Virus record (IMG/VR): IMGVR_UViG_3300029305_003084
Origin: a virus
Taxonomy: Duplodnaviria > Caudoviricetes
Length of the DNA stretch: 64,000 nt
Direction: 5' to 3' (one strand)
A model generated the notes under the pieces. It was given only the letters and a program-made list of their open reading frames with translations. It ran no database searches and was not told the origin of the DNA. This document shows, piece after piece, positions 1 to 64,000 of this stretch. Numbering within the stretch: the stretch's first letter is position 1; each line of letters starts with the position of its first letter. Made by a program: the position numbers and the translations under genes.

Positions 1-151
1 CAATATGAGTGTAGGTGAAAGGTAATTTTACACATACACCTTCAGCTTCATTCATGTTACAAGGTACATAAGACCCGTTTTGATGAAGCTTAATATATAC
101 AGCGGTTTCTGAATAACCGATTAATGAATTGTCTTTAGTAATTTTATACAT
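1..151 (-). CDS. Partial small protein downstream of tail-fibre cassette (runs off window edge)
   Basis: ATG at 151 after GGAGG RBS; open frame MYKITKDNSLIGYSETAVYIKLHQNGSYVPC... to position 1. Confidence 0.6.
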   Translation of the reverse strand, partial: MYKITKDNSLIGYSETAVYIKLHQNGSYVPCNMNEAEGVCVKLPFTYTHI

Positions 152-172
152 AATATATTACCTCCATTTATG

Positions 173-1015
173 TTAAATGGTAATTAATGGAACGAAACCA
201 TAAGAATATGAACCTTCCATAGCACCAGCATATGAACTACCCATCTCATATAATATTGCACAATATTTACCAGCTTTTTTATATGAAGGAGATCTAGTCC
301 ACCATGAACATGGTGTAGTTGGATTATCATGTCTATATCTATCTTTAGAATTTCCAGCAGCATAATATGCTAATTGTTTTTGATAATTTTGCTCATAATT
401 ATTAGCTATACTTCTAGTACCCATTACTTCAAATTCAGCAGGAACATATACTGTTTCTGTTGTTGTTGTGACATATTGAGACATACTTAAACCACTACCA
501 GTATTACATGTATAGACAGTTCTAGATCTTAATATTGATTGTAGCTCTGATGGTAATGTATTCTTAAACTCGGCACAAATTAATGTTCTTAGATTAGAAT
601 CTTGCCATCCTTCACTAATACCATCAGAATCATGGTCATGGTTAAAATAATCATTCATAATTGTACTGTTATATCCACTATCAACAAAAGCTATATCAAT
701 GCCATTAGTTAATGTAGATTTACCAAATCCGCAAAGTATATGAGATTCACCATTTGTTTCAACATCTTTATTATGATCAAATGCCAATATTTGCATACAT
801 ACTTTTGTATTGTTAAAAGTTAATCCAATACCAATAGAGCCATTTAATGTTACTTCTTTTACATCACCAACTGAAAAATAATTAGCTGCAACTCCAGTAT
901 CGATTATGGTTTTAATATCTTCCCAAGATATATCATTAAATGGGGTGCCAATAGTAGGGAAGTTTGACGGTGCTACTAGAGGATTAACAATACCACTCAT
1001 AATAATTTTTCCCAT
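173..1015 (-). CDS. DUF6273-like tail/receptor-binding protein (paralog 1)
   Basis: Motifs SWEDIK..YFSVGDVKEVTLNG, GWQDSNLR, EFEVMG, WWTRSP, YGFVP typical of Firmicute phage DUF6273-type proteins; GGAGG RBS. Confidence 0.65.
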   Translation of the reverse strand: MGKIIMSGIVNPLVAPSNFPTIGTPFNDISWEDIKTIIDTGVAANYFSVGDVKEVTLNGSIGIGLTFNNTKVCMQILAFDHNKDVETNGESHILCGFGKSTLTNGIDIAFVDSGYNSTIMNDYFNHDHDSDGISEGWQDSNLRTLICAEFKNTLPSELQSILRSRTVYTCNTGSGLSMSQYVTTTTETVYVPAEFEVMGTRSIANNYEQNYQKQLAYYAAGNSKDRYRHDNPTTPCSWWTRSPSYKKAGKYCAILYEMGSSYAGAMEGSYSYGFVPLITI

Positions 1016-1035
1016 AATATATTACCTCCCCATTA

Positions 1036-1980
1036 TTAAACTGCAAATATAGGACCGACGATATAGAAATATTTACAATCAATACTACTAATCGTTCCTG
1101 AATCACTAATAATTAAAAATTTATTTAATGAATCTGTTGGAACAGAACGTAAAAAACATCTTCCCCCAGATATACTTTCAACACTTGTCCCCTCATCAAA
1201 AATAAAATTTTTTAATTTACTATTTCCAGCAGCATAATATGCGTACTGTTTTTGATAATTTTGTTCATATTGATTTGCATATTTTCGAGTTCCAAATACT
1301 TCAAATTCTGATAATATTGGCAAATAATCTATAGTTGAAGTAACATTACTGGATACGTTACTATTTCCAGCTACATTATTTGAATATTTTATGATGGATT
1401 TCATAACAGATCGAAGATCTTCAGGTAATGTTGACATGAGTGTATTATTTACAGGATTTGTTGTGCATGTATCAGTTGGATTATTACCAGTACGCCCAGA
1501 AGAAGGAGAACTACCATAATTAGAAGGAGGTTGATTGGTACTTCCAAGAAAATCGTATCGTAAATCACATCCAGCCCATCCACCATAATTATAATTACCC
1601 CAATGATTCATATTAGAACCAATACCACCATTAGTTGCACTAGCCCAATAGTTTGTTCCAATACCTATATCATATCCTTTAACTTTACCAATACTAAAAT
1701 GAATGTGGTTTTCGCCTTCTATTTCAGAATTATGATTTATGCCTAAAATATATACATCAATAGCATAATTCGAAAATGTTCTACCATATGAAGAATTACC
1801 CAATTGACCATTTAAAATGATAGTTTTTGTATCACCAACTGAAAAATAATCAGCAGCAATACCAGCATTGGAAATTTTACGAATATCTTTCCAACTCATA
1901 TCATTTAAGTTAGTTCCGATTGGAGGTAATGCTATAGGCATAGTGGATTTTGACGCACCAGAGATAATAATTTTTCCCAT
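1036..1980 (-). CDS. DUF6273-like tail/receptor-binding protein (paralog 2)
   Basis: Same motifs as 173..1015 (SWKDI, YFSVGDTK, GGWAGCDLR, EFEVFG, YEQNYQKQYAYYAAGNSK). Confidence 0.65.
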   Translation of the reverse strand: MGKIIISGASKSTMPIALPPIGTNLNDMSWKDIRKISNAGIAADYFSVGDTKTIILNGQLGNSSYGRTFSNYAIDVYILGINHNSEIEGENHIHFSIGKVKGYDIGIGTNYWASATNGGIGSNMNHWGNYNYGGWAGCDLRYDFLGSTNQPPSNYGSSPSSGRTGNNPTDTCTTNPVNNTLMSTLPEDLRSVMKSIIKYSNNVAGNSNVSSNVTSTIDYLPILSEFEVFGTRKYANQYEQNYQKQYAYYAAGNSKLKNFIFDEGTSVESISGGRCFLRSVPTDSLNKFLIISDSGTISSIDCKYFYIVGPIFAV

Positions 1981-1992
1981 AATAATACCCCC

Positions 1993-3177
1993 TTAAGCAG
2001 CAGAACCTGCAACAAATGCAGTAGAACTTGTACTTGCACAGAACTCTTTATTTACTAAATCCCAAAAACCAGCAACATTAGAAGAATTTTTGCAAGGAAC
2101 ATAATGTCGTATTAATGTACCATTATCATAGATTTGACAAGAATACATTTTAGCCGAAACATATCCAGAAATAGTTCCAGCAGTATTACATGCAAATAAA
2201 GCCAGATTAGTATTACTTTGGAATGTAGTAGCTGTCCATGTTTTATTATAACCATTAATTGTTAACGAATTCTTATTATAATCAATACTTAGTCTTTCAG
2301 TTATTGTAATACTTGAAAAAGCATATCTGTTATTACTACTACTATAGTCAGAATTCCAAGTACTACCACTTAATAAAAATACACTTTTTGAACCAGACGC
2401 TGTAGAATCACGACCTTCGAACAGCCATGCATGAGAAGAAGGTTGTGATGTAACCTGAGCATCAACAACAACTCGTGTATTCTGATTATGTTTAAAACCA
2501 GTGTCTAAATACTGGCTACCAGTAGATTCAATATATGATAATCTAGTATATCCGCTAGGTAGTGATATAATATAACCTGCATTAAATGCAGTTGAACTTG
2601 CACTACTATAGAATGTTTTACCAACAGTATCATACATACCAACAGTACCAGAAGAATTAACACATGGTACAAAGTTTCGAACTAATGTACCATTATCATA
2701 AATTTTACAATTTTTAATTTTACCACTGGAGCAGGTTTTTGCTGTACCAGCATCATTTGTACTAAATAAATATATAGAATAAGGGGATGAGAATGTATTT
2801 GCTGATGTGTATGTACCATCAGTAACAGTATCAGTTTTATTTACTGTAGTTACATCCTTATTTTTATCAATATGAGTAGCAGATGTTGATGTAACATATA
2901 TTTCATGTGCAACGTTATAGTCAGTTCTGATTTTACTATTTACAAATAGCATACTGAAGTTAACATTGGTACTAGTTCGTGCACCAAAAATCCAACAAGT
3001 TGTACTTGTATTGGGAAAATCACAATCCATTACAACACGAGTATCTTGATTTGGATTAAACCCAGTATCTAAATATTGTGTACCGGTAGACTCAATATAT
3101 GATAATCGAGTATATCCACTGGGCAATCCATTAAAACTATGATTACTACCTTTTCTTAAATATAGAATGTGGCCCAT
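1993..3177 (-). CDS. Tail-fibre-associated protein with two tandem ~190-aa beta-sandwich (lectin-like) repeats
   Basis: Internal duplication LPSGYTRLSYIESTG.QYLDTGF...IYDNGTL.R..VPC.NSS; S/T/G-rich. Confidence 0.6.
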   Translation of the reverse strand: MGHILYLRKGSNHSFNGLPSGYTRLSYIESTGTQYLDTGFNPNQDTRVVMDCDFPNTSTTCWIFGARTSTNVNFSMLFVNSKIRTDYNVAHEIYVTSTSATHIDKNKDVTTVNKTDTVTDGTYTSANTFSSPYSIYLFSTNDAGTAKTCSSGKIKNCKIYDNGTLVRNFVPCVNSSGTVGMYDTVGKTFYSSASSTAFNAGYIISLPSGYTRLSYIESTGSQYLDTGFKHNQNTRVVVDAQVTSQPSSHAWLFEGRDSTASGSKSVFLLSGSTWNSDYSSSNNRYAFSSITITERLSIDYNKNSLTINGYNKTWTATTFQSNTNLALFACNTAGTISGYVSAKMYSCQIYDNGTLIRHYVPCKNSSNVAGFWDLVNKEFCASTSSTAFVAGSAA

Positions 3178-3515
3178 TAGACCACCTCCAGAATAAAGGG
3201 AATTTCTACAGTATTTGCATCACCATAGATATAAAACATAGCACCACCATCCACAGTTTCAGCATCACCATTGGTGATAAACTCTAAAAACTGATTGGTT
3301 TCTTCAACATAAGCAGCATAACCATCAGTAGTTCTTTCATGAGTATTAATGTTATCTGCCTTACCAGTATGCTTTGCAGTAACACCTTCAATAGCAACAA
3401 ACTGAGTTTTAACACCAGTGTTTTCATCCTCAGTCCAAGTAGTACTGATTACACCAGTAAATACTTTTGCACCAGATCCACCACTGTTGTTATTTAACAT
3501 AGGAATAAAAGCCAT
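3177..3515 (-). CDS. Small tail-associated protein (start reassigned to MAFIPML)
   Basis: AGGAGG RBS before ATG at 3515; stop overlaps next start codon. Confidence 0.6.
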   Translation of the reverse strand: MAFIPMLNNNSGGSGAKVFTGVISTTWTEDENTGVKTQFVAIEGVTAKHTGKADNINTHERTTDGYAAYVEETNQFLEFITNGDAETVDGGAMFYIYGDANTVEIPFILEVV

Positions 3516-3589
3516 AATATACTTACCTCCTAAATTTATTTTTAGTCTATTATAATAGACATATATGTTTTTCTTATAGATTCTTATTA

Positions 3590-3631
3590 TATGTATTTCA
3601 TTAATGAAACATTTCATTAATGAAATACATA
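3590..3631. repeat. Near-perfect palindrome between divergent paralogous genes
   Basis: TATGTATTTCATTAATGAAA-CA-TTTCATTAATGAAATACATA; each arm contains the palindrome TTTCATTAATGAAA. Confidence 0.7.
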
Positions 3632-3692
3632 TAATAAGCTTCAATTTAAATAACAATAAATACATATATTCATACAGAAGGGATGATTGAAT

Positions 3693-4025
3693 ATGAGTTT
3701 TATTCCTATGCTAATCAATAATTCGGGGAGTAGTAATTCGGAAATTAAAATTGGTGCATATATTGGAGATAGTAATGAATCTCAAATAATAAATTTAGGA
3801 TTTACACCTTCAATTGTTTTCGTTGTGTGTAAGGAAGTTATTCATGATGATACAGGGGAATATAAAGCTATTGCATTGACTAATAATCCTGCAAAGGCTA
3901 CTGTCACGCGTCTTGAAATTGTTGAAAATGGATTTAAGTCATATTATTATAGCAGTACAACAGTTGCAAAATGTTCCATGCTAAATTACGCTAGTTACAA
4001 TTATTTATATATTGCAGTAAAATAA
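3693..4025 (+). CDS. Small tail-associated protein, N-terminus paralogous to 3177..3515
   Basis: MSFIPMLINNSGSS; G.Y.GD...Q.I.LGFTP..V motif seen in tail-fibre C-terminal modules. Confidence 0.55.
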   Translation: MSFIPMLINNSGSSNSEIKIGAYIGDSNESQIINLGFTPSIVFVVCKEVIHDDTGEYKAIALTNNPAKATVTRLEIVENGFKSYYYSSTTVAKCSMLNYASYNYLYIAVK

Positions 4026-4081
4026 CTTGTTATATTTCAATTAATATGAGATATTCATATACTAAATAACTAATATGGTTT

Positions 4082-4113
4082 TAGAGATATAGGTAAAATT
4101 ACCTATATCTCTA
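4082..4113. terminator. Hairpin, probable intrinsic terminator
   Basis: AGAGATATAGGTAA-AA-TTACCTATATCTCT inverted repeat. Confidence 0.6.
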
Positions 4114-4177
4114 ATTGTTTTTAACCCTTGAAAACAATACTGTAATATTAATATATACAAGAAATGGGGTGACTAAC

Positions 4178-5785
4178 ATGCAGATTAATATTAATAAAAA
4201 TAGAATTTTACAAGCAAAAATTACACCTAACATGATTATTCAGGAACATTGTAATCGGGTATGTAATAACCCCACACCTGTTAACATTTCTGAATTCATG
4301 TTAAATTTTAAATCACTCCCTAGACAGACTATTTTAGAAAATCTGTCATGTTTATATAAAATCAATACAAAGCAATCTATTAGTTTTCTAAATCATATTT
4401 TAGAAAATTCTAATCTTTCTGAAGAACAGTTACAAGAATATTCTTATCATATAAAAGAATATATTCTTGAAAATGATATGGATGAATCATCTTATGAAGA
4501 TACTTTTAAATTAATTGAAAATTTAATTCAGGATACAGATAATATTGAAAAGATCAAAGAGTCAATTAAGTATTCTCTTGCATCTGATAGATTTACAAAG
4601 CATTATGCTTGTGAATCTTATTATCTAGATACTGAATTAGATATTATTGCTTATAATATTAATTACAATCCTGAGACAATTACACAGTTAGAATTATTAT
4701 TAAGAAAGATTAAGATGTCAAAAGGTGCTGAATATTTTAATGAATTCCCTGGTCTATTAGACAAATCAACAAAAATGATTTGTAATATTGAAATGAATAT
4801 GACTGGTGATGTATTAGAATTGGTTACATCAGTACCTATTGTAATTGCTGAAAAATTATCAGAATGTAAAGTTCCTCCTACTCAGGCAAAGAATTTTATC
4901 CGATTAATTGATAAGCAAATTATTACAATGACTAAGACATTAAAAAATAATGCAGGAACTCAATATAATTTATATTATTCCTATTTACAGTCTTTGCAGA
5001 AAGCAAAAGAAATTCTTACTAATAGAACTACTACCAAGGTATTAGAACACATTGCTGAAATGCAACCCGATGTTATTTATTCTGATGGTGTATTAGAAGA
5101 TATTGCTGCTGAAATTGAAGATTCTTTAGTCGATATTTTCTATGATCCGGAATCAGAAAATGATATGAAAGTAATGGAAAATTTCTATAAACTTTCTATG
5201 AAATATACTAATTTATTAGAAGCTAAAAATACCGGTGTAAGTAAAGGTGTTCGAAATGCTGCTAATAAAGTAGGTAATGCAAATAGAAAAGTTGCTAATA
5301 AAGTAGTTGCTAAAGCACATGATAGTGCTAGGGTAAAAACTACAATATCAAAATCTTTTGATCCTCTTGTTAATCTTATTAATAACACAGTGAATAAGAT
5401 TAAAGAACAAGACAAAAAAGAAAGAACTGACCGTATAGTTACTGGACAGTTTAGTTTTAAATTAAAGAATGTTATCAAAAAGGGTATTGGTGCAATTGCT
5501 TTATTTACTGTAACAAAAGGTGTTGTTGCTTCAGCAGTTAATCCTCTTGTTGGTGCAGTAATTGGTGCAATTACATTATATGCTGCATTTGGTAGAGATA
5601 GAAAATTAGATAGAAAAACAAGACAAAAAGTCATAAAAGACTTAGAAGAAGAATTAGTTATTGTCAATGAAAAAATTGATGATGCTAAGGGTGATGGTGA
5701 TAAGCAGGCAAAATACCAGCTTATGAGAGTTCGTTCTCAACTAGAACGTGATATTGAACGAATTAAATTCCATCTTGATGAGTAA
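4178..5785 (+). CDS. Virion (probably head) structural protein
   Basis: Late promoter AACA-N6-TA at 4133-4144, RBS before ATG 4178; first gene of capsid operon; basic C-terminal half with hydrophobic stretch after an LLEA motif. Confidence 0.55.
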   Translation: MQININKNRILQAKITPNMIIQEHCNRVCNNPTPVNISEFMLNFKSLPRQTILENLSCLYKINTKQSISFLNHILENSNLSEEQLQEYSYHIKEYILENDMDESSYEDTFKLIENLIQDTDNIEKIKESIKYSLASDRFTKHYACESYYLDTELDIIAYNINYNPETITQLELLLRKIKMSKGAEYFNEFPGLLDKSTKMICNIEMNMTGDVLELVTSVPIVIAEKLSECKVPPTQAKNFIRLIDKQIITMTKTLKNNAGTQYNLYYSYLQSLQKAKEILTNRTTTKVLEHIAEMQPDVIYSDGVLEDIAAEIEDSLVDIFYDPESENDMKVMENFYKLSMKYTNLLEAKNTGVSKGVRNAANKVGNANRKVANKVVAKAHDSARVKTTISKSFDPLVNLINNTVNKIKEQDKKERTDRIVTGQFSFKLKNVIKKGIGAIALFTVTKGVVASAVNPLVGAVIGAITLYAAFGRDRKLDRKTRQKVIKDLEEELVIVNEKIDDAKGDGDKQAKYQLMRVRSQLERDIERIKFHLDE

Positions 5786-5798
5786 GGGGTGAAAATTC

Positions 5799-6422
5799 GT
5801 GGCAATATTTAATTTTAGGAAAAACATATTATTAGAAGCTGAAAAAGAAACTATTGAAGTGGAAGAAAATGACAATGTCGATTATACCGAAGATGTAGAA
5901 ACTCCTGAAGATACTGAAACCACAGACGATGAAACTCAAACTGAAGAAGAACCAACTGATGATACAGAAACAGATGAACCTGTAGAAGATGAAGGTACTG
6001 ATGAAGGTGATGATACAACAGATTATACTGAGGATATCACAGATGATACTGCTGGTACTGATGATATGACTGGTGAAGAATCTCCTGAAGAAACATCAGA
6101 AGAACCTACTACTGAAGAACCATCTGAAGATGATATCAAAAATGCAAATTTATTAAAAGATATTATTACATTATATTATGAAGTTATTAACATAACTAAT
6201 AAGATTGATAATATTATTGATATTAATTTTGATGTCAACCAAGTCTGTGTTAAAGTAAAAAATAATTTAACTACTTTAAATGAGTACCTTTATGATTTAG
6301 TAACAGGACCATTTAAAACAAATACATATGTTAAAAATTTATATATCTATCAATATGCTCTTGAAATTGTTAAAATAAACATAGAAATGTTTAGAAATAT
6401 CAAAGATTTCAATTCTATGTAA
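5799..6422 (+). CDS. Acidic head-assembly (scaffold-like) protein
   Basis: About 95-aa D/E/T-rich low-complexity tract; immediately upstream of putative MCP. Confidence 0.45.
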   Translation: MAIFNFRKNILLEAEKETIEVEENDNVDYTEDVETPEDTETTDDETQTEEEPTDDTETDEPVEDEGTDEGDDTTDYTEDITDDTAGTDDMTGEESPEETSEEPTTEEPSEDDIKNANLLKDIITLYYEVINITNKIDNIIDINFDVNQVCVKVKNNLTTLNEYLYDLVTGPFKTNTYVKNLYIYQYALEIVKINIEMFRNIKDFNSM

Positions 6423-6564
6423 TATAACATTTATATAAAATAATATATTGTTTATTCCACAGAAAATAGTGAATTAGCTATATTTATTTTTATTTTACGA
6501 TAATTCACGATATATTTGTTTTAACAAACAAATATATAAAAATTAGAAAGGATGTGTATCTTAT

Positions 6565-8556
6565 ATGTATGAATATCTGGATCATTCCGATAGCGTAAAA
6601 GTTATCGGTTCTTTTTCACTAGATAAGAATGCAGATTTTAAAAACTCCGTAAAGCATCTATTTGAGTCTTTCCAGAGCAGTTATCAGGTAGATGCAATTT
6701 CTGATATTACTAAGATTCTAAGAGTTGATGCTCTAAAGGAAGCTTATAAGGAAGAGCTACTACATGACGTTATGGAAAGTAACGTTGATGATGATTACTA
6801 TGCAACTATGCCCGAGAAGCTAGATCAGCTATTTGAGAACTCTTCTCTAGAGCTACTACGCGAGTCTGGTGTTGCTGCACTAGCACCTATCGTTGGTATT
6901 ACTCTACCCATCCTAAAGAAGTCCTACATTGAGGGTCATTCTAAGGATATCGTCATGACTGAGGTTCCTACCAAGCCCATTATTAAGGCTGCTTATGAGC
7001 GTAGATTCCTAAAGGATAGAGATGGTAAGAAGTATTATATCCCTGACGTTTTCTACAATGATTCTTATAAGGCTGTTATGTCCCAGGGTAGAGGTAAGCC
7101 TATCTCTAACAAGTGGTATCCTGATGGTACTGCAGTTACTGCTTTCCCCTTCATGGACCTAAACATCCTAAATGAGTCTGGTGGTACTATTCAGACCAGA
7201 GACACTCTAGCTATGGACTTCTGTGTTCAGGCTGTTAAGATGACTGTTGATGGTGCTGAGCAGACTATCAATGTCAATGTATCTCCCAACATGGCAGCTA
7301 ATAGTTCCTTTACTGCTGAGATCAAGGCTACCAATGCTGCTGGTCAGGAAGTTAAGGATATCCTAACTGGTCAGGTTGACTTCTATCATGGTACTGTTTC
7401 TTGCGGTTCTATGGCTGGTCTAATTACTGCTGTTCAGTTCGGTGGCCATATGTCCAACGAAAATAACAACGAGACTATTGAGCTAGATCGCGAGAGAGAA
7501 CTACTCGAGTGGAAGATTCCTGATGGTGTCCGCATCAATACAGGTCTAACCCTCGAGAAGATTAAGGATTACAAGGCTCTATTTGATTTCGATATTACTA
7601 CTGAGATCATTGCTGATATGTCTACTGTTCTATCTCAGTATGAAGATAGTGAGATCCTAGGCTATCTAAATGATCGTTATGATTACTGGAAGAACCGTAG
7701 TAATGATCTACTACCTTTCGGTTACACTGATGGCTTCACTGAGGAAGCATACTTCTCTTGTGAGCCTCCTGCAAACAAGTATGTCACTCGTTCTATGTAC
7801 ATTGAGACCGAGCTCAAATATGACCTAAACCGTTTCATCGATGAGCTAAAGGTTAAGCTACGTGAACAGGACCTAATGTTTGTTGTTTATGGTCATCCCA
7901 ACAACATCACTTTAATCCAGGATAATGTCCGTTGGATTATTGATGAAGATACTAAGATTGGTGGCATTCAGCTAGACTATCGCTTTGGTGTCATGACTGC
8001 TAACAAGAACCGTATCCACGTTATCTCCACTATGAAGTGTCCTAGAGGCCGTGGTCTACGTGTTGTTGCATATCCTCTAACCAAGGAAATCATCACCTTC
8101 AAGCACTATAAGTACAGTCTAAACATTGAGAATGCATATCGCAATCCTATGACTCCTCTGATTCCCAACGTCATGGGTACTTCTCGTTTCATTACCACTG
8201 ACGTTCTACCTGTTCAGGGTGAGTTCCATATTCTTGACAATAAGTTTGCACTAAATCCTCCTATTGTCCAGAATCCTGAGACTGCAACCCAGGCAGCAAC
8301 TCCTGTTGTCAGCTTAGCTGCAGGTACTTATGAGGGTATGAGAACTGTTACTGTAAGTTCTCCCACTCCCGGTTGCACCTTCTTCTACACTGTAGACGGT
8401 AACGATCCTGCTGTTGGTGCAGGCACTAACGCAGGTACCGGTGTTGTCTACAATGGTGCTATTACTATTTCTAGCTCCTGCACACTTAAGGTTATCGCTG
8501 TCCGTGACGGTTATCTACCCTCTGCAGTTGCATCTGTTGAATATACTATCGAATAA
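6565..8556 (+). CDS. Major capsid protein with C-terminal Fn3-associated/chitobiase-like Ig domain
   Basis: 663 aa; two late promoters (6426-6437, 6527-6538); strongest codon bias in window; HK97-like features (EII.DMS..LSQYEDSEIL); C-terminal ATPVVSLAAGTY...FYTVDG.DP...Y.GAITISSSCTLKVIAV. Confidence 0.7.
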   Translation: MYEYLDHSDSVKVIGSFSLDKNADFKNSVKHLFESFQSSYQVDAISDITKILRVDALKEAYKEELLHDVMESNVDDDYYATMPEKLDQLFENSSLELLRESGVAALAPIVGITLPILKKSYIEGHSKDIVMTEVPTKPIIKAAYERRFLKDRDGKKYYIPDVFYNDSYKAVMSQGRGKPISNKWYPDGTAVTAFPFMDLNILNESGGTIQTRDTLAMDFCVQAVKMTVDGAEQTINVNVSPNMAANSSFTAEIKATNAAGQEVKDILTGQVDFYHGTVSCGSMAGLITAVQFGGHMSNENNNETIELDRERELLEWKIPDGVRINTGLTLEKIKDYKALFDFDITTEIIADMSTVLSQYEDSEILGYLNDRYDYWKNRSNDLLPFGYTDGFTEEAYFSCEPPANKYVTRSMYIETELKYDLNRFIDELKVKLREQDLMFVVYGHPNNITLIQDNVRWIIDEDTKIGGIQLDYRFGVMTANKNRIHVISTMKCPRGRGLRVVAYPLTKEIITFKHYKYSLNIENAYRNPMTPLIPNVMGTSRFITTDVLPVQGEFHILDNKFALNPPIVQNPETATQAATPVVSLAAGTYEGMRTVTVSSPTPGCTFFYTVDGNDPAVGAGTNAGTGVVYNGAITISSSCTLKVIAVRDGYLPSAVASVEYTIE

Positions 8557-8621
8557 TATAAACAATATTATAGGTAATGTATCTCACATTAAGATAAGGA
8601 ATCATATTCCGAAACCTCCAT

Positions 8622-8660
8622 TAAAGTGGAAGTACCTTCATAGGTACTTCCACTTTATTT
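8622..8660 (+). terminator. Intrinsic terminator after MCP
   Basis: AAAGTGGAAGTACCT-TCAT-AGGTACTTCCACTTT followed by T-rich run. Confidence 0.75.
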
Positions 8661-8712
8661 TTATGCAATTTAACATTACTGTAATAGTTAATGATGAAAG
8701 GCGTGAAAATAT

Positions 8713-10005
8713 ATGCATGTAAAATCTGAAGATTTTTTATATATTGAAAAATGTATTGCTACTGTAAAATCTGGTATTGATGTAAAATTAAATCTAGATA
8801 AAGTTGCAAATACATTGAATCGTTTATTTGAACTAGAACTAGAGATTGATCTTGTTGAGAATGATATTGGTAGCTTCTTTGGTGTTAATGTGTATCCTGG
8901 TGAAAAGTTACTTAGACATGTTACTGCTAATGTTGTCGGTAATCACTGTAAGACTGAAGAAGTTGTTGCAAAGTGGTATGAAAATAAGCATTGGTACATT
9001 GAGATTGATAGTATTCTATTATCTGAATTTGGACTAAATGCAAGTCCTGCTGAAGTTACTGCATTAATTCTACATGAATTAGCCAATGTCATTTATTTTG
9101 ATAGAATTCCTATCAAATTTGCAAACATTGTTCGTTATAACGTAATTGGTTTGAACTACACACTAAAGACATTAGCAAGAGATGATAAGATTAGAACACT
9201 ATTCTATTTTGCTTTAATTGAAGCATGTACTGCTAAGAACTATAAGCTTGAAACTACATATGGTGACAATGATCCTAATGAGTTTATTTATAAGCATGGT
9301 TATAGACAGAACTATGAAGATTTTGTACATAAGCTGATTAATACATTTGGTAATAGTCTAGTTGATAGATCTGATAAGGAAGTCGATAAGGATATTCGGT
9401 CTATCGTTAACTGGTGTATTACTAATATTAAACAGTTGGAACTAAGAAAGCAGTCTTTACGTTTAGCATTAAAGACTGAAATGCTAAAAACTCCTAGTTA
9501 TTATATTAAAAAAATGACTCAGGATATCTATAGAGGCTTCTTTGGTTCTGCTTTAGATGAATATAGAGTATTACTATCTGAATCTTATCGTGAAGATCCT
9601 AAGGATGTTTATGGTGAGCTAGTTGCTGAGCAGTATTTATCTAATCATGTAAAGAGAATTGTTACTGAATCTGCTAAAAATATCTGGGATAAACGTGGTA
9701 ATTTAAAAAAGATTACCCAGGCAGATATTGATATTTTGTTTGTGGAAGCACAAAAAATTGAATCGGTTGATGATAAAATTTATTTACTCGATAAATTATA
9801 CAGTCAACTAGATATTGTCGAGATTGCACTCGATTATTTAAATAGTGCTGATAGAGAACTATCTTCTAAAGTAACTCAATCTAAAACAACTTTAGAAAGT
9901 TTTAAAAAGCAATTAAATGAAATCAGAAGTACTATTCTAGCTACTAAGATTATTGAAAAGAATTATGGAATTTTTTATCGGACACCTGTAAATTACCAGG
10001 GCTAA
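8713..10005 (+). CDS. Virion structural protein with zincin-like HELAN motif
   Basis: Late promoter 8672-8683; EVTALILHELAN resembles a degenerate HExxH. Confidence 0.45.
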   Translation: MHVKSEDFLYIEKCIATVKSGIDVKLNLDKVANTLNRLFELELEIDLVENDIGSFFGVNVYPGEKLLRHVTANVVGNHCKTEEVVAKWYENKHWYIEIDSILLSEFGLNASPAEVTALILHELANVIYFDRIPIKFANIVRYNVIGLNYTLKTLARDDKIRTLFYFALIEACTAKNYKLETTYGDNDPNEFIYKHGYRQNYEDFVHKLINTFGNSLVDRSDKEVDKDIRSIVNWCITNIKQLELRKQSLRLALKTEMLKTPSYYIKKMTQDIYRGFFGSALDEYRVLLSESYREDPKDVYGELVAEQYLSNHVKRIVTESAKNIWDKRGNLKKITQADIDILFVEAQKIESVDDKIYLLDKLYSQLDIVEIALDYLNSADRELSSKVTQSKTTLESFKKQLNEIRSTILATKIIEKNYGIFYRTPVNYQG

Positions 10006-10023
10006 GGGAATCTCGAATATAAA

Positions 10024-10062
10024 CAAAAAAGAAATGGGTAGAAATTATCTACCCATTTCTTT
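10024..10062. terminator. Bidirectional terminator between convergent late and early blocks
   Basis: AAGAAATGGGTAGA-AATTA-TCTACCCATTTCTT. Confidence 0.75.
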
Positions 10063-10070
10063 ATATATTT

Positions 10071-12701
10071 TTATCTACGTTCACTGTTTAGAAGCAAATT
10101 ATTGATATATTTTACAACCTGAGTATATCCTATTCTAATAATAGGAGGCTTGTTTCTATATCGATGAACGAAGACACAATTATACTCTGTTGTATCAAGT
10201 TTCGCTTCAGACTGAAATCTTCTAAAATTCATTTCTAGCCAACATCCCATATAATTTATTTCTAGTCTATTATATTTATCATAATAAACTAATGCATTAC
10301 CAGTTGAAGATATACGTGATTCACTTAATGCAATATTGATTAATAAATGTACCGTTGGGTCATTTAATACATCATCTTCAATACATTTTAGGTTCATTCT
10401 TAAAGTCCTCAGGATCATATTGGATATGAGTTTTGATAGTCTCCTGTGTGTAACGAATATATTCATCACCATTTAAAAATTCAATGAACACTACTTTTGT
10501 ACTAGGCATAATTTCACAATGCATAATTCTACATACATCTTCATAATCATTGACATAATTTACTTTAATTAGATTGAGCTGATCATATACTAAAACCATA
10601 TTATGGTTATTAGTGCGGGCGGAATCTAAGCCAATTCTAATTAACTCGTTGTACTTCATAATAAAATCCTTTCTTTTAATAAATCATTTACATGATTTCA
10701 ATGTGTATCTTCATATATTAATGAGCATACGATAAGATACTAGAATAACCACGTATGAGCATTACTTCACCATCTTCTTTACATACACCGAGAACTACTT
10801 TTGAATCAAAATCAACCCGTTGTAACATTTGTCTAGCTTCATATGTACTGTCTGGATATTTCACAAATGTGTAATTGCCCTGGTCATATACAAGTACAAG
10901 CTTACATTTCTGATCATAAATTTCTTTTATTACAATATTAATTAACTGACCGTAATCCATAAATAAATCCTTTCTTTTTAATGAATCATACAATCGCTTT
11001 CGATATATGCAATGATATCACCAATACCACTGATAATAGTAACATCACCATCTTCTGTATCTAAGGATACAAAAATAGCATGTTTGATGTTAGTATAATA
11101 TGTGATAAAGAAGTATAATTCCATAATATCATCAAATGTTTTTATACCAAGTTCAATATCATTGCTATATACAAAAGCCATTTTGTTTTCAAACTCAAAT
11201 ATTTGAGTTAGTGCATTGGCTAATAGCGGTAGTTCTTCTTTAGAAATTTTCATTGGTTTACATACTCCTTATTATTTATTAAATACTCACGAATAACATC
11301 TTTATCAGTGAGCATTCTAGTGCCATTAATTAGCAATACGAAATTATAATTATGCTCATCATCTAAGATTTGAAGCATCTCATCAATGGGTCCAGTACAT
11401 TTACAAGTATTGCCTAACCACATATATCCGAGTACATATTCAGGAACACAATCAAGTTCATTTAAGAAACGTACTAATTCAGTTACAACTTCTAAATCAA
11501 AATCAGTAATAGTTTCTTCTTTTTGTTTAGATTTAATAACCGACATATTATATTCATGAATAGCATCTTCAACATTGTAATTGATATCGAGATCTCTTGC
11601 AATGAAGATGTGATACGTTCTATCAGTTGCTATATTTTCATAGTCAAATTCTTCACCATACTTGACATAAGTATAATGACGCATATCATACTTATCAACA
11701 TAGCAATATAATGCAGAAATATTATCATTGATACTATCTCCAAATATAGCATCTGCATTACAGATAAAATTTTCACGACACATAGTAGCAGATTGACTAT
11801 TAAAGATCATAGCATCAATCTTAGTCATCATTTTTTCTTTATTCTCATAGAAAAGTTCGATGAGGTCTAACGCATAATCACCATCAATAGAAATGGAATA
11901 TCCATTTCCAATTGCAGTTATCTGCACTTGATCCGGAGAACTATTGGTAAGATTAATTGCAGATTTAATGGAACCTAGATAATTATCAGGATATCCTCTT
12001 TCACATAAACGATTTTCGATGAAACTGATTTCATCTGCACTAGTAAATTCAATAGTAAACTTCATGATAATATCCTCCTCAATATTTGAACTTATAGTTC
12101 TTTAAAAATTTAACGGCTTCTCCTCGAGTATAAATGACTCTCAAAGTATCAGTATCTTCATCAGATACAACGAGAATACTTTTTTCGTGTTTGATTGATT
12201 TAAACTTCTCAATAGCCTCATTGACATTATTACTGTTGATTACTACAGGATTTGAATATCCGTCATTATTTTCAACCATAATGACATTGTCGGAAAAACA
12301 ATAGTTATTCCACATCATCATAGCATCAGATACTTGAGTTGCACGTTTGATGACAATTGTGCTTGGTTCTGTTTTTATGTTATAAACGTTTTCGTTTTTT
12401 CTAAAGATGTCCCAAATGTTCATGATGTTTCTCCTTATGATGGTAATTTAATGTGGTTTATAATACTGGTCCATTTTAATGGGTCAGTATTTACATATAA
12501 ATCAAAAATTGATAAAGATGATATACTATCATCTTTATCAATATCGATTATAAAATTATTTCGTACTCTATGTATAGAAATACCATTAAGTACAAAATCT
12601 TCTGTTTCTGTGAGTTTATATAACTCATTGAATAGTTTTTTCGATGGTCGAAAAACTAATTTATAATTTTTTATATCTGTACTGAAAGTTAAATGTACCA
12701 T
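10071..12701 (-). CDS. Operon of small early hypothetical proteins (10071-10472, 10378-10659, 10718-10993, 10978-11253, 11250-12065, 12079-12423, 12435-12701), several paralogous
   Basis: Tightly packed same-strand ORFs with RBSs downstream of early promoter at 12741-12773; shared (L/V)VY.(D/N) motif. Confidence 0.65.
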
Positions 12702-12740
12702 ATAAATCCCCCTAATTAAATCATTTATTCTTACTACTAT

Positions 12741-12773
12741 TATAATATATATTTATAATATTAGAATAAACGA
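12741..12773 (-). promoter_or_regulatory. Early promoter motif TTYAAWTATATATTATA (representative copy; others start at 13491, 14528, 17227, 32048, 33786, 49334, 50735, 54598, 56953, 58344, 61868, 63041 on minus and about 34476, 40697 on plus)
   Basis: Motif recurs upstream of early/replication genes; core resembles the phiKZ early motif TATATTAC. Confidence 0.75.
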
Positions 12774-12789
12774 TTATTGAAGAATCATA

Positions 12790-13458
12790 TTAATATAGTT
12801 CAGTATCAATAATTTCAATAGATATTAATAAATTGTCAGTAATATGAATTCCCCAAATTTGAGAATATTGAGTATCTTCATATTGTAATGTGTAAAATGT
12901 ATCATCAACTTTTAATATACTGGATTTTACATCTTCTGGAGTTTCCCATACATGAGGATGGTATTTTGACATATATTGGTAAAATTCACTAATAGGCATA
13001 TCTGAATAAATACCAGGACGATCATCATCACTATATGTTAAACGATATGGTTGTTCATTTGTCATAATCACACCATATACTTTATCATTATCGGTATACT
13101 CAGAGTTACCAATAACCCAATATATATTTTGACAGTACATTGTATTGTGAATTACAGTAAATCCTGTATTATTAAAGTTTTCAATAATTTCAAAATTATC
13201 ATCTATTTTAAGAAACATATCAACTGTAAACTCATTATAATAATGAGCAGATCTTGTTATTTGATAATAATGATCAAATACATCATTATCCCATCCTTCT
13301 GGTGGTGTAGTACCTTCAAGATATTCAGATGCTTCAATAGTAGGTTCTTCATCTTCTTTTGTTGGAATTTCTCTTTCAATAATAACAATTATTGATACTA
13401 CTAATATTGTAAATCCTATGAGAACTGCAATTCCTATATTTTTTAAATTTTCTTTCAT
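12790..13458 (-). CDS. Membrane-anchored hypothetical protein
   Basis: N-terminal TM helix IGIAVLIGFTILVVSIIVII; own promoter at 13491-13508. Confidence 0.6.
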   Translation of the reverse strand: MKENLKNIGIAVLIGFTILVVSIIVIIEREIPTKEDEEPTIEASEYLEGTTPPEGWDNDVFDHYYQITRSAHYYNEFTVDMFLKIDDNFEIIENFNNTGFTVIHNTMYCQNIYWVIGNSEYTDNDKVYGVIMTNEQPYRLTYSDDDRPGIYSDMPISEFYQYMSKYHPHVWETPEDVKSSILKVDDTFYTLQYEDTQYSQIWGIHITDNLLISIEIIDTELY

Positions 13459-13557
13459 TTGTTAACACTCCATTTCTATTTTGATATAGTTATAATATAT
13501 AATTGAAAATTAAGTTAAAAAAAGAAAGTGGAAAACCACTTTCTTTTTTTGTTTGGA

Positions 13558-14442
13558 TTACTCCTTATTAGCTTCCTTGACGGACTTGTTGTGAATGGAC
13601 ATCCATCGAATGATGTTGTCTACATACCGCATATCATACTTATGGACAAGATCAATCAGCATGATATGATCATGATTGGTAATCTCATTGTACACATCAT
13701 AATTGATCTCATTATCGATGATGGGAATAATAGTGATGTGTTCGGTCTTAATGACCTGATCGTCCTCATTGTCATAATAGCAGAAAGCGGCAATCATATT
13801 CTTGCCACCATTGTATCTCATCTCATCATTACGACGGAATTCAGCTTCCTTGTGCATCCGATGCTCGAGCATTTCGATATCGGTTTCTTCTTTGATCTCA
13901 ACTTTATTGATGGTCTTGTTGTGCTCATCGATAAGGGCTCTGATCTCATCGATATCATCAGAGATCATACCAGCTCGATCACACAGGACAGCTTCCAGGA
14001 TCTCATCGTCGTAGATGATGAACTCATAACCAGTATGGACGTATCTGGTTTCCATACCACTAGTATAGGTACAGAAAATATATTCCACACCATCAAGTTC
14101 ATTTTCTGCAAACTGCTTCTTGCAGTTGTTGATCATCATGGTTCTGTGAGTGATATTCTTTTTCATCAGCTCAACATAACCTTCAATAGTGTCCTTGAAC
14201 ATGTGATAGATCATCTTAGCGGTACCGATCTTACTTTCACAGAATCGGATAAGCTTAGTGATGATAGTATCATCAATGGTGACGATGCCACCATTAGGTA
14301 AGTCAACAATAGATACCTGGTCACAGATATCGTTGATCTCAGTCTTGGACTTAGCGAACACGTCGCCTTCAAAACCACAAGCTTCAGCAAAGCTGTTGAT
14401 TGCGTTCTTCTCCTTAGAGGTAAAGGTAAAGTTGATCTTCAT
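13558..14442 (-). CDS. Early protein with host-like (higher-GC) codon usage; paralog of 11250..12065
   Basis: AGGAGA RBS, early promoter 14528-14560, terminator 13517-13550; C/G-ending codons. Confidence 0.7.
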   Translation of the reverse strand: MKINFTFTSKEKNAINSFAEACGFEGDVFAKSKTEINDICDQVSIVDLPNGGIVTIDDTIITKLIRFCESKIGTAKMIYHMFKDTIEGYVELMKKNITHRTMMINNCKKQFAENELDGVEYIFCTYTSGMETRYVHTGYEFIIYDDEILEAVLCDRAGMISDDIDEIRALIDEHNKTINKVEIKEETDIEMLEHRMHKEAEFRRNDEMRYNGGKNMIAAFCYYDNEDDQVIKTEHITIIPIIDNEINYDVYNEITNHDHIMLIDLVHKYDMRYVDNIIRWMSIHNKSVKEANKE

Positions 14443-14563
14443 GATGTTTTCTCCTTTTGATACTTTTTTGAAATTTGATTGAGAAGGATCATAGAAAAAT
14501 ATTCTAATATTTCCTTCTTATTACTATTATAATATATATTTGAAAGTGTTGACTTTACGATTT

Positions 14564-17191
14564 TTATACCATGACATATAAATATCGTAAAATACTTTTC
14601 CATTCAGTTGGATTTAATTCTGAATATAGCTTCATGAGCATATCCGTAGCTAAATCATCATTGATTATTACAGTATACTCTTTTCCTTTCTTTTTAACCA
14701 TGATTGGACCGTTATCCCAATCTCCTATTTCTAAAGCTTCTTCTAGTTCATTTACCAACTCTTTTGTTGGTGAAAATAAATATGTGAATTCATTTGTTAT
14801 TAGGTTTATCATTTTATATCATCTCCAATTTATGTTGTTAATCGTTGTCTGTTACAAAAGCACCATTTACAATTGCTTTAAACAAAGCTGCGGTATGTTT
14901 ATTTGCATTATCCACACTTTGATTCAATAGATTGTGATACTTCTTTTCAAATTCTTTTGCTTCTTCTAGTTCATGACGAAGTCTTCTGTTTTCATATACG
15001 ATGTCTGCCATGCCGAGAATCATTTCTTCGACTCTAAATCGTCGTTCCTCAGCAGCAATTTGTCTAAGTTCAGATATATCCATATTATTGCTCCTTAAGT
15101 TATAATAATAATAATGTTATCAATGATTTGATAAAGTCTTTTCAAATTCTGACTCAGTATTATCGATAAAGAAACATATACACTTATTGCAACAGAATCT
15201 TTCATTTATATCTTGTATTGTAGGATCATCAAAAAGATTTACTTTATATTTCACGCTTTTGTCTGTCCCACAAAAATAACATAGAACTTCCTTCCTTCCT
15301 TTTCTCTCTATCAATTAATTCAAATCTCATATAATATACCTCTATTTTTATTTATATACATATAAGCGTATAAGTTTTGTATATACTTTCTTTCCAAAGA
15401 AATAATATTGATGCCAACATCCAACGAAATTATCTTCAATTCTTTTTTCAAAAATTTTCATATTTATTACCTCATAAAATATGTACTTATGGTTCAATGG
15501 GATGAGAATTATATTCAGTTTCCCATTTAGTTCCATAGAAATTCAATCCTTCAATCATAAATCGAGAAATTTCATCTAGGATCTCATCAGGAGTTTCGCG
15601 AATAAATCTATCCATATTTACAGTGGTTCTGTCATGATTATATTCATCAATAAACTCCATAATTTCCTTAACAGTGATATCACTTCTTTGAATTTTATAA
15701 AAATCAGGATACCATCTATCAGAAAACATTCCAAAAGAATAGTCTGTGGCATACATGCCACTCATCATGGGAACACGATAGCCGTGACTATAGACAATTT
15801 CTTCAATACCTTTATGTTTTTCAGTTGGTGCAAAATCAGATACAGTAATGCTCGCATTTTCATACTCCGAAAAGTCACAAGCGTACATCATATAAGAAGT
15901 TTTATTTTTATCAAATAAATTCTTCTCGATATCTGCACCAATTAAGGTTGCATTTCCACAACCTGCACAGATTAAGAGTAAGTTTTTATTATTATCTAAA
16001 GCTTTCATTAATACGGTATTATCTACCATATGGATTCTTCCACACTTGCAAATTCTCATATCATACTTAGTTTTCATATTAAATTACTCCTTATTACTAT
16101 TATCATTTTTATGTTTTTCGAGCATATCAAACACCTTACAGTCTAAGTTATTGTAAAGAGTTAATAGTATTCTTGCATCACTTAAATTCATGTCAACAAG
16201 AGATTTTAACGCATCAGAGTGATAACTATCGCGAGAAACTTTCTTCACATGATCTATACAAGTACTATAATACTCACCAATGATGTTTGCAGCAAAACAC
16301 ATAGCTTTATATCCTTCATGTGTTGTATAATTATAATGCTTACAGCATGTTGCAAACTGCTCATATGTAATGTGATTCATTACTATACCCCCAAATAAGA
16401 TCATCTTTTTAATTTTTTAACAACTTCAATTGAGTCATGTTTATAATTTCCACCATGACCATATTCAAAATGATTTTGACAATACTCTTGGCCTTTTATG
16501 ATAGCATCATGTTTATTTTCTGCCTCAATTTCAAATTCCTTCCATCCAGAAAAATATCCTTCGATTCTCATAAGATATTTATTCATAATATTACCTCTTA
16601 AGTTACAAAAATAATTTTACGTTTATTGTAATCTGCTATTTCACTAGTATCGCTATGATCGACTAAAATTTCAACAACGAACCATCCTCTATTAATATCT
16701 GACCAATTTTTTAAATCTTTAGCCTTACCTTGCCAAAGAATACGATTATCGAGATAAGTCTTCACGATAATATTTTCATAAATAATATTTGCAACATTTT
16801 TGAGATACATGATATATTCCTCCTCTTTATAACCTCATACGAATATTGTTAACTCGTCATCAAATTCTTCCTGAATATATTCATATTTTCTAGAAAGATA
16901 TTCGAATAATTTCTTATAAATTTCTAACTTATTTTCTTTAAGATATTGAACAATTTCCATTACTGTATCAAATTCTTTTTCAATAGCTCTGGAATTTGCC
17001 CATCTGTCAAATCCTGCCACTGTAGAAAATCTGATAAGATAATGATAATTATTACCCTCATGAGGGAGCAAAACTGCTAAAGCAATAATATGCTCATTTT
17101 GTGCATATACTGATCCATCAGTGACAGCTATCTTGTCGCATCCAAATTCCTTTTGTAAACACTTTTTGATTATAGTAATATTAATATTCAT
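14564..17191 (-). CDS. Operon of small early hypothetical proteins (14564-14812, 14838-15083, 15120-15314, ~15348-15461, 15487-16077 CxC/CxxC protein, 16084-16404, 16401-16586, 16598-16810, 16835-17191)
   Basis: Packed same-strand ORFs with RBSs under early promoter 17227-17259. Confidence 0.6.
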
Positions 17192-17311
17192 AATGACATT
17201 TCCTTTCTTATTTATATTACTACTATTATAATATATATTTGAAATAGTCGGTTATACGATTTAATTAAAATCACATTTATATAATGAATCCTTAAAGAAA
17301 GGAGAATTATA

Positions 17312-20300
17312 TTGAAGAAAAAGTTTATATATGATTTAGATACTACAAATATATCCTTTATACAAACTGCAGTTGATTTAAAGAAATTAGGTATTAAAAA
17401 TAATATGTTTTTTCTTAAATTATTTGATCCTTCATTAAAAGGAGTTGATCCATTCTCTCCATTTTTAACAAACGATCAAATATTTAGAATCATTAATGAA
17501 TGTATTATTAATCCTTGGTATTTTTTAAGAGAATGTGTTAGAATTCCAGACCAAGGTAATCCTGCTGGTATTTCATATCTATTAAATCGTGCTAATTTAG
17601 CAGAAGCATGGTGTTTCTTACATAATATTGATCATTATCTAGTTATTCCTCGTCAGATTGGTAAAACTCAATCAGTAGTTGCAATTATAAATTGGACTTT
17701 TTTATTTGGTACAACAGACTCCGAATTTATGTTCTTGAACCTATCACAAGAAAGAGCTCAAGAAAACTTAGGTAGATTAAAAGATCAAAGAGATTTATTG
17801 CCGCCTTATTTACAATTTAAAATTGCATATGATGAAGAAGGTAACGAGATTAAAAAGATTGATAACGTAAAATCTCTTAAAAATATTAATAACAACAATA
17901 AGATCATTACAAAGCCCTCTGCTAGAAGTAAAGAGGCTGCAGAACGTATTGGTCGTGGTAACACTCAAACTATTCAGTTCTATGATGAGTTTGAATTTAT
18001 TTCTTATATTAAAACTATTCTTGAGGCAGCGGGTTAATTTGGCCCCTATATACAGTGATGTATATAGCAAACTCCTTTAATTGCTGGGAACTCCTTAATG
18101 GACAATCAGCAGCCAATATTTAAAAAATATTTTGAAGAAAACATCTCTTAAAGAGGTGATTGAATTTATGTATATTACAATTAATGATGAACCTGAAGTT
18201 TTTGTTGATTTAAACCATCCGGATATTCCAAAAGGATTATATAAAATAAGTAATTATGGTAATATCTATAATAATATAACAAAAAAATATCGAAATATTA
18301 CTGGTAGAGACAAAGATGGTTATGTACGTGCACCATTTAAATCAATTAGTAAAAAAGCAATATATTTATATATACATAGATTGGTGGCGTTCCATTTTTG
18401 TGAAGGTTATGATGAAAAAACTGGAAGAGTTTATGTAAATCATAATGATTGTATTAGAGACCATAATTATTATAAAAATTTAACATGGGTTACAGTTCAA
18501 GAAAATAATAAACACTCTTATGAACATGGATCGGCGAAACCAAATATAACGCATTTACATGGTGAATTAAATGGTTTTTGTAAATATCCAGATAGTACCA
18601 TTCATTTAATATGTAAATTATTACAGGATGGCTTAACACCAATGGAAATTATGAATAATTTCGGGTATCCTAAATATTCTAGTAATATTCTATTTTATGA
18701 TTTAATTATACGAGTAAAGAATAGACGAGCTAGAACTTTTATTTCTTCAAAATATATTTTTTAAATAAGGTTCAACGACTATTCCGAAAGGAAGTACACT
18801 CAAGTGAGTGGAAACAGGGAGCATCTCATTAGAGATGAAGATATAGTCTCATCTATATGGTGACATATAGCAGTTCATAAGAGAACGGCATAGAATTAAC
18901 GACTCTATGTGAAGATAAATGCCTGCCTTTGTTACTGCATCTGAAAATGCAAAACGAAATGGAGCTCCGACGGCTCGTGTGTTCACGAGTACTCCTGGTG
19001 ATCTAGATACTCAATCAGGTCAAGATGCATTAGAAATAGTTGAGCAGACATGTAAGTGGACTGAAAAATTTTATGATATGGAAATTGAAGATGTCCAAGA
19101 ATACATTGCTACAAACTCTGGCAATAACATTGTTTATATTGAATATTCATATAAACAACTTGGTAGAGATGAAAACTGGTTTAATAAAATCTGTTCAGTC
19201 CTAAATAATGATAAGATGAAAATTAAGCGAGAAGTATTTCTACAGCGTTAACCTGATAGCGCCGTATCATAGTAATATGATATTAAACACTTTTCTAATT
19301 GCTGGAAACTCCTTAGAGCCTAAAGTACCAAAGTGTAATAATCTTTAGGATTGGACAATCAGCAGCCAAGCCTTATATAAATATATAAGGAAGGTTCAAC
19401 GACTATCGAAAATAATGATGATATGTATGTAATAAATATCATATTATGAGTAGAGTACACTCAAGTGAGTGGAAACGGAAAGCTCCTAAATTATTTTAGG
19501 ATGATGATATAGTCTGATCTCTATAGAAATATAGAGCAGTTCTTAAATGAACGGCATAAGAGTAACGACCTTATGTGAACATAAATGTTGCATGGTAGTA
19601 GTGATTCTCCTTATGAACCTGAAGATTTAGATGCTATTCAAGAGCTTAAAGGTAAGATTCTTGAAGAAATTTTCATTAATCGATTATTTAAGCTTGATGT
19701 GTATGAGAAACTTGATAAAAATAGAATTTATTTTGTTGGTGTTGACGTTGCTGGTGGTTATGGTGCGGATAACTCAGCAATCACTGTTTGGGATCCATAT
19801 GTAAGAAAAACAGTTGCTGAATTTAGATCATCTAATATTGGTGTTAAAGATTTAATTAAGTTCATATATGTGTTAGTGAAGAAGCATATTCCTAGAAGTA
19901 TTTTATTTATAGAAAGAAACTATAATGGTGAAGCAGTTCTTGATCATTTACGAGATACTGATATACGTGGAAATTTATACTTTGATAATTCTAAAGATCC
20001 TATGGCTGATTTAGATGAAAAAGTTGATAAGAATGGTTTCTTAAGTGTAGAAGCTGCTAGACGAAGACTATATGGTGTATATACACACGGTAAGTCTAGA
20101 GAATTGATGTTTGAAATTTTAGCACTATATGTACGAGAACATAAGGAATCTTTTGTTGGTGCATATGTTATTGATGATTTAATGAAATTAGTTCGTACAA
20201 AAACAGGTAAGATTGAAGCAGGACCTGGTATGCATGATGACAGTATTATGTCATTCAATATGTGTCTATATGGATACTATTATGCAAATAATTTATCTAG

Positions 20301-20727
20301 ATATGGATTTGTAAAAGGTAGTATTCCTGATGAAGAAAAACAAAATAAAGGTATGGATTATGGTGAAATTTATAGTGTATTGTCCGATTCTGAAAGAAGT
20401 GCATTAGGTTTAGAGGAAAATTCATATATTTCTTATCAGGATTTAGATATGGGAAAAATGATTTCTGAAAAACATGGATTAGTTTCTGAACATGAACTAA
20501 AAAAGAGTTTACATTCTGATAATGTTAGAGAAATCAAATCACCTAATATAAATAAAGCATTAGATCCTTATCAATTAAAACTATATAAAGAAATGGAACA
20601 GGCTCAGAGAGAATCTGAAGCATATAATAATAGAATTGGATTTAATACAAATTATAGAAGTATGTCTGAAGAATATGAAAATAATATTGACTTTGATGCC
20701 GATCTCTTTACCGAATTAAATAATTAA
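17312..20727 (+). CDS. terL: Terminase large subunit, spliced: exons 17312-18034, 18922-19248, 19588-20727 (729 aa)
   Basis: Walker A IPRQIGKT, Walker B QFYDEFEF, STPG, nuclease VGVDVAGG / IERN / HDDSIMS; exons join in frame (EAAG|PAF, LQR|LHG). Confidence 0.92.
18035..18921 (+). mobile_element. Group I intron 1 (terL) with HNH ORF
   Basis: 5' site after GGGT pairing with GCCC (U.G in P1); cores AATTGCTGGGAA, AATCAGCAGCCAA, TTCAACGACTA, GATATAGTC; ends AAATG. Confidence 0.9.
18168..18764 (+). CDS. Intron-encoded HNH homing endonuclease (NUMOD4/HNH_3 type)
   Basis: YKISNYG, IHRLVA..F, VNHND..R.HN...NL.W.T..EN..H; RBS GAGGTG before ATG 18168. Confidence 0.88.
   Translation: MYITINDEPEVFVDLNHPDIPKGLYKISNYGNIYNNITKKYRNITGRDKDGYVRAPFKSISKKAIYLYIHRLVAFHFCEGYDEKTGRVYVNHNDCIRDHNYYKNLTWVTVQENNKHSYEHGSAKPNITHLHGELNGFCKYPDSTIHLICKLLQDGLTPMEIMNNFGYPKYSSNILFYDLIIRVKNRRARTFISSKYIF
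19249..19587 (+). mobile_element. Group I intron 2 (terL), ORF-less
   Basis: GCGT|...GCGC P1, same conserved cores, terminal G at 19587. Confidence 0.9.
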
Positions 20728-20792
20728 ATAAAATATAATTAGTGTATTAACAAATTTTTAATATAAATAACATAAAGGGATGGTGTTGTGTT

Positions 20793-21551
20793 GTGTCAAT
20801 GTTTTATGATAGAGATGAATTTGAACTTTCATCAAATGTGGAATTTAATGACTTATTAGTCGAATTACCATTTGATTTAATTAAAGAAAGTATCATAGAA
20901 CAAATTAATGACCCTGTAAGTAGTAGAACTAACTATATTGATGTCATTTTAGATAAATATGAGGTTTTTAAACTCCAATATAGTGAAGATGAAGATATTA
21001 TTAATGAATTAGAAGAACATGTGCGTTCATTCTTTATTTTTATTATGGAAGCAATGGATAATAAATTTAATTTAGGATTAGATTTAAATGAAATTGCAGG
21101 ACGTAAAGATATCGTAAATATTGGTGAATGTCTATATAAATATTTCGTAATTCGATATGTAAAAAATATTACTCGATTTATTACAAAATTTATTTTTAAA
21201 AATAAGAAAACTTTTGTGAATTATTATAATGATAAAAATAAAAAAGATGTTTCTACATTAGCATTTAGAAAACAGATTAAAAATAATGATGATTTAATTA
21301 TTATTACATGTCTTCCTTCTATTATTAAAGATATTATTGGGATGGAAGTTGAATCGGAAGATTTTGTTATTCTAAGTGCTGGTAATGGTAATTATGAAGC
21401 ATCTGTTGTAAAAGAATTAATTTATTCTAGTAGATTAATTGGCGATTTTTATAAACCATATATTTCTATGTGTGTAGATTCTTATGATTATATTATCGAT
21501 GAACTACAGACAGAAATTCGTATTAAAATTCTTAGTAAAATTTCAGAATAA
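20793..21551 (+). CDS. Hypothetical late protein
   Basis: ORF with late promoter 20749-20760. Confidence 0.55.
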   Translation: MSMFYDRDEFELSSNVEFNDLLVELPFDLIKESIIEQINDPVSSRTNYIDVILDKYEVFKLQYSEDEDIINELEEHVRSFFIFIMEAMDNKFNLGLDLNEIAGRKDIVNIGECLYKYFVIRYVKNITRFITKFIFKNKKTFVNYYNDKNKKDVSTLAFRKQIKNNDDLIIITCLPSIIKDIIGMEVESEDFVILSAGNGNYEASVVKELIYSSRLIGDFYKPYISMCVDSYDYIIDELQTEIRIKILSKISE

Positions 21552-21627
21552 ATATTCAGATATACCTGTATAATAATATAGGTATATCTGTAAAATAATT
21601 TTAGAGAAGGGGAGAGAATATTATTAT

Positions 21628-22074
21628 ATGTTTAAATGGCTAAATAGGTTCCGAAGACCTGAAAAACGATACGATAGTAATGGTCATCTTATATATTATG
21701 ATGATAGACGTGGTCATGTGACTCACTATTATTATAATGGCAATGATCAATTAATTGAAAGAGTTTATAATGGATATTGTGAATTATATAACGAGTATGA
21801 TGATAATGGTAATTTGACATATAGATCACTTTATGGTGAAAAAGAATGGTGGACTTATAATGAGTCTGGTTATTTAATCAGGTATGTGTCATCAAAAGGA
21901 ATTGAAAGAAACATTTTTTATTATAAAAATGGTGAATTAATACAATATATTGAAAATGGAGCAATCGCATGGAATTATATTGGTGATAATGAAATTGAAA
22001 TTAATCAAATCATCAATAAATATATGAATGATATACCTAATGCATTTTCTGACATTTTAGGTGAATCAATTTAA
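21628..22074 (+). CDS. Small YD/RHS-like repeat protein
   Basis: Five repeats of Y(D/N)..G.LI.. (YDSNGHLI, YNGNDQLI, YDDNGNLT, YNESGYLI, YKNGELI). Confidence 0.55.
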   Translation: MFKWLNRFRRPEKRYDSNGHLIYYDDRRGHVTHYYYNGNDQLIERVYNGYCELYNEYDDNGNLTYRSLYGEKEWWTYNESGYLIRYVSSKGIERNIFYYKNGELIQYIENGAIAWNYIGDNEIEINQIINKYMNDIPNAFSDILGESI

Positions 22075-22118
22075 ATACATAATACATTTTATTAATACTT
22101 TTATTGGAGGAATTTATA

Positions 22119-23165
22119 ATGAGTGAAGAAACTAAAACCACAAATAATGATATGATTGTATTAGCTGATGAAATTGAAACGCTACCTACTAACACATCCA
22201 TTGATTTAAATGATGTAGAACCTGCAGTAGATGATGAAAATGAAGACTATGGTGATTTAGTAGATTCTAATAATAAAAGAGCATTCGAATTATTCAATAT
22301 GAAGTCTAAAATGAATGATATTAAGCGTATTGCTGATGATATTCAAGAAAAGACTAAGACTGTTATTGAGAATGAGGATGAATTATCTGTTTTTGATGAA
22401 ATTGCACTTAAATTTGATGATGATGAAATTGAAAAATTAACGGATGAAGCAATTGAAGAGATTTATAATAACAATGGTAATCCTATTGAATTAAATTTTG
22501 AATTCGAGAATCCTGAAGATACAAAAGCATTCAAAAGAGATTTCCTTGAGTTTAGAAGACAGTCTATTTTAACAACAAGAACTCTAAATGAGGAAATGGA
22601 GAAGATGAATAAAATCTTCGAAGAGAGTCAAGCAGAGTTAGACGAAATTGTTGAAAGATATGGTAATATGGATAATCTTATCCGTACCACCCTTGAAGAT
22701 AGACTAGAAGAAGCTGATACTGAAGAGAAAAAGAACTTAATTAAGAAATTAATCAATAATTTTGACTATGCATTATCTTTAGATAATATTAAGGACTTTG
22801 TAAATAGCTACAAGGGTCGTAGTATTATTGGTTATTATAGAGATGATAAGAAATCACAGTACATCTATAAAGGATATCGTAAGATGTGTGATGTATATAA
22901 AATTAAGACTGATCTTGCAAAGTTTGGTGGTCTTGAAGAACAGGTTATTGGTGAAGAATATAATAAGAGACCTAATATTTTCTTATTTACAATCATGTAT
23001 TACATTTCTACATTTGCAAATAAGGAAGTTGATAGAACAATTGGTTTATTCTTAACTCAGTTAACCATTAATCTAAAGAATCTTATTTATAATAAGTTTG
23101 AAGATGAGACTACGAAGGAAACTTTTAGTAATAACATCAAATCAGTTATTGAAATGATTGGTTAA
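22119..23165 (+). CDS. Acidic coiled-coil hypothetical protein
   Basis: GGAGG RBS before MSEETK. Confidence 0.55.
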   Translation: MSEETKTTNNDMIVLADEIETLPTNTSIDLNDVEPAVDDENEDYGDLVDSNNKRAFELFNMKSKMNDIKRIADDIQEKTKTVIENEDELSVFDEIALKFDDDEIEKLTDEAIEEIYNNNGNPIELNFEFENPEDTKAFKRDFLEFRRQSILTTRTLNEEMEKMNKIFEESQAELDEIVERYGNMDNLIRTTLEDRLEEADTEEKKNLIKKLINNFDYALSLDNIKDFVNSYKGRSIIGYYRDDKKSQYIYKGYRKMCDVYKIKTDLAKFGGLEEQVIGEEYNKRPNIFLFTIMYYISTFANKEVDRTIGLFLTQLTINLKNLIYNKFEDETTKETFSNNIKSVIEMIG

Positions 23166-23252
23166 ATAAAAAACATTAGGGTAATAAGAGACATAGTTGC
23201 TCTTATTACCCTATTTGTATTTAATTTCCATATAATTAAGAGGTGATATTAT

Positions 23253-23987
23253 ATGTTACAAAATTATGTAAAAAATGACGGTACTAATTTAATTTTTACT
23301 GGACATTATATGGAGTTTTATATACCAGAATATTATTTTGAAAATTCATATGCTGTAATTTCTGGTTCATCTATCAATGTACTTGGTTTATTACACTATA
23401 GTATTTTTGATAGTAAAGATAAAGAATTAGAGCATAATATTATGAATTTACCTACATTTATTACTATGTATTTTAAAGATATTAAAAAGAAAGATGTAAC
23501 ATTATCAAAAAGTCCGAATGCTAAACCCGAATCTTGTAGAGTCATTCCATTTTATAAGAATGATCTAATTATGGAAAGTAATTTGCAGAAAGATTCTTCT
23601 AATGCTGAAAAATTTCTTAAAATGTTATGTGCTGGTAAGATTCGAAATATTCCATATGATAAATTATTTGATGTATGGGAAAAGAATCTTCAATTAAATA
23701 ATGTTAAGTTTGGTGCTCCTGCAACAATTCTTGAAGTTATTATTGCACAATTATGTCGTAATGGTAATAATATTGATGAAAAGTTTTCGGTACAATTAAC
23801 TCGTGATCCAAAAACGTCAATGTATGCTTATAAACCGGCATCAATTAAAGAACTATGCTCTAAAAGTTCTACGTTTGCGGCAATATCATTCCAAGATATG
23901 GACTTTATGTTAACATCTTCACTAAATATGAATAAATATAATAAAGATCAATCTGAAAGTCCATTAGAAAAAATTATGAAATACTAA
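23253..23987 (+). CDS. Probable stand-alone extreme C-terminal fragment of an RNAP beta' subunit (virion RNAP?)
   Basis: NNVKFGAPATILEVIIAQLCR and SSTFAAISFQDMDFMLTSSL resemble beta' GVKINDKHIEVIVRQMLR and SFISAASFQETTRVLTEAA; late promoter 23172-23183. Confidence 0.5.
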   Translation: MLQNYVKNDGTNLIFTGHYMEFYIPEYYFENSYAVISGSSINVLGLLHYSIFDSKDKELEHNIMNLPTFITMYFKDIKKKDVTLSKSPNAKPESCRVIPFYKNDLIMESNLQKDSSNAEKFLKMLCAGKIRNIPYDKLFDVWEKNLQLNNVKFGAPATILEVIIAQLCRNGNNIDEKFSVQLTRDPKTSMYAYKPASIKELCSKSSTFAAISFQDMDFMLTSSLNMNKYNKDQSESPLEKIMKY

Positions 23988-24020
23988 TTTTATCTCATTT
24001 AATTGCTATCACGTAATTAA

Positions 24021-24032
24021 AACAATAAAGTA
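24021..24032 (+). promoter_or_regulatory. Late promoter AACA-N6-TA (representative; also 4133, 6426, 6527, 8672, 20749, 23172, 38118, 46319, 47547, 59917 on plus; 29196-29207, 34388-34399 on minus)
   Basis: Exact motif just upstream of structural operons; same consensus as AR9 non-virion RNAP promoters. Confidence 0.7.
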
Positions 24033-24099
24033 AATAATAATATGCATTTCTTTTTATATACTAGCATAATATTAAATATGTGTAAAGGAGGATGTAATC

Positions 24100-25965
24100 A
24101 TGCCTAGAGTTGGACAGATTATTCCGTCTTATCTGGTTCCTCACGTTCAGACTTATATTAATGATAACTCTTTAATTTCTGAAACTCCTGTTGAGGCATC
24201 CGATCCTGCTGTAAGACTACTTTGTGTATTCACTTCAGCAAAGGGTGAGGACGGTGTTATTAAAACAATTGATAATGTAGCTGACTATATTGAAGAATAT
24301 GGTACTCCCAATTTTGCATTATATGGTCAGCCTTGCTATATGCCTTATGCTGCTTTAAGTAGTGGTCGTGCTAAGGTCCATTGTATGCGTGTTATGCCTG
24401 AAGATGCAGCTTATGCTAATGTGGCTATTTGTGCATATACAAAAACTGTAACTGATAGTGAAGGTAATACTAACTTTGTTGTTAAGTTTGAAGCTGTATC
24501 CGTTGAGAATTTAACTGATAAAGATTCTTTACAGGTACAGTTAGATGAAATGGCTGTATTACCCCCTGAAGTAAATGATGATGGCTATAATGTATATCCT
24601 TTATTCATTGCTTCTGCTAAGGGTAGAGGTCAGTATGGTAACTCTTTCCGTATTCGTGTTGTTGGTGACAATATTAAGAATACTGAGAATGAGCACCAGA
24701 ACTATATCTTTGAGATCCTAGATGTTTCTTCTGGTAGTTTAACCATGAAGGAACAGCATCGTGGCTCTTTCGACTATAGTGCTATCGTTAATAACTCTTC
24801 ACTATTATTCGACGATATCATTGATGACCCTGAACTAGGTAGTGACTATATTACAATCATTACTGAATCCAATAACTTTATCCGTATTTATGATGAATAT
24901 AATAAGGTTATTGGTATTAGCGATGAAATTAACATTCCTAGCTTTAATGATTGTAATTTATTTAACGGCTTAACTAAGAATGGTTCTGCTATGCCTGGTT
25001 TTATGGTTGATCCTGATTCACCTGTAACTTTAGATACTACTATTGGTATTTCCCTAGTTGGTGGTACTGAAGGTTCTATTGGTGTTGAATCTGAAGATCG
25101 TCTAGCCACTATTGACAGTCTATATCTGGCTGCATTCAATAGAGAAATCAATCCCTTTGTTAGCAGCAAGAGAGCAATTCCTTGTGAATTAATTCTAGAC
25201 GCTAACTATTCTGAAGAAGTAAAGCTAAAGTTAGCTGAACTTGCACTAAGACGTTATGATGCTCGTTGCGTTATTGACGCAGGTATCGTAACTACTGTTG
25301 CACAGGCAGAACGTTGGCTCAATAGACCCACTATCAAAGCATTAGATGATTTTATCATTTCTAAGGAAATTACTCATAAGAAGATGCGTGATCCTTTCAC
25401 CAATAAGATTATTACTGTTACTTATACATATGATCTAGCTGAACAGCTACCTGCTCATTATATCAATGTCGGTAATCAAGTTCCCTTTGTTGGTGAGGCA
25501 TATTCTAGAGTAACTAATTATATCCCTCATTCAATTAAGCCTGCAATTGATGCAGACGACCTAGAACTAAAGGAAACTTTATATCTAGCTCGTTGTAACT
25601 TCATTGAATGCGTTGCAGAGAATACTTATGTACGTAATGTTCAGGGTACATCTCAGACAGCATGGACTGATCTATCTGAAGAAAATAATGTTGCGGTTCT
25701 ACTTGAAATGAAGCGTATGCTTGAAGAGTTTGTTTCTACTCGTCTATATAACTTTGCTGAAGCTGAAGATCGTGTCAAGTTCACTGAAGCTGCCGATCGT
25801 ATGTTCACTGATTTTAGACAGAGTAAGGTTCGTTCCTATCAGGTATACTTTGATATGAATGCATTTGAAGAAGAACGCAATATTCTACATTGCTATCTAT
25901 CTGTAGTCTTTAAGACTATGGCTAAACGCGGTATTATTGAAATTGATATCAATAAGCGTGTCTAA
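24100..25965 (+). CDS. Tail sheath protein
   Basis: 621 aa; N-terminal P.V..YI.D, G.PNF..YGQ; sheath-type C-terminus (LYNFAE...YQVYFD...LHCYLSVVF....IEIDI). Confidence 0.85.
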   Translation: MPRVGQIIPSYLVPHVQTYINDNSLISETPVEASDPAVRLLCVFTSAKGEDGVIKTIDNVADYIEEYGTPNFALYGQPCYMPYAALSSGRAKVHCMRVMPEDAAYANVAICAYTKTVTDSEGNTNFVVKFEAVSVENLTDKDSLQVQLDEMAVLPPEVNDDGYNVYPLFIASAKGRGQYGNSFRIRVVGDNIKNTENEHQNYIFEILDVSSGSLTMKEQHRGSFDYSAIVNNSSLLFDDIIDDPELGSDYITIITESNNFIRIYDEYNKVIGISDEINIPSFNDCNLFNGLTKNGSAMPGFMVDPDSPVTLDTTIGISLVGGTEGSIGVESEDRLATIDSLYLAAFNREINPFVSSKRAIPCELILDANYSEEVKLKLAELALRRYDARCVIDAGIVTTVAQAERWLNRPTIKALDDFIISKEITHKKMRDPFTNKIITVTYTYDLAEQLPAHYINVGNQVPFVGEAYSRVTNYIPHSIKPAIDADDLELKETLYLARCNFIECVAENTYVRNVQGTSQTAWTDLSEENNVAVLLEMKRMLEEFVSTRLYNFAEAEDRVKFTEAADRMFTDFRQSKVRSYQVYFDMNAFEEERNILHCYLSVVFKTMAKRGIIEIDINKRV

Positions 25966-25988
25966 TCTAGAGAAAGGAGTGAAACAAT

Positions 25989-26822
25989 ATGGCAAGAGTA
26001 AATACACTTCAGTCTAATATTAAGAAGTATGATTCTGATTTTATTAAAAACTATTCCATCTTCCTAGGTGGTCTAAATGCTACTCATCAGTCTTTACAAC
26101 AGTATGATCCTCTAAAGACTGGCTATTCAAGAATCTTTTTCCTGAAGATGCCTACTTTTATGGAAACTATTATGCCTGATGAGACTAAGCGAATTCGTCA
26201 TCTAATGGAATATGGTTTTACTCGTATTGACGGTCTAGGTAATACCACTCTAGACACTGAACAGATTACTGGTGGTTACACTGGTCGTTCTTTTGAAGTT
26301 GGTACTGTTGCACGAGACGAGACTGCCAATATCACTATTTCTCTATATGAGTTCTCTGGTTCTCCTGTTCGTGAGTATCTAGATATGTGGATTTCTGGTA
26401 TCTCTGACCCCTATACTGGCTTAGGTCACTATCATGGTGCTATGGAACTAGATAGTACTATTAAATATAGCCAGCATAACCATGTTGCAGAAGCAATTTA
26501 TGTCACTACCGATCCTACTGGTAAGGAAGTTGAATATTGCTGCTTACTAACCAACATGTTCCCCAAGTCTTCTAAGGCAGACCAATTTAACTATGAATCC
26601 GGTCAGCACGCTATTGTTCAGACTGATATCGAATTTAGTGTTGTTAAGTATCAATCTCCTCAGATTAATACTATTGGTAAAGCACTAATTGATAAGTTCC
26701 AGGTAATGACTGACTACCTAGACTTTGAATCTGAATACAGCAAAGCTGATGTTACTGATAAGCCTAAGTATAGAATGCTTAACTGGGCTGATAAGTATAA
26801 CAAGAATCTCACTGAAGATTAA
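25989..26822 (+). CDS. Tail tube protein
   Basis: Directly after sheath; ITISLYE.SG.PV...LDMWI.GI.DP.TG, NMFP, IEFS tube-like motifs. Confidence 0.75.
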   Translation: MARVNTLQSNIKKYDSDFIKNYSIFLGGLNATHQSLQQYDPLKTGYSRIFFLKMPTFMETIMPDETKRIRHLMEYGFTRIDGLGNTTLDTEQITGGYTGRSFEVGTVARDETANITISLYEFSGSPVREYLDMWISGISDPYTGLGHYHGAMELDSTIKYSQHNHVAEAIYVTTDPTGKEVEYCCLLTNMFPKSSKADQFNYESGQHAIVQTDIEFSVVKYQSPQINTIGKALIDKFQVMTDYLDFESEYSKADVTDKPKYRMLNWADKYNKNLTED

Positions 26823-26909
26823 TTATAATCTCATATCCAGAGTTTTATCTGGATATGAGAATTTATTTTCCCATATATGAATATAAAATATTCATATATG
26901 GGATATTAT

Positions 26910-29153
26910 TTAATAACCTTCGTTTGAATTATTACCGGATTTATTTATTTTTGACTCAGCATCTTCTTTTGCAAGTTCTAATTTGGCATTTCTATATTCT
27001 TCATCTACCATAGTCCAATCAATCATAGGTAACATTTTACGGAATAGTCTATTGTATAGTCTATCCTTTAATCTATTATCATCATTAGATTGATCAGCAG
27101 ATTCACCAGTAGATGCTTTAATTGCAGCATTAACAACAACATCTGTATTATTAATTAAGTCACCTAAGTTGTTAGTATTGAGTGTCTTAGGAGTATTGAA
27201 TTTAAATTCAAAAGAATCGATAGCTTCCTCAGAAATACTAATATTAGAATGCTTAATTAATAATTTATATAATTGAGTAGTGGGTTCATTTAAGTCAATC
27301 TGAAGACTAATGACACGAGCTAAGAATTTTGAGTTTGCCATAACAAGGGTTTTTGCGTAATCTGCCTCATTAATGAAATTCATAATGACTGAAGGACAAC
27401 CAGTACCATTTACCATGTTCTGATGTAACATTTCCATTAAATCAGTATTTAAAGGAATATCTTGACCAGATAAAATGTCAAATTCAATACCTCGTTCACC
27501 ACTACGACCAGTAGGAATAAACAATTCTTTATTAGCACCAATTTTTGAAATAATTGAATTATAATTCAATAAGTCCATAAAATTAATTTGTCTACCCTTA
27601 ATAGATCTTGCAACTTCCTGAACTTTATTCGTGATATTTTGATCAATGCCACTATTTTTAATATAATATACACGAGTATCATTACTCTTAGTAATAATAC
27701 TAATCATTTTAAATACTAATAATGCTAGATATAACTTAGCGTAAAATAATGAATCCTTTAAAATAGATTGACCTTCACCGTTTTCATCCTCATTAATATT
27801 GTATTCTACAACATATTCTGCAGGAATGAATTGGAATCGTAATTCTCTTTTATATAGATCATTATACATTAGAGCATTTAAAATGAGTTCTTTAAACTTA
27901 GCATTAGTTTCTAAGAATTTTTTATCAAAAGATTTTACAATTTTATCTGTAATTTTAGATAAGAATACGGTTTCAATATCCTCTGTATTCTGATATGTAC
28001 CACTACCACCTCTTATATTAGTTACAGTAATTGTAGTAGAAAAAGGTGATTTGTTAATCTGGAAATCAGTACCATGTACGTAATAATAACCAATAGTAGT
28101 ATCTAAAATTTTAACAGGAATCATTTGTCTTGGATCAATATATTTAATATAACATCCAGAATATTCATCGAACTTATCAGATTTAGTCTTTTTTGTGTTA
28201 TTTAAATCAACTGTACCGTCTGATGTTGTTGGTTCAAGATTTTCAGTATATTCTGATGTTTTCTTTTTAAATTGTCTATGATCCATTAATTCAGCTAAAT
28301 CGACACCTTCAATTAAAGGAATTGATACACAATCATTAATGACATTAATATCTTTTGTAATATCATTAACAGTTTCTGTTAATGATTTTTCATTAATATT
28401 TGTTTTACTAATAACATCATCAGATCTCAATGACTTAATGAAATCGTCATCAATAGACTCTTTTACATTAAACATGTAGTGTGGATCTTTATTTTTTTTA
28501 TCATATTGCTCTTGGAAAAGTTTAGAATATGGACATACATATACATAGTATTTACCATATGTCAAAACATTAGGAACAATTTGATTTTTTATCTTAGTCA
28601 ATAATTTAAGCTTCTTTTCTAAAGTTTCAATTGTATTGACATATGATGCTTGTTGCTCTGCATTATCAATTAAATTAGAGAATGATAAAGTTCGTGAAAC
28701 ATCATTTGATATATCATCAGCAGTAACAATAGCATCTCGGAATGATAATACTGCTTCTTTCAATTCAAACAACTGAGTTTTAATCATATTTAAATCTTCA
28801 TATAAAAGATTCTGATTCTGATATCGTTGTTGGAAGAATTGGAATAACCCTGCTTCATCATTTTCAAAAATATCGTTGATTGTTTTTACATTCGACTTCT
28901 CTTTATTATCAAAATCATTAAATAATTTAACAATAAATGTACTCATCTCATCCGAGGTAATACTCTTAGTATTGTTAATCTCATTTTTAATGATTTCATC
29001 AAAATCTCGTGAAATTTGATTTATTTGACGCTGGTTTCTATTATCTGTTCCATAGATATTAGAAGATAATGTATCGATAGATTGATTGAATAGATTATTC
29101 AATCCAATTATTTTCTTTTTTGACTTCTGTTCGTCTTTATTTTCTTTAGCCAA
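26910..29153 (-). CDS. Portal protein
   Basis: IITKSNDTRVYYIKNSG...ELFIPTGRSGERGIEFDILSG matches T4 gp20-type portal motifs; TTG start at 29153 after AGGAGG; late promoter 29196-29207. Confidence 0.7.
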   Translation of the reverse strand: MAKENKDEQKSKKKIIGLNNLFNQSIDTLSSNIYGTDNRNQRQINQISRDFDEIIKNEINNTKSITSDEMSTFIVKLFNDFDNKEKSNVKTINDIFENDEAGLFQFFQQRYQNQNLLYEDLNMIKTQLFELKEAVLSFRDAIVTADDISNDVSRTLSFSNLIDNAEQQASYVNTIETLEKKLKLLTKIKNQIVPNVLTYGKYYVYVCPYSKLFQEQYDKKNKDPHYMFNVKESIDDDFIKSLRSDDVISKTNINEKSLTETVNDITKDINVINDCVSIPLIEGVDLAELMDHRQFKKKTSEYTENLEPTTSDGTVDLNNTKKTKSDKFDEYSGCYIKYIDPRQMIPVKILDTTIGYYYVHGTDFQINKSPFSTTITVTNIRGGSGTYQNTEDIETVFLSKITDKIVKSFDKKFLETNAKFKELILNALMYNDLYKRELRFQFIPAEYVVEYNINEDENGEGQSILKDSLFYAKLYLALLVFKMISIITKSNDTRVYYIKNSGIDQNITNKVQEVARSIKGRQINFMDLLNYNSIISKIGANKELFIPTGRSGERGIEFDILSGQDIPLNTDLMEMLHQNMVNGTGCPSVIMNFINEADYAKTLVMANSKFLARVISLQIDLNEPTTQLYKLLIKHSNISISEEAIDSFEFKFNTPKTLNTNNLGDLINNTDVVVNAAIKASTGESADQSNDDNRLKDRLYNRLFRKMLPMIDWTMVDEEYRNAKLELAKEDAESKINKSGNNSNEGY

Positions 29154-29262
29154 AACTAGTACCCTCCTTTTCAACCATCTATCTGCATATTAATTTATAT
29201 AGATGTTTAAATGATGCATAAATACTAAAAAAATAAAAGCGGGAAATAAATCCCGCTTTTAT

Positions 29263-29871
29263 TTAAAATTTAATACACTGATAGATATGGTTAGATACTA
29301 ATACTTTTCTATCAACTTTAATATGCATACGGAATACATTAGAAAGTGAATCGTCATAAAAGCGAATTTGTACTTTATGAGATTTCTTTAATCCTGGAAT
29401 TATTTTTCTAGAAATTCTAGACATATATTGGTCACATTTAAGATCAAGAATCTTATTTTTTGTTAAATCATAAATGTCGTCTTCACTTAAATTGATAATA
29501 TAGTGAGATTCATTGAATTGTTGTACAAATGTAAGCATTCTTATACATGACCAATCATATTTATTTAATTCAGCAAATGTATATCCAAATGGTTTATTAT
29601 TAATATAGAACATTTCGTTCTTATATTCATATTCACTGATATCTTTTCGTCCAGTTTTTAATAATTCATATAAATCTCTAGAGTCAAAGCCTTGAATTAC
29701 AGGTTCATTATATAAATTAAATCCACAATCAATATAATGCTTACCAATAAGATTATTATCACCAATGACAAGATTATTATTCATAAACATGTAGTTATCA
29801 AATATATTCTTTGCCTCTTGATTAAAGTCATAGATTTGTTTAACTTGTCCTTTTACGAAATTAATTTTCAT
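29263..29871 (-). CDS. Hypothetical protein downstream of DNA polymerase subunit
   Basis: ORF with RBS; terminator 29233-29262. Confidence 0.55.
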   Translation of the reverse strand: MKINFVKGQVKQIYDFNQEAKNIFDNYMFMNNNLVIGDNNLIGKHYIDCGFNLYNEPVIQGFDSRDLYELLKTGRKDISEYEYKNEMFYINNKPFGYTFAELNKYDWSCIRMLTFVQQFNESHYIINLSEDDIYDLTKNKILDLKCDQYMSRISRKIIPGLKKSHKVQIRFYDDSLSNVFRMHIKVDRKVLVSNHIYQCIKF

Positions 29872-29883
29872 ATAATTGCCCTC

Positions 29884-32000
29884 TTATTCAATATCAATTT
29901 CAATTGGATCACCAATAAATAACTTCTTTACATAATCAATAATGAATCTCTTTCTAGGTTTGATTTTAAATTCTTTACGGAAATCTTCTTGTACGGTATT
30001 AACATCAGGAAGATTAAACCATTTATGAGCAACAGAAAGTACATCTCCCGTTAAATAGTTATCCATAAAGTCTTTACCACTATCATAACCCATATTTAAA
30101 GTATTAACTTCATCTTCATCATCTTCGTCATCATCATTATCTACTCGATCAACAATCTTATCATCAACAAACATATGACCATAAGTGTCTTCAGTTATAC
30201 TAGGAATAATTAATTTACCTATCATACTACAACGTTCAATATTATGTGCAATGATAATATGCGGATACATCGAGCTGAAATCCATATCGATAACATTATC
30301 GAATACATACATTGAAGGCATACCGAATAATTTATATCCAGTATGTGAATTTAGTAAGGGATTACCAACCACCGCACCAGTGAAGCCACTTTCTGCATCA
30401 GGAGTAAAAATATTGACATTATTACCTAGTATATATCCTTGCAAAATATATTCATAATAAGCCCTTGACTTGAGCATCGTTTATGTTCACATAAGGTCGT
30501 TAATCTTATGCCGTTCTCTTATGAACTGCTATATGTTACCATATAGACCAGACTATATCATCATCTCAATATTGAGATGTCTCCCATTTCCACTCACTTG
30601 AGTGTACGTCTTTCGACTAGTCGTTGAACCTTCTCTTATGATTAAGAGCTTGGCTGCTGATTGTCTCAATTGAGAGTTTCCAGCAATTAAAGAGATTTGC
30701 AATATATGTCACCATATAATGGGTCTATACATTAAACCGTTTCTTTGAATATATTATCAGGACTTGTACAGTTTGCACTAAAACGAATATATAAATTTTC
30801 TATATCATTTACCTTTCGCTCAATGCCCATCTGTAATAAGGTATCCTTAATGTTATAAGCAACAAACTTGCGATAATTAATATAAGGAAGTGTTTTAATA
30901 TTTGCTTCATCGGTATAGTCAAGCTTTGTATCTTTTAATTCTTTTTCTGCTATATAATTAAGAGCATTAGAACGAAGTTCCATTTGTCCTTTTCTTGTAG
31001 CAGCATAAAGAATCATTTGATCAATAAATTTTGTATATCCAGATATTTTAAAACTGGAAGATTTATTTTTAACTGCATAGTTTTTTGTATCAATATGCAT
31101 GTTATATTCTTTATATCTGAAATCTGGATGACACATTACACTAGTTGGATCAAGATTTAATACCTTTAATCTTTCAATAATATATGGAAGGTCAAACCCA
31201 AATCCGTTATACACTAGACAATAATCACGTTTAAGAGTATTAATCAATCGAAACACATTTATGATAAGATCTCTCTCATCATTATACATATATATCTTAT
31301 AATCTAAATAACCATAAGACTCATCAAACATATCATGTAACTCAACTACAAAATTATCAATATCAGCAACAAATTCTTTAATTAATGGATTATTTTCATT
31401 ATTTAAAAGGAATGTATAAACTGTTTTTCCTTCATCATCAACAACTGATACTGCATTGATTGGACATTCACCTTTTGTCGGAACACCAATATGATCAATG
31501 ATATCAACCTCGATATCTAGATATGTCTTTGTAATTGGTTTATTTAAATCATTTTCATAATTCAAATGCCACATGATTCGATACCATGTATCAATTGGTA
31601 TATCTGAACCAAATACATAAGGATATGATTGAATTCTAGATAATTCCCGATACTGTTTTGTATCAATCAATCTTTTTAGTTCATTTACATACTCTTCACC
31701 TGCTTGTTTTGCAATATACCAGGGAAGACCTTTAAATTGACAAGTGTGTTTTTCACATTTCGAAATTTCCATATGTGTCTTATTATATGTATAATTTCGA
31801 TATTCATTTTTTAAGAAATATATTTCTATTTCAGGATTCAAAATACTTTTTAAGTGTTTTTCTCCTGTTTTTAAATCTTTATATATAATATCAATACAGT
31901 CTACTCTATCATTATCTTTATTTGGTCTATGATAAATTACATCTAGTAACATAAGAGAATCTTTATTTGGTATGTTTCCTAGAAAATCCATACAATACAC
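29884..32000 (-). CDS. Family B DNA polymerase, N-terminal subunit (3'-5' exonuclease + motif A), spliced: exons 32000-30735 and 30477-29884
   Basis: ExoI LDIEV, ExoII YNGFGFDLPYI, ExoIII YNIKD, motif A DMDFSSMYPHII; in-frame join ETV|MLKS. Confidence 0.88.
30478..30734 (-). mobile_element. Group I intron 3 (DNA polymerase), ORF-less, 257 nt
   Basis: GGTT|...GACC P1; conserved cores; ends ATAAACG. Confidence 0.9.
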
Positions 32001-32080
32001 ATCCTTCTATAAGAAAGTTATAATAAAGTTTATGGCTTTATAACTATATAATATATATTTGAAAATGAGATTAAAAATAA

Positions 32081-32119
32081 AAAAATAAAAGGATAAATAT
32101 ATTTATCCTTTTATTTTTA
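32081..32119. terminator. Terminator closing array 1 transcript
   Basis: AAAAATAAAAGGATAAAT-AT-ATTTATCCTTTTATTTTT; T-run on minus strand. Confidence 0.7.
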
Positions 32120-32120
32120 T

Positions 32121-33783
32121 TAATTCATTAATAGACCATGAAACTATTTCATAAAATGATTTTATTTATATCATTCCCTCTTATTGATACTATCATTATC
32201 AATGATTCATTTTTTTAATAACTGATACAAATACACTCCCATGATTCATTCTGTTCTCATGATACTATGAGTTAGCTTGATTTATTTTTCATCACATGAT
32301 ACTATATTTCTCGATGATTCATTTATCCTGATGTGATGCTTATATTTTTTAACTTAATTCATTCCGTTCTTATGATACTATAAAACGGGACGATTCATTG
32401 AATTAATTTTGGTACTATCAATGACATGATTCATTAGTACTACATGATACAGTTATGTGAAATGATTCATTAGTAAACTATGATACTTTACATTAATTTG
32501 ATTTATTTAATATCGTATTTTACTATGATTTCAATTTGTTACTCATGACTCATTCTTTGGTAAAGATACTATCATATACGTATGATTCATTCTCCTTTTA
32601 TGATACTATTGAAATGATATTGATTTAAGCATTAATGAAATTTGTTACTATGTATATTGCACTCTGATTCATTAAACGGTTTTGATACAATTTTTTTCAT
32701 ATTGATTCGTTTCAGCGTTATGGTACACTCAGTAAATCTGATTCATTTTTATAATATGATACAATTATTATTATATGATTCATAAATACGTCCTGATACT
32801 ATTAATATGGATGATTCATTACCTCACGATGATACTATTTTTGGAACTGATTCATTGTAATTTTGATACTATACTTATCCATGATTCATTTCAACACTCT
32901 GATAATATTGGACCGCCATGATTCATTTAATTACTATGATACTAATAGCTTCGTATGATTCATTAATATCCTCTGTTACTGTTATGATATATGATTCATT
33001 ACATCACCGCGATATTATTGTGACATATGATTCATTAAGTTAATTTTGTTACTATCAACGACATGATTCATTTATCTTCAATGATACTATAATAGAACAT
33101 GATTCATTAATACTACATGATACACTTATGTAAAATGATTCATTTATGTTATATGTTACTATATAGTTGAATGATTTATTTAATACGTTTTATTTCCTGG
33201 ATTCTATATACTTATATGACTCATTCTTTGGTAAAGATACTATTCTATACGTCTGATTCATTCTAATACTATGATACTATATATTTTAATGATTTAAACA
33301 TTATATGAAATTTGTTGCTATATATTTATTGCACTCTGATTCATTCCATTCGTTTGATACAATTTCCCTTGTTGATTCATTTAAGCGTTATGTTACACTC
33401 AGTAGATCTGATTCATTTTCACAATATGATACAATTTCGTTATATGATTCATTCCAACTCTCTGATACTATATAAGATGTTTTGATTCACATTACCCTGG
33501 ACTGATACTATTTTTCTTTTGTTGATTCATTGTAATTTATGATACTATATCTATCCATGATTCATTAGGTTCCTATGTTACTATTATGGGATTTGACTCA
33601 TTCATTTTTATGAAACTTTTCTTGACTTAGATTCATTCAACTTTCTGGTACACTTCAAATATGCTTTGATTCATTTTGTTTCAATGACACTATATTATTC
33701 AATGATTCATTAATTCAAATTGATACGATTCCTCCATATGATTCATTTACTGATATTGATACTAACACCTTTCCTGATTTATG
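32121..33783 (-). ncRNA. Array 1: about 45 x 36-bp dual-repeat/dual-spacer units (TIGR-like)
   Basis: Plus strand TGATTCATT-N9-TGATACTAT-N9 repeated; I count 45 TGATTCATT-like boxes; no ORF; own promoter at 33786-33803 and terminator at 32081-32119. Confidence 0.8.
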
Positions 33784-33825
33784 ATTATAATATATAATTG
33801 AAAATCCTTTTTATTTTTATAAAAT

Positions 33826-33864
33826 AAAATCTATCCAAGTATAAAAATATACTTGGATAGATTT
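33826..33864. terminator. Terminator separating 33876..34358 from array 1
   Basis: AAATCTATCCAAGTATA-AAAA-TATACTTGGATAGATTT. Confidence 0.7.
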
Positions 33865-33875
33865 ATAATAAATAA

Positions 33876-34358
33876 TTAAATCTTAACAGTACCAGTAGGC
33901 TTCTTAGGTAGCTTAACGGGTGCATTAAACTGAGCCTTTGCTTTATCAACAGCCTTCTTAACAGTCTTAGACTTAGAATTAGCTGCCTTAGCAACAGACT
34001 TCTTAGCACGACGAGAACCTTCATTACCATACTTCTTCTCTAGCTTAGCTTCTAGGAAACGTTCCATTTCCCAGATCTTCATTAGCTTCTTGAAATCAGG
34101 ATCATTCTTTTCCTTAGCAATAGTGAAGATTGCCATCTTACGTGCCTTGCTTAGCTTAGCTGCCTTATCTAGACGAACGATAGTACGTTCTAGTAGAACA
34201 TTCTCTTCCATAGCTGCAGACTGTTCAGTCTCGCTTTCTAGGAACATAGAAATATCTTCTTCAGGTAGATCGGCGATCGCTGCCTCTATAATATAAGCCA
34301 TAGCCTCATTGCTGATTGCTTCTTCTTCAACGATACGACCTGTGTTATTAAAGATCAT
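33876..34358 (-). CDS. Abundant late (internal head?) protein, acidic N-terminus and Lys/Ala-rich C-terminus
   Basis: Late promoter 34388-34399; capsid-like codon bias (CTA, AAG). Confidence 0.6.
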   Translation of the reverse strand: MIFNNTGRIVEEEAISNEAMAYIIEAAIADLPEEDISMFLESETEQSAAMEENVLLERTIVRLDKAAKLSKARKMAIFTIAKEKNDPDFKKLMKIWEMERFLEAKLEKKYGNEGSRRAKKSVAKAANSKSKTVKKAVDKAKAQFNAPVKLPKKPTGTVKI

Positions 34359-34520
34359 TTAAGGGCACATCCTTTCTGTATCATAATTATATATTTGTTT
34401 ATTGACTTATTTATCTATAAGTTTTCTTTACATTTTTGTTTTTTATTTAGTTTACAACAATTCAACAAAAGAAAATTTAAATATATATTATATATGTATA
34501 ACGACGAAAGTGGTGATGTT

Positions 34521-36449
34521 ATGGAACATTCGTTCATAAAAGAATGGAAAAAAGAAAATTATAAAATTCTTCATAGAATGTATCCTGAAGTATCTAAAAA
34601 AGAAATTAATAAATTTTTAGATAAAGAGGTTAAAAAATATTTAAAAAATCCTGATTGTGAAATTGATAATAACTATATTGGTAAAACAATTAAAACAAAT
34701 CTATTATCTGTAATTGATTGGATTAAAGATACAAAGCCAATCTGTGCTGGTCATGGTGTATTCTTTAAGAATCAACATGAAGTGATTAGTCCATTGGCTA
34801 TTATGATTCAGAAATTCCTTACATCAAGAAAAGCATTTAAAAAACGATTAAAAGATTTCGATCCTACATCTTATGAATATGCAACATTTGACAGAAAACA
34901 GTTAGCTGAAAAGGTCAATGCAAATGCTATTTATGGTGCATCAGGTAATGTTGTATCGTTCTTATTTAATATGTATACTGCTGCATCTGTTACTGGTAGT
35001 GGTCAGTCATTAATTAGTACAACAGAGCAAGCTTTCGAAGGATTTCTATCAAATAATGTTATATTCAATTCAATTAATGAGTGTTATACGTTTTTAAATA
35101 ATATTCTTAGTGAAAAATATGAAATGAATATGTCATTTTTAAGAAATGTTGACCATGATAAATTAATTAAACGATTAAGTGATATGTTTTATCGAGTAAC
35201 AAATGATGATATTAATAGTATAACTGAATTTGTATGTAATTTATCTCAGGAAGAAATTAATAAGATTTATTATAAAAATAATCTTTATGAATTTTCGATG
35301 CATCCTGAAATATTAGCATTATTAACTAATATTGTCCGATATACAGAAGAATTTAAAGACCCGAATGAGATTCCTGAAGAGTCTGAAGTATATTTAAGTA
35401 AGCTTTGGTCATATTATAAACAGTTTGTATTATATAATCATTCACCGATTAATAGAATCCAAAGATTGAAGAATGACACTAGAAAAACTGTTTTAACAAT
35501 TGATACCGATAGTAACTTCTTACATCTTGATCCTTGGGTTCATTTTATGTATAATAATGTAATCAAAGATGATTATAGATGTGCTGATAAGGATATTGAT
35601 ACATTAAAATTTATTTCAGTTAATACAATGGCATTTTGTATTACGAATATGATGAAAGAAGTGTTGGGTAAGTATACTGCTGATGTAAATATACCTAAAG
35701 ACTATCGTCATTTTATTAATATTAAGAACGAATTCTTAATGTCTAGAGTTATTCTTGCATCTAAAAAGAAAAGATATATTACGTCAATTCGACTTAGAGA
35801 AGGTAGTGAAATTTGGCCAGAAAAGCTAGATACAAAGGGAATGGATTATATGAAATCTACCACTCCAGAAAATGTTAAGGCCAGATTTGAATCTATTATT
35901 AAAACTAGATTACTTGAATCAAAAGAAATCAATCCTGCATTGATTATTCAAGATCTAGCTAAGTTCGAAAAAGAGATTATTGATTCTTTAAAGAATGGTG
36001 AAAAAGAATATCTTATTCCTAAATCCGTAAAGGAGTTAGAAGCATATGCCGATCCATTTAAAGAGCAAGGTGTTCGAGCAATTGCTGCATGGAATTATAT
36101 TTATCCTGATCAAGAAATTAGATTACCTGCAAAAGTTGATCTTGTTAAATTATTATTAACGGATGAAATGGATTTAGAAAAATTAAAAAATGTAAATAGA
36201 GAAGTATATGAAATTGTAAAAGAAAATATTTTCAATAATCCTAATGAAAAAATTGCTAATAAGGGACTAGCAGTATTAGCAGTTCCTAGAAATATTGAGA
36301 AATTGCCTGAATGGACTGTACCATTTATTGATTATGATACAGTCACTTATAATATTTTAAAGAAATTTTATCCTGTATTAGAATCTGTAAACCTAGAAAC
36401 AATTAAAACTTCTGGTAAAGAGTATTACTCGAATATATTAAATATATAA
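34521..36449 (+). CDS. Family B DNA polymerase, C-terminal subunit (motifs B and C)
   Basis: SRKAFKK...Q..EKVNANAIYG, TGSGQ, IDTDS, KKKRY, KGMD; ATG 34521 after early promoter and RBS. Confidence 0.88.
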   Translation: MEHSFIKEWKKENYKILHRMYPEVSKKEINKFLDKEVKKYLKNPDCEIDNNYIGKTIKTNLLSVIDWIKDTKPICAGHGVFFKNQHEVISPLAIMIQKFLTSRKAFKKRLKDFDPTSYEYATFDRKQLAEKVNANAIYGASGNVVSFLFNMYTAASVTGSGQSLISTTEQAFEGFLSNNVIFNSINECYTFLNNILSEKYEMNMSFLRNVDHDKLIKRLSDMFYRVTNDDINSITEFVCNLSQEEINKIYYKNNLYEFSMHPEILALLTNIVRYTEEFKDPNEIPEESEVYLSKLWSYYKQFVLYNHSPINRIQRLKNDTRKTVLTIDTDSNFLHLDPWVHFMYNNVIKDDYRCADKDIDTLKFISVNTMAFCITNMMKEVLGKYTADVNIPKDYRHFINIKNEFLMSRVILASKKKRYITSIRLREGSEIWPEKLDTKGMDYMKSTTPENVKARFESIIKTRLLESKEINPALIIQDLAKFEKEIIDSLKNGEKEYLIPKSVKELEAYADPFKEQGVRAIAAWNYIYPDQEIRLPAKVDLVKLLLTDEMDLEKLKNVNREVYEIVKENIFNNPNEKIANKGLAVLAVPRNIEKLPEWTVPFIDYDTVTYNILKKFYPVLESVNLETIKTSGKEYYSNILNI

Positions 36450-36517
36450 TTAAAAAGTTATTAATACATTAACGTATTGATAATATAAAATTTTTAAATT
36501 AATGGAGGAATTGTATT

Positions 36518-37333
36518 ATGGCAATGATGTATGGTAACAGACAGAATAATCAGAGAGATGGTAAACTAGATATGAATACAAGAGGTATTCAGATGATGAA
36601 TGTTGAAGGTTTTGATCCTGCTACTCTTACCGTTGGTTCTTGGAATGAGATGCTAAGTCTTAGAATTAACCCTGCACTAGATCCTTCTAAGAGAAGTGAA
36701 GGTCGTATGTTCGATTATGAAAGAAACGTAAGTACCTCGTTAAATGCGGAGAATGTAATGATTTTATTAATTAAAATTAAGAATACAGTTCTTCCTGCAA
36801 TTGAAAAGGGTGAAGAAGCATCTGTTGGTTTATTTATGGGTAATGGAGCATCCTTACTGGTGGTTGGTACTGGTAAGAAGCTAACAAATGAAATTCGCCC
36901 TTTCTTAGCAATTCATAAGAATTTAAATGAAAATACTAGAAAACCTGAAATGAGTATGTATTATGAATTTAGAAGAGGCGATGCTATCATCAATTATGAT
37001 GAGAAGACTGGTAACTATGACGTGATGGAATCCGTTCCTGCAGAGCTACATCTATTTATTAAGCTACTAGAAGCTTATTTAATGCATGTTGGTAAGTTTA
37101 ATGTACATTTTCAGAGATATGTAACTAAGTTTTATAATGACAGACTAATGAACACTGTTAATGCAGTTGCCGATAAGGTTGGTGCAAGTGTTAATTTAGC
37201 TGAGGGTAATAAGTATGCTCAAAGAAAAAATATTTTCGGTTCTAACAGCAGTACTTCTAATAGTTACTCTGATGATGCAGACCAGGAAACGTTAAGTGAT
37301 ATTTCTGAACTAGCAAATATGCTTGATCAGTAA
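36518..37333 (+). CDS. Putative single-stranded DNA-binding/replication protein
   Basis: Follows polymerase; strong RBS; low-complexity acidic C-terminal tail. Confidence 0.4.
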   Translation: MAMMYGNRQNNQRDGKLDMNTRGIQMMNVEGFDPATLTVGSWNEMLSLRINPALDPSKRSEGRMFDYERNVSTSLNAENVMILLIKIKNTVLPAIEKGEEASVGLFMGNGASLLVVGTGKKLTNEIRPFLAIHKNLNENTRKPEMSMYYEFRRGDAIINYDEKTGNYDVMESVPAELHLFIKLLEAYLMHVGKFNVHFQRYVTKFYNDRLMNTVNAVADKVGASVNLAEGNKYAQRKNIFGSNSSTSNSYSDDADQETLSDISELANMLDQ

Positions 37334-37406
37334 TTAAATAAAAATATAGCAATGGGATAATAATTTATCCCATTGCTTTTATTTTTTATATTGAGGTGGT
37401 TTTATA

Positions 37407-38102
37407 ATGAGTCAATTTCAAAATGAATGTATATTTATCACATATGAGGATGTTATAAAAACATTTAAACCATTTGTATTACAGAGGTTAATGAGTGATG
37501 AATATAGAAATAATTATAAAGATTTTATTGATTTTACTAACATTGATGGGAAGAATTATGATCAACTGTTGACATTCTGTACGGCAACTCGTCATAGGAA
37601 TATTTTACAAGCAATTGCAAAACAAGATTTTGATTTTGAATCTACATATAATGACTTATATTATACATTTGATGATATTGTAAAAGATTCACCTACTCTA
37701 TTAATGGGGTCAAATTTAGTTATACTATTAAATCAATTATTTGTAAATAAAGTGTATATTTACACAGAAAACTATGATGAACGAATCCGAAACGATGTAT
37801 CATATGTATATAAAGACACAACTAAAATGGAATATATTAGTGGTGATTTTAAAGAAGTTGTAAATTCTATTGATGAAAAAATAACATCATTTATATTGAA
37901 TGATATTAATCGTATTAATGATTTGATTGATATTGATAAAATTTCATATACTAATATATTAGTATTAGATATTGGATATAATTATAATATCGCAGATGAC
38001 TATCAAATATCTTTTAAAATTGATAATTTGGAGCAATTATCTAGAGATAAAATATTTAAACTAGGATTCTTTAAACAATTTGAATTACCTAATAAAGTAT
38101 AA
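37407..38102 (+). CDS. Hypothetical protein
   Basis: ORF with GAGGTG RBS. Confidence 0.55.
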   Translation: MSQFQNECIFITYEDVIKTFKPFVLQRLMSDEYRNNYKDFIDFTNIDGKNYDQLLTFCTATRHRNILQAIAKQDFDFESTYNDLYYTFDDIVKDSPTLLMGSNLVILLNQLFVNKVYIYTENYDERIRNDVSYVYKDTTKMEYISGDFKEVVNSIDEKITSFILNDINRINDLIDIDKISYTNILVLDIGYNYNIADDYQISFKIDNLEQLSRDKIFKLGFFKQFELPNKV

Positions 38103-38156
38103 TTTTATTATACTGAAAACATTTTTTTAACTTATATAAAGGAGGAACCTAATAAA

Positions 38157-39863
38157 ATGGGCAATAATTTAGATTATCAGAGCTATGCTCCTAGTTATGA
38201 TGACCGAAATGAAAATTCCGTAAAATGGAATGTTATTTCTGAAGACGAATTTAAGCATAAAGTTACTCTTGTTTTTAACAAGGTAGCAGAATCTCTTACT
38301 AAAACTCTTGGACCTTATGGTTCTACTACTATCATTGAACGATATGGTGAAATGATGGTAACTAAGGATGGTTGGAATGTCTTAAAGGGTATTCGTTCTA
38401 ATGATCCTGTGTACAATAATATTTTAATGCTACTATGTAGAATTGCAGCACAAGTAGTTATTAAAGTTGGTGATGGTTCTACATCTTCTATTGTAGCAGC
38501 TAACTCAATTTTAAATGAATTAGAATCTGAAGATGAATTTGTAAAATCTTTAAGACCTAAAGACTTTATGAAAATTCTATCTGATTGTGTAAACCGTATT
38601 GTGGAATATATTTATGTCAATTCTACAAAAATCGATAAAAAGAATTTTGATGATATCCGAAATATCGCATACATTGCTACAAATGGTGATGATGAAATTT
38701 CTGATATTATTCATACTATTTATAAAAAGACAAGAAATCCTGCAATTGAATATGTAAAGTCTAAGACTGAAGAAACTACATATGAAATTATTGATGGCTA
38801 TAAGGCAAATATTACTTATCTAGATAATATTTTTACTACTCATGATGATGGTACCTGTGTTATTGATAATCCTTATGTATTAATGTTTAATTATAAGATT
38901 GACCTTGAAACTTATACTAAGGTAATTATTCCTGCTGTAACTAAAGCCAGTGAATCTCATCGCCGTCTAGTAGTTATTGCACCTCATTATGATAAGTATT
39001 TGCTAGATAGTATTAAGAGACATATTCAAGCAGATTTCAGAAATACTGGTAGTTCTGCTATTGTTTATTGTAATGCACCTCTTGTAAATAATATTTCTCA
39101 TGAGATGTATAATGATTTTGCTATTCTATGTGGTGCTGCAGTTATCACTGAGCAAGACATTGAAGATGGTGTATCTATTGACTATGCTATGGGTGCTGTT
39201 GAATCTATGGTAATTGGTCCTAAGACTACACTAATCAGCGGATTTACCAACCGTAATGAGAATATGTATAAAAAGATTCTTGAAGACGCTAATATTAAGT
39301 ATATGAATATGCTTGAAGAAAATCAGAATAAGGGTATTGTTGACATTAAACTAAATGATGTCAAGAATCGTGCAACCAAGCTACAATGTAATATGGGTAT
39401 TATCCATGTTGGTGGTAATACTACTCTTGAAAAGAGTGCAAACTATGACCTTGTAGAGGATGCGATTAAAGCATGTGAATCCGCATATAACTATGGTTAT
39501 AATATTGGTGGAAACCTGATTATTTCTATTGCTATTGATGATATTCTACAGCATATTGAAACTGATGATGTACATCGATATATGTATAAGATTATTAAGA
39601 ATGCGTTTAAACGTGTTCTATTCACTATCTTTGATAATAAATGCGTAATTGAAGATATTAATGAGGATGTAAATAATAAGATTTATAATGAGTGTGTTGC
39701 TAATAGAGTATGTTATAATATCATCAATGAAGAATACTCTGTAGATATTATCAATTCTTGTGAGACTGATATTGAAATTCTAAAAGCAACTGTATCCATT
39801 ATCTCCCTATTAATTTCTAGTAATCAGTACATTTCTATTGAAAGTACAACTGAAATGAATTGA
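38157..39863 (+). CDS. groEL: Phage GroEL-like chaperonin
   Basis: TLGPYG, VTKDG, VGDGSTSS, IATNGD, GIIHVGG.T..E, VEDAIKA, GG motifs; no groES nearby. Confidence 0.9.
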   Translation: MGNNLDYQSYAPSYDDRNENSVKWNVISEDEFKHKVTLVFNKVAESLTKTLGPYGSTTIIERYGEMMVTKDGWNVLKGIRSNDPVYNNILMLLCRIAAQVVIKVGDGSTSSIVAANSILNELESEDEFVKSLRPKDFMKILSDCVNRIVEYIYVNSTKIDKKNFDDIRNIAYIATNGDDEISDIIHTIYKKTRNPAIEYVKSKTEETTYEIIDGYKANITYLDNIFTTHDDGTCVIDNPYVLMFNYKIDLETYTKVIIPAVTKASESHRRLVVIAPHYDKYLLDSIKRHIQADFRNTGSSAIVYCNAPLVNNISHEMYNDFAILCGAAVITEQDIEDGVSIDYAMGAVESMVIGPKTTLISGFTNRNENMYKKILEDANIKYMNMLEENQNKGIVDIKLNDVKNRATKLQCNMGIIHVGGNTTLEKSANYDLVEDAIKACESAYNYGYNIGGNLIISIAIDDILQHIETDDVHRYMYKIIKNAFKRVLFTIFDNKCVIEDINEDVNNKIYNECVANRVCYNIINEEYSVDIINSCETDIEILKATVSIISLLISSNQYISIESTTEMN

Positions 39864-39927
39864 TAATACACTCGGAGGAGGTCTATGAACCTCCTCCGAT
39901 TATACTATCAGAAAGGAGAGTGATTTT

Positions 39928-40695
39928 TTGTTCTATCATCAGTCAATATTCGAATATATGGATAACCCAATGGGTAAAGGTTCTACTGCAATTGCTAATC
40001 GAGGTTTGATTAAATCTAATTTAGATCAGCGGTATAACAACCTTATAGAGAAGCATAAAAATTTTAAATGTGATAAATTTTTTGATGGACAACATTTTTA
40101 TTTTCATTTATTAATTCCTTCTGAAAGTGAAAGAAATAATAAATATGATGTGGTCATTGAATTATCAGATCCATTAGGTGACTTCTCAAAAGATATTACG
40201 TTGAATCGATATGTTATGCGAGTATTTAGTAATTGTCCTTCATTTGTATTTACATATGCATATGTATTTAATAAATATGGGATGTTAATTGAGCCATTAA
40301 AAGTAAAATATACTGATATTATTTTTGATAATCAACCAAATATTAAAAATCCTGGTGAAATTATCAACTTTGAAAAATCAATATATTTTGCATGTAAGTA
40401 TTTAGCTTCTCATAAAACATTATTAAATAAGTTATCTTTAGCAAATGTAACATCTGTTGGTATGAAAAAGAATTTTGAAAAGATTCGTAATACCGATACC
40501 ATATTGAAAGAAATTAAACGAGAAAATCATCGTATTGCTGAAGAAAAAAGAATTAAGAAAAAGTCTAGTGTTTACAAACCACCTAAGACGGATGATATAC
40601 ATAAAGTAAAGGTAGTTAATAAAACGACAGGCTCAAGAAGGGTAACTCCTCATGCCAAAATTAGTAAAATAAAACCGAATAAAAAAATAAAGTAA
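39928..40695 (+). CDS. Hypothetical protein between chaperonin and RNAP specificity subunit
   Basis: 255 aa ORF, RBS, FSNCPSFVFTY motif, basic tail. Confidence 0.55.
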   Translation: MFYHQSIFEYMDNPMGKGSTAIANRGLIKSNLDQRYNNLIEKHKNFKCDKFFDGQHFYFHLLIPSESERNNKYDVVIELSDPLGDFSKDITLNRYVMRVFSNCPSFVFTYAYVFNKYGMLIEPLKVKYTDIIFDNQPNIKNPGEIINFEKSIYFACKYLASHKTLLNKLSLANVTSVGMKKNFEKIRNTDTILKEIKRENHRIAEEKRIKKKSSVYKPPKTDDIHKVKVVNKTTGSRRVTPHAKISKIKPNKKIK

Positions 40696-40749
40696 TTTAT
40701 GAATATATATTATAATAGTATACGCGGGCAACAAGGAGGAGAAACAACT

Positions 40750-43852
<3,103 letters not shown>

Positions 43853-43953
43853 TTTAAAATACTTCTGCAGAGTTATTTTAAACACGATGACTAGTAAAGA
43901 TATATTTATGTATCTTTACTAGTCATAATTTATTTTAAAAGGAGAAATTTATT

Positions 43954-45156
43954 ATGGTTACTAAAGCACTATTTGCAAAATATTTAAAATCTAAAATTGA
44001 AAGTGTATATTATCGCATATCGAATGATAAAGTTGTTGGATTTTATGGAATTAAGCTGTATGGTGATATAACTTATGATATGAGAAATTATATGCCATCT
44101 TATTGTGATATTTATTTAGTAAGTGTTAGTGATGATTATCGATTTTATGATGATAATCATAATTATTCTGTTGAACACATATCGAATCGATATGCAGAAA
44201 CAATTATGTCTAGAATAAATGGTAACGATTTTTTAAAATTTGAAATTTGGGTAGTTGATGGAGAAAGTAATCTTAGATTAATCGAGTATGAAAAGCATGG
44301 TAATAAACTAGAACATGTACTTCATAAATTAATTCATAAAAGTGAAGTTTCTCAAACTTTATTTTAATTTCAACGTATTATTAATAAATATATAGGAGGA
44401 ATTTATATTATGAATGAATTTGCATTTGGAAATTATTTACGACCCAAACTTAGTATCATCCATTCATATAATTCAAGTGGTCAAGTATGGAGTTATTATG
44501 GTTTAAATATCACTGAAGAATATAGTAATGAAATTATGATTCCATCATATTGTGATGCGTACTTAGTATTAGTTGACAATAAATATCGATTTTATGATAA
44601 ACACAAATACTCGTTTAAAATAATTTCACAAGATTATGCTCATGCTATTACATTAAGTAAGACATATGAAAATTTTATAGATTTTGAAATTTGGATAAAG
44701 GATAAAAATAATTATACTACATATTACACGTTTAATAAGTTTTCTGACACAACTAAAAATATGATCATTAAACTAATTAGTGATTTTGAAAGTTACGAAG
44801 ATAATAACAGTGAGTTCAGCATGATTCCAAAAACATGTTTTAGTAAATATAAGACATTAGAATATATGCAGTATAAACATGTGAATGACAGAGAAATTAA
44901 AGAATGGGTTGGTTCTGCAACTATTATTAATAATGGTATCCATTCACCTAGAAAGACTGTAAAAGCTGGTCATATTATTGATAAGAACAAAGTAGTTCAT
45001 CAGTTATATATGAATGATTATATTTTACGAACATCTGAAGAAAATGTATTTGTTATTATTTCTGAAGATGTATTTAATAGATTATTTGAGCCTTATGGTG
45101 ATGATGAAAGTTATGAGTTAATTCATAATATGGATGAGGAAGGTTGTCAAATGTGA
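43954..45156 (+). CDS. Two paralogous hypothetical proteins (43954-44367, 44410-45156)
   Basis: Shared YG....PSYCD.YLV.V...YRFYD...YS...IS..YA..I......F..FEIW. Confidence 0.6.
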
Positions 45157-46184
45157 ATGAATATGAAACTAAAGTAGAAATTGTTGATAAATTATTAAGC
45201 TTACCATATGCTCATCGAGTTAATCATAATCAGATTGCATTACGATGTGCATTTTGTGGAGATTCTAAAAAAGACCCACGAAAGACAAGATTTTATGTGC
45301 AAACTAATATAAATTCTGATATACCTATGTTGTACAATTGCTTTAACTGTGGTGTATCAGGTATTATAACCCCTCAAGTATTAAGAACTTTTGAAATTAA
45401 TGATCTATCATTAAATAGTAGTTTATTATCATTGAATAAATCGATTAGTCATAAATCAGCAAAGTCATTAAAAATAAAAGATAATAAATTATCATTAAAA
45501 GTTCCTATTCCATTAAATACAAAAAATAATAAAGATAAAAAACTATATATTGAAAATAGACTAGGGCGACAGTTTACTACAGATGAATTAGTTCAGTTGA
45601 AAACTATATTCAGTCTTGAGCAATTATTGGTAAAAAATAATATCAATGAATTAACATGTAATTCAGACGTTGCAAATTTATTAAATGATGAGTATGTTGG
45701 TTTTTTAACAGTAGATAATGGGCATATAATATATCGGGATATTACCAATAAAAATAAATTCAGATATAATAAATATTCAATTATACCAACATTGGATACA
45801 TCTAAGAAGTTTTATACAATCCCAAATCAGATTGATATAGTTTCTTCTGAACCAATATATATCCATATTGCTGAAGGAATTTTTGATATACTTGGTGTAT
45901 ATTATCATATTAAAAATGAGAAAAAAAAGAACCATATATACATTGCATCGTGCGATAGTTCATTTTTATTACCATTAAAATATTTTATTGGTAATGGGTT
46001 GATTGGTGACAATATACATATTGAGATGTATTCAGATAGTGATCATGAACCATATTTTTATCATAAGTTAAATAAAGAATTAAAACCCTGGGTTAACAGT
46101 ATTAAATTATTTTATAATTCAAAAGAAAAAGATTTTGGTGTTCCAAAATCCTCCATTAATTTAATCAAAAAAACGATCCCTTAA
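45144..46184 (+). CDS. DNA primase (Zn finger + TOPRIM)
   Basis: RCAFCGDS...YNCFNCG zinc-binding domain; IAEGIFD, YSDSD, KDFG. Confidence 0.85.
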   Translation: MSNVNEYETKVEIVDKLLSLPYAHRVNHNQIALRCAFCGDSKKDPRKTRFYVQTNINSDIPMLYNCFNCGVSGIITPQVLRTFEINDLSLNSSLLSLNKSISHKSAKSLKIKDNKLSLKVPIPLNTKNNKDKKLYIENRLGRQFTTDELVQLKTIFSLEQLLVKNNINELTCNSDVANLLNDEYVGFLTVDNGHIIYRDITNKNKFRYNKYSIIPTLDTSKKFYTIPNQIDIVSSEPIYIHIAEGIFDILGVYYHIKNEKKKNHIYIASCDSSFLLPLKYFIGNGLIGDNIHIEMYSDSDHEPYFYHKLNKELKPWVNSIKLFYNSKEKDFGVPKSSINLIKKTIP

Positions 46185-46344
46185 GACTGGATGAGCAACC
46201 AGTCTTAAGGGATATATTATGGAGGAATAAAACGAACAATGAAGAAAACCGAAAGAAAAAAAAATAAAGAAGTGAGTAGTCTTCTTTATCTTAATGTTAT
46301 ATTTTTTATCGTCCCGTTAACAATTAATTAAAATGAATAAATAG

Positions 46345-47544
46345 GTGGTGAGGTTTTTGGGACAGATAATCAGTGATAAAAAATTTATTAATGATAATAT
46401 TTTTAAATATGAACAAAGATTAGAATCTCAATATACTATTTTTTTAGATAATACACCAACATTTGTTACATATTATCATATTAATAATGTTAATAGTATT
46501 ACTGATACAGGATTATTAAACGTAGATAATATCCTAGGTCCAAATTCGCCTCTAAAATATCAGTTAATTAAAGACTTTCCAATTTATGGAATTGATCAAA
46601 TAAAATTAGATCTTGCTGAAGAAGAGGAAGGTTTAACGAGTAGTTATGATGGTGAAGGTATTATTCTTCCAAATACAGTTAAGCCTTTACCAAATGATAT
46701 GTTCCATGTATCATATTTAGATAAAGACTACCTGTTTATGGTAACAAATATTGAATATGATACTATTAAAAGTAATAACTTTTATAGAATAGGATTTACA
46801 TTACGTTCATTAGATACAGATGAACATGATTTATTAGATCATCAAGTATTTGAAAAATACGTATGTAATTTCAACAATATTGGAACTGATGATAAATGTA
46901 TTATTGAAGAAGATTCTTATATACTTATCCAAGAATTAGAGAAAGTATGCACACTAATATCTGATAGATATAAGACCCTGTTCTATAGTAAAAAATTTAA
47001 TAGTTTTATTTTTTCTTATGATAATAATATAATTTATGATCAATTCTTATCTCATTTTATTATGAATAATCATATATTTTATAAAGATGATGATTATGAT
47101 TCATTGGTATTGACAAATGAGGATTATGGAATTCAATTCCCAATACTATATGATGAATCAATTTATCGTACAATAGAAACTCGGAACATAGATAATTTAG
47201 AATATATTCGATATATTACTACATCTATAACATATCAGAACTCTATATTTTTTTATTATAATAAATTAGATAATGTTCGTTCAGTATATTTTATGGATGT
47301 TGGTGATCAAGAGTATATTTCAGATAATATAATCAATTTAATTCAACAAAAACAAATTCCTCATGGAACTGATATTTTAGATGAACTGTTCATATCATAT
47401 TTTATAAATGATGATAATATTTATAATATTGATATAGATAGATTAAAGCATTTTAGATTACGGTATACATTTGATATTTTTATAAAAATTCCTATGGTAT
47501 TATATATTATACGTAGCATTATTAATAATTATATGCACGTCTAA
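46345..47544 (+). CDS. Late, probably virion structural protein
   Basis: Late promoter 46319-46330; beta-barrel-like G.ILPNTVKPLPNDMF. Confidence 0.5.
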   Translation: MVRFLGQIISDKKFINDNIFKYEQRLESQYTIFLDNTPTFVTYYHINNVNSITDTGLLNVDNILGPNSPLKYQLIKDFPIYGIDQIKLDLAEEEEGLTSSYDGEGIILPNTVKPLPNDMFHVSYLDKDYLFMVTNIEYDTIKSNNFYRIGFTLRSLDTDEHDLLDHQVFEKYVCNFNNIGTDDKCIIEEDSYILIQELEKVCTLISDRYKTLFYSKKFNSFIFSYDNNIIYDQFLSHFIMNNHIFYKDDDYDSLVLTNEDYGIQFPILYDESIYRTIETRNIDNLEYIRYITTSITYQNSIFFYYNKLDNVRSVYFMDVGDQEYISDNIINLIQQKQIPHGTDILDELFISYFINDDNIYNIDIDRLKHFRLRYTFDIFIKIPMVLYIIRSIINNYMHV

Positions 47545-47587
47545 AAAACATTCATATAATAATGTACATGAAAGGAGTATCCTTACT

Positions 47588-48560
47588 ATGCTAAATGATT
47601 TAAAGAGATATATTAATAAAGATAATGAGTTTACTTCTGCTCTAGAAGCAACTGCATATGCTGTTATTGAGAATGATATCGATGATATCAAGTCTGCTTT
47701 TTTAGATAACCCTGAAGTACGAATGATCGGTGTTGAGAATGATCCTGAAATTAAGAAATTAGTTGATGCTATTCCCCCTGTAGATGGTGATGTATCTACT
47801 ATGGATATTTCTCAAATGATTGAAAACTTTATCCCTGGTGACGTTGATGGTGAAGATGTTAATGAGTCTTCTGTTGAGGAAGAGGTATCAGAATCTTCTA
47901 CTGATGACGAACTACTAGAAGCAGAAATTGAAGATGTATATTATGACGGTGAGTATTTAGCTGAAGATTTAGATTTCGATAGTACATTTGAACCTGAAGT
48001 TGAAGATGTTGATATGAATGATCGTGACGATCTATCTGATGCTAAGGATAATATCACTTATCCTGATAACTGTAATGAAAATTTTATGATTGATGACTTC
48101 GATGAATTTGAAAATTTTTAATGATTAATATATCAATATGAAAGGATGTACTACAATGAAGACCAATAAGAAGCGTATTAAAATTTTAAGTACTGGTATG
48201 ATTAAAGTCCATGGATTTATTAATGGTCCTGTACTTACCCCTTACTATGAAGATATCGGCGTTATTATTAAAATGCTAACTGCTGGTGTTAAAGTAGTTG
48301 AGGTTGCAGATAATGGTGCTGAGACTTTACTAACTGTTTCTAGTGTTCTTGCAGATAGTGAAAAGCAAGAAAAGGAACAGGTTGAAGAAGTAAAGGTTGA
48401 AGAAACAGTAGAAGAGGTTGTTGAAGAAGTAGTGGAAGAGGTTAAAGTTGAAGAACCTGAAACCTCCGATGAGCAGGTAATGGAAGAAAATGTCCCTACT
48501 ACTCAGAAGAATACTAATAACAACTATAATTATAAAAAAAATAATAAGCATAAGAAATAA
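47588..48560 (+). CDS. Two acidic late proteins (47588-48121, 48138-48560)
   Basis: Late promoter 47547-47558; D/E-rich; terminator 48568-48611. Confidence 0.55.
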
Positions 48561-48617
48561 AATAATAAGACTAGTAGATAATCAGTTGCGATTATCTACT
48601 AGTCTTTTTTTAATTAC

Positions 48618-48719
48618 TTAATACTCAAATCCCATTGTTGTACCATCTAATGGGATATCATCAATCTCGTCATCATTATTTCTAATAATATCAAATTCTT
48701 TTTCCTTGTTATCCAGCAT
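48618..48719 (-). CDS. 33-aa acidic peptide missed by ORF track
   Basis: AAGGAGG RBS; MLDNKEKEFDIIRNNDDEIDDIPLDGTTMGFEY. Confidence 0.5.
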   Translation of the reverse strand: MLDNKEKEFDIIRNNDDEIDDIPLDGTTMGFEY

Positions 48720-48826
48720 AGTTAGCTTGGCCTCCTTAAATAATTTGAAGACTTTCAGGAGTATTCCCAAAACTAACATTTTTGCAAGATACTATTTTAA
48801 AATGTTATGTTACTAATATTGATCAT

Positions 48827-48961
48827 TTATAGATCTTTCATCCATGGCGGTAGATTTGATTTGTTTACCGGTTTATAATCTTTACAAATCATTTTCTTTA
48901 ACCATGACAATGTTTTTCGCTTACTGCAATTCTTATATAATATACAGTTTTCGCATTTCAT
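48827..48961 (-). CDS. 44-aa Cys-rich peptide missed by ORF track
   Basis: MKCENCILYKNCSKRKTLSWLKKMICKDYKPVNKSNLPPWMKDL; AGGTGG RBS. Confidence 0.5.
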   Translation of the reverse strand: MKCENCILYKNCSKRKTLSWLKKMICKDYKPVNKSNLPPWMKDL

Positions 48962-48975
48962 CTAACATTCCACCT

Positions 48976-49278
48976 TTAGAATGTAAATTTATAACCCTTT
49001 TCAGTGTGTTCGGAAGATCCTTTCTCAATGATCTGTTCAAACCCCAATTCCTTCAATGCATTATCAACATCATCTTTACTCATTTGGAGATCTTCTGCAA
49101 TATTCTTTTTAGAAATCTCCTTGTAGTTGTAGCCATCTAAGAATGTCATAAGATGTAAAAATACTCTTAATTCTTTCTTAGATAAACTGTCGTTATAAAC
49201 CACTTTTTTAAACTGTTCTCTATTAATAGAGATAGTTTCCTTGTGCTGGAAAGTTCGTCTTGTAGTGTTCGTAGCCAT
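48976..49278 (-). CDS. Winged-helix DNA-binding protein (RepL/MarR-like)
   Basis: LSKKELRVFLHL...ISKKNIAEDLQMSKDDVDNALKEL HTH; early promoter 49334. Confidence 0.65.
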   Translation of the reverse strand: MATNTTRRTFQHKETISINREQFKKVVYNDSLSKKELRVFLHLMTFLDGYNYKEISKKNIAEDLQMSKDDVDNALKELGFEQIIEKGSSEHTEKGYKFTF

Positions 49279-49387
49279 TTTTTATTCCTCCAATAATTAA
49301 TTATAAATCTATATACATATTCGTATATACTTATATAATATATATTTATAATCTTTAACTTAACGATTAATCCATAAATGATAAAAT

Positions 49388-51470
49388 TTAAATTAATGCA
49401 TCATCTGTAGCCCAATCAAGAGTTTTCCAACTATTATCAGAAATATTACTCATTTCATCTTTTAATAATCTATATTCTTCTAGTGTTGGATATCTTCTCT
49501 TCCCTAAAGCAACTTCTCTCATATAATACAAAAAAGTTCCTTCTTCAATATCTTGATTATCACATACACATATAGATGTCTCATCAACATATGATAATGA
49601 TCCATCATAATAATGATATTTACCATCATCATTGATACCTTCTAATACATATGAATCACATTCAAATGCACTGTCGATTATATTATTTAAATTTTCCACT
49701 ACAATATATTTACCACCATTATGTTTAGTAGTAACTAAAGTACCAGTATCAATTGACTTATAATTATTATCAAGTACATGTGGATTAATTGTTGTAAAAA
49801 ATTCTATATTTTCAGTAGGCGACTCCCAATTAAAATTAAATACTAATTCATTTATACTATTACCATAATATTCAATATCACATGAATCAGTACATTTAAT
49901 CATATAATCTAATTTATCTTTAGTTGGGATAATCTCTTTCATTTTTCTTCGAATTCTATCTTTAAATTCTTCTACTGATTGAGATATGATGTGTTTATCA
50001 GTAAAAGCATATATTTTAACATCACTATATTTAGTATATGGGTCTATATGATCATGAATATATTCAAATAATTTATCAATATCATTTGTAGAATAAACAA
50101 GGTCAATTTCTTTTATATGTACAGTATATATAATATCCATTAATATTTACCTCTTAATTTAAGTAACTTTTCTCTATTATGTTCACTTCTTTTATTACCC
50201 TTTAGTTTTAAAAACTCCTCATATTTTTCATCTAATTTATCCATATTAATATTTTCTGGATGTTCACGATATTGTCTACAATAATCATGAAGTTCTTCAC
50301 ATGCATAATTAACAAATTCTTCAACTAATTTAATATGTTTAGAATTAATATCTTTTAATTGATCTTTACAATCATTACTAAACTTAGACATTTCTCCATT
50401 CGAATGTAGTATAATGAATGGATCATTCTTTCTCTTTCTACCATCAAATGATACTTTAACTCTATCGGAGTTTTTATGTTTTGCAGTATCATCTTCAGGA
50501 AAATAAATTCTAATAATATTTATTCGTTTATCCAAATCTCTATCTAAAATAACACCGTCCTTAGTTTGTCCACCATATGCTTCTTCAGCAATAAAATAAT
50601 CTGTTCCAGAACATTCAATAATTAAAGACCAATCGGTTTCTTCCATATAGTTTTTATTAAAGATCATAATATTTAACTTCCTTTCTTATTTTTTATTTAT
50701 ACTAGTAGATATAATATTTCATTATATCTACTAGTATAATATATAATTATAATATTTAAATTAACGATTAATCCATAAATGATTTAATTGTCTTAGAATC
50801 TGTAGGATCATAAACTGCATTTTCATAAGCTAAACTATGTACTTTATCATGATCCAATTCGTGATCTAGTTTATTAGTATAAGTGGTTTTAGTATTTTCA
50901 GCAACCATCTGATATTCCTTTACAGTATCAGTCAATTCCGAATGTTTAGTAATACCGTCAATACCATTACCAGTTGTAGACGCGCTATCAAAACAAACAG
51001 TCTCAGTATAAGGCTCATTTGTCAGAGTTCCTGTTGATCTGACTGCAGACGTCGATCCAGTCAAAGTAGTATTATAAAAATATGCGTCATAATGCTTACA
51101 TTTACATACAACTGAAAGTAAATGTTCTGGATCCTCATAACTAAAACTGGATAGCTTAGAATGCATATCTTGCATTAATCCACGATACTTACAAACATGT
51201 GTATGTTTACAGCTATTACATAACATCGTTTCAATCTTCATAATATTTTCCTCCTAATTAATTTAAAAAGTATTTATCGATAGTTCCAAATATTGGAGAT
51301 GTAAATTTATACGTTAAATCAATTGAACATAAATTATTATATTCACTCATCGGTATAATTACGTTGAATACTAGATATTTGTCATCTAGTGAAATTACAT
51401 TTTTACTACACATATTTTTATATACATCACATGAGTATCGCCTTATACAATACTTACATACAGTATGCAT
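49388..51470 (-). CDS. Hypothetical proteins (49388-50140, 50140-50667, 50768-51241, 51258-51470)
   Basis: ORFs with RBSs; two start with CxxCx5C. Confidence 0.55.
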
Positions 51471-51485
51471 ATATTAATATCACCT

Positions 51486-52946
51486 TCATTCATTATTCCA
51501 ATTCTTTTTATTCATTAAATCAATTGTTAATATCTTTTTACATTTCTTTTTAAATACAGGAAGCCTTTTCGTATACATCGTGTATGCGTAAGGAAATCCT
51601 CTATCAATTAATTCTACATAAAATGTATTGTCTGAATCAGAATACTCTCTTAATCTTCCAGGAATTTGATCTGCTTGTACTTTAGACGAGTACGCTTCTG
51701 TCATAATAACGGTTCGCAATCCTTTAATATCAACACCAGTTCCAGCAGATTTAGGAGTAGTGCTAATAATATCAGCATTCATAGCCTGTTCTTTTGCAAA
51801 ATCAGTAAGCTTTGAATGTAAAGATGCTACGTTATATTCTGGTAAATAATCTTTAATATATTCAGTAATCTTTTCAACTAACTCTATTGTCGTTGATAGA
51901 ATTAAAATTTTACCTTCATAGGTTATAAAATACTTCACAGCATATAATAATGCATTGAAAAACTCATCATCCTGTAATTGATATGCCGCAAACTTATTTT
52001 TATTCCATCCTCGTACTGTATGCATAGAACCCTGATCAACTATACTTGGATTAGAATTATACATAACACCTAAAAACATGATATGTTTACGCAAATCTTT
52101 CTTAAGAATTTCTCCATATTTAATCACATTTTTAAAGCATCGATTAAACAATTTATTCTGTTCATTATCGGAGCGTTCAAATGTTGCAGTAAGATAAATC
52201 GTTCTTTTCGTATTTGTATTTAAATCAATTCTCATCGTATTTTCAAAATTTAAATGAGCTTCATCAAATACTTTTACACCAATTTTAAGAAATTGAAAAA
52301 GTTCATGGACTCTATCCCATCCATGAGATTTACCATAAGCATTTAATGTACCATGATTTACAATATAAACTTTATAAGGCAATTTCTTCATTCTATATAA
52401 CCGATTAATAGCAGATGATGAGTCAATATCATATATCTGCAAATCATTAACATCTGTCATATTAATGAATGTTTCATACCATTGTTTTTTAATTTTATCA
52501 ATTGGTGTGATGACCATAATTTTAGTATTAAAGAATTGAGATGCTGCACAAGTTACATATGTCTTACCTGCTCCTGTTGCAAGAGTTAATGCGAGTTGAC
52601 TATACTTCGATGTGTATTCAAAACCCTGTTGACCAACTAGATATGCAATTGATTTTCTCTGCACATCATCTTTTGGGAAAACTTTAGTTTTAATACTACA
52701 TTTATCATATGGATCAGGATAATAATCCATAATAGATGTACTATCTAATAGTTTTTCAACATATAAAACATCTATTCCTCTAGGAACGCGAAGTTGTCGT
52801 TTTATTGAATCATAAAAATATCCCATAGGAATAAGACTAAACGTAGGTTTATCCCATATAGATAGATATTTTTCTAATTTAGGACAATCGCCAAGGTCAT
52901 AATCATTAATTAAAATTCTTGAATGTTGTACAATGATTTTATTCAT
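51486..52946 (-). CDS. Superfamily 2 helicase (UvsW-like)
   Basis: LATGAGKT, FDEAH, LTAT, GTGVDI, QIPGRLR. Confidence 0.9.
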   Translation of the reverse strand: MNKIIVQHSRILINDYDLGDCPKLEKYLSIWDKPTFSLIPMGYFYDSIKRQLRVPRGIDVLYVEKLLDSTSIMDYYPDPYDKCSIKTKVFPKDDVQRKSIAYLVGQQGFEYTSKYSQLALTLATGAGKTYVTCAASQFFNTKIMVITPIDKIKKQWYETFINMTDVNDLQIYDIDSSSAINRLYRMKKLPYKVYIVNHGTLNAYGKSHGWDRVHELFQFLKIGVKVFDEAHLNFENTMRIDLNTNTKRTIYLTATFERSDNEQNKLFNRCFKNVIKYGEILKKDLRKHIMFLGVMYNSNPSIVDQGSMHTVRGWNKNKFAAYQLQDDEFFNALLYAVKYFITYEGKILILSTTIELVEKITEYIKDYLPEYNVASLHSKLTDFAKEQAMNADIISTTPKSAGTGVDIKGLRTVIMTEAYSSKVQADQIPGRLREYSDSDNTFYVELIDRGFPYAYTMYTKRLPVFKKKCKKILTIDLMNKKNWNNE

Positions 52947-52960
52947 GAAATCATCCTTTA

Positions 52961-53359
52961 TTAAATTTTATATATACTTCTATGATCTTCACTATATGTC
53001 GGTGAGTCTATAAATAGTACTTCTGTATCATAGTCTTCAGCACCTATACTTGATACAATACAATACATATCATAATGATAAAAATCTTTTTCTTTTCTTA
53101 ATTTAGTATACATTGTACATAATGCAGTTTTTAGAATATCTCCAACTTCATCTAATGAAAAATCATTTCTAATCTTTTCTAAAATATCATTCATAGTAAT
53201 ATCCTCAGATTCATTAGTGTTTTGTGGTACACTAGTCGTTGCATCAATAACAGACTCATCACGTTCATAGTAACGTAGATTATTATTTTTGCAGAAATTT
53301 TCATTCTCATCCGCACAAACATACCTTAATCTACAAGTAGCACACGTTCTCATAATCAT
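52961..53359 (-). CDS. Hypothetical protein (CxxC N-terminus; C-terminus paralogous to 54621..54869)
   Basis: MNDILEKIRNDFSLDEV vs MDDIINQIINDDFSMDEL. Confidence 0.55.
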   Translation of the reverse strand: MIMRTCATCRLRYVCADENENFCKNNNLRYYERDESVIDATTSVPQNTNESEDITMNDILEKIRNDFSLDEVGDILKTALCTMYTKLRKEKDFYHYDMYCIVSSIGAEDYDTEVLFIDSPTYSEDHRSIYKI

Positions 53360-53883
53360 TTCCCTTTCATATAATTATTATATACATGAATAATATCAGA
53401 AATTAAATCATCTAAATAAATATTATGATTAATAGTTAACTTAATACCATATTCATCGTCATTGATTTCTTTAATCCACTTTTTCCAATTCTTACTAAGT
53501 GTTTCAGTAAGACCTTCATATGCTCTTTCTCTTCGATAAATACGGAGCACAATATACTCATGCTTATAACATTTTTCTAGATCAGGATATACTATAACAT
53601 AAGGAATGTTAGCTTCCTTTAATGCATCTCTTACTTCTTTATGAGAAGATACAAATACTAAAGAATTATCTGTATTGACAGCCTTAATATGCTTAATATA
53701 ATTATTCGGAAAATCAGGGTGTCTTCCTTTCGAATGGTCATTTTTATCTATCCATGAATAAGAAGAACTATCGGAATCGTATACTTTAAACATAGTATCA
53801 TGAGTATCTGCCCAAATACTACGGTTATTATAATTTTTTACATAATAACTTTTACCAATCCCAGGAAATCCACACACCACCAT
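53356..53883 (-). CDS. P-loop nucleotide kinase-like protein
   Basis: N-terminal GFPGIGKS Walker A; DSDSS. Confidence 0.7.
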   Translation of the reverse strand: MVVCGFPGIGKSYYVKNYNNRSIWADTHDTMFKVYDSDSSSYSWIDKNDHSKGRHPDFPNNYIKHIKAVNTDNSLVFVSSHKEVRDALKEANIPYVIVYPDLEKCYKHEYIVLRIYRRERAYEGLTETLSKNWKKWIKEINDDEYGIKLTINHNIYLDDLISDIIHVYNNYMKGK

Positions 53884-53900
53884 AGTTTATTCCTCCAAAT

Positions 53901-54533
53901 TTACTCAATGTTTGATTTATTTAAAATATCTAAATCGGTAGTAATTCTACACCATTCAGTACAATTGTAAATCCAATGAATTACTTTTGCATCAAACAAT
54001 GCATTATGTTTTTGTATATCATCAAATATAGTTTCAAATTCATTTTCAAGAAGTTCCTTTAAAAATTCTTCTCGATTGATATCAAATGCTTCCACATTAC
54101 TACATGATTTCATAATTGCAAGATTATCATTAACATCATATGCAACTGGATTAATAAATCCATTTACGATATCACTTAATGCACCACCAAATAATTCAAG
54201 AAAATGACAAAAATCATAATGACAAACATCACTAACAAATTGGATAGGCATTTCACAATTCATATTCAACCATCGATATAGTTCACGACCAATTTCATAT
54301 GTATTACCTTTCATTCTAAAACCATCTTCAATATAATATAAGCATGATTCAGACTCATTATATTTTAGATTAGTAATTACATTTTCTTTAATCCAATCAG
54401 AACAGGATTCGATATCATAATCATTGAATTCTGCATAAAATGTTTTATCATTATCAAGATAAACACCAATACTGATAGGCTTATCTTTCATAGTAAGACC
54501 CGTCATTTCAAAATCTACATAAATATTACTCAT
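53901..54533 (-). CDS. DEDDh 3'-5' exonuclease (Rv2179c-like)
   Basis: YVDFEMTGL, ISIG, FYAE, YD, HNALFDA. Confidence 0.8.
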   Translation of the reverse strand: MSNIYVDFEMTGLTMKDKPISIGVYLDNDKTFYAEFNDYDIESCSDWIKENVITNLKYNESESCLYYIEDGFRMKGNTYEIGRELYRWLNMNCEMPIQFVSDVCHYDFCHFLELFGGALSDIVNGFINPVAYDVNDNLAIMKSCSNVEAFDINREEFLKELLENEFETIFDDIQKHNALFDAKVIHWIYNCTEWCRITTDLDILNKSNIE

Positions 54534-54620
54534 ATTATTCGTCCTTTCTTATTTTTATTATATTAATAGGTATAATTATTTCATTATACCTATTAATATA
54601 ATATATAATTAAATTTTATA

Positions 54621-54869
54621 TTAAATATGATACGTATCTAAATGCAATATCCCAGTACCCCAATGTCTATCATAATCCACAAATAATAAATCAACAAACA
54701 TTGGGTCATCACTAAGTTCACATATTAACTTTACATGATCAGAAAATCCCTCAGTTGACAATAAATTTCTATATATTTGAGCCAAAACATAACGCGCCAA
54801 TCTAGATAATTCATCCATAGAAAAATCATCATTAATTATTTGATTAATAATATCATCCATAATATTCAC
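54621..54869 (-). CDS. Small hypothetical protein
   Basis: ORF with GAGGTG RBS. Confidence 0.5.
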   Translation of the reverse strand: MNIMDDIINQIINDDFSMDELSRLARYVLAQIYRNLLSTEGFSDHVKLICELSDDPMFVDLLFVDYDRHWGTGILHLDTYHI

Positions 54870-54875
54870 CTCATA

Positions 54876-57800
54876 TCATAATTTTTCTTTAAAGAATGGA
54901 TCAACAAAAGAGGTTCCAGTCTTACGGAATGTTAGAGGAGATAGTAACTGTCTTCCTAAGAATTGGAAAGATAGACCAATTAATACAGACGGGTGTTTCT
55001 CTAATGCACCACTTACTGTTAACATCTGTGTATCCTGTAATGCACTATATTTAGTAAAATCAGGTCGTTCTAATACATCAGAAATAGAACGAATTAAAGG
55101 TGTTAGTAGTACTTCTGCATGAACACTCATAATATCAATACTAGACTCAATCATTAGATCCATCATAGATTGTACTAAATCATTGACAGTTTCAATACCT
55201 AATTTCCTACGCCCTTCTCTAGTGTCAAGTAAGCCCATGATGTCATATAATGGTCTAGTTAATTCTCTATTTTCAATCTCAATTAAGAATAGTCTACTTT
55301 CATCTTCAATATCATTGAAATTAATTTCATAAATTTCAGGATCACCTTTAGGATGTTTCATTAGTTTCTTTAATTCAGGTGTAATGTAAAATTCTTTCAT
55401 AGATTTTTCATTCATTTCCATGATCTCACCAGTATTATTATCTATAACATGGAACATTGTGACGAAAGAATTTAATTCACCTTCATTTAATTCACTCATA
55501 GTAATGATATTATCTTTAAAGATTAACAGAGCGTAATTATCATCATCACTATCTAACATATTTAAAGTAATTTCATTTGCATTAAGAGAAAAGAATTTAC
55601 TGAATTTTTCACTAAATTCAATTTTCTCAGATGTTGTTGTCAGTAGATGTTTTGTTGAGAGGATTCTCTGTGATAAGGGTTCGGTGATCACAGCTCCAGC
55701 AAAAGACCCAATACCAAGACCATAATTGGTATGGTAATTAATTGGACCATAACAACATTCACAAATACCTTTCTTTGATGCACATGTAATAGGCGATTTA
55801 ACTAGAATCTTTTTACCAATAATATGAGTATCAGATTCAGTTAACACTTTATAATTTCTTTCATGTGGTAATTTATACATTCTACCAATCAATCTGTCCA
55901 TATGCTTTTTAGTTTTAATTTCAAGACAAATTGGATGAACTGATCTACAGTGTTTTTTATTTTCTCTTAATCTAATATCAGAGACTAAGAGCATACATCT
56001 TCGGGCAAAGGCTGTTTATATTCACATAAGGTCGTTACTCTTATGCCGTTCTCTTATGAACTGCTACATATTTCTATGTAGACTAGACTATATCTTCATT
56101 TTAGATTTTTCTAAAATGTTTCCCATTTCCACTCACTTGAGTGTACGTCTTTCGACTAGTCGTTGAACGTTCGTTTAAAAATATTTAAAATTTATAATAA
56201 TTTGAAATATCTGTTCGTCTTTCTCTATTTTTAATATTGCGAACATATCTACTACTACATCCAACAATATTTGCAATTTGACTAATTGTTAAATTGTTCT
56301 CCTCTAATAATTTACATATCATATGAATTGAGTCGTTGGAAACTTTATTCATTAATCTTGGAAACTCAAAATTTTTTGAAATATGTGTCCATGTATTACG
56401 ATTATTTATATGATATATAGTATCTTCGGAAATATTTAATATCTCAGATATTTCTTTTATAGATTTATTATTAGATAACATTTCACAACATTTTAATACT
56501 GTCTCGTCATTAATTTTAGCAAAATTACAATTTTCACCAATATTTGATCTATTATCACATAATCCACTATCAAAAGCATGTTTTATATTTTCACTATGAG
56601 TACACCATTCTAAATTATAAACACAATTATTAGTCTTATCGCCATTACAATGATTTACTTCTAAATCATCATATGATAATCCTTTATCTAAATATTTTTT
56701 AGGAATAGGAATAAATGTCATTGCAACCAATCGATGAATTTTACATTTTTTAGTATTATCACCAAGTTTTAAATTAACATACATATATCCTTTTTTATAT
56801 TTACTGATAGATAATGGTTTATTACTTAACATGCTATATATTTCACCGTTAGTAGAGATTATATAATCTGAATACTGTATTCCATTTACATAAAGAGGAC
56901 TTTTCATATAAATATCAATTAGTAACATATTAATATCACTTCCTTTCATTAATATAATATATAATTGAAATATATAAAATAACGATTAGTATTGTGAATT
57001 GTTAAATATATTTTTAAACGCTTCGCTGCGGATTGTCCAATCTTATAATCTTTTTACTATACCTAAGGCATTACCCTTCGCCCTTATCTATATCACTATG
57101 ATAAGTTAGTAATTATAAGCTCTAAGGAGTTTCCCGCAATTAGAGAAAATTCATTATGTCAATATGACATAATGGGCACACAATTTACCAGATTCCATTT
57201 ATCTTCACATAAGGTCGTTACTCTTATGCCGTTCTCTTATGAACTGCTATATGTCACCATATAGATGAGACTATATCTTCATCTCTAATGAGATGCTCCC
57301 CATTTCCACTCACTTGAGTGTACGTCTTTCGACTAGTCGTTGAACCTTCCTTATATAATATAAGGCTTGGCTGCTGATTGTCTCAATTGAGAGTTCCCAG
57401 CAATTAAAGGAGTTTGCTATATACATCACTGTACATAGGAGCTAAGTTTAAACCTCGACCCATTTTGCTTTTGTTCATAATAAGGGACTTCCTGCCTCCT
57501 AAACTGTCGATGAAATATCCACTAATTGTATTTAAACCACCAACAACTAAATTAGAATTAATAGGAATAGGAATTGTTTCACCAGAAATATTAGGTTTAA
57601 GACCAATATTTCCGGAAAATTCGAACAGTTGCTTATCCTTTATACCTGCACCAACGTTTAGCATAGGCTTAAGATCATTTTCTTCATTTTTCAAAATCTC
57701 AATTTCTTCACGCATTAATTTATGAAGATATTCTTCAATTTCATTAGGTTGCCAACTAGGATCAACCTTCGTATGAAGAATTTCATTGAATCTTTCATTA

Positions 57801-58294
57801 TTATTAGCTACATTAATGAAAGATTCAATACTCATACTCATACCTAAAATAGGATTAAAATCTGTTGAAATTCTAGACAGATTAAAAATAAGGTCATGAA
57901 TAATAATATTTAATTTCTTATTAGAAATCTTATTTCTAAAAGGAATAATAATTTTTTGGTCAATATATGCTTTAATATAACCCGCTGAAATTTTCTTTGG
58001 ATCAATAATAAATGATTCATCAAGATGTTTAACTGAATCCAGTACAATAAGCGGTTCCCAAAAGATAATATTCGTTAAGAAATGTCTTAATTGTAATGTA
58101 TGAATATATCCATCCTCTTTAAATCTAAAATGTACTGGACATTCTCTTAATTCTTTAACTTCAAATCCTTCTCTAAGTTGATTAAATATATGAATAATAA
58201 ATTCTTTATATTTTTTCTCACTTTCCATCTCATTTTCCATTACATAACATGTATTGGTATATGAATCGATAATTTCTTTTACTTCTGGTCTCAT
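54876..58294 (-). CDS. Non-virion RNA polymerase beta' C-terminal subunit, spliced: exons 58294-57458, 57195-57187, 56012-54876 (660 aa)
   Basis: Spliced KMG-ESG-AFARR aligns with bridge helix KTAxSGYLTRR; Zn site SPITC...ICECCYG; trigger loop EPLSQRILSTKH; early promoter 58344. Confidence 0.85.
56013..57186 (-). mobile_element. Group I intron 7 (beta') with HNH ORF
   Basis: GGT|...GCC P1; AATTGCGGGAAA, AATCCGCAGCGAAG, TTCAACGACTA, GATATAGTC; ends ATAAACA. Confidence 0.85.
56185..56928 (-). CDS. Intron-encoded HNH homing endonuclease
   Basis: IHRLVAMTFIP, VNHCNGDKTNN...NLEWCTHSENIKHA; tandem C-terminal HTH-like repeats; AAAGGAAG RBS before MLLIDIY. Confidence 0.88.
   Translation of the reverse strand: MLLIDIYMKSPLYVNGIQYSDYIISTNGEIYSMLSNKPLSISKYKKGYMYVNLKLGDNTKKCKIHRLVAMTFIPIPKKYLDKGLSYDDLEVNHCNGDKTNNCVYNLEWCTHSENIKHAFDSGLCDNRSNIGENCNFAKINDETVLKCCEMLSNNKSIKEISEILNISEDTIYHINNRNTWTHISKNFEFPRLMNKVSNDSIHMICKLLEENNLTISQIANIVGCSSRYVRNIKNRERRTDISNYYKF
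57196..57457 (-). mobile_element. Group I intron 8 (beta'), ORF-less, 262 nt
   Basis: GGGT|...GCTC P1; P2 almost identical to terL intron 1; ends AAATG. Confidence 0.88.
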
Positions 58295-58455
58295 TACTCA
58301 TTATCCTCCTATAAAATTATTAGCTTATACTTACATACAAATATAATATATAATTGAAATTGATGTTTAATTATATTATGTTACTAAGATGTTATTGAGA
58401 ATATAAAATGTTAAAATTGTTGGAATAAGGGGAAATCCTTATTCCAACAATTAAT

Positions 58456-59841
58456 TTATTTAATTGTATCAGTTAATGTAATACTAAATTTAATATTACC
58501 TTCACCAAATACATACACATTATATTCAAAACGATGTTTCTCGTTAACGCTAACAGGATAATTTCCTACATATGCTCTAGGAATATAAACAGATTCATCA
58601 GATTGTCTATCTTTTAAATCATCTAAACATACTAATCTGTATTTGTATGTCCAACCACCATCTTCTGAAAAAGCAATACAGATAATACCATTATTTAAAA
58701 TATTAGAATGTTTACTAGAATAATAAATATTAGGATATGTATTCATATGAGTTCTATTAAAGTCAATATTATATAACCCATAATAATCTGTATTTGTATT
58801 AAATGAAGCGTTATAACCATTTAAAACATTCACTGATACAATTTCTTTAATGTCAAGATTATTATTTTTATGAGGACAGACCATCCAAGACTGTTCATAA
58901 CCATTTACAGTCATAGATAATACACCATTTTCATCAGTAAAATGATTGATAATGGGAACACAAATACAGAAATTATTATCAATAATTTTAAAAGGATACA
59001 TAGTTGCAGTAGATTCTCTATGTACATCAGCATCTCTATTAGGAATCATTACTTCAACATTAGGAAGTTCATCGACATAATATGTGATACCATTCATAGT
59101 AAAGCTTTCAACATTATCAATATTTTTAACAATAGGAGTATATACCATATTTCCAATCATTTCAGTTAAATCTGTTGCATTATAATTATTAAAGAATTGA
59201 GTTTTAAAAATACCCATAATATGTTTCATATCTTCTCTAACATCTCGTTCATCAACAACATCCATACCAGGCCCATTAATTACTCTTTTATAAATAGAAC
59301 CAGAATCATCAAAAATAGTAAGAACGTTGATCATTTGCATACTATCAATTGTTACCATATATGTAAAATCCATAGTTTCAACTGGCACAACAGGATATGC
59401 TTTATCGTTCCACACAAATGCAATTGGCTTTGTTTCAGAATAGAAACGAACTAAATTCTTATTAATAATTTCAAAATTTCTAATTTCTAATATATTATGA
59501 ATAACCATATCATAATTTCGAATGTCCACAATATCTACAGTTAATAGTTCGGAACTATATTTATCAGAAACGTCCAATGTAATAGATTCAATAATATTTC
59601 TTAAAGAAATATAGTCAGGAGAACCATAAGCTGAACGAGGAAGTGATCTTTCAAAAGTATTAATACTTCTAACAACACCACTTACTTCCTTTAGATTATC
59701 ACCATCTTGATAAATTAGACCATCAATAAAATCACCAATATGAATATCAGCAGAACGCTTTTCATAAGTAGTGGATAATGTTAACCGAAACATAATCTTT
59801 GCTTTTGCTTTAATATCTAAAACCTGAGGTACACATTTCAT
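58456..59841 (-). CDS. Hypothetical, probably structural beta-rich protein
   Basis: 461 aa, AAAGGAG RBS, terminator 58415-58452. Confidence 0.5.
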   Translation of the reverse strand: MKCVPQVLDIKAKAKIMFRLTLSTTYEKRSADIHIGDFIDGLIYQDGDNLKEVSGVVRSINTFERSLPRSAYGSPDYISLRNIIESITLDVSDKYSSELLTVDIVDIRNYDMVIHNILEIRNFEIINKNLVRFYSETKPIAFVWNDKAYPVVPVETMDFTYMVTIDSMQMINVLTIFDDSGSIYKRVINGPGMDVVDERDVREDMKHIMGIFKTQFFNNYNATDLTEMIGNMVYTPIVKNIDNVESFTMNGITYYVDELPNVEVMIPNRDADVHRESTATMYPFKIIDNNFCICVPIINHFTDENGVLSMTVNGYEQSWMVCPHKNNNLDIKEIVSVNVLNGYNASFNTNTDYYGLYNIDFNRTHMNTYPNIYYSSKHSNILNNGIICIAFSEDGGWTYKYRLVCLDDLKDRQSDESVYIPRAYVGNYPVSVNEKHRFEYNVYVFGEGNIKFSITLTDTIK

Positions 59842-59957
59842 AATATATACTCTCCTTTCATAGTTATATTCGTTATTTTATTGTGCTTAATTATTTTGAT
59901 ATAAATTCACCCTTTAAACACATATGTAATAGAATAATGTGAGGAGGAATTTTAAAA

Positions 59958-61078
59958 TGAGCAACAATGAAGGTTATTATGTAATTGATATTGTTACTGA
60001 AGACTCACGTCAATCTATTTTAGATGAAATGAAAGCTCTTAGTAACTTTTCAGTAAAGAAACAAAAGATTGATGATATTGAATCAGGATCATTAGTTATT
60101 AGTGAAATTGCAACTACTAAAAAAGAAAAACCGAAAAAGAATAAAAAGAAAAAGAAATCATTATTAATTGGTGCATTTGATGATGAAGACGAAATCAACG
60201 AAGAAGGAAAAACTCGTCAAGAAATTGATGAAGAATCATTATTAGATGTTGATTTAATTATGAGAGAACTTGAAGAAGAAGAATTAGATGAATCTATTAT
60301 TGGTGAACAAAAGAAAAATTATAAAAAGAATAAAAAAGATAATAATGATTTTAAAAAGGAATTTGCTGATGAATTAGCATTATTATATAATTTATTAGAT
60401 GAAACTTCTAAATTTGGTAAAGGATTAGAAAAAGATTTAAGTCAATTAAAAGGTAGTAAGGTTAGAGGTGTTTCTAAATACACCAATGATTTAACAGAAC
60501 TAATTCTTACATCTAAACAAAATAAACTAAATATTCTAAAAGAAATCACTTCTGTAAAGAAAACAATTGCTGATCTGAAAATGAAAGCAGAAGCAAAAGA
60601 TAAGCAGAAAGATAATGGTACAAATAGTCCTGAGTATCTAGCATCTGCATATCTACGTAATATTTTAAATCATGGTAGAACTGACTTCATTTCTACAATT
60701 TCTAATAATGGTATTGATCCAGATAATCCTTCATTATTATCTTCTAATGACTATATTGATGAGGAAGATGATGATAAGTACACTAAGTTTATGATGGATA
60801 GACTTGATAGTGATGAGAATCCTTATCGAAGTTCTGAAGGATCTAAATATATTGAATATGAAAATGATGATGTTAAATTACATGTAAAAAAATGTATTGA
60901 CACTGGTGAGTGGGAATTTGTTGCACTAACTAAAACTGGTAAACAACTATATGATTATCCTTTACCTAGTAAACGAGATGCTGGTAGAATGAAATTTAGT
61001 GATGATGGCAATTATGCAACTGATGCAAAAGGACGTATGTATAATGTAATTGAATATTTCCTTCCTGATGATGATTAA
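59958..61078 (+). CDS. Late hypothetical protein (charged, coiled-coil)
   Basis: Late promoter 59917-59928; GAGGAGG RBS before MSNNEG. Confidence 0.55.
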
Positions 61079-61082
61079 ATAT

Positions 61083-61121
61083 AAAAAAGACAGATAGAAA
61101 ATTTTCTATCTGTCTTTTTTT
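61083..61121. terminator. Bidirectional terminator closing array 2 transcript
   Basis: AAAAAAGACAGATAGAAA-A-TTTTCTATCTGTCTTTTTT. Confidence 0.75.
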
Positions 61122-61124
61122 ATT

Positions 61125-61376
61125 TTTCCCGGATGATACTATGAGCGTCCTTGATTCATTTTGATACTGTGATACTCTATGTAAAGTTGATTCATTAGGA
61201 ATCCCTGATACAATTTTTTAGATTGATTCATTGTTGCCACATGATACTATCTGAAGAACTGATTCATTCCTTATCCTAGATACTATAACATGGGTTGATT
61301 CATTTTGACGTTCTGATACTATAATACGAGCTGATTCATTCCATATGTATGATACTATGTGAACACTTGATTATGT
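61125..61376 (-). ncRNA. Array 2: 7 x 36-bp dual-repeat/dual-spacer units (TIGR-like), exact 18-bp register
   Basis: Same two 9-mers as array 1, 14 distinct 9-nt spacers, no indels. Confidence 0.8.
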
Positions 61377-61763
61377 AATATAGAACGGTCTTAAAACTTC
61401 ATCAAAGAATTTCTGAAAATCACCATAATAGCAACTCTCAAAATACATTTCTTCAACAAAGCTTTCATCCAGGCCATATTTCATACAACAAAGACTAATA
61501 TTAGCCTTAGTATCAAAGCAGTAATCATCCTTGCTAACATGGTCCTGATAATAGGTGTTCATGGCATCCTGATTACCATCATCAAGACAACGGACGAAAT
61601 GAGACTTATAGACAGTATCTACCTGATCAAGATTAGAAACCATCCAATAGCCAAGGAAAATTGTGCTTATTATAAACACTATTACACCCAATACCATAAA
61701 CTTACACATGGCATCAGAGCAATACATACAAGGATGCTGATTCTGAGACTTATTCTTTTTCAT
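61371..61763 (-). CDS. Early membrane-anchored protein, co-transcribed with array 2
   Basis: TM segment FMVLGVIVFIISTIFLGYWMV; AGAAAGG RBS; stop codon lies inside first array repeat. Confidence 0.6.
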   Translation of the reverse strand: MKKNKSQNQHPCMYCSDAMCKFMVLGVIVFIISTIFLGYWMVSNLDQVDTVYKSHFVRCLDDGNQDAMNTYYQDHVSKDDYCFDTKANISLCCMKYGLDESFVEEMYFESCYYGDFQKFFDEVLRPFYIT

Positions 61764-61814
61764 GATGTTACCTTTCTGGTTTGTGAAGTTTTCCTTCTTC
61801 TTATTAAATAATAA

Positions 61815-61901
61815 TGATTGAGAAGGATCATAGAAAATATTCTAATTATTTCCTTCTTTATTATGATTATAATATATATTTGAAAGTGTTGACTTTACGA
61901 T
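61815..61901 (-). repeat. Duplicated promoter + structured 5' leader (second copy 14477-14562)
   Basis: About 86 bp near-identical between the two loci. Confidence 0.85.
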
Positions 61902-61947
61902 TAAAAAAATACAGAGGATATTAATCCTCTGTATTTTTAATTATTGA

Positions 61948-62376
61948 TTATTCTTCAACAATAGTTCCAATACATTCTGCGGTTTCCCACTTTTCTCTTT
62001 TAGGAGTATTATAATTATCGAGAATGCCTTTCATTCTCTTATATTCACCCTTTACTCTCTTTCTCTTTTCCTGCTTAGGAGTAACATATCTGGATCTTTC
62101 TGCATCCAGAATAATTCTACCAAATAAACTTCCAGAACCAGTATATTTCACCTGAAACATACCAACAGGAGACTTACCATACTCCCGAAGAATAAAGTCG
62201 GGAATAGCCTGATCCATACTCAGGAAGTCGTTGTGTACGGTATGTAATGCTTTCAATTCAGCATCACGATTATGTCGATAGAAAATATCAACTTGATCAA
62301 CATTTACTCCTTCGGACATCATCCAACAAAGCATGGTGTCAACTGCCTTCAGATTCATCTTTTTTGCTTCAGCCAT
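61948..62376 (-). CDS. Early hypothetical protein
   Basis: AAAGGAG RBS; terminator 61904-61938. Confidence 0.6.
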   Translation of the reverse strand: MAEAKKMNLKAVDTMLCWMMSEGVNVDQVDIFYRHNRDAELKALHTVHNDFLSMDQAIPDFILREYGKSPVGMFQVKYTGSGSLFGRIILDAERSRYVTPKQEKRKRVKGEYKRMKGILDNYNTPKREKWETAECIGTIVEE

Positions 62377-62397
62377 GATAGTTTTCTCCTTTAAAAA

Positions 62398-63006
62398 TTA
62401 ATTATTATGTAATTTAATTTTTGCTAAAGAAATTGCGATGTTATATTCTTTAGCAAAAATATTACTGCCATGATTATTGTTCACAGCGGTTTCAAACTCA
62501 TCAATAGTTCCATTGAAATATCCACAAACAACACCAATATTATCATTGATATTATAAAATGTAGTATAATCATTTCTAGAACCAATAGGTCCAATTACTA
62601 AAATATCAGATATTTTAGTAATATTAGCATTTTCAGATACCCGAGCATTTCCAGATACCCAAACATATCCAGATACCTGAGCATCCCCATATACCTGAGC
62701 ATTTCCAGATACCCAAACATTTCCAGATACCCAAGCATCTCCATATACCTGAGCATTTCCAGATACCCAAGCATTTCCAGATACCCGAGCATTTCCATAT
62801 ACCTGAGCATCCCCATATACCTGAGCATTTCCAGATACCCAACAATCTCCATCATGAGAAAGATTTTCTTCTTTCTCAATATATCCACCAAAATCACCCT
62901 TCGTAACATTCCATCTGGGAATATCATGAAGAGCACGAATTTGATACAGAGTTTTATCGGAAATAGTGATGGTATTGTTAGTCAATTCATATTTTTTGTT
63001 TATCAT
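62398..63006 (-). CDS. Hexapeptide-repeat (left-handed beta-helix-like) phage protein
   Basis: KYELT...LYQIRAL...GDFGGYIEKEENLSH.G.CWV followed by about 12 V(S/Y)G(N/D)A(Q/R/W) repeats (18-bp coding repeat, 62630-62845). Confidence 0.8.
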   Translation of the reverse strand: MINKKYELTNNTITISDKTLYQIRALHDIPRWNVTKGDFGGYIEKEENLSHDGDCWVSGNAQVYGDAQVYGNARVSGNAWVSGNAQVYGDAWVSGNVWVSGNAQVYGDAQVSGYVWVSGNARVSENANITKISDILVIGPIGSRNDYTTFYNINDNIGVVCGYFNGTIDEFETAVNNNHGSNIFAKEYNIAISLAKIKLHNN

Positions 63007-63131
63007 GGTACTAATATATCCTTTCTTTATGTATTTATATTATAATATATATTTATAATCTTTAATTTTACGAAAAAATATAAAGATAGAGAATAGTAAA
63101 TACTATTCTCTATCTTTATTATATATAAAAA

Positions 63132-64000
63132 TCACTGATATAAACTCATGCGATTAGAATAACAGAAATAAGTTGTTCCTAAGTGAGGAATTTGTACAGC
63201 TTTCCAAATACCACTACCCTGTCTAAAGTTTGCTTGGAAAACTACACTTTCAGGCATACAACGATAACCTTCTAATAATTTTTTAGCATTATTATAGGTT
63301 CTCTGATCAACTGTATATTTATTAAATAAATGTGGTGCGTACTGACCCTTCTGATAGGCAACACCCCTAACGGTATTAGGAAATTCAGGAGATGCAACTC
63401 TGTTTAATACAACATTACCAAACATAAGTTGCTGTTCATCTGTAATCCAATATGAGCCAGCTTCACAATACATAATTCGTGCCAAAATTTCTAAATCCTC
63501 AGCAGTATAGGAGGAATATTTAGGTACTTCAGGTTCTTTAGGAGGATTATAATTCATGATCGTATAATCTGCAACATATTCTTTCATAGGGTTTTTAAAC
63601 ACTCTATCTAGAATAACACATAACTGTGCTCGAGTTACAAAGTCATCTCCTCTAAATGTTCTATCAGAGAATCCACCAATATATCCTTCTTTAACAGCAT
63701 ATGCGATATATGGTTTCTGTTTATCACTAATTTTATCAGAGTCGGTGAAGAATAAATCAAATACCTCTGTATCGATACCAGTAGTATCAACACCTCTCAT
63801 CTTTAATACAGTAGTGATAAGATCTGATCTTTTAACATTTTTATTTGGCATAAATAGCATATCACCAGTTTCAGTATTTCTCCACTTACCTAAATATGGA
63901 CGTACTGCTTCAACATAAGGAGACATCACACTAGATTCATTGACATCATCAAATGCACTTACTCCTAAATCAACAACTGATAATTCTGCTATATTTGCAA
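63132..64000 (-). CDS. SLH-domain + SleB/Hydrolase_2 cell-wall hydrolase (5' end beyond window)
   Basis: SLH motifs FTDSDKIS..YIAYAVKEGYIGGFSDRTFRGD..VTRAQ; catalytic LARIMYCEA...NVVLNRV.SPEFPNTV; frame stays open to window edge. Confidence 0.85.
   Translation of the reverse strand, partial: ANIAELSVVDLGVSAFDDVNESSVMSPYVEAVRPYLGKWRNTETGDMLFMPNKNVKRSDLITTVLKMRGVDTTGIDTEVFDLFFTDSDKISDKQKPYIAYAVKEGYIGGFSDRTFRGDDFVTRAQLCVILDRVFKNPMKEYVADYTIMNYNPPKEPEVPKYSSYTAEDLEILARIMYCEAGSYWITDEQQLMFGNVVLNRVASPEFPNTVRGVAYQKGQYAPHLFNKYTVDQRTYNNAKKLLEGYRCMPESVVFQANFRQGSGIWKAVQIPHLGTTYFCYSNRMSLYQ

Follow-up and report, generated by a model that had tools for sequence, protein, structure and literature searches.

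A 45-unit dual-repeat TIGR array of an AR9-like jumbo phage, the probable largest guide-RNA library of its TIGR-TasA system

The 1.7-kb non-coding stretch at positions 32121-33783 (minus strand) of the window, by which we mean the whole 64,000-nt stretch of phage DNA that was analysed, is a real TIGR guide-RNA array and the largest of five in this phage. In this AR9-like jumbo phage, it probably provides a TIGR-TasA system with its largest set of guide RNAs, a reading to which we give a probability of about 0.8. The TIGR-type dual-spacer array proposed in the preliminary description agrees with the geometry of the units, the truncated edge repeats and the closing terminator, with the presence of a TasA protein in the genome, and with the co-occurrence of the repeats and TasA in other phages.

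The source of the window is a 247,146-bp IMG/VR virus record, rated complete, with a GC content of 28.8%. Its PolB and that of AR9/PBS1 share 35% identity, a piece of the RNA polymerase beta' subunit resembles those of phiR1-37 and of Staphylococcus and Bacillus jumbo phages, and the genome carries the AR9 early promoter motif. The sequencing runs that contain the stretch came from 14 studies and are metagenomes of animal faeces and of bovine gut; it was present in both runs checked. Judged by these sequences, the phage is an uncultured AR9-like jumbo phage of animal guts, in line with its earlier assignment.

Dual-repeat TIGR arrays consist of alternating 8-12-nt repeats and spacers of about 9 nt, with truncated edges at both ends and a terminator behind the last one (Faure et al. 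2025, PMC12045711). The array described here (genome coordinates 85402-87064) is flanked by the genes for the exonuclease and catalytic parts of PolB. A dynamic chain parse of the minus strand yielded 91 repeats, equal to 45 units running from 33783 down to 32121, in the order edge AAUGAAUCA, spacer A, loop AUAGUAUCA, spacer B; about 45 tandem dual-repeat units of ~36 bp had been claimed for this interval. The unit formula is AAUGAAUCA-N9-AUAGUAUCA-N9, with 9-nt repeats and a unit length of 36 nt. The edge consensus AATGAATCA is exact in 59 of the 89 copies genome-wide, and the loop consensus is ATAGTATCA. The first edge of the array, CAUAAAUCA, is truncated at its 5' end, and the last one, AAUGAAUUA, is degenerate. 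The layout alternates as first stated, but it is less regular than the N9 scheme implied: 58 of 90 spacers are exactly 9 nt long, the others being 5-19 nt, and 41 of 91 repeats are perfect. Within the 1.66-kb array there are 29 copies of the core 8-mer ATGAATCA, versus 36 across the remainder of the same strand of the 247-kb genome, and most of these outside copies fall in the four sister arrays.

The locus had been described as non-coding, and no open reading frame above 57 aa overlaps the array, with none at all on the minus strand; a repeat ORF at this place, named beforehand as evidence to the contrary, was looked for and is absent. An Rfam search of positions 29000-35000 found only a group I intron and no family on the array, and the predicted RNA structure of the array body did not rise above shuffled sequences (z 0.56). 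The first 780-1027 bp of the array were recovered at 100% identity in eight contigs from other samples, and a 1,996-nt contig from another run covers the whole array with zero differences, which rules out an assembly artefact.

The four sister arrays carry the same two repeats, giving a genome total of 89 units. One of them, at 61116-61376 of the window (genome 57.8 kb, minus strand), has seven clean units, starts where a 130-aa ORF has its stop codon and runs to a terminator. Arrays of 8 and 12 units are located at 153.2 and 226.2 kb of the genome, respectively. The remaining one, with 17 units and identical repeats, occupies 207.7-208.4 kb on the other strand, directly downstream of tasA. 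All five arrays open with a 5'-truncated AATGAATCA (..AATCA) and close with a 3'-truncated or degenerate edge; since it is this repeat that is truncated at the array ends, AAUGAAUCA is the edge repeat and AUAGUAUCA the loop repeat. A terminator hairpin follows four of the five arrays, including the 45-unit one, and is missing only after the 153-kb array.

The array is predicted to be transcribed from its own promoter. An early promoter had been proposed at 33786-33803, and a match on the minus strand, TTTCAATTATATATTATA, occupies these positions. The motif TTTCAAWTATATATTATA is present 48 times in the genome versus 2 times for the reversed control, nearly always ahead of genes. In AR9, the early promoters used by the virion RNA polymerase have the consensus AAATATATATTAT-(6N)-+1 (PMC5312081), and the motif of the array agrees with AAATATATATTAT. 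Given the spacing seen in AR9, the predicted transcription start is near 33780 and coincides with the A of the first, truncated edge. Copies of the motif also precede the tasA operon and each of the other four arrays, in the same orientation as the array that follows. A scan for sigma-70 promoters gave no signal beyond shuffled sequences. On the other side, the array transcript is closed by a predicted intrinsic terminator (32072-32118, minus strand), whose 17-bp hairpin (32118-32081) runs into a stretch of U, much where it had been expected (32081-32119); its folding energy is -15.2 kcal/mol (z -4.5), and none of 200 shuffles folded as well. The upstream gene, encoding 160 aa, has a terminator of its own at 33827-33864 (minus strand; -22.1 kcal/mol, z -9.0). 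With its own promoter, its own terminator and the terminator of the upstream gene, the array is predicted to be an insulated transcription unit shielded from read-through, and the sequence signals thus bear out the proposed layout of a dedicated transcript. Two bovine-gut metatranscriptome runs (a tenth of the sampled words) gave contigs only on 33892-34415, within the upstream 160-aa gene, although contigs of this kind cannot show absence.

The candidate effector is encoded by tasA at genome positions 208593-210026 (4594-6027 of the stretch L018, minus strand), adjoining the 17-unit array at 208 kb and 121.5 kb away from the 45-unit array. This gene is the sole tas gene, being the single PF02371 match in the genome. 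In a phmmer search of the PDB, its 477-aa product matched TasR (9MTY, E 2.3e-15) and TasH (1.5e-10), and a profile built from 60 homologues matched TasR (8.7e-32), TasH (2e-19) and the IS621 recombinase (2e-8). Residues 1-300 of the AF2 model were predicted with pLDDT above 90, and a Foldseek search of the PDB with this model placed TasH and TasR chains in the top 11 positions, followed by IS110-family recombinases. In Pfam, a weak match to Transposase_20 was the sole hit, nuclease domains were absent, and the N-terminus is too short for HNH or RuvC. By its sequence and modelled structure, the 477-aa protein is therefore TasA, with the Tas/Nop fold and without a nuclease domain. Most of its 260 homologues are 265-320 aa long; residues 300-477, a C-terminal extension of about 170 aa, are common only to two close relatives, and the folded 55-residue end of this extension has no clear structural match (best Z 4.3). 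Fibrillarin was not found in the phage genome. The Pfam Nop model (PF01798) had no match in the genome even at E 10, but this model is blind to TasA itself, which the PF02371 and PDB searches do detect.

The TasH protein of the Salicola phage system, SpTasH, cuts its own precursor with Y289 and H296 (PMC13421893). In BLASTP alignments, H296 corresponds to His286 of TasA, which is invariant in 60 homologues, while the catalytic Tyr289 corresponds to Phe279. Since the catalytic tyrosine is replaced by phenylalanine, the precursor may be cut either by TasA or by a host RNase.

The frame used by TIGRFinder for dual-repeat arrays comprises box C of 3 nt, a 9-nt spacer, box D of 2 nt and a gap of 4 nt. 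Applied to the present repeats, it makes UCA box C in both repeats, with box D being AA in the edge and AU in the loop. In canonical TIGR arrays, box C (CCA) precedes and box D (UG) follows each spacer, in both kinds of repeat, and the two boxes base-pair; the source paper allows for divergence of these motifs. The variant boxes noted in the preliminary description do differ from CCA and UG in their letters, but the 'UGA...UCA' given there belongs to a shifted frame. Positions A1, G4, A6, C8 and A9 are common to the edge and loop repeats. A pair between A2 and U7, replacing the canonical G-C, is possible in 77 of the 89 edge copies, and the loop mostly has U-U. In the loop repeats of related phages, G2 accompanies C7 in 12 of 15 cases (for example, AGAGUACCA), and the same G2/C7 pattern is seen in the SpTIGR repeats AAGACAACCA and AAGCGAGCCA, read in NC_020844 with 8-nt spacers. 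The box letters are non-canonical, with the frame and part of the pairing kept.

Exactly this repeat pattern is present in 11 other IMG/VR contigs. A TasA homologue with 40-57% identity was encoded in nine of ten contigs tested, the exception being a contig only 62% complete. In most relatives the arrays are beside tasA or within 17 kb of it, and in one relative (G009) the only array found, with about 34 units, is 112 kb from its tasA and syntenic with the 57.8-kb array (61116-61376). Among 50,697 GenBank phage records, TasA relatives were found only in Salicola phage CGphi29 and one Microcystis phage. Since cultured AR9-like phages offer no model, an experimental system needs heterologous rebuilding. 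Searches for related loci with single proteins (TasA and the exonuclease part of PolB) returned no relatives or distant ones only.

The state of the array differs from that of its cleaner sisters. When a fully canonical unit is defined as one with 9+9-nt spacers and no more than one mismatch per repeat, only 12 of 45 units qualify versus 11 of 17 in the tasA-adjacent array and 5 of 7 in the 57.8-kb array; 21 of the 45 have 9+9 spacers. The initial picture of regular guides throughout has to be corrected accordingly, since about a quarter to half of the units look canonical, and many may be non-functional. The spacer GC of 0.28 equals that of the genome, compared with 0.43-0.44 in the two cleanest arrays, and such a genome-like value is compatible with drift.

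The array also bears traces of its own rearrangement. A block of 14 units at 33036-33566 aligns with a second copy of 13 units at 32399-32890 (both on the minus strand), their repeats being 91% identical and their spacers 61%. In seven of the 13 unit pairs both spacers are kept (identity at least 0.70), in six both are at background level, and no pair is mixed; one unit is unpaired. By our calculation, the probability that 12 replaced spacers fill exactly six units is about 2 in 10,000 if they are independent. The second copy lies inside a segment of 703 bp (32216-32918), equal to 19 units, which is missing in a related strain represented by a contig of run X7, where 23 other letters are found; this strain also lacks one exact 36-bp unit at 32985-33020. 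Eleven SNPs of the same strain were listed over 635 bp, of which ten are in spacers and one in a repeat, where it restores the consensus (binomial p ~0.006). The array therefore changes by blocks and whole 36-nt units, through duplication, replacement, and gain or loss. The difference in identity between the two copies, together with the placement of the SNPs, indicates that the repeats are under purifying selection relative to the spacers.

These observations bear on an alternative that we consider unlikely, namely that the array is a largely decayed relic, most of its units having no working guides, and that the phage relies on the cleaner 57.8-kb and 208-kb arrays. The imperfect repeats, the irregular spacers, the low number of canonical units and the spacer GC equal to that of the genome would all suit a relic, as would the absence of 19 units in the related strain. 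On the contrary, the repeats are far more conserved than the spacers both between the blocks and among the strain SNPs, the promoter and terminator of the array are intact, its first 1 kb is identical in eight other samples, and at least 12 units are still fully canonical.

It is very improbable that the motifs, phased by 18 bp, act at the DNA level as protein binding sites (iterons, a centromere or an origin) rather than as guides. The position between two DNA polymerase genes, PolB exonuclease and PolB catalytic, would suit such an element, and the 18-bp phasing of the common A..G.AUCA core could in principle be read as DNA sites. However, all five arrays share the same orientation to an upstream early promoter and the truncated edges at both ends, four of five are followed by a terminator, the repeats co-occur with TasA, an RNA-binding Nop-fold protein, and alternating repeat types with hypervariable 9-nt spacers are foreign to iterons. 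Equally improbable is another activity, in which the RNAs would guide RNA modification or targeting like box C/D sRNAs or serve an effector other than TasA: the Nop fold is common to Tas and box C/D RNP proteins and the box letters are non-canonical, but the genome has neither fibrillarin nor a Pfam Nop match, RUGAUGA/CUGA K-turn boxes are missing from the repeats, both the sequence and the fold of TasA place it among DNA-targeting Tas proteins, and published Tas proteins are inactive on RNA substrates.

With a Tas protein in the same genome, the guide-RNA library of an RNA-guided system envisaged in the preliminary description remains the preferred reading, although the array is not self-contained, being one of five for a single nuclease-free TasA. 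Targets were searched for using the published geometry, a contiguous 18-bp target with 8-nt 3' overhangs, from which the target strand was assembled by placing spacer A before the reverse-complemented spacer B. Comparison of 53 units with 9+9-nt spacers with the masked phage genome in both orders, allowing up to three mismatches, yielded not a single exact match, and the matches did not clearly outnumber those of re-paired controls, so the system does not regulate itself by way of perfect matches. For strict units taken from five phages of this group, no exact match was found in any of the five genomes (1.34 Mb), with one-mismatch matches at the control level. One guide of a relative that matched early promoters was rejected as a false unit from an AT-rich intergenic stretch. 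Four 18-mers compared with public collections gave 3 and 0 viral, 5 metagenome and 13 genome matches in unrelated taxa, with no second guide at any locus; since about 17 chance matches are expected per 18-mer in 596 Gb, single guides cannot name targets. Only one exact 9-mer spacer was common with relatives, next to a different partner spacer, which is the chance level. No relation between spacers A and B of the kind expected for palindromic targets was found, and spacer GC, considered as a clue to targets, was inconsistent across relatives. An excess of paired-spacer matches over controls, anticipated in the preliminary description, was thus found neither in the phage, nor in four relatives, nor for four single guides in the public collections, a result not amounting to refutation.

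Among known systems, the closest are dual-repeat TIGR-TasA systems such as FpTIGR of Flavonifractor plautii (PMC12045711) and that of MbTasA (10.64898/2026.09.09.750476), which likewise have repeats of about 9 nt, pairs of 9-nt spacers and a 36-nt unit. Truncated edges followed by a terminator and an unstructured array RNA (PMC12045711), as well as a solo Nop-fold Tas protein without a nuclease domain, are also shared. The main difference is distance: a gap of 122 kb separates the 45-unit array, which carries a promoter of its own, from tasA, while published arrays are beside tas and surveys covered 5-10 kb (PMC12045711; 10.64898/2026.09.09.750476). Its 45 units also exceed the published 'most often 5 to 15' (PMC12045711; 10.64898/2026.09.09.750476). 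Other differences are the five arrays per TasA, the UCA and AA/AU boxes instead of CCA and UG, and the 170-aa C-terminal extension of TasA.

SpTIGR-TasH of Salicola phage CGphi29 (NC_020844; PDB 9W03/9W04) is likewise a phage-borne dual-repeat array with the same frame of box D, 4-nt gap and box C. The Nop core of SpTasH is 26% identical to TasA (E 1e-17), with its His296 equivalent to the invariant His286. Unlike TasA, SpTasH has an HNH nuclease and cuts DNA, and SpTIGR further differs in its 8-nt spacers, AG/CCA boxes, location of the array right behind tasH, and Tyr289 in place of Phe279. TaTIGR-TasR (PDB 9MTY) is the best PDB sequence match and has in common with TasA the coiled coil, the Nop fold and the conserved C-terminal loop H-x-x-H-V, but TasR is archaeal, carries an N-terminal RuvC nuclease and works with UG/CCA boxes. 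Archaeal box C/D sRNAs (Nop5-fibrillarin-L7Ae) resemble the present system in having two short guides flanked by boxes and a Nop-fold dimer. The array differs from them in being tandem and without K-turn boxes, in a genome where no fibrillarin is encoded, and by homology its target would be DNA.

In CRISPR arrays, one kind of repeat (23-47 nt) alternates with spacers of some 30 nt, cas genes and an adaptation module belong to the system, and orphan arrays far from the effector genes are known. The likeness is that of a repeat-spacer array supplying many guides to a protein effector; instead of CRISPR features, the locus has two kinds of 9-nt repeats and 9-nt spacers, and Pfam found no Cas among 18 proteins flanking the arrays and tasA.

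By analogy with published TIGR-Tas work, the virion RNA polymerase would transcribe the array early in infection into a precursor of about 1.7 kb. TasA dimers would bind the box motifs, and the precursor would be cut in the edge repeats, by TasA or a host RNase, into 36-nt tigRNAs. Each tigRNA could then guide TasA to a contiguous 18-bp DNA site, in which the sequence of spacer A is continued by that of spacer B in reverse complement. TasA, an RNA-guided repressor according to the example of MbTasA (preprint 10.64898/2026.09.09.750476), would bind this site without cutting and keep it from being transcribed or replicated. The phage itself does not appear to be the target; DNA of the host or of competing mobile elements is the most likely one.

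The TIGR-Tas family has been known since 2025; new here are the remote, very long array equipped with a promoter, the variant boxes, the control by an early promoter, and unit-wise turnover. Most of the guides (72 of 89) are encoded more than 15 kb from tasA. Since one array is 122 kb away, a survey that looks no further than 5-10 kb from tas misses guides and may class some loci as arrayless. The presence of early virion-polymerase promoters on the arrays and tasA would place the system at the very start of infection.

A tentative extension of these findings, which we regard as possible and rather doubtful, is a distributed guide library, in which five arrays, each with a promoter and scattered across 170 kb, supply guides to one TasA without a nuclease; the virion RNA polymerase would activate all of them as infection begins, so that host or rival DNA is silenced. 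In the same proposal, unit-wise replacement would be the footprint of guide renewal by whole edge-to-edge cassettes, and not by single-spacer insertion; its basis is the seven units kept, six replaced and none mixed, and the one 36-bp indel between strains. If the distributed-library reading is true, remote arrays could explain the published 'arrayless' tas loci. The internal duplication and the strain differences are direct sequence evidence of change by whole 36-nt units and blocks, with repeats under selection. The locus bears on three questions of TIGR-Tas biology: the distance between arrays and tas genes, the timing of expression in jumbo phages, and the way in which arrays change.

The array of 45 units lies between polymerase genes, since a gene for the PolB exonuclease domain flanks it on one side and the catalytic part of PolB (window 34395-36449) is encoded on the other. 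The exonuclease-domain gene (window 29884-32000, minus strand), located downstream of the array and in the orientation opposite to that of the catalytic part, is split by a group I intron at window 30529-30744 (Rfam RF00028, 110 bits), after which an additional PolB piece follows (window 29884-30477, minus strand). This intron shares about 80% identity with those in Staphylococcus, Enterococcus, Bacillus, and Vibrio phages. Immediately upstream of the array is a lysine-rich ORF of 160 aa (window 33876-34358, minus strand) with no Pfam match. Identical copies of its protein were recorded on 20 contigs, and in two bovine-gut metatranscriptome runs contigs covered solely the region of this ORF and no other part of the stretch. 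In the neighborhood of the 226-kb sister array (genome 224750-229128, piece L020), one gene adjoining the array encodes a protein resembling RNA polymerase beta', and two others encode HNH/NUMOD4 homing endonucleases.

Several early promoters are embedded in near-identical modules of about 50 nt found genome-wide, in which TAAAGTCAACAC is followed by the promoter and by AATCATAATAAAGAAGGAA with a ribosome-binding site; examples are located at window 61885 and 14545 and at genome 33163, 231623, 237485, and 238921. These modules suggest a repeated promoter-leader cassette.

The tasA locus is outside the window. The 170-aa C-terminal extension of TasA (residues 300-477, genome 208593-209120) is present in two close relatives only. 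It is predicted to be largely disordered, except for the final 55 residues, which were modeled as a confidently folded alpha/beta domain (pLDDT 96). Comparison of this domain with PDB structures revealed no clear match, the top hits (Z 4.3) being small phage inhibitor-like proteins. Between the early promoter and tasA, an ORF of 61 aa (genome 210095-210280, minus strand; positions 6096-6281 of L018, the piece carrying the tasA region) starts with MAKLT, as does TasA, and looks like a copy of the first TasA helix. The 3' end of tasA is overlapped by a 64-aa ORF, and a 20-bp hairpin is located upstream of the tasA-adjacent array.

In the related contig G005 (IMGVR_UViG_3300045988_113656), the tasA-adjacent array (190.8-192.8 kb, about 2 kb long) contains one unit twice, at 191261 and 192764 (1,503 bp apart), indicating that within-array block duplication is recurrent in this phage group. 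In another relative, G009 (IMGVR_UViG_3300029305_003110; tasA at 121216-122010), pattern search found no array adjoining tasA; the sole array detected, of about 34 units (~9.1-10.4 kb), is 112 kb away from tasA. It is syntenic with the 57.8-kb array of the studied phage, with a flanking ORF being 63% identical. Remote-only arrays could explain the published "arrayless" tas loci.

Follow-up and report, generated by a model that had tools for sequence, protein, structure and literature searches.

A three-codon exon between two related group I introns in the predicted RNA polymerase β′ gene of an uncultured giant phage

Can nine bases lying between two group I introns be an exon, and if so, how would two ribozymes share them? 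The question is raised by a locus in the window, a 64,000-nt stretch of DNA from an uncultured giant phage held as an IMG/VR record. The gene concerned, like every feature located by coordinates below, lies on the minus strand and encodes the C-terminal β′ subunit of the non-virion RNA polymerase (nvRNAP), a homologue of AR9 gp154. AR9 gp154 and further jumbo-phage β′ subunits were matched by tblastn, and the match to chain D of PDB 7S00 (AR9 gp154; E=1.7e-61) placed NSGYLTRK opposite the RSGHFARK of the homologues; the RSGHFARK of one of these, P0006, was also aligned to the bridge helix of bacterial β′. Exon 1 (57458..58294) has 279 codons and ends in ..AAA ATG GGT (KMG). It corresponded to positions 28-247 of the profile PHROG 3015 'RNA polymerase beta subunit' and was colinear with intron-less homologues. 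Exon 3 (54876..56012), with 378 codons and a stop, starts with GCC TTT GCC CGA AGA (AFARR) and corresponded to positions 253-649 of the same profile. Two introns, termed I8 and I7, separate these exons, and between the introns lie the nine bases in question (57187..57195), which read ACCAGATTC on the plus strand and GAATCTGGT (Glu-Ser-Gly) on the minus strand.

The proposal in a preliminary description that these bases code for part of the polymerase bridge helix was supported by an intron-less allele, by invariant residues and by an ungapped protein alignment. The intron-less allele was found in a relative, 86% identical, from three metagenomes (L014-L016), in which neither site is occupied (natural target sequence, L014:3001-4167). 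At the matching place it has GAATCTGGC, with 8 of the 9 bases identical and no indel, and its sequence ATG GGA GAA TCT GGC GCT TTT GCA, within KMGESGAFARR, is colinear with the predicted product at both junctions, in support of exactly the splice sites first proposed (KMG-ESG-AFARR). Ser-Gly was kept in all 27 readable intron-less homologues, and the distance between the two intron ends, which were defined independently of each other, is a multiple of three. When ..KSKMG-ESG-AFARR.. was joined and compared with P0006 and others, no gaps were found across 40 residues, and the joined product matched the bridge-helix motif of solved β′ subunits, ..xSG(Y/H)(L/F)xR(K/R).., again without a gap. These data indicate that the nine nucleotides are a true exon encoding the ESG of the β′ bridge helix.

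Excision of 57457..57196 and 57186..56013 would join exon 1, GAAUCUGGU and exon 3 into a single frame of 660 codons (~76 kDa), with the predicted RNA junctions AAAATGGGT|GAATCTGGT|GCCTTTGCC. The predicted 660-aa product aligned gap-free with homologues of 660-662 aa at ~65% identity. We therefore hold with good confidence the whole model, in which two related group I introns 9 bp apart flank an ESG exon within a 660-codon β′ frame.

Intron I8 (57196..57457) is an ORF-less group I intron of 262 nt that matched Rfam RF00028 over its full length (model positions 1-253), scoring 106.8 bits where the cut-off is 50. The 5′ splice site lies directly after U57458; the ωG, G57196, is found at the family-conserved distance and is preceded by an AU that pairs with the AU of J7/9 (P9.0). 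The internal guide GCUC (57439..57442) pairs with the GGGU of exon 1 (57461..57458), with a wobble at U57458·G57442, and the same GGGU/GCUC P1 recurred in five other introns, including those at site d in L006 and in L012 as well as others of this genome. The precise removal of I8 is required by the intron-less allele. Its 3′ domain was 89-91% identical to copies elsewhere in the genome and 83.5% identical to that of I7; because the other genomic copies are nearer than I7, tandem duplication was rejected as the origin of the I8/I7 pair.

Intron I7 (56013..57186; 1174 nt) consists of a P4-P6 half, an HNH ORF in a stem-closed loop and a P7-P9 half, the last being the part that shares 83.5% identity with I8. 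The closing stem, formed by CGUUUAAAAAUAU (57008..57020) and AUAUUUUUAAACG (56172..56184), comprises 13 bp with perfect complementarity. Against RF00028, I7 gave partial matches of 35.4 and 15.2 bits, or 40.8 bits, and stayed under the cut-off of 50 as a single match because the 0.8-kb ORF insertion splits it. After in silico removal of the ORF loop, all I7 core elements aligned to those of I8, with covariation in P3, and on the grounds of descent and architecture we still class I7 among the group I introns. Its 5′ splice site would follow U57187, and its guide UGCC (57175..57178) can pair with GGU (57189..57187) and A57186, with the wobble at U57187·G57177. The same GGU|N9-GCC(C) layout, with equal 9-nt spacing, was found in introns L006-B and L010-2. 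Since the last three exon bases, GGU, pair with the GCC of the guide, the exon serves I8 as its 3′ exon and I7 as its P1 substrate, as had been anticipated.

The HNH ORF occupies loop L6a of I7 (56185..56949; 254 codons). The likelier start is the ATG at 56928, giving 247 codons, and in P0110, a relative with 92% identity, the HNH starts at this second ATG. The ORF matched Pfam HNH_3 (29.9 bits, cut-off 24.8) together with helix-turn-helix (HTH) domains, and PHROG 59 with E about 3e-49. I-HmuI, from the DNA polymerase intron of SPO1, is an HNH homing endonuclease that acts by nicking, and the I7 ORF resembles it in having an N-terminal HNH_3 followed by helix-turn-helix modules within an intron loop. 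The similarity to I-HmuI (PDB 1U3E) is modest (E=1.2e-9 across ~110 residues). The I7 enzyme would most likely nick alleles that lack the intron, close to where it inserts, and so lead to homing.

We then considered the 3′ end of I7. The intron-less allele requires exon 3 to begin with G56012, and I7 therefore ends in A56013. In group I introns a terminal ωG is near-universal and ranks among their best-conserved features. A56013 was the sole non-G ω among the 22 family introns examined, and in the family alignment ω was G in 12 of 12 other copies of this genome and A in I7. The two bases before ω pair with J7/9 in 20 of the 22 introns, and in I7 they do so only in the register that takes A56013 as ω, which is also supported by the reading frame and the intron-less allele. 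A strain with 99% identity from another sample had the identical ..AAACA|GCC. In the closest intron-bearing strain, the contigs are interrupted within repeated intron sequences. Taken together, we favour with moderate confidence a 3′ splice site after A56013, that is, a predicted A where group I introns have their terminal ωG. In-frame ligation there would have to be effective enough for the gene to remain subject to purifying selection.

In the Tetrahymena and T4 td ribozymes, changing ω from G to A strongly impairs exon ligation. Because of this, and because the G-binding pair in P7 of I7 (GACUA/UAGUC) is unchanged, G56012 could serve instead; its use would cause a −1 frameshift with a stop 10 codons on. 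The junction would then read ..GGUCCUUUG.., i.e. ..TCTGGT|CCTTTGCC. I7 might thus be defective at its 3′ end, ligating after G56012 (with a stop after ..ESGPLPEDVCS) or never, so that the gene is broken or yields two polypeptides. In the two-polypeptide version the C-terminal part would start from an internal Met (MLLVSD..). Such a defect would fit an ω that is A beside an unchanged G-binding pair, the direct adjacency of G56012 to A56013, and the fact that jumbo-phage β′ is already divided into separate N- and C-terminal genes. However, the split would fall in the middle of the bridge helix, inside an ungapped and highly conserved motif, there is no evident ribosome-binding site ahead of ATG 55994, and the ribozyme core, the U·G wobble and P9.0 are all intact. 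Moreover, the ω-A is common to two intron-bearing strains whose exon 3 sequences differ at 2.6% of bases, the codon differences being synonymous in 23 cases and nonsynonymous in 4, a ratio which, taken alone, is compatible with separate translation of exon 3. We judge a 3′-defective I7 to be improbable.

A terminal G would be restored, with the reading frame kept, if the exon were instead a 10-nt GAAUCUGGUA, with G56012 as ωG, a 5′ splice site after A57186 and the product ESG-T-FARR. A57186 is able to pair with U57178 in P1, as this arrangement would have it. The junction would read ..TCTGGTA|CCTTTG. But the splice-site base would then be a Watson-Crick-paired A beside an unused U·G wobble, the P9.0 register would fail because CA is unable to pair with the GU of J7/9, and a 1-nt insertion would have to be placed in the family alignment. 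The intron-less relative, in addition, has Ala (GCT) and not Thr at this place, in a codon that begins with G, and where L009 and P0013 have introns at the same site, exon 3 opens with a complete codon, all of which makes a 10-nt exon very unlikely. The idea that GAATCTGGT is not an exon at all, forming spacer or intron sequence, as in a twintron or one composite intron, and resembling ESG by chance, draws on the fact that nine bases are below the scoring of any gene finder and are skipped by ORF callers, but it can practically be dismissed, given that the bases of the intron-less relative are contiguous with both flanking exons, that dropping them loses the invariant Ser-Gly and leaves an otherwise ungapped protein 3 residues short, and that I8 and I7 each have their own complete boundaries.

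Other partitions of the locus were also rejected. Exons of 4, 6, 7, 8 and 13 nt, and an exon 3 starting from ACA, were excluded by frame, by the lack of a U at −1 or by the loss of invariant residues. In a local fold, CAGUUC of I8 paired with GAAUCUG of the exon; this was treated as incidental because the CAGUUC segment is the P9.1 stem conserved in every family member.

The setting of the two introns was then compared across relatives. Six intron sites were found in a 20-codon stretch of the bridge helix across the phage clade, and since relatives have exons of 19, 36 and 39 nt in the same stretch, the 9-nt exon is the extreme of a pattern. I8 and I7 are each inserted after a GGT glycine codon, and the intron-less alleles have non-U wobble bases at both sites (GGA, GGC). 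L006 and L012 have I8-site introns with the same GCUC guide and an empty I7 site, and I7-site introns were found in L009, P0013 and P0231, indicating that the two sites were colonised independently. This distribution does not support the earlier suggestion, as it was put, that the HNH enzyme probably recognises a site spanning both insertion points and co-mobilises I8; co-conversion of I8 over 9 bp is unnecessary but plausible. L017 has an I8-like site-d intron, with the contig end falling within the intron. When the phage collection was searched at the nucleotide level with the whole locus, just the conserved intron core was recovered, in unrelated phages. IMG/VR scans with the exon-3 protein and exact junction patterns gave no match, nor did a scan of genome contigs, and a scan of metagenome contigs with a very degenerate pattern gave 120 matches, of which 3 passed the family-context filter and none was a family intron.

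How, then, might splicing proceed? Both introns are predicted to self-splice, each picking its own 5′ site by a short guide (GCUC on GGGU for I8, (U)GCC on GGU(A) for I7) with the splice-site U in a U·G pair. As a 9-nt exon cannot dock both catalytic cores at once, the excisions would be sequential, and I8 is probably excised first because it is fully transcribed ~1.2 kb before the 3′ half of I7. The P1 of I7 takes exon bases 7-9 and the weak P10 of I8 takes at most bases 2-3; no base-pairing conflict imposes an order on splicing, which had been envisaged as possibly ordered. Order could nevertheless matter, because the guide of I7 pairs about equally well with the end of exon 1, the use of which would skip ESG: after removal of I8, UGCCC would pair with the exon-1 end (GGGU|G) at −2.1 kcal/mol and with the true site (UGGU|A) at −1.9 kcal/mol. 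The predicted ESG-skipping junction is ..AUGGGUGCCUUU.., i.e. ..ATGGGT|GCCTTTG.

A broader reading, which we offer tentatively, is that I7 ligates accurately with its ω-A and an ordinary P7 pair, that fidelity depends on the order of excision, and that guides for GGU gave rise to the six-site hot spot. The gene in which I7 would ligate in this way is essential, and a sibling ribozyme lies 9 nt upstream. After excision of I8, the guide of I7 would fit two 5′ sites 9 nt apart, and use of the upstream one would delete ESG. The glycine-rich bridge-helix stretch of the whole phage clade would have been colonised by introns needing only GGU.

Several known systems resemble this locus. The vRNAP β gene of PhiPA3 contains a group I intron with the HNH protein gp210, whose nuclease activity has been shown (PMC11620839), and AR9 and MarsHill-like Staphylococcus phages have intron-disrupted RNAP subunit genes (bioRxiv 10.1101/2020.12.14.422802). 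As in the RNAP introns of AR9- and phiKZ-like phages, an HNH group I intron is found here at a conserved motif of the catalytic centre, with content varying among relatives. Unlike PhiPA3, the present gene has two introns 9 nt apart around a 3-codon exon, in the β′ bridge helix rather than at the β catalytic aspartates, and its HNH intron has a predicted ω-A and a nuclease that, unlike gp210, is recognised by its sequence. Twort orf142 has three group I introns and undergoes exon skipping (Landthaler and Shub 1999, as described in PMC11878797), and exon skipping is also reported for SIOphi's DNA polymerase gene (PMC11878797). From that description, orf142 is like the present gene in that related group I introns are packed in one phage gene at the risk of joining non-adjacent exons. 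In contrast to Twort and SIOphi, skipping here is a prediction from a guide that matches two sites. In the phage literature searched we found no exon this small between group I introns, the exon sizes of Twort standing outside this comparison.

Very small exons separating group I introns are known from fungal mitochondria. There, as here, self-splicing introns surround exons only a few codons long, which are missed by standard gene callers and betrayed by the absence of conserved residues; splicing in fungal mitochondria is often protein-assisted, whereas here the gene belongs to a bacteriophage and its introns are IA2-like phage introns. With respect to mobility, T4 mobE drives trans-homing of the defunct I-TevIII intron (PMC2790892), and by analogy the ORF-less I8 lies beside a nuclease-bearing element, so that co-conversion would be possible in principle.

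Gene callers cannot see an exon of three codons, and the essential β′ subunit is therefore annotated as fragments in this clade. The exons of 19, 36 and 39 nt in the same stretch of relatives make this a clade-wide annotation problem. Two ribozymes acting on a shared 9-nt exon would give a natural lower bound for the exon needed on either side of a group I intron, and with the I8/I7 pair one can study how splice sites are chosen when sibling introns compete for them. If ligation occurs at A56013, I7 would be a rare natural exception to the conserved ωG that persists under purifying selection. Finally, six sites within 20 codons, together with the non-U wobble bases of the intron-less alleles, point to a conflict that continues between mobile introns and phages co-infecting the same host, resembling the intron-nuclease competition demonstrated with PhiPA3 and PhiKZ.

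CheckV estimates the virus record holding the window (IMG/VR; 247 kb, 28% G+C) to be 100% complete, and the record contains 14 matches to the Rfam group I intron family. On its minus strand, the products of exon 1 (58294..57458, the exon part of an upstream ORF, ending in KSKMG) and exon 3 (56012..54876, an open frame starting with AFARR) both matched PHROG 3015; the former covers profile positions 28-247 and the latter 253-649, so that a few positions in between are left unmatched. By tblastn, both pieces had approximately 27-32% identity to the non-virion RNA polymerase beta' C-terminal subunit of AR9, PBS1, BpSp and Staphylococcus jumbo phages, so that exons 1 and 3 match one and the same phage RNA polymerase family. 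A 244-kb contig encodes an N-terminal fragment of this beta' gene (P0267, 50% identical), which is labelled in NCBI and UniRef as a hypothetical protein of Romboutsia ilealis; the label hints that the hosts of the phage clade are low-G+C gut Clostridia.

Between the two introns lie nine bases (57187..57195), read from the sequence as GAATCTGGT on the minus strand (ACCAGATTC on the plus strand), which the preliminary description had taken for an exon encoding Glu-Ser-Gly (ESG) of the bridge helix. Protein searches recovered an entire clade of uncultured relatives, and about thirty of these carry an intron-less gene of 639-662 aa. The motif ..VMG-xSG-(H/Y)F.. was present in all 27 intron-less homologues from which it could be extracted, with Ser-Gly invariant. 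The closest intron-less allele, encoding P0090 (86% identical, in three separate samples, L014-L016), reads AAA ATG GGA GAA TCT GGC GCT TTT GCA AGA CGA (KMGESGAFARR), and the window exons ATG GGT / GAA TCT GGT / GCC TTT GCC CGA AGA are colinear with it, with zero indels. Joining the three exons gave a 660-aa product with approximately 65% identity to homologues of 660-662 aa, ungapped over the junction region, and the homologue P0006 aligned this stretch with NSGYLTRK of AR9 gp154 (PDB 7S00) and with bacterial beta'. This makes the nine bases a genuine exon for the bridge-helix ESG, as had been proposed.

In the window, each 5' splice site directly follows a GGT codon; in the P0090 allele (L014:3800-3850, also L015 and L016) these two codons are GGA and GGC. 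Both -1 positions are thus A or C in the intron-less allele versus T, needed for the U.G pair, in the intron-bearing allele; this difference may stem from resistance to invasion by introns or from co-conversion in the intron-bearing lineage. L014 carries another group I intron farther downstream (L014:4160-4311), after ..GIGSFAG (GCGGGT/TAATATTGAGCTC..); its P1 is again GGGU/GCUC, and the window has no intron at the corresponding site.

The upstream intron, I8 (57457..57196, minus strand), is 262 nt long, has no ORF and gave a full-length RF00028 match (106.8 bits). At its 5' site, GGGU (57461..57458) and the guide GCUC (57442..57439) form the pairs G-C, G.U, G-C and U.G. The same exon/guide pair recurs in the same-site introns of two relatives (L006 and L012), in the downstream L014 intron and in other genes of this genome, alongside the covarying variants GAGU/GCUC, GGGU/GCCC, CCAU/GUGG, CGU/GCG and CCCU/GGGG. 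The 3' end of I8 (..GUGAAGAUAAAUG) sits at the family-conserved distance, and the two bases preceding its terminal G pair with J7/9 to form P9.0. A local fold of 6 bp with one bulge joins CAGUUC of I8 to GAAUCUG of the micro-exon (57239-57244 with 57189-57195). This pairing is probably incidental, because CAGUUC belongs to the P9.1 hairpin conserved in all family members, although it could transiently mask the exon.

The downstream intron, I7 (57186..56013, minus strand), comprises 1,174 nt: a P1-P6 half, an ORF of 254 codons enclosed by a perfect 13-bp stem (57020..57008 with 56184..56172), and a P7-P9 half. At its 5' site GGU (57189..57187) and A57186 pair with UGCC (57178..57175), including the wobble U57187.G57177; this GGU↓N9-GCC(C) layout (the arrow marks the splice site) was also found in two introns of relatives. 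The 3' halves of I7 and I8 are 83.5% identical, and P3 covaries between them (ACUCC/GGAG in I8 versus UUUCUC/GGGAAA in I7). In this genome, related 3' intron domains occur at least 15 times. One family intron, outside the window at G000:C1:159032-159975, ends immediately before GAC TAT GAC GGA GAT, which encodes the catalytic motif DYDGD in the N-terminal part of beta', and the intron's 3' tail (..GAAGGATTTCTGG) fails to align with the family consensus. The I7 ORF encodes a Pfam HNH_3 domain and helix-turn-helix modules, and I-HmuI, a homing endonuclease that nicks DNA, is a homologue (PDB 1U3E, E=1.2e-9). The ORF has two in-frame ATGs (56928-56949); since AAGGAAG stands at a suitable distance before the second (56928), where the 92%-identical relative P0110 also starts, the protein is probably 247 rather than 254 aa.

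The most unusual part of the finding is that I7 has A at its omega position. For the Ala codon the window has GCC and the intron-less relative GCT, so exon 3 begins at G56012 and the last intron base is A56013 (..AAAC-A↓G, 56012-56015). As read from the sequence, four independent lines agree that omega is A56013. Taking G56012 as omega with the canonical 5' site gave ..ESGPLPEDVCS and then a stop. In the family alignment the omega column is G in all 12 further copies from this genome and in 8 of 8 tabulated introns of relatives; I7 is unique only at this A and at one compensatory P9 pair, its P7 strands and G-binding pair being unchanged. P9.0 pairing occurs in 20 of 22 introns, with four different Watson-Crick dinucleotide combinations, and forms in I7 only with A56013 as omega. 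After the same-site introns of L009 and P0013, exon 3 begins with an intact codon. Faulty assembly does not account for the A, because ..AAACA↓GCC also stands in a contig of 98% identity from a different sample. In model ribozymes, exon ligation is crippled when the omega G is changed to A, which makes the actual behaviour of I7 interesting; we consider a defective I7 3' splice site improbable. Between the two strains, 29 base differences in exon 3 produce 23 synonymous and 4 nonsynonymous codon changes, and the gene downstream of I7 is therefore kept under purifying selection.

Splicing had been suggested to be ordered. Base pairing imposes no order, since I7 P1 uses exon bases 7-9 and I8 P10 uses bases 2-3 (at most 2 bp). 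Two ribozyme cores on sites 6-9 nt apart would be unable to dock simultaneously, and I8 would usually be excised first because it is complete approximately 1.2 kb of transcription earlier. With I8 removed, the I7 guide UGCCC was computed (from 57458-57475, 57187-57195 and 57174-57186) to pair as stably with the exon-1 end GGGU↓G (-2.1 to -2.3 kcal/mol) as with the true site UGGU↓A (-1.9 kcal/mol), which predicts a putative cryptic 5' splice site 9 nt upstream of the true one. Its use would skip the micro-exon and delete ESG in frame; phages Twort and SIOphi provide documented cases of sibling group I introns skipping an exon (PMC11878797). As to the proposal that the I7 nuclease co-mobilises I8, L006 and L012 have an intron at the I8 site and none at the I7 site, indicating that I8 is independent of this nuclease. 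By analogy with trans-homing in T4 (PMC2790892), co-conversion across 9 bp is plausible.

AR9-like and phiKZ-like jumbo phages are well known to have RNA polymerase genes disrupted by introns (bioRxiv 10.1101/2020.12.14.422802; PMC11620839), and mini-exons of less than approximately 4 codons occur regularly between self-splicing introns of mitochondrial genes (PMC10352661). In the literature searched, we found no report of a group I intron in the bridge helix or of a phage exon as small as 9 nt. Across clade loci, the 20-codon stretch ..DSL GG RKSLIMNKxV MG xSG H F.. has introns at six different positions: within the Leu codon (L010), between the Gly codons (L005, L006), within the Val codon (L007, L010), after MG (I8, L006, L012, L017), after SG (I7, L009, P0013, P0231) and after His (L010). 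Two or three such introns can coexist in one genome. In L010 (2595-3490), from a 52%-identical relative whose protein was found on 19 contigs, three group I introns, none with an ORF, interrupt this stretch and leave a 36-nt exon and a 19-nt exon (TATGGGTAGATCTGGCCAT), and L006 (3954-4956), from a 66%-identical relative, has three introns and one 39-nt exon; the nine bases in the window are thus the extreme of a general pattern. GGU precedes most of the six sites, and the guides are GCC or GCUC. We infer that the glycine codons of this region are open to the spread of an intron family that needs only approximately 3-4 guide pairs.

Follow-up and report, generated by a model that had tools for sequence, protein, structure and literature searches.

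TIGR-Tas systems, published in 2025, are RNA-guided DNA-binding systems in which the TIGR arrays contain two distinct alternating repeats of 8-12 nt (designated edge and loop) and 9-nt spacers (Faure et al. 2025, PMC12045711). The published description of these repeats allows divergent box motifs that covary, and minimal TIGR arrays needed full edge repeats for processing. Among the Tas proteins, TasA proteins have been shown to repress under the guidance of RNA (Xu et al. 2026, bioRxiv 10.64898/2026.09.09.750476). Because the published TIGR surveys extract only 5-10 kb around tas, an array located far from its effector gene, such as the one described here, would be missed. This array occupies positions 61125-61376 of a 64-kb stretch of phage DNA (hereafter, the window) and is a genuine dual-repeat TIGR array; unless indicated otherwise, coordinates refer to the window.

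The array and its predicted transcription unit

The array (61125..61376, minus strand) consists of seven units of 36 nt (252 nt, read from 61376 to 61125), each of which was resolved by a strict parser into a 9-nt box A, a 9-nt spacer, a 9-nt box B, and a further 9-nt spacer. Box A has the consensus AATGAATCA and box B the consensus ATAGTATCA; 11 of the 13 full boxes match their consensus. Every unit-to-unit step is exactly 36 nt, and this is the most regular of the arrays in the genome. The original prediction, made from the sequence alone, had described an exact 9+9 alternation of boxes and spacers on the minus strand with 14 different spacers, and both points hold: the seven 9+9+9+9 units show no register slip, all 14 spacers are distinct, and the genome-wide set of 104 strictly parsed spacers includes no duplicates. 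Within the window, the box-N9-box pattern was observed 37 times (1.3 expected; 37 was reached in none of 100 shuffles). Most of the remaining copies fall into a second array (array 1; ~32121-33783), which had correctly been recognized as an array of the same type 28 kb away. Both repeats end in UCA and carry G at position 4, A at position 6, and T at position 7, while the canonical UG (box D) and CCA (box C) are absent.

The ends of the array present the features described for TIGR arrays, i.e., a 5′-truncated first edge, a 3′-truncated last edge, and a terminator. The first box (acataatca; 61368..61376, minus strand) retains the consensus only in its last five bases (AATCA), whereas the terminal edge repeat (aataaaaaa; 61116..61124, minus strand) fits the AATG half with its first three bases (AAT), its A-rich remainder merging into the terminator stem. 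In this genome and in three relatives, true array starts retain only AATCA of the edge repeat, while true array ends mostly retain AATG; as the parser demanded AATCA/AATG halves, the informative part of this pattern is the degeneracy of the opposite halves only. Because it is box A that is truncated at both array ends, box A represents the edge repeat. The truncation pattern would fit cleavage of the edge repeat behind its fourth base, and the same division into four and five bases is found in the published synthetic TaTasR tigRNA1. Predicted mature guides would thus begin with the AATCA of one edge box and end with the AATG of the following edge box.

No stable RNA fold was found for the array (z = 0.13), which agrees with the published description of dual-repeat precursors as being without extended duplexes. 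Complementarity between spacer A and spacer B, as in arrays of the stem-loop type, was not above that of shuffled pairings. A reading of the locus as a structured RNA was rejected on the basis of this fold z-score and of the Rfam matches, all of which are group I introns.

The array is located in the 3′ UTR of an ORF of 130 aa (61371..61763, minus strand) that encodes a protein with one hydrophobic segment and of no known family; this ORF had no match in Pfam or PHROG and no homologue in three related phage genomes. As originally noted, the first box overlaps the stop codon of this carrier gene, with the TAA (61373-61371) being contained in the box (61376-61368). An early-type promoter motif is located upstream of both the ORF and the array (61861..61884, minus strand; predicted start near 61862 by analogy with AR9). 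This motif is a zero-mismatch copy of an 18-nt motif that is present in ~50 copies in the genome and includes the early (virion RNA polymerase) promoter consensus of phage AR9, which has been experimentally defined as AAATATATATTAT, followed by six bases and then the start (PMC5312081). The same 18-nt motif is found directly upstream of array 1, upstream of the tas operon, and upstream of an array at 226 kb in the genome, and every array is co-oriented with a motif matching the AR9 early promoter consensus. By analogy with AR9, these motifs presumably have promoter activity. The ~50 genomic copies of this extended, AT-rich motif include ten perfect 18-mers, most of which are followed by the same leader (ATAAAGAAGGAA...); this pattern of motif and leader suggests a stereotyped cassette, which may combine early promoter and leader.

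Downstream, the array is followed by a bidirectional intrinsic terminator hairpin (61083..61120; 17 pairs, with T-runs on both sides), which is common to the convergent gene 59939..61078 (plus strand); four terminator-like sites were found in the region, as compared to 0.2 expected. The terminator following the array had been part of the original prediction, as had the placement of the array in a 3′ UTR and the orientation relative to an early promoter as in array 1; all three points are confirmed, and the upstream motif is common to both arrays.

Together with three small early-promoter genes, the array makes up a 2-kb block (61078-63132). In one relative, the syntenic site lacks this block, and the orthologues of ORF 59939..61078 and ORF 63132..63929 are only ~60 bp apart; since the flanking genes abut in this relative, the block represents an accessory insertion in this phage. 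No tas-like gene was found near the array, and the neighboring genes showed no toxin family match. Another ORF in this region (62398..63006, minus strand) contains a tandem repeat at 62626-62852 with an 18-nt unit, ~12 copies of 82-88% identity, and higher-order periods of 54 and 72 nt. This repeat is coding, the encoded protein matches the YdcK beta-solenoid repeat and, weakly, bactofilin, and paralogues are present elsewhere in the genome (~24.8-25.3 kb and 231.0-231.6 kb). No strain variants were found in two metagenome scans, which used an exact unit and the ORF end plus the first boxes, respectively.

Five arrays, a single Tas gene, and related phages

The source phage is an IMG/VR record of 247,146 bp that is rated complete and has a GC content of 28.8%; its DNA polymerase shows 35% identity to that of Bacillus phages AR9 and PBS1. 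Five arrays with the same box pair are present in this genome, with ~190 boxes and ~ninety guides in total. In addition to the array in question (genome 57.8 kb), these include array 1 (genome 85.4-87.1 kb; window ~32121..33802, minus strand), an array at 153.1-153.6 kb, an array at 207.5-208.4 kb that is adjacent to tas, lies on the other strand, and contains 16 units with identical repeats, and an array at 226.1-226.7 kb with an early-type motif upstream. The spacers of the array in question (GC = 0.43; p = 8e-4) and of the tas-adjacent array (GC = 0.45; p = 5e-9) are richer in GC than the genome (0.288), whereas the spacer GC of the three irregular arrays is genome-like (0.29 for array 1).

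Array 1 is long (83 boxes) and less regular, with a spacing that is often 10-11 nt or broken, and has its own early-type promoter motif and its own terminator. The promoter motif (33779-33802, minus strand) overlaps the first box; the start predicted by the AR9 rule is located one base before an AATCA half-edge, so that the first guide would need no 5′ processing. Array 1 also contains an internal segmental duplication, in which near-identical units and irregular linkers recur ~670 nt apart (e.g., the boxes at 32546 and 33217, together with two pairs of units showing a single-base difference in each spacer).

Five group I introns were identified in the window (Rfam RF00028, 93-110 bits). Two are on the minus strand, one of them (30529-30744) adjoining an ORF that encodes a DNA polymerase exonuclease domain (30732..32000) and the other at 57247-57461; the remaining three are on the plus strand (19239-19536, 41521-41782, and 41864-42108). 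A 13-nt tandem duplicate with the unit CGTTACTCTTATGC occurs twice, 1.18 kb apart, at 56033-56058 and 57216-57241, with the second copy sitting just before the intron at 57247-57461; these duplicates may mark duplicated exon or intron-boundary sequence.

The sole Tas-like ORF in the genome (477 aa; genome 208596-210026, minus strand) is located directly upstream of the array at 207.5-208.4 kb and ~150 kb away from the array in question. While the latter is therefore not adjacent to tas, the system as a whole has a tas-adjacent array with the same repeats. The Tas sequence matches structures in the PDB over the Nop core (TaTasR 9mty, E 2e-15; TasH, E 1.5e-10), with only 21-27% identity to the solved TasH and TasR proteins, and matches phrog_4285 with E 4e-41; the only Pfam match, to the IS110 C-terminal family, is below threshold. 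For a structural model of residues 1-300 (mean pLDDT 67.7, i.e., moderate confidence), the first 11 Foldseek matches are exclusively TasH or TasR structures, directly followed by the bridge recombinases IS621 and ISCro4, while Nop5 was found at rank 27 with a non-significant E of 1.6. The phage protein thus contains the coiled coil and the Nop domain that are characteristic of the Tas family. No HNH- or RuvC-like domain was found N-terminal to the Nop core, which identifies this protein as TasA-like.

Residues 300-477 form a C-terminal extension of ~180 aa, consisting of a Ser/Asp/Asn/Lys-rich linker and a small domain. This extension had no match to Pfam or other families; the three closest homologues lack it and terminate just past a conserved HxxHVHI motif. 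When the processing dyad of SpTasH (Y289/H296) was aligned, the His corresponded to an invariant His (H286), while the position of the Tyr was occupied by Phe (F279) both in the phage protein and in the three relatives; judging from this substitution, self-processing by the phage Tas appears uncertain. No Tas relatives were found in bacterial genomes or, by single-sequence search, in IMG/VR; a profile search found nine loci.

The original prediction had proposed that the whole genome and related phages be scanned for the boxes and that spacer content be compared. The scan yielded the five arrays described here as well as arrays with the same box pair in five other large IMG/VR phage records. 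All four of these records that are rated complete encode a Tas homologue (40-57% identity), which in each case adjoins one of two or three arrays. No spacers are shared with the related phages, i.e., spacers are unrelated rather than invariant. Repeat type and Tas lineage therefore co-occur across genomes while spacers vary; such a combination, in which boxes and effector lineage are conserved but spacers are free to differ, is expected of a guide-RNA system and supports the TIGR reading. The prediction that the boxes represent a selected, trans-acting RNA format rather than a minisatellite is thus well supported by the TIGR anatomy, by the occurrence at five loci and in four related phages with other spacers, and by the presence of a single distant Tas.

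Proposed mechanism, possible targets, and alternative explanations

A dual-repeat TIGR array that would be transcribed early as part of a 3′ UTR, cut within its edge repeats, loaded in trans on a TasA-like dimer, and used for DNA binding without cleavage is very probably the best explanation for what was observed, namely the anatomy of the array, the homology of the effector to Tas, boxes that co-occur with Tas, and motifs for promoters and terminators. We infer transcription, processing, loading, repression, and target identity from the way the array is built and from what has been published on other Tas proteins. Specifically, the AR9-type early promoter would transcribe the array as the 3′ tail of the mRNA for the small membrane protein, with the intrinsic terminator ending the transcript. 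Mid-repeat cleavage of the precursor, behind the fourth base of every edge, would then yield 36-nt tigRNAs with a half edge at either end and, between these, spacer A, the loop repeat, and spacer B in this order. As there is only one Tas gene and as it is far from the array, use in trans is the only mode available; guides would thus be loaded on a dimer of this single TasA-like Tas, encoded ~150 kb away. Each guide would direct binding to an 18-bp DNA site corresponding to spacer A and the reverse complement of spacer B, and the predicted outcome would be blocking or repression, not cleavage. In the first box, cleavage behind base 4 would sever the carrier mRNA within its stop codon. Because the first edge is truncated and minimal arrays required full edges, unit 1 may not mature.

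Target searches used a geometry in which spacer A is directly followed by the reverse complement of spacer B, which was verified on the published tigRNA1 and its optimized substrate. For self-targeting, 52 strictly parsed units were compared to the phage's own genome with gaps of 0-2, and match counts were equal in the true and in three control arrangements; the few matches with one mismatch involved AT-rich spacers. At the level of paired 18-mers, a match of spacers to tRNA-gene junctions was not supported either. Similarly, no excess over controls was found in the complete sequences of three relatives; when all units of four related genomes were compared to all four, matches were limited to low-complexity AT strings. 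The exact composite targets of units 2, 3, and 4 had no match in IMG/VR. In 596 Gb of species-representative prokaryotic genomes, unit 4 had 17 scattered matches, which equals the chance estimate (~17 per 18-mer); these matches were found in unrelated taxa and represent conserved protein motifs, and three cyanobacterial ones correspond to one orthologous site. The difference between the spacer GC of 43% and the genome GC of 29% points to foreign DNA of moderate GC, and judging from this composition the targets are probably such DNA, e.g., the host chromosome or other mobile elements. The two regular arrays look maintained against foreign DNA of this kind; selection for stable 9-bp hybrids represents an alternative cause of the GC bias.

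A broader scenario, which we regard as speculative and rather unlikely in its entirety, is that one nuclease-free TasA and ~ninety early guides from five dispersed arrays would constitute a programmable silencing system. In this scenario, the two regular arrays with GC-rich spacers (the one described here and the tas-adjacent one) would act against the DNA of the host or of rival elements, the three AT-rich arrays would either be eroding or act against AT-rich phage DNA that is unsampled, and the carrier mRNA would be severed in its own stop codon when the first half-edge matures, so that guide production would also switch off the upstream membrane-protein gene.

Among the alternatives to a functional TIGR array, the one that survives best, although improbable, is that of a non-functional relic, in which an array piece that is TIGR by descent would have been copied into an accessory cassette and would no longer be used by Tas. 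The location of the array within the 2-kb block that is missing from the syntenic site of a relative is compatible with this explanation, as is the eroded appearance of the three other arrays, with their irregular spacing and genome-like spacer composition. However, no other array in the genome is as regular as this one, which has seven exact units and boxes close to consensus, its spacer GC is 14 points above that of the genome, like that of the tas-adjacent array, and it retains canonical truncated ends as well as a terminator, all of which argue against a relic.

It is considerably less probable still that the boxes are read as double-stranded DNA by a binding protein, i.e., that they represent origin iterons or a partition or packaging site. 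Box A does have a 7-bp palindrome-like core (TGA-A-TCA), and the presence of five dispersed clusters could be taken to indicate multiple origins or centromere-like sites; however, each array runs in the direction of a promoter motif and ends at a terminator, spacings of 18 and 36 bp are out of step with the helical repeat of DNA, the end truncation is strand-specific and fits RNA processing, and the boxes co-occur with a Tas protein across genomes. Finally, a slippage minisatellite, a degenerate coding repeat, or a 36-nt RNA repeat like those of type III antitoxins is the least credible reading and is excluded because invariant and unique halves alternate and because no reading frame is free of stops. 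The period does equal that of ToxI-type antitoxin repeats, and the frame of the upstream ORF encounters only two stops as it continues through the boxes. However, each unit consists of unique sequence for one half of its length and of nearly invariant sequence for the other, which slippage cannot yield and antitoxin repeats lack. On the minus strand, two frames are interrupted by a stop in every box and the remaining frame by TAA stops, and the array has no toxin gene as a neighbor.

Comparison with described systems

The guide format found here is not new, since it belongs to the published TIGR-Tas family, which the original prediction had left unnamed. While this kind of system is already known (2025-2026), what is new is its organization, with five scattered arrays of which one is ~150 kb from tas in an unrelated 3′ UTR. 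In the literature searched, no paper paired "TIGR array" with "jumbo phage," and a 2026 jumbo-phage review made no mention of TIGR. Guide arrays can thus be located up to ~150 kb from the effector gene, in the 3′ UTRs of unrelated genes, and several can be present per genome; because such remote arrays exist, array counts and spacer repertoires obtained from tas-centered windows are underestimates. With a genome rated complete, ~ninety guides, a recognizable early promoter class, and two compositional classes of spacers, this phage is also well suited to a search for natural TasA targets as soon as its host has been identified.

Several other RNA systems share individual features with the array. 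ToxI, the RNA repeats of type III toxin-antitoxin systems, likewise has 36-nt units in tandem that are flanked by a promoter and a terminator and occur in a phage-related context, but ToxI units are near-identical throughout and located beside a toxin gene, whereas here half of each unit is unique and a toxin gene is absent. A ToxI-like RNA was rejected because 18 of 36 positions are unique in every unit and because the neighboring genes lack a toxin family match. CRISPR arrays, including phage-borne orphan mini-arrays, are similar in their repeat-spacer logic, a promoter on the leader side, guides that correspond to units, and use in trans by a distant effector; in contrast to these, each unit of the array described here combines two short repeats of different sequence with two 9-nt spacers, which read opposite strands of the DNA, and the phage has no cas genes and no known acquisition machinery. 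Classification as a CRISPR array was rejected because the locus contains two 9-nt repeats and 9-nt spacers rather than a single repeat of 25-36 nt, and because the sole effector-like gene is Tas. Archaeal box C/D sRNAs and the bridge RNAs of IS110/IS621 resemble the predicted guides in having dual guide segments held by a dimer of a Nop-fold protein. Unlike box C/D sRNAs, the array has neither RUGAUGA/CUGA boxes nor a K-turn nor a methyltransferase partner, and no Rfam snoRNA match was found at the gathering threshold; unlike in the IS110/IS621 systems, there is no recombinase domain.

Within the TIGR-Tas family, SpTIGR-TasH (from Salicola phage CGphi29) and TaTIGR-TasR (9w03, 9w04, 21kl, 9mty) provide the best matches to the coiled coil and Nop core of the phage Tas, and a cut in the middle of the edge repeat, as proposed here, would also be shared with these systems. 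Their effectors carry an HNH or RuvC nuclease and cut DNA, whereas the phage Tas has neither domain; in addition, the Tyr of the Y/H processing dyad of SpTasH is replaced by Phe, and the SpTIGR spacers total 16 nt, with 8 nt each. The closest described system is the dual-repeat TIGR-TasA type, exemplified by FpTIGR of Flavonifractor plautii (PMC12045711), with which the array shares alternating 9-nt repeats, 9-nt spacers, and 36-nt units, as well as truncated first (5′) and last (3′) edges with a terminator, a Nop-domain protein without a nuclease domain, and a phage-borne location. Unlike in the described dual-repeat systems, the repeats found here end in UCA rather than CCA and lack the UG at their start, and the phage Tas has the 180-aa C-terminal extension that is absent from its closest relatives. 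Most importantly, while all described loci are adjacent to tas, the array presented here lies ~150 kb away in the 3′ UTR of an unrelated gene and is one of five (~190 boxes) scattered across a 247-kb genome.
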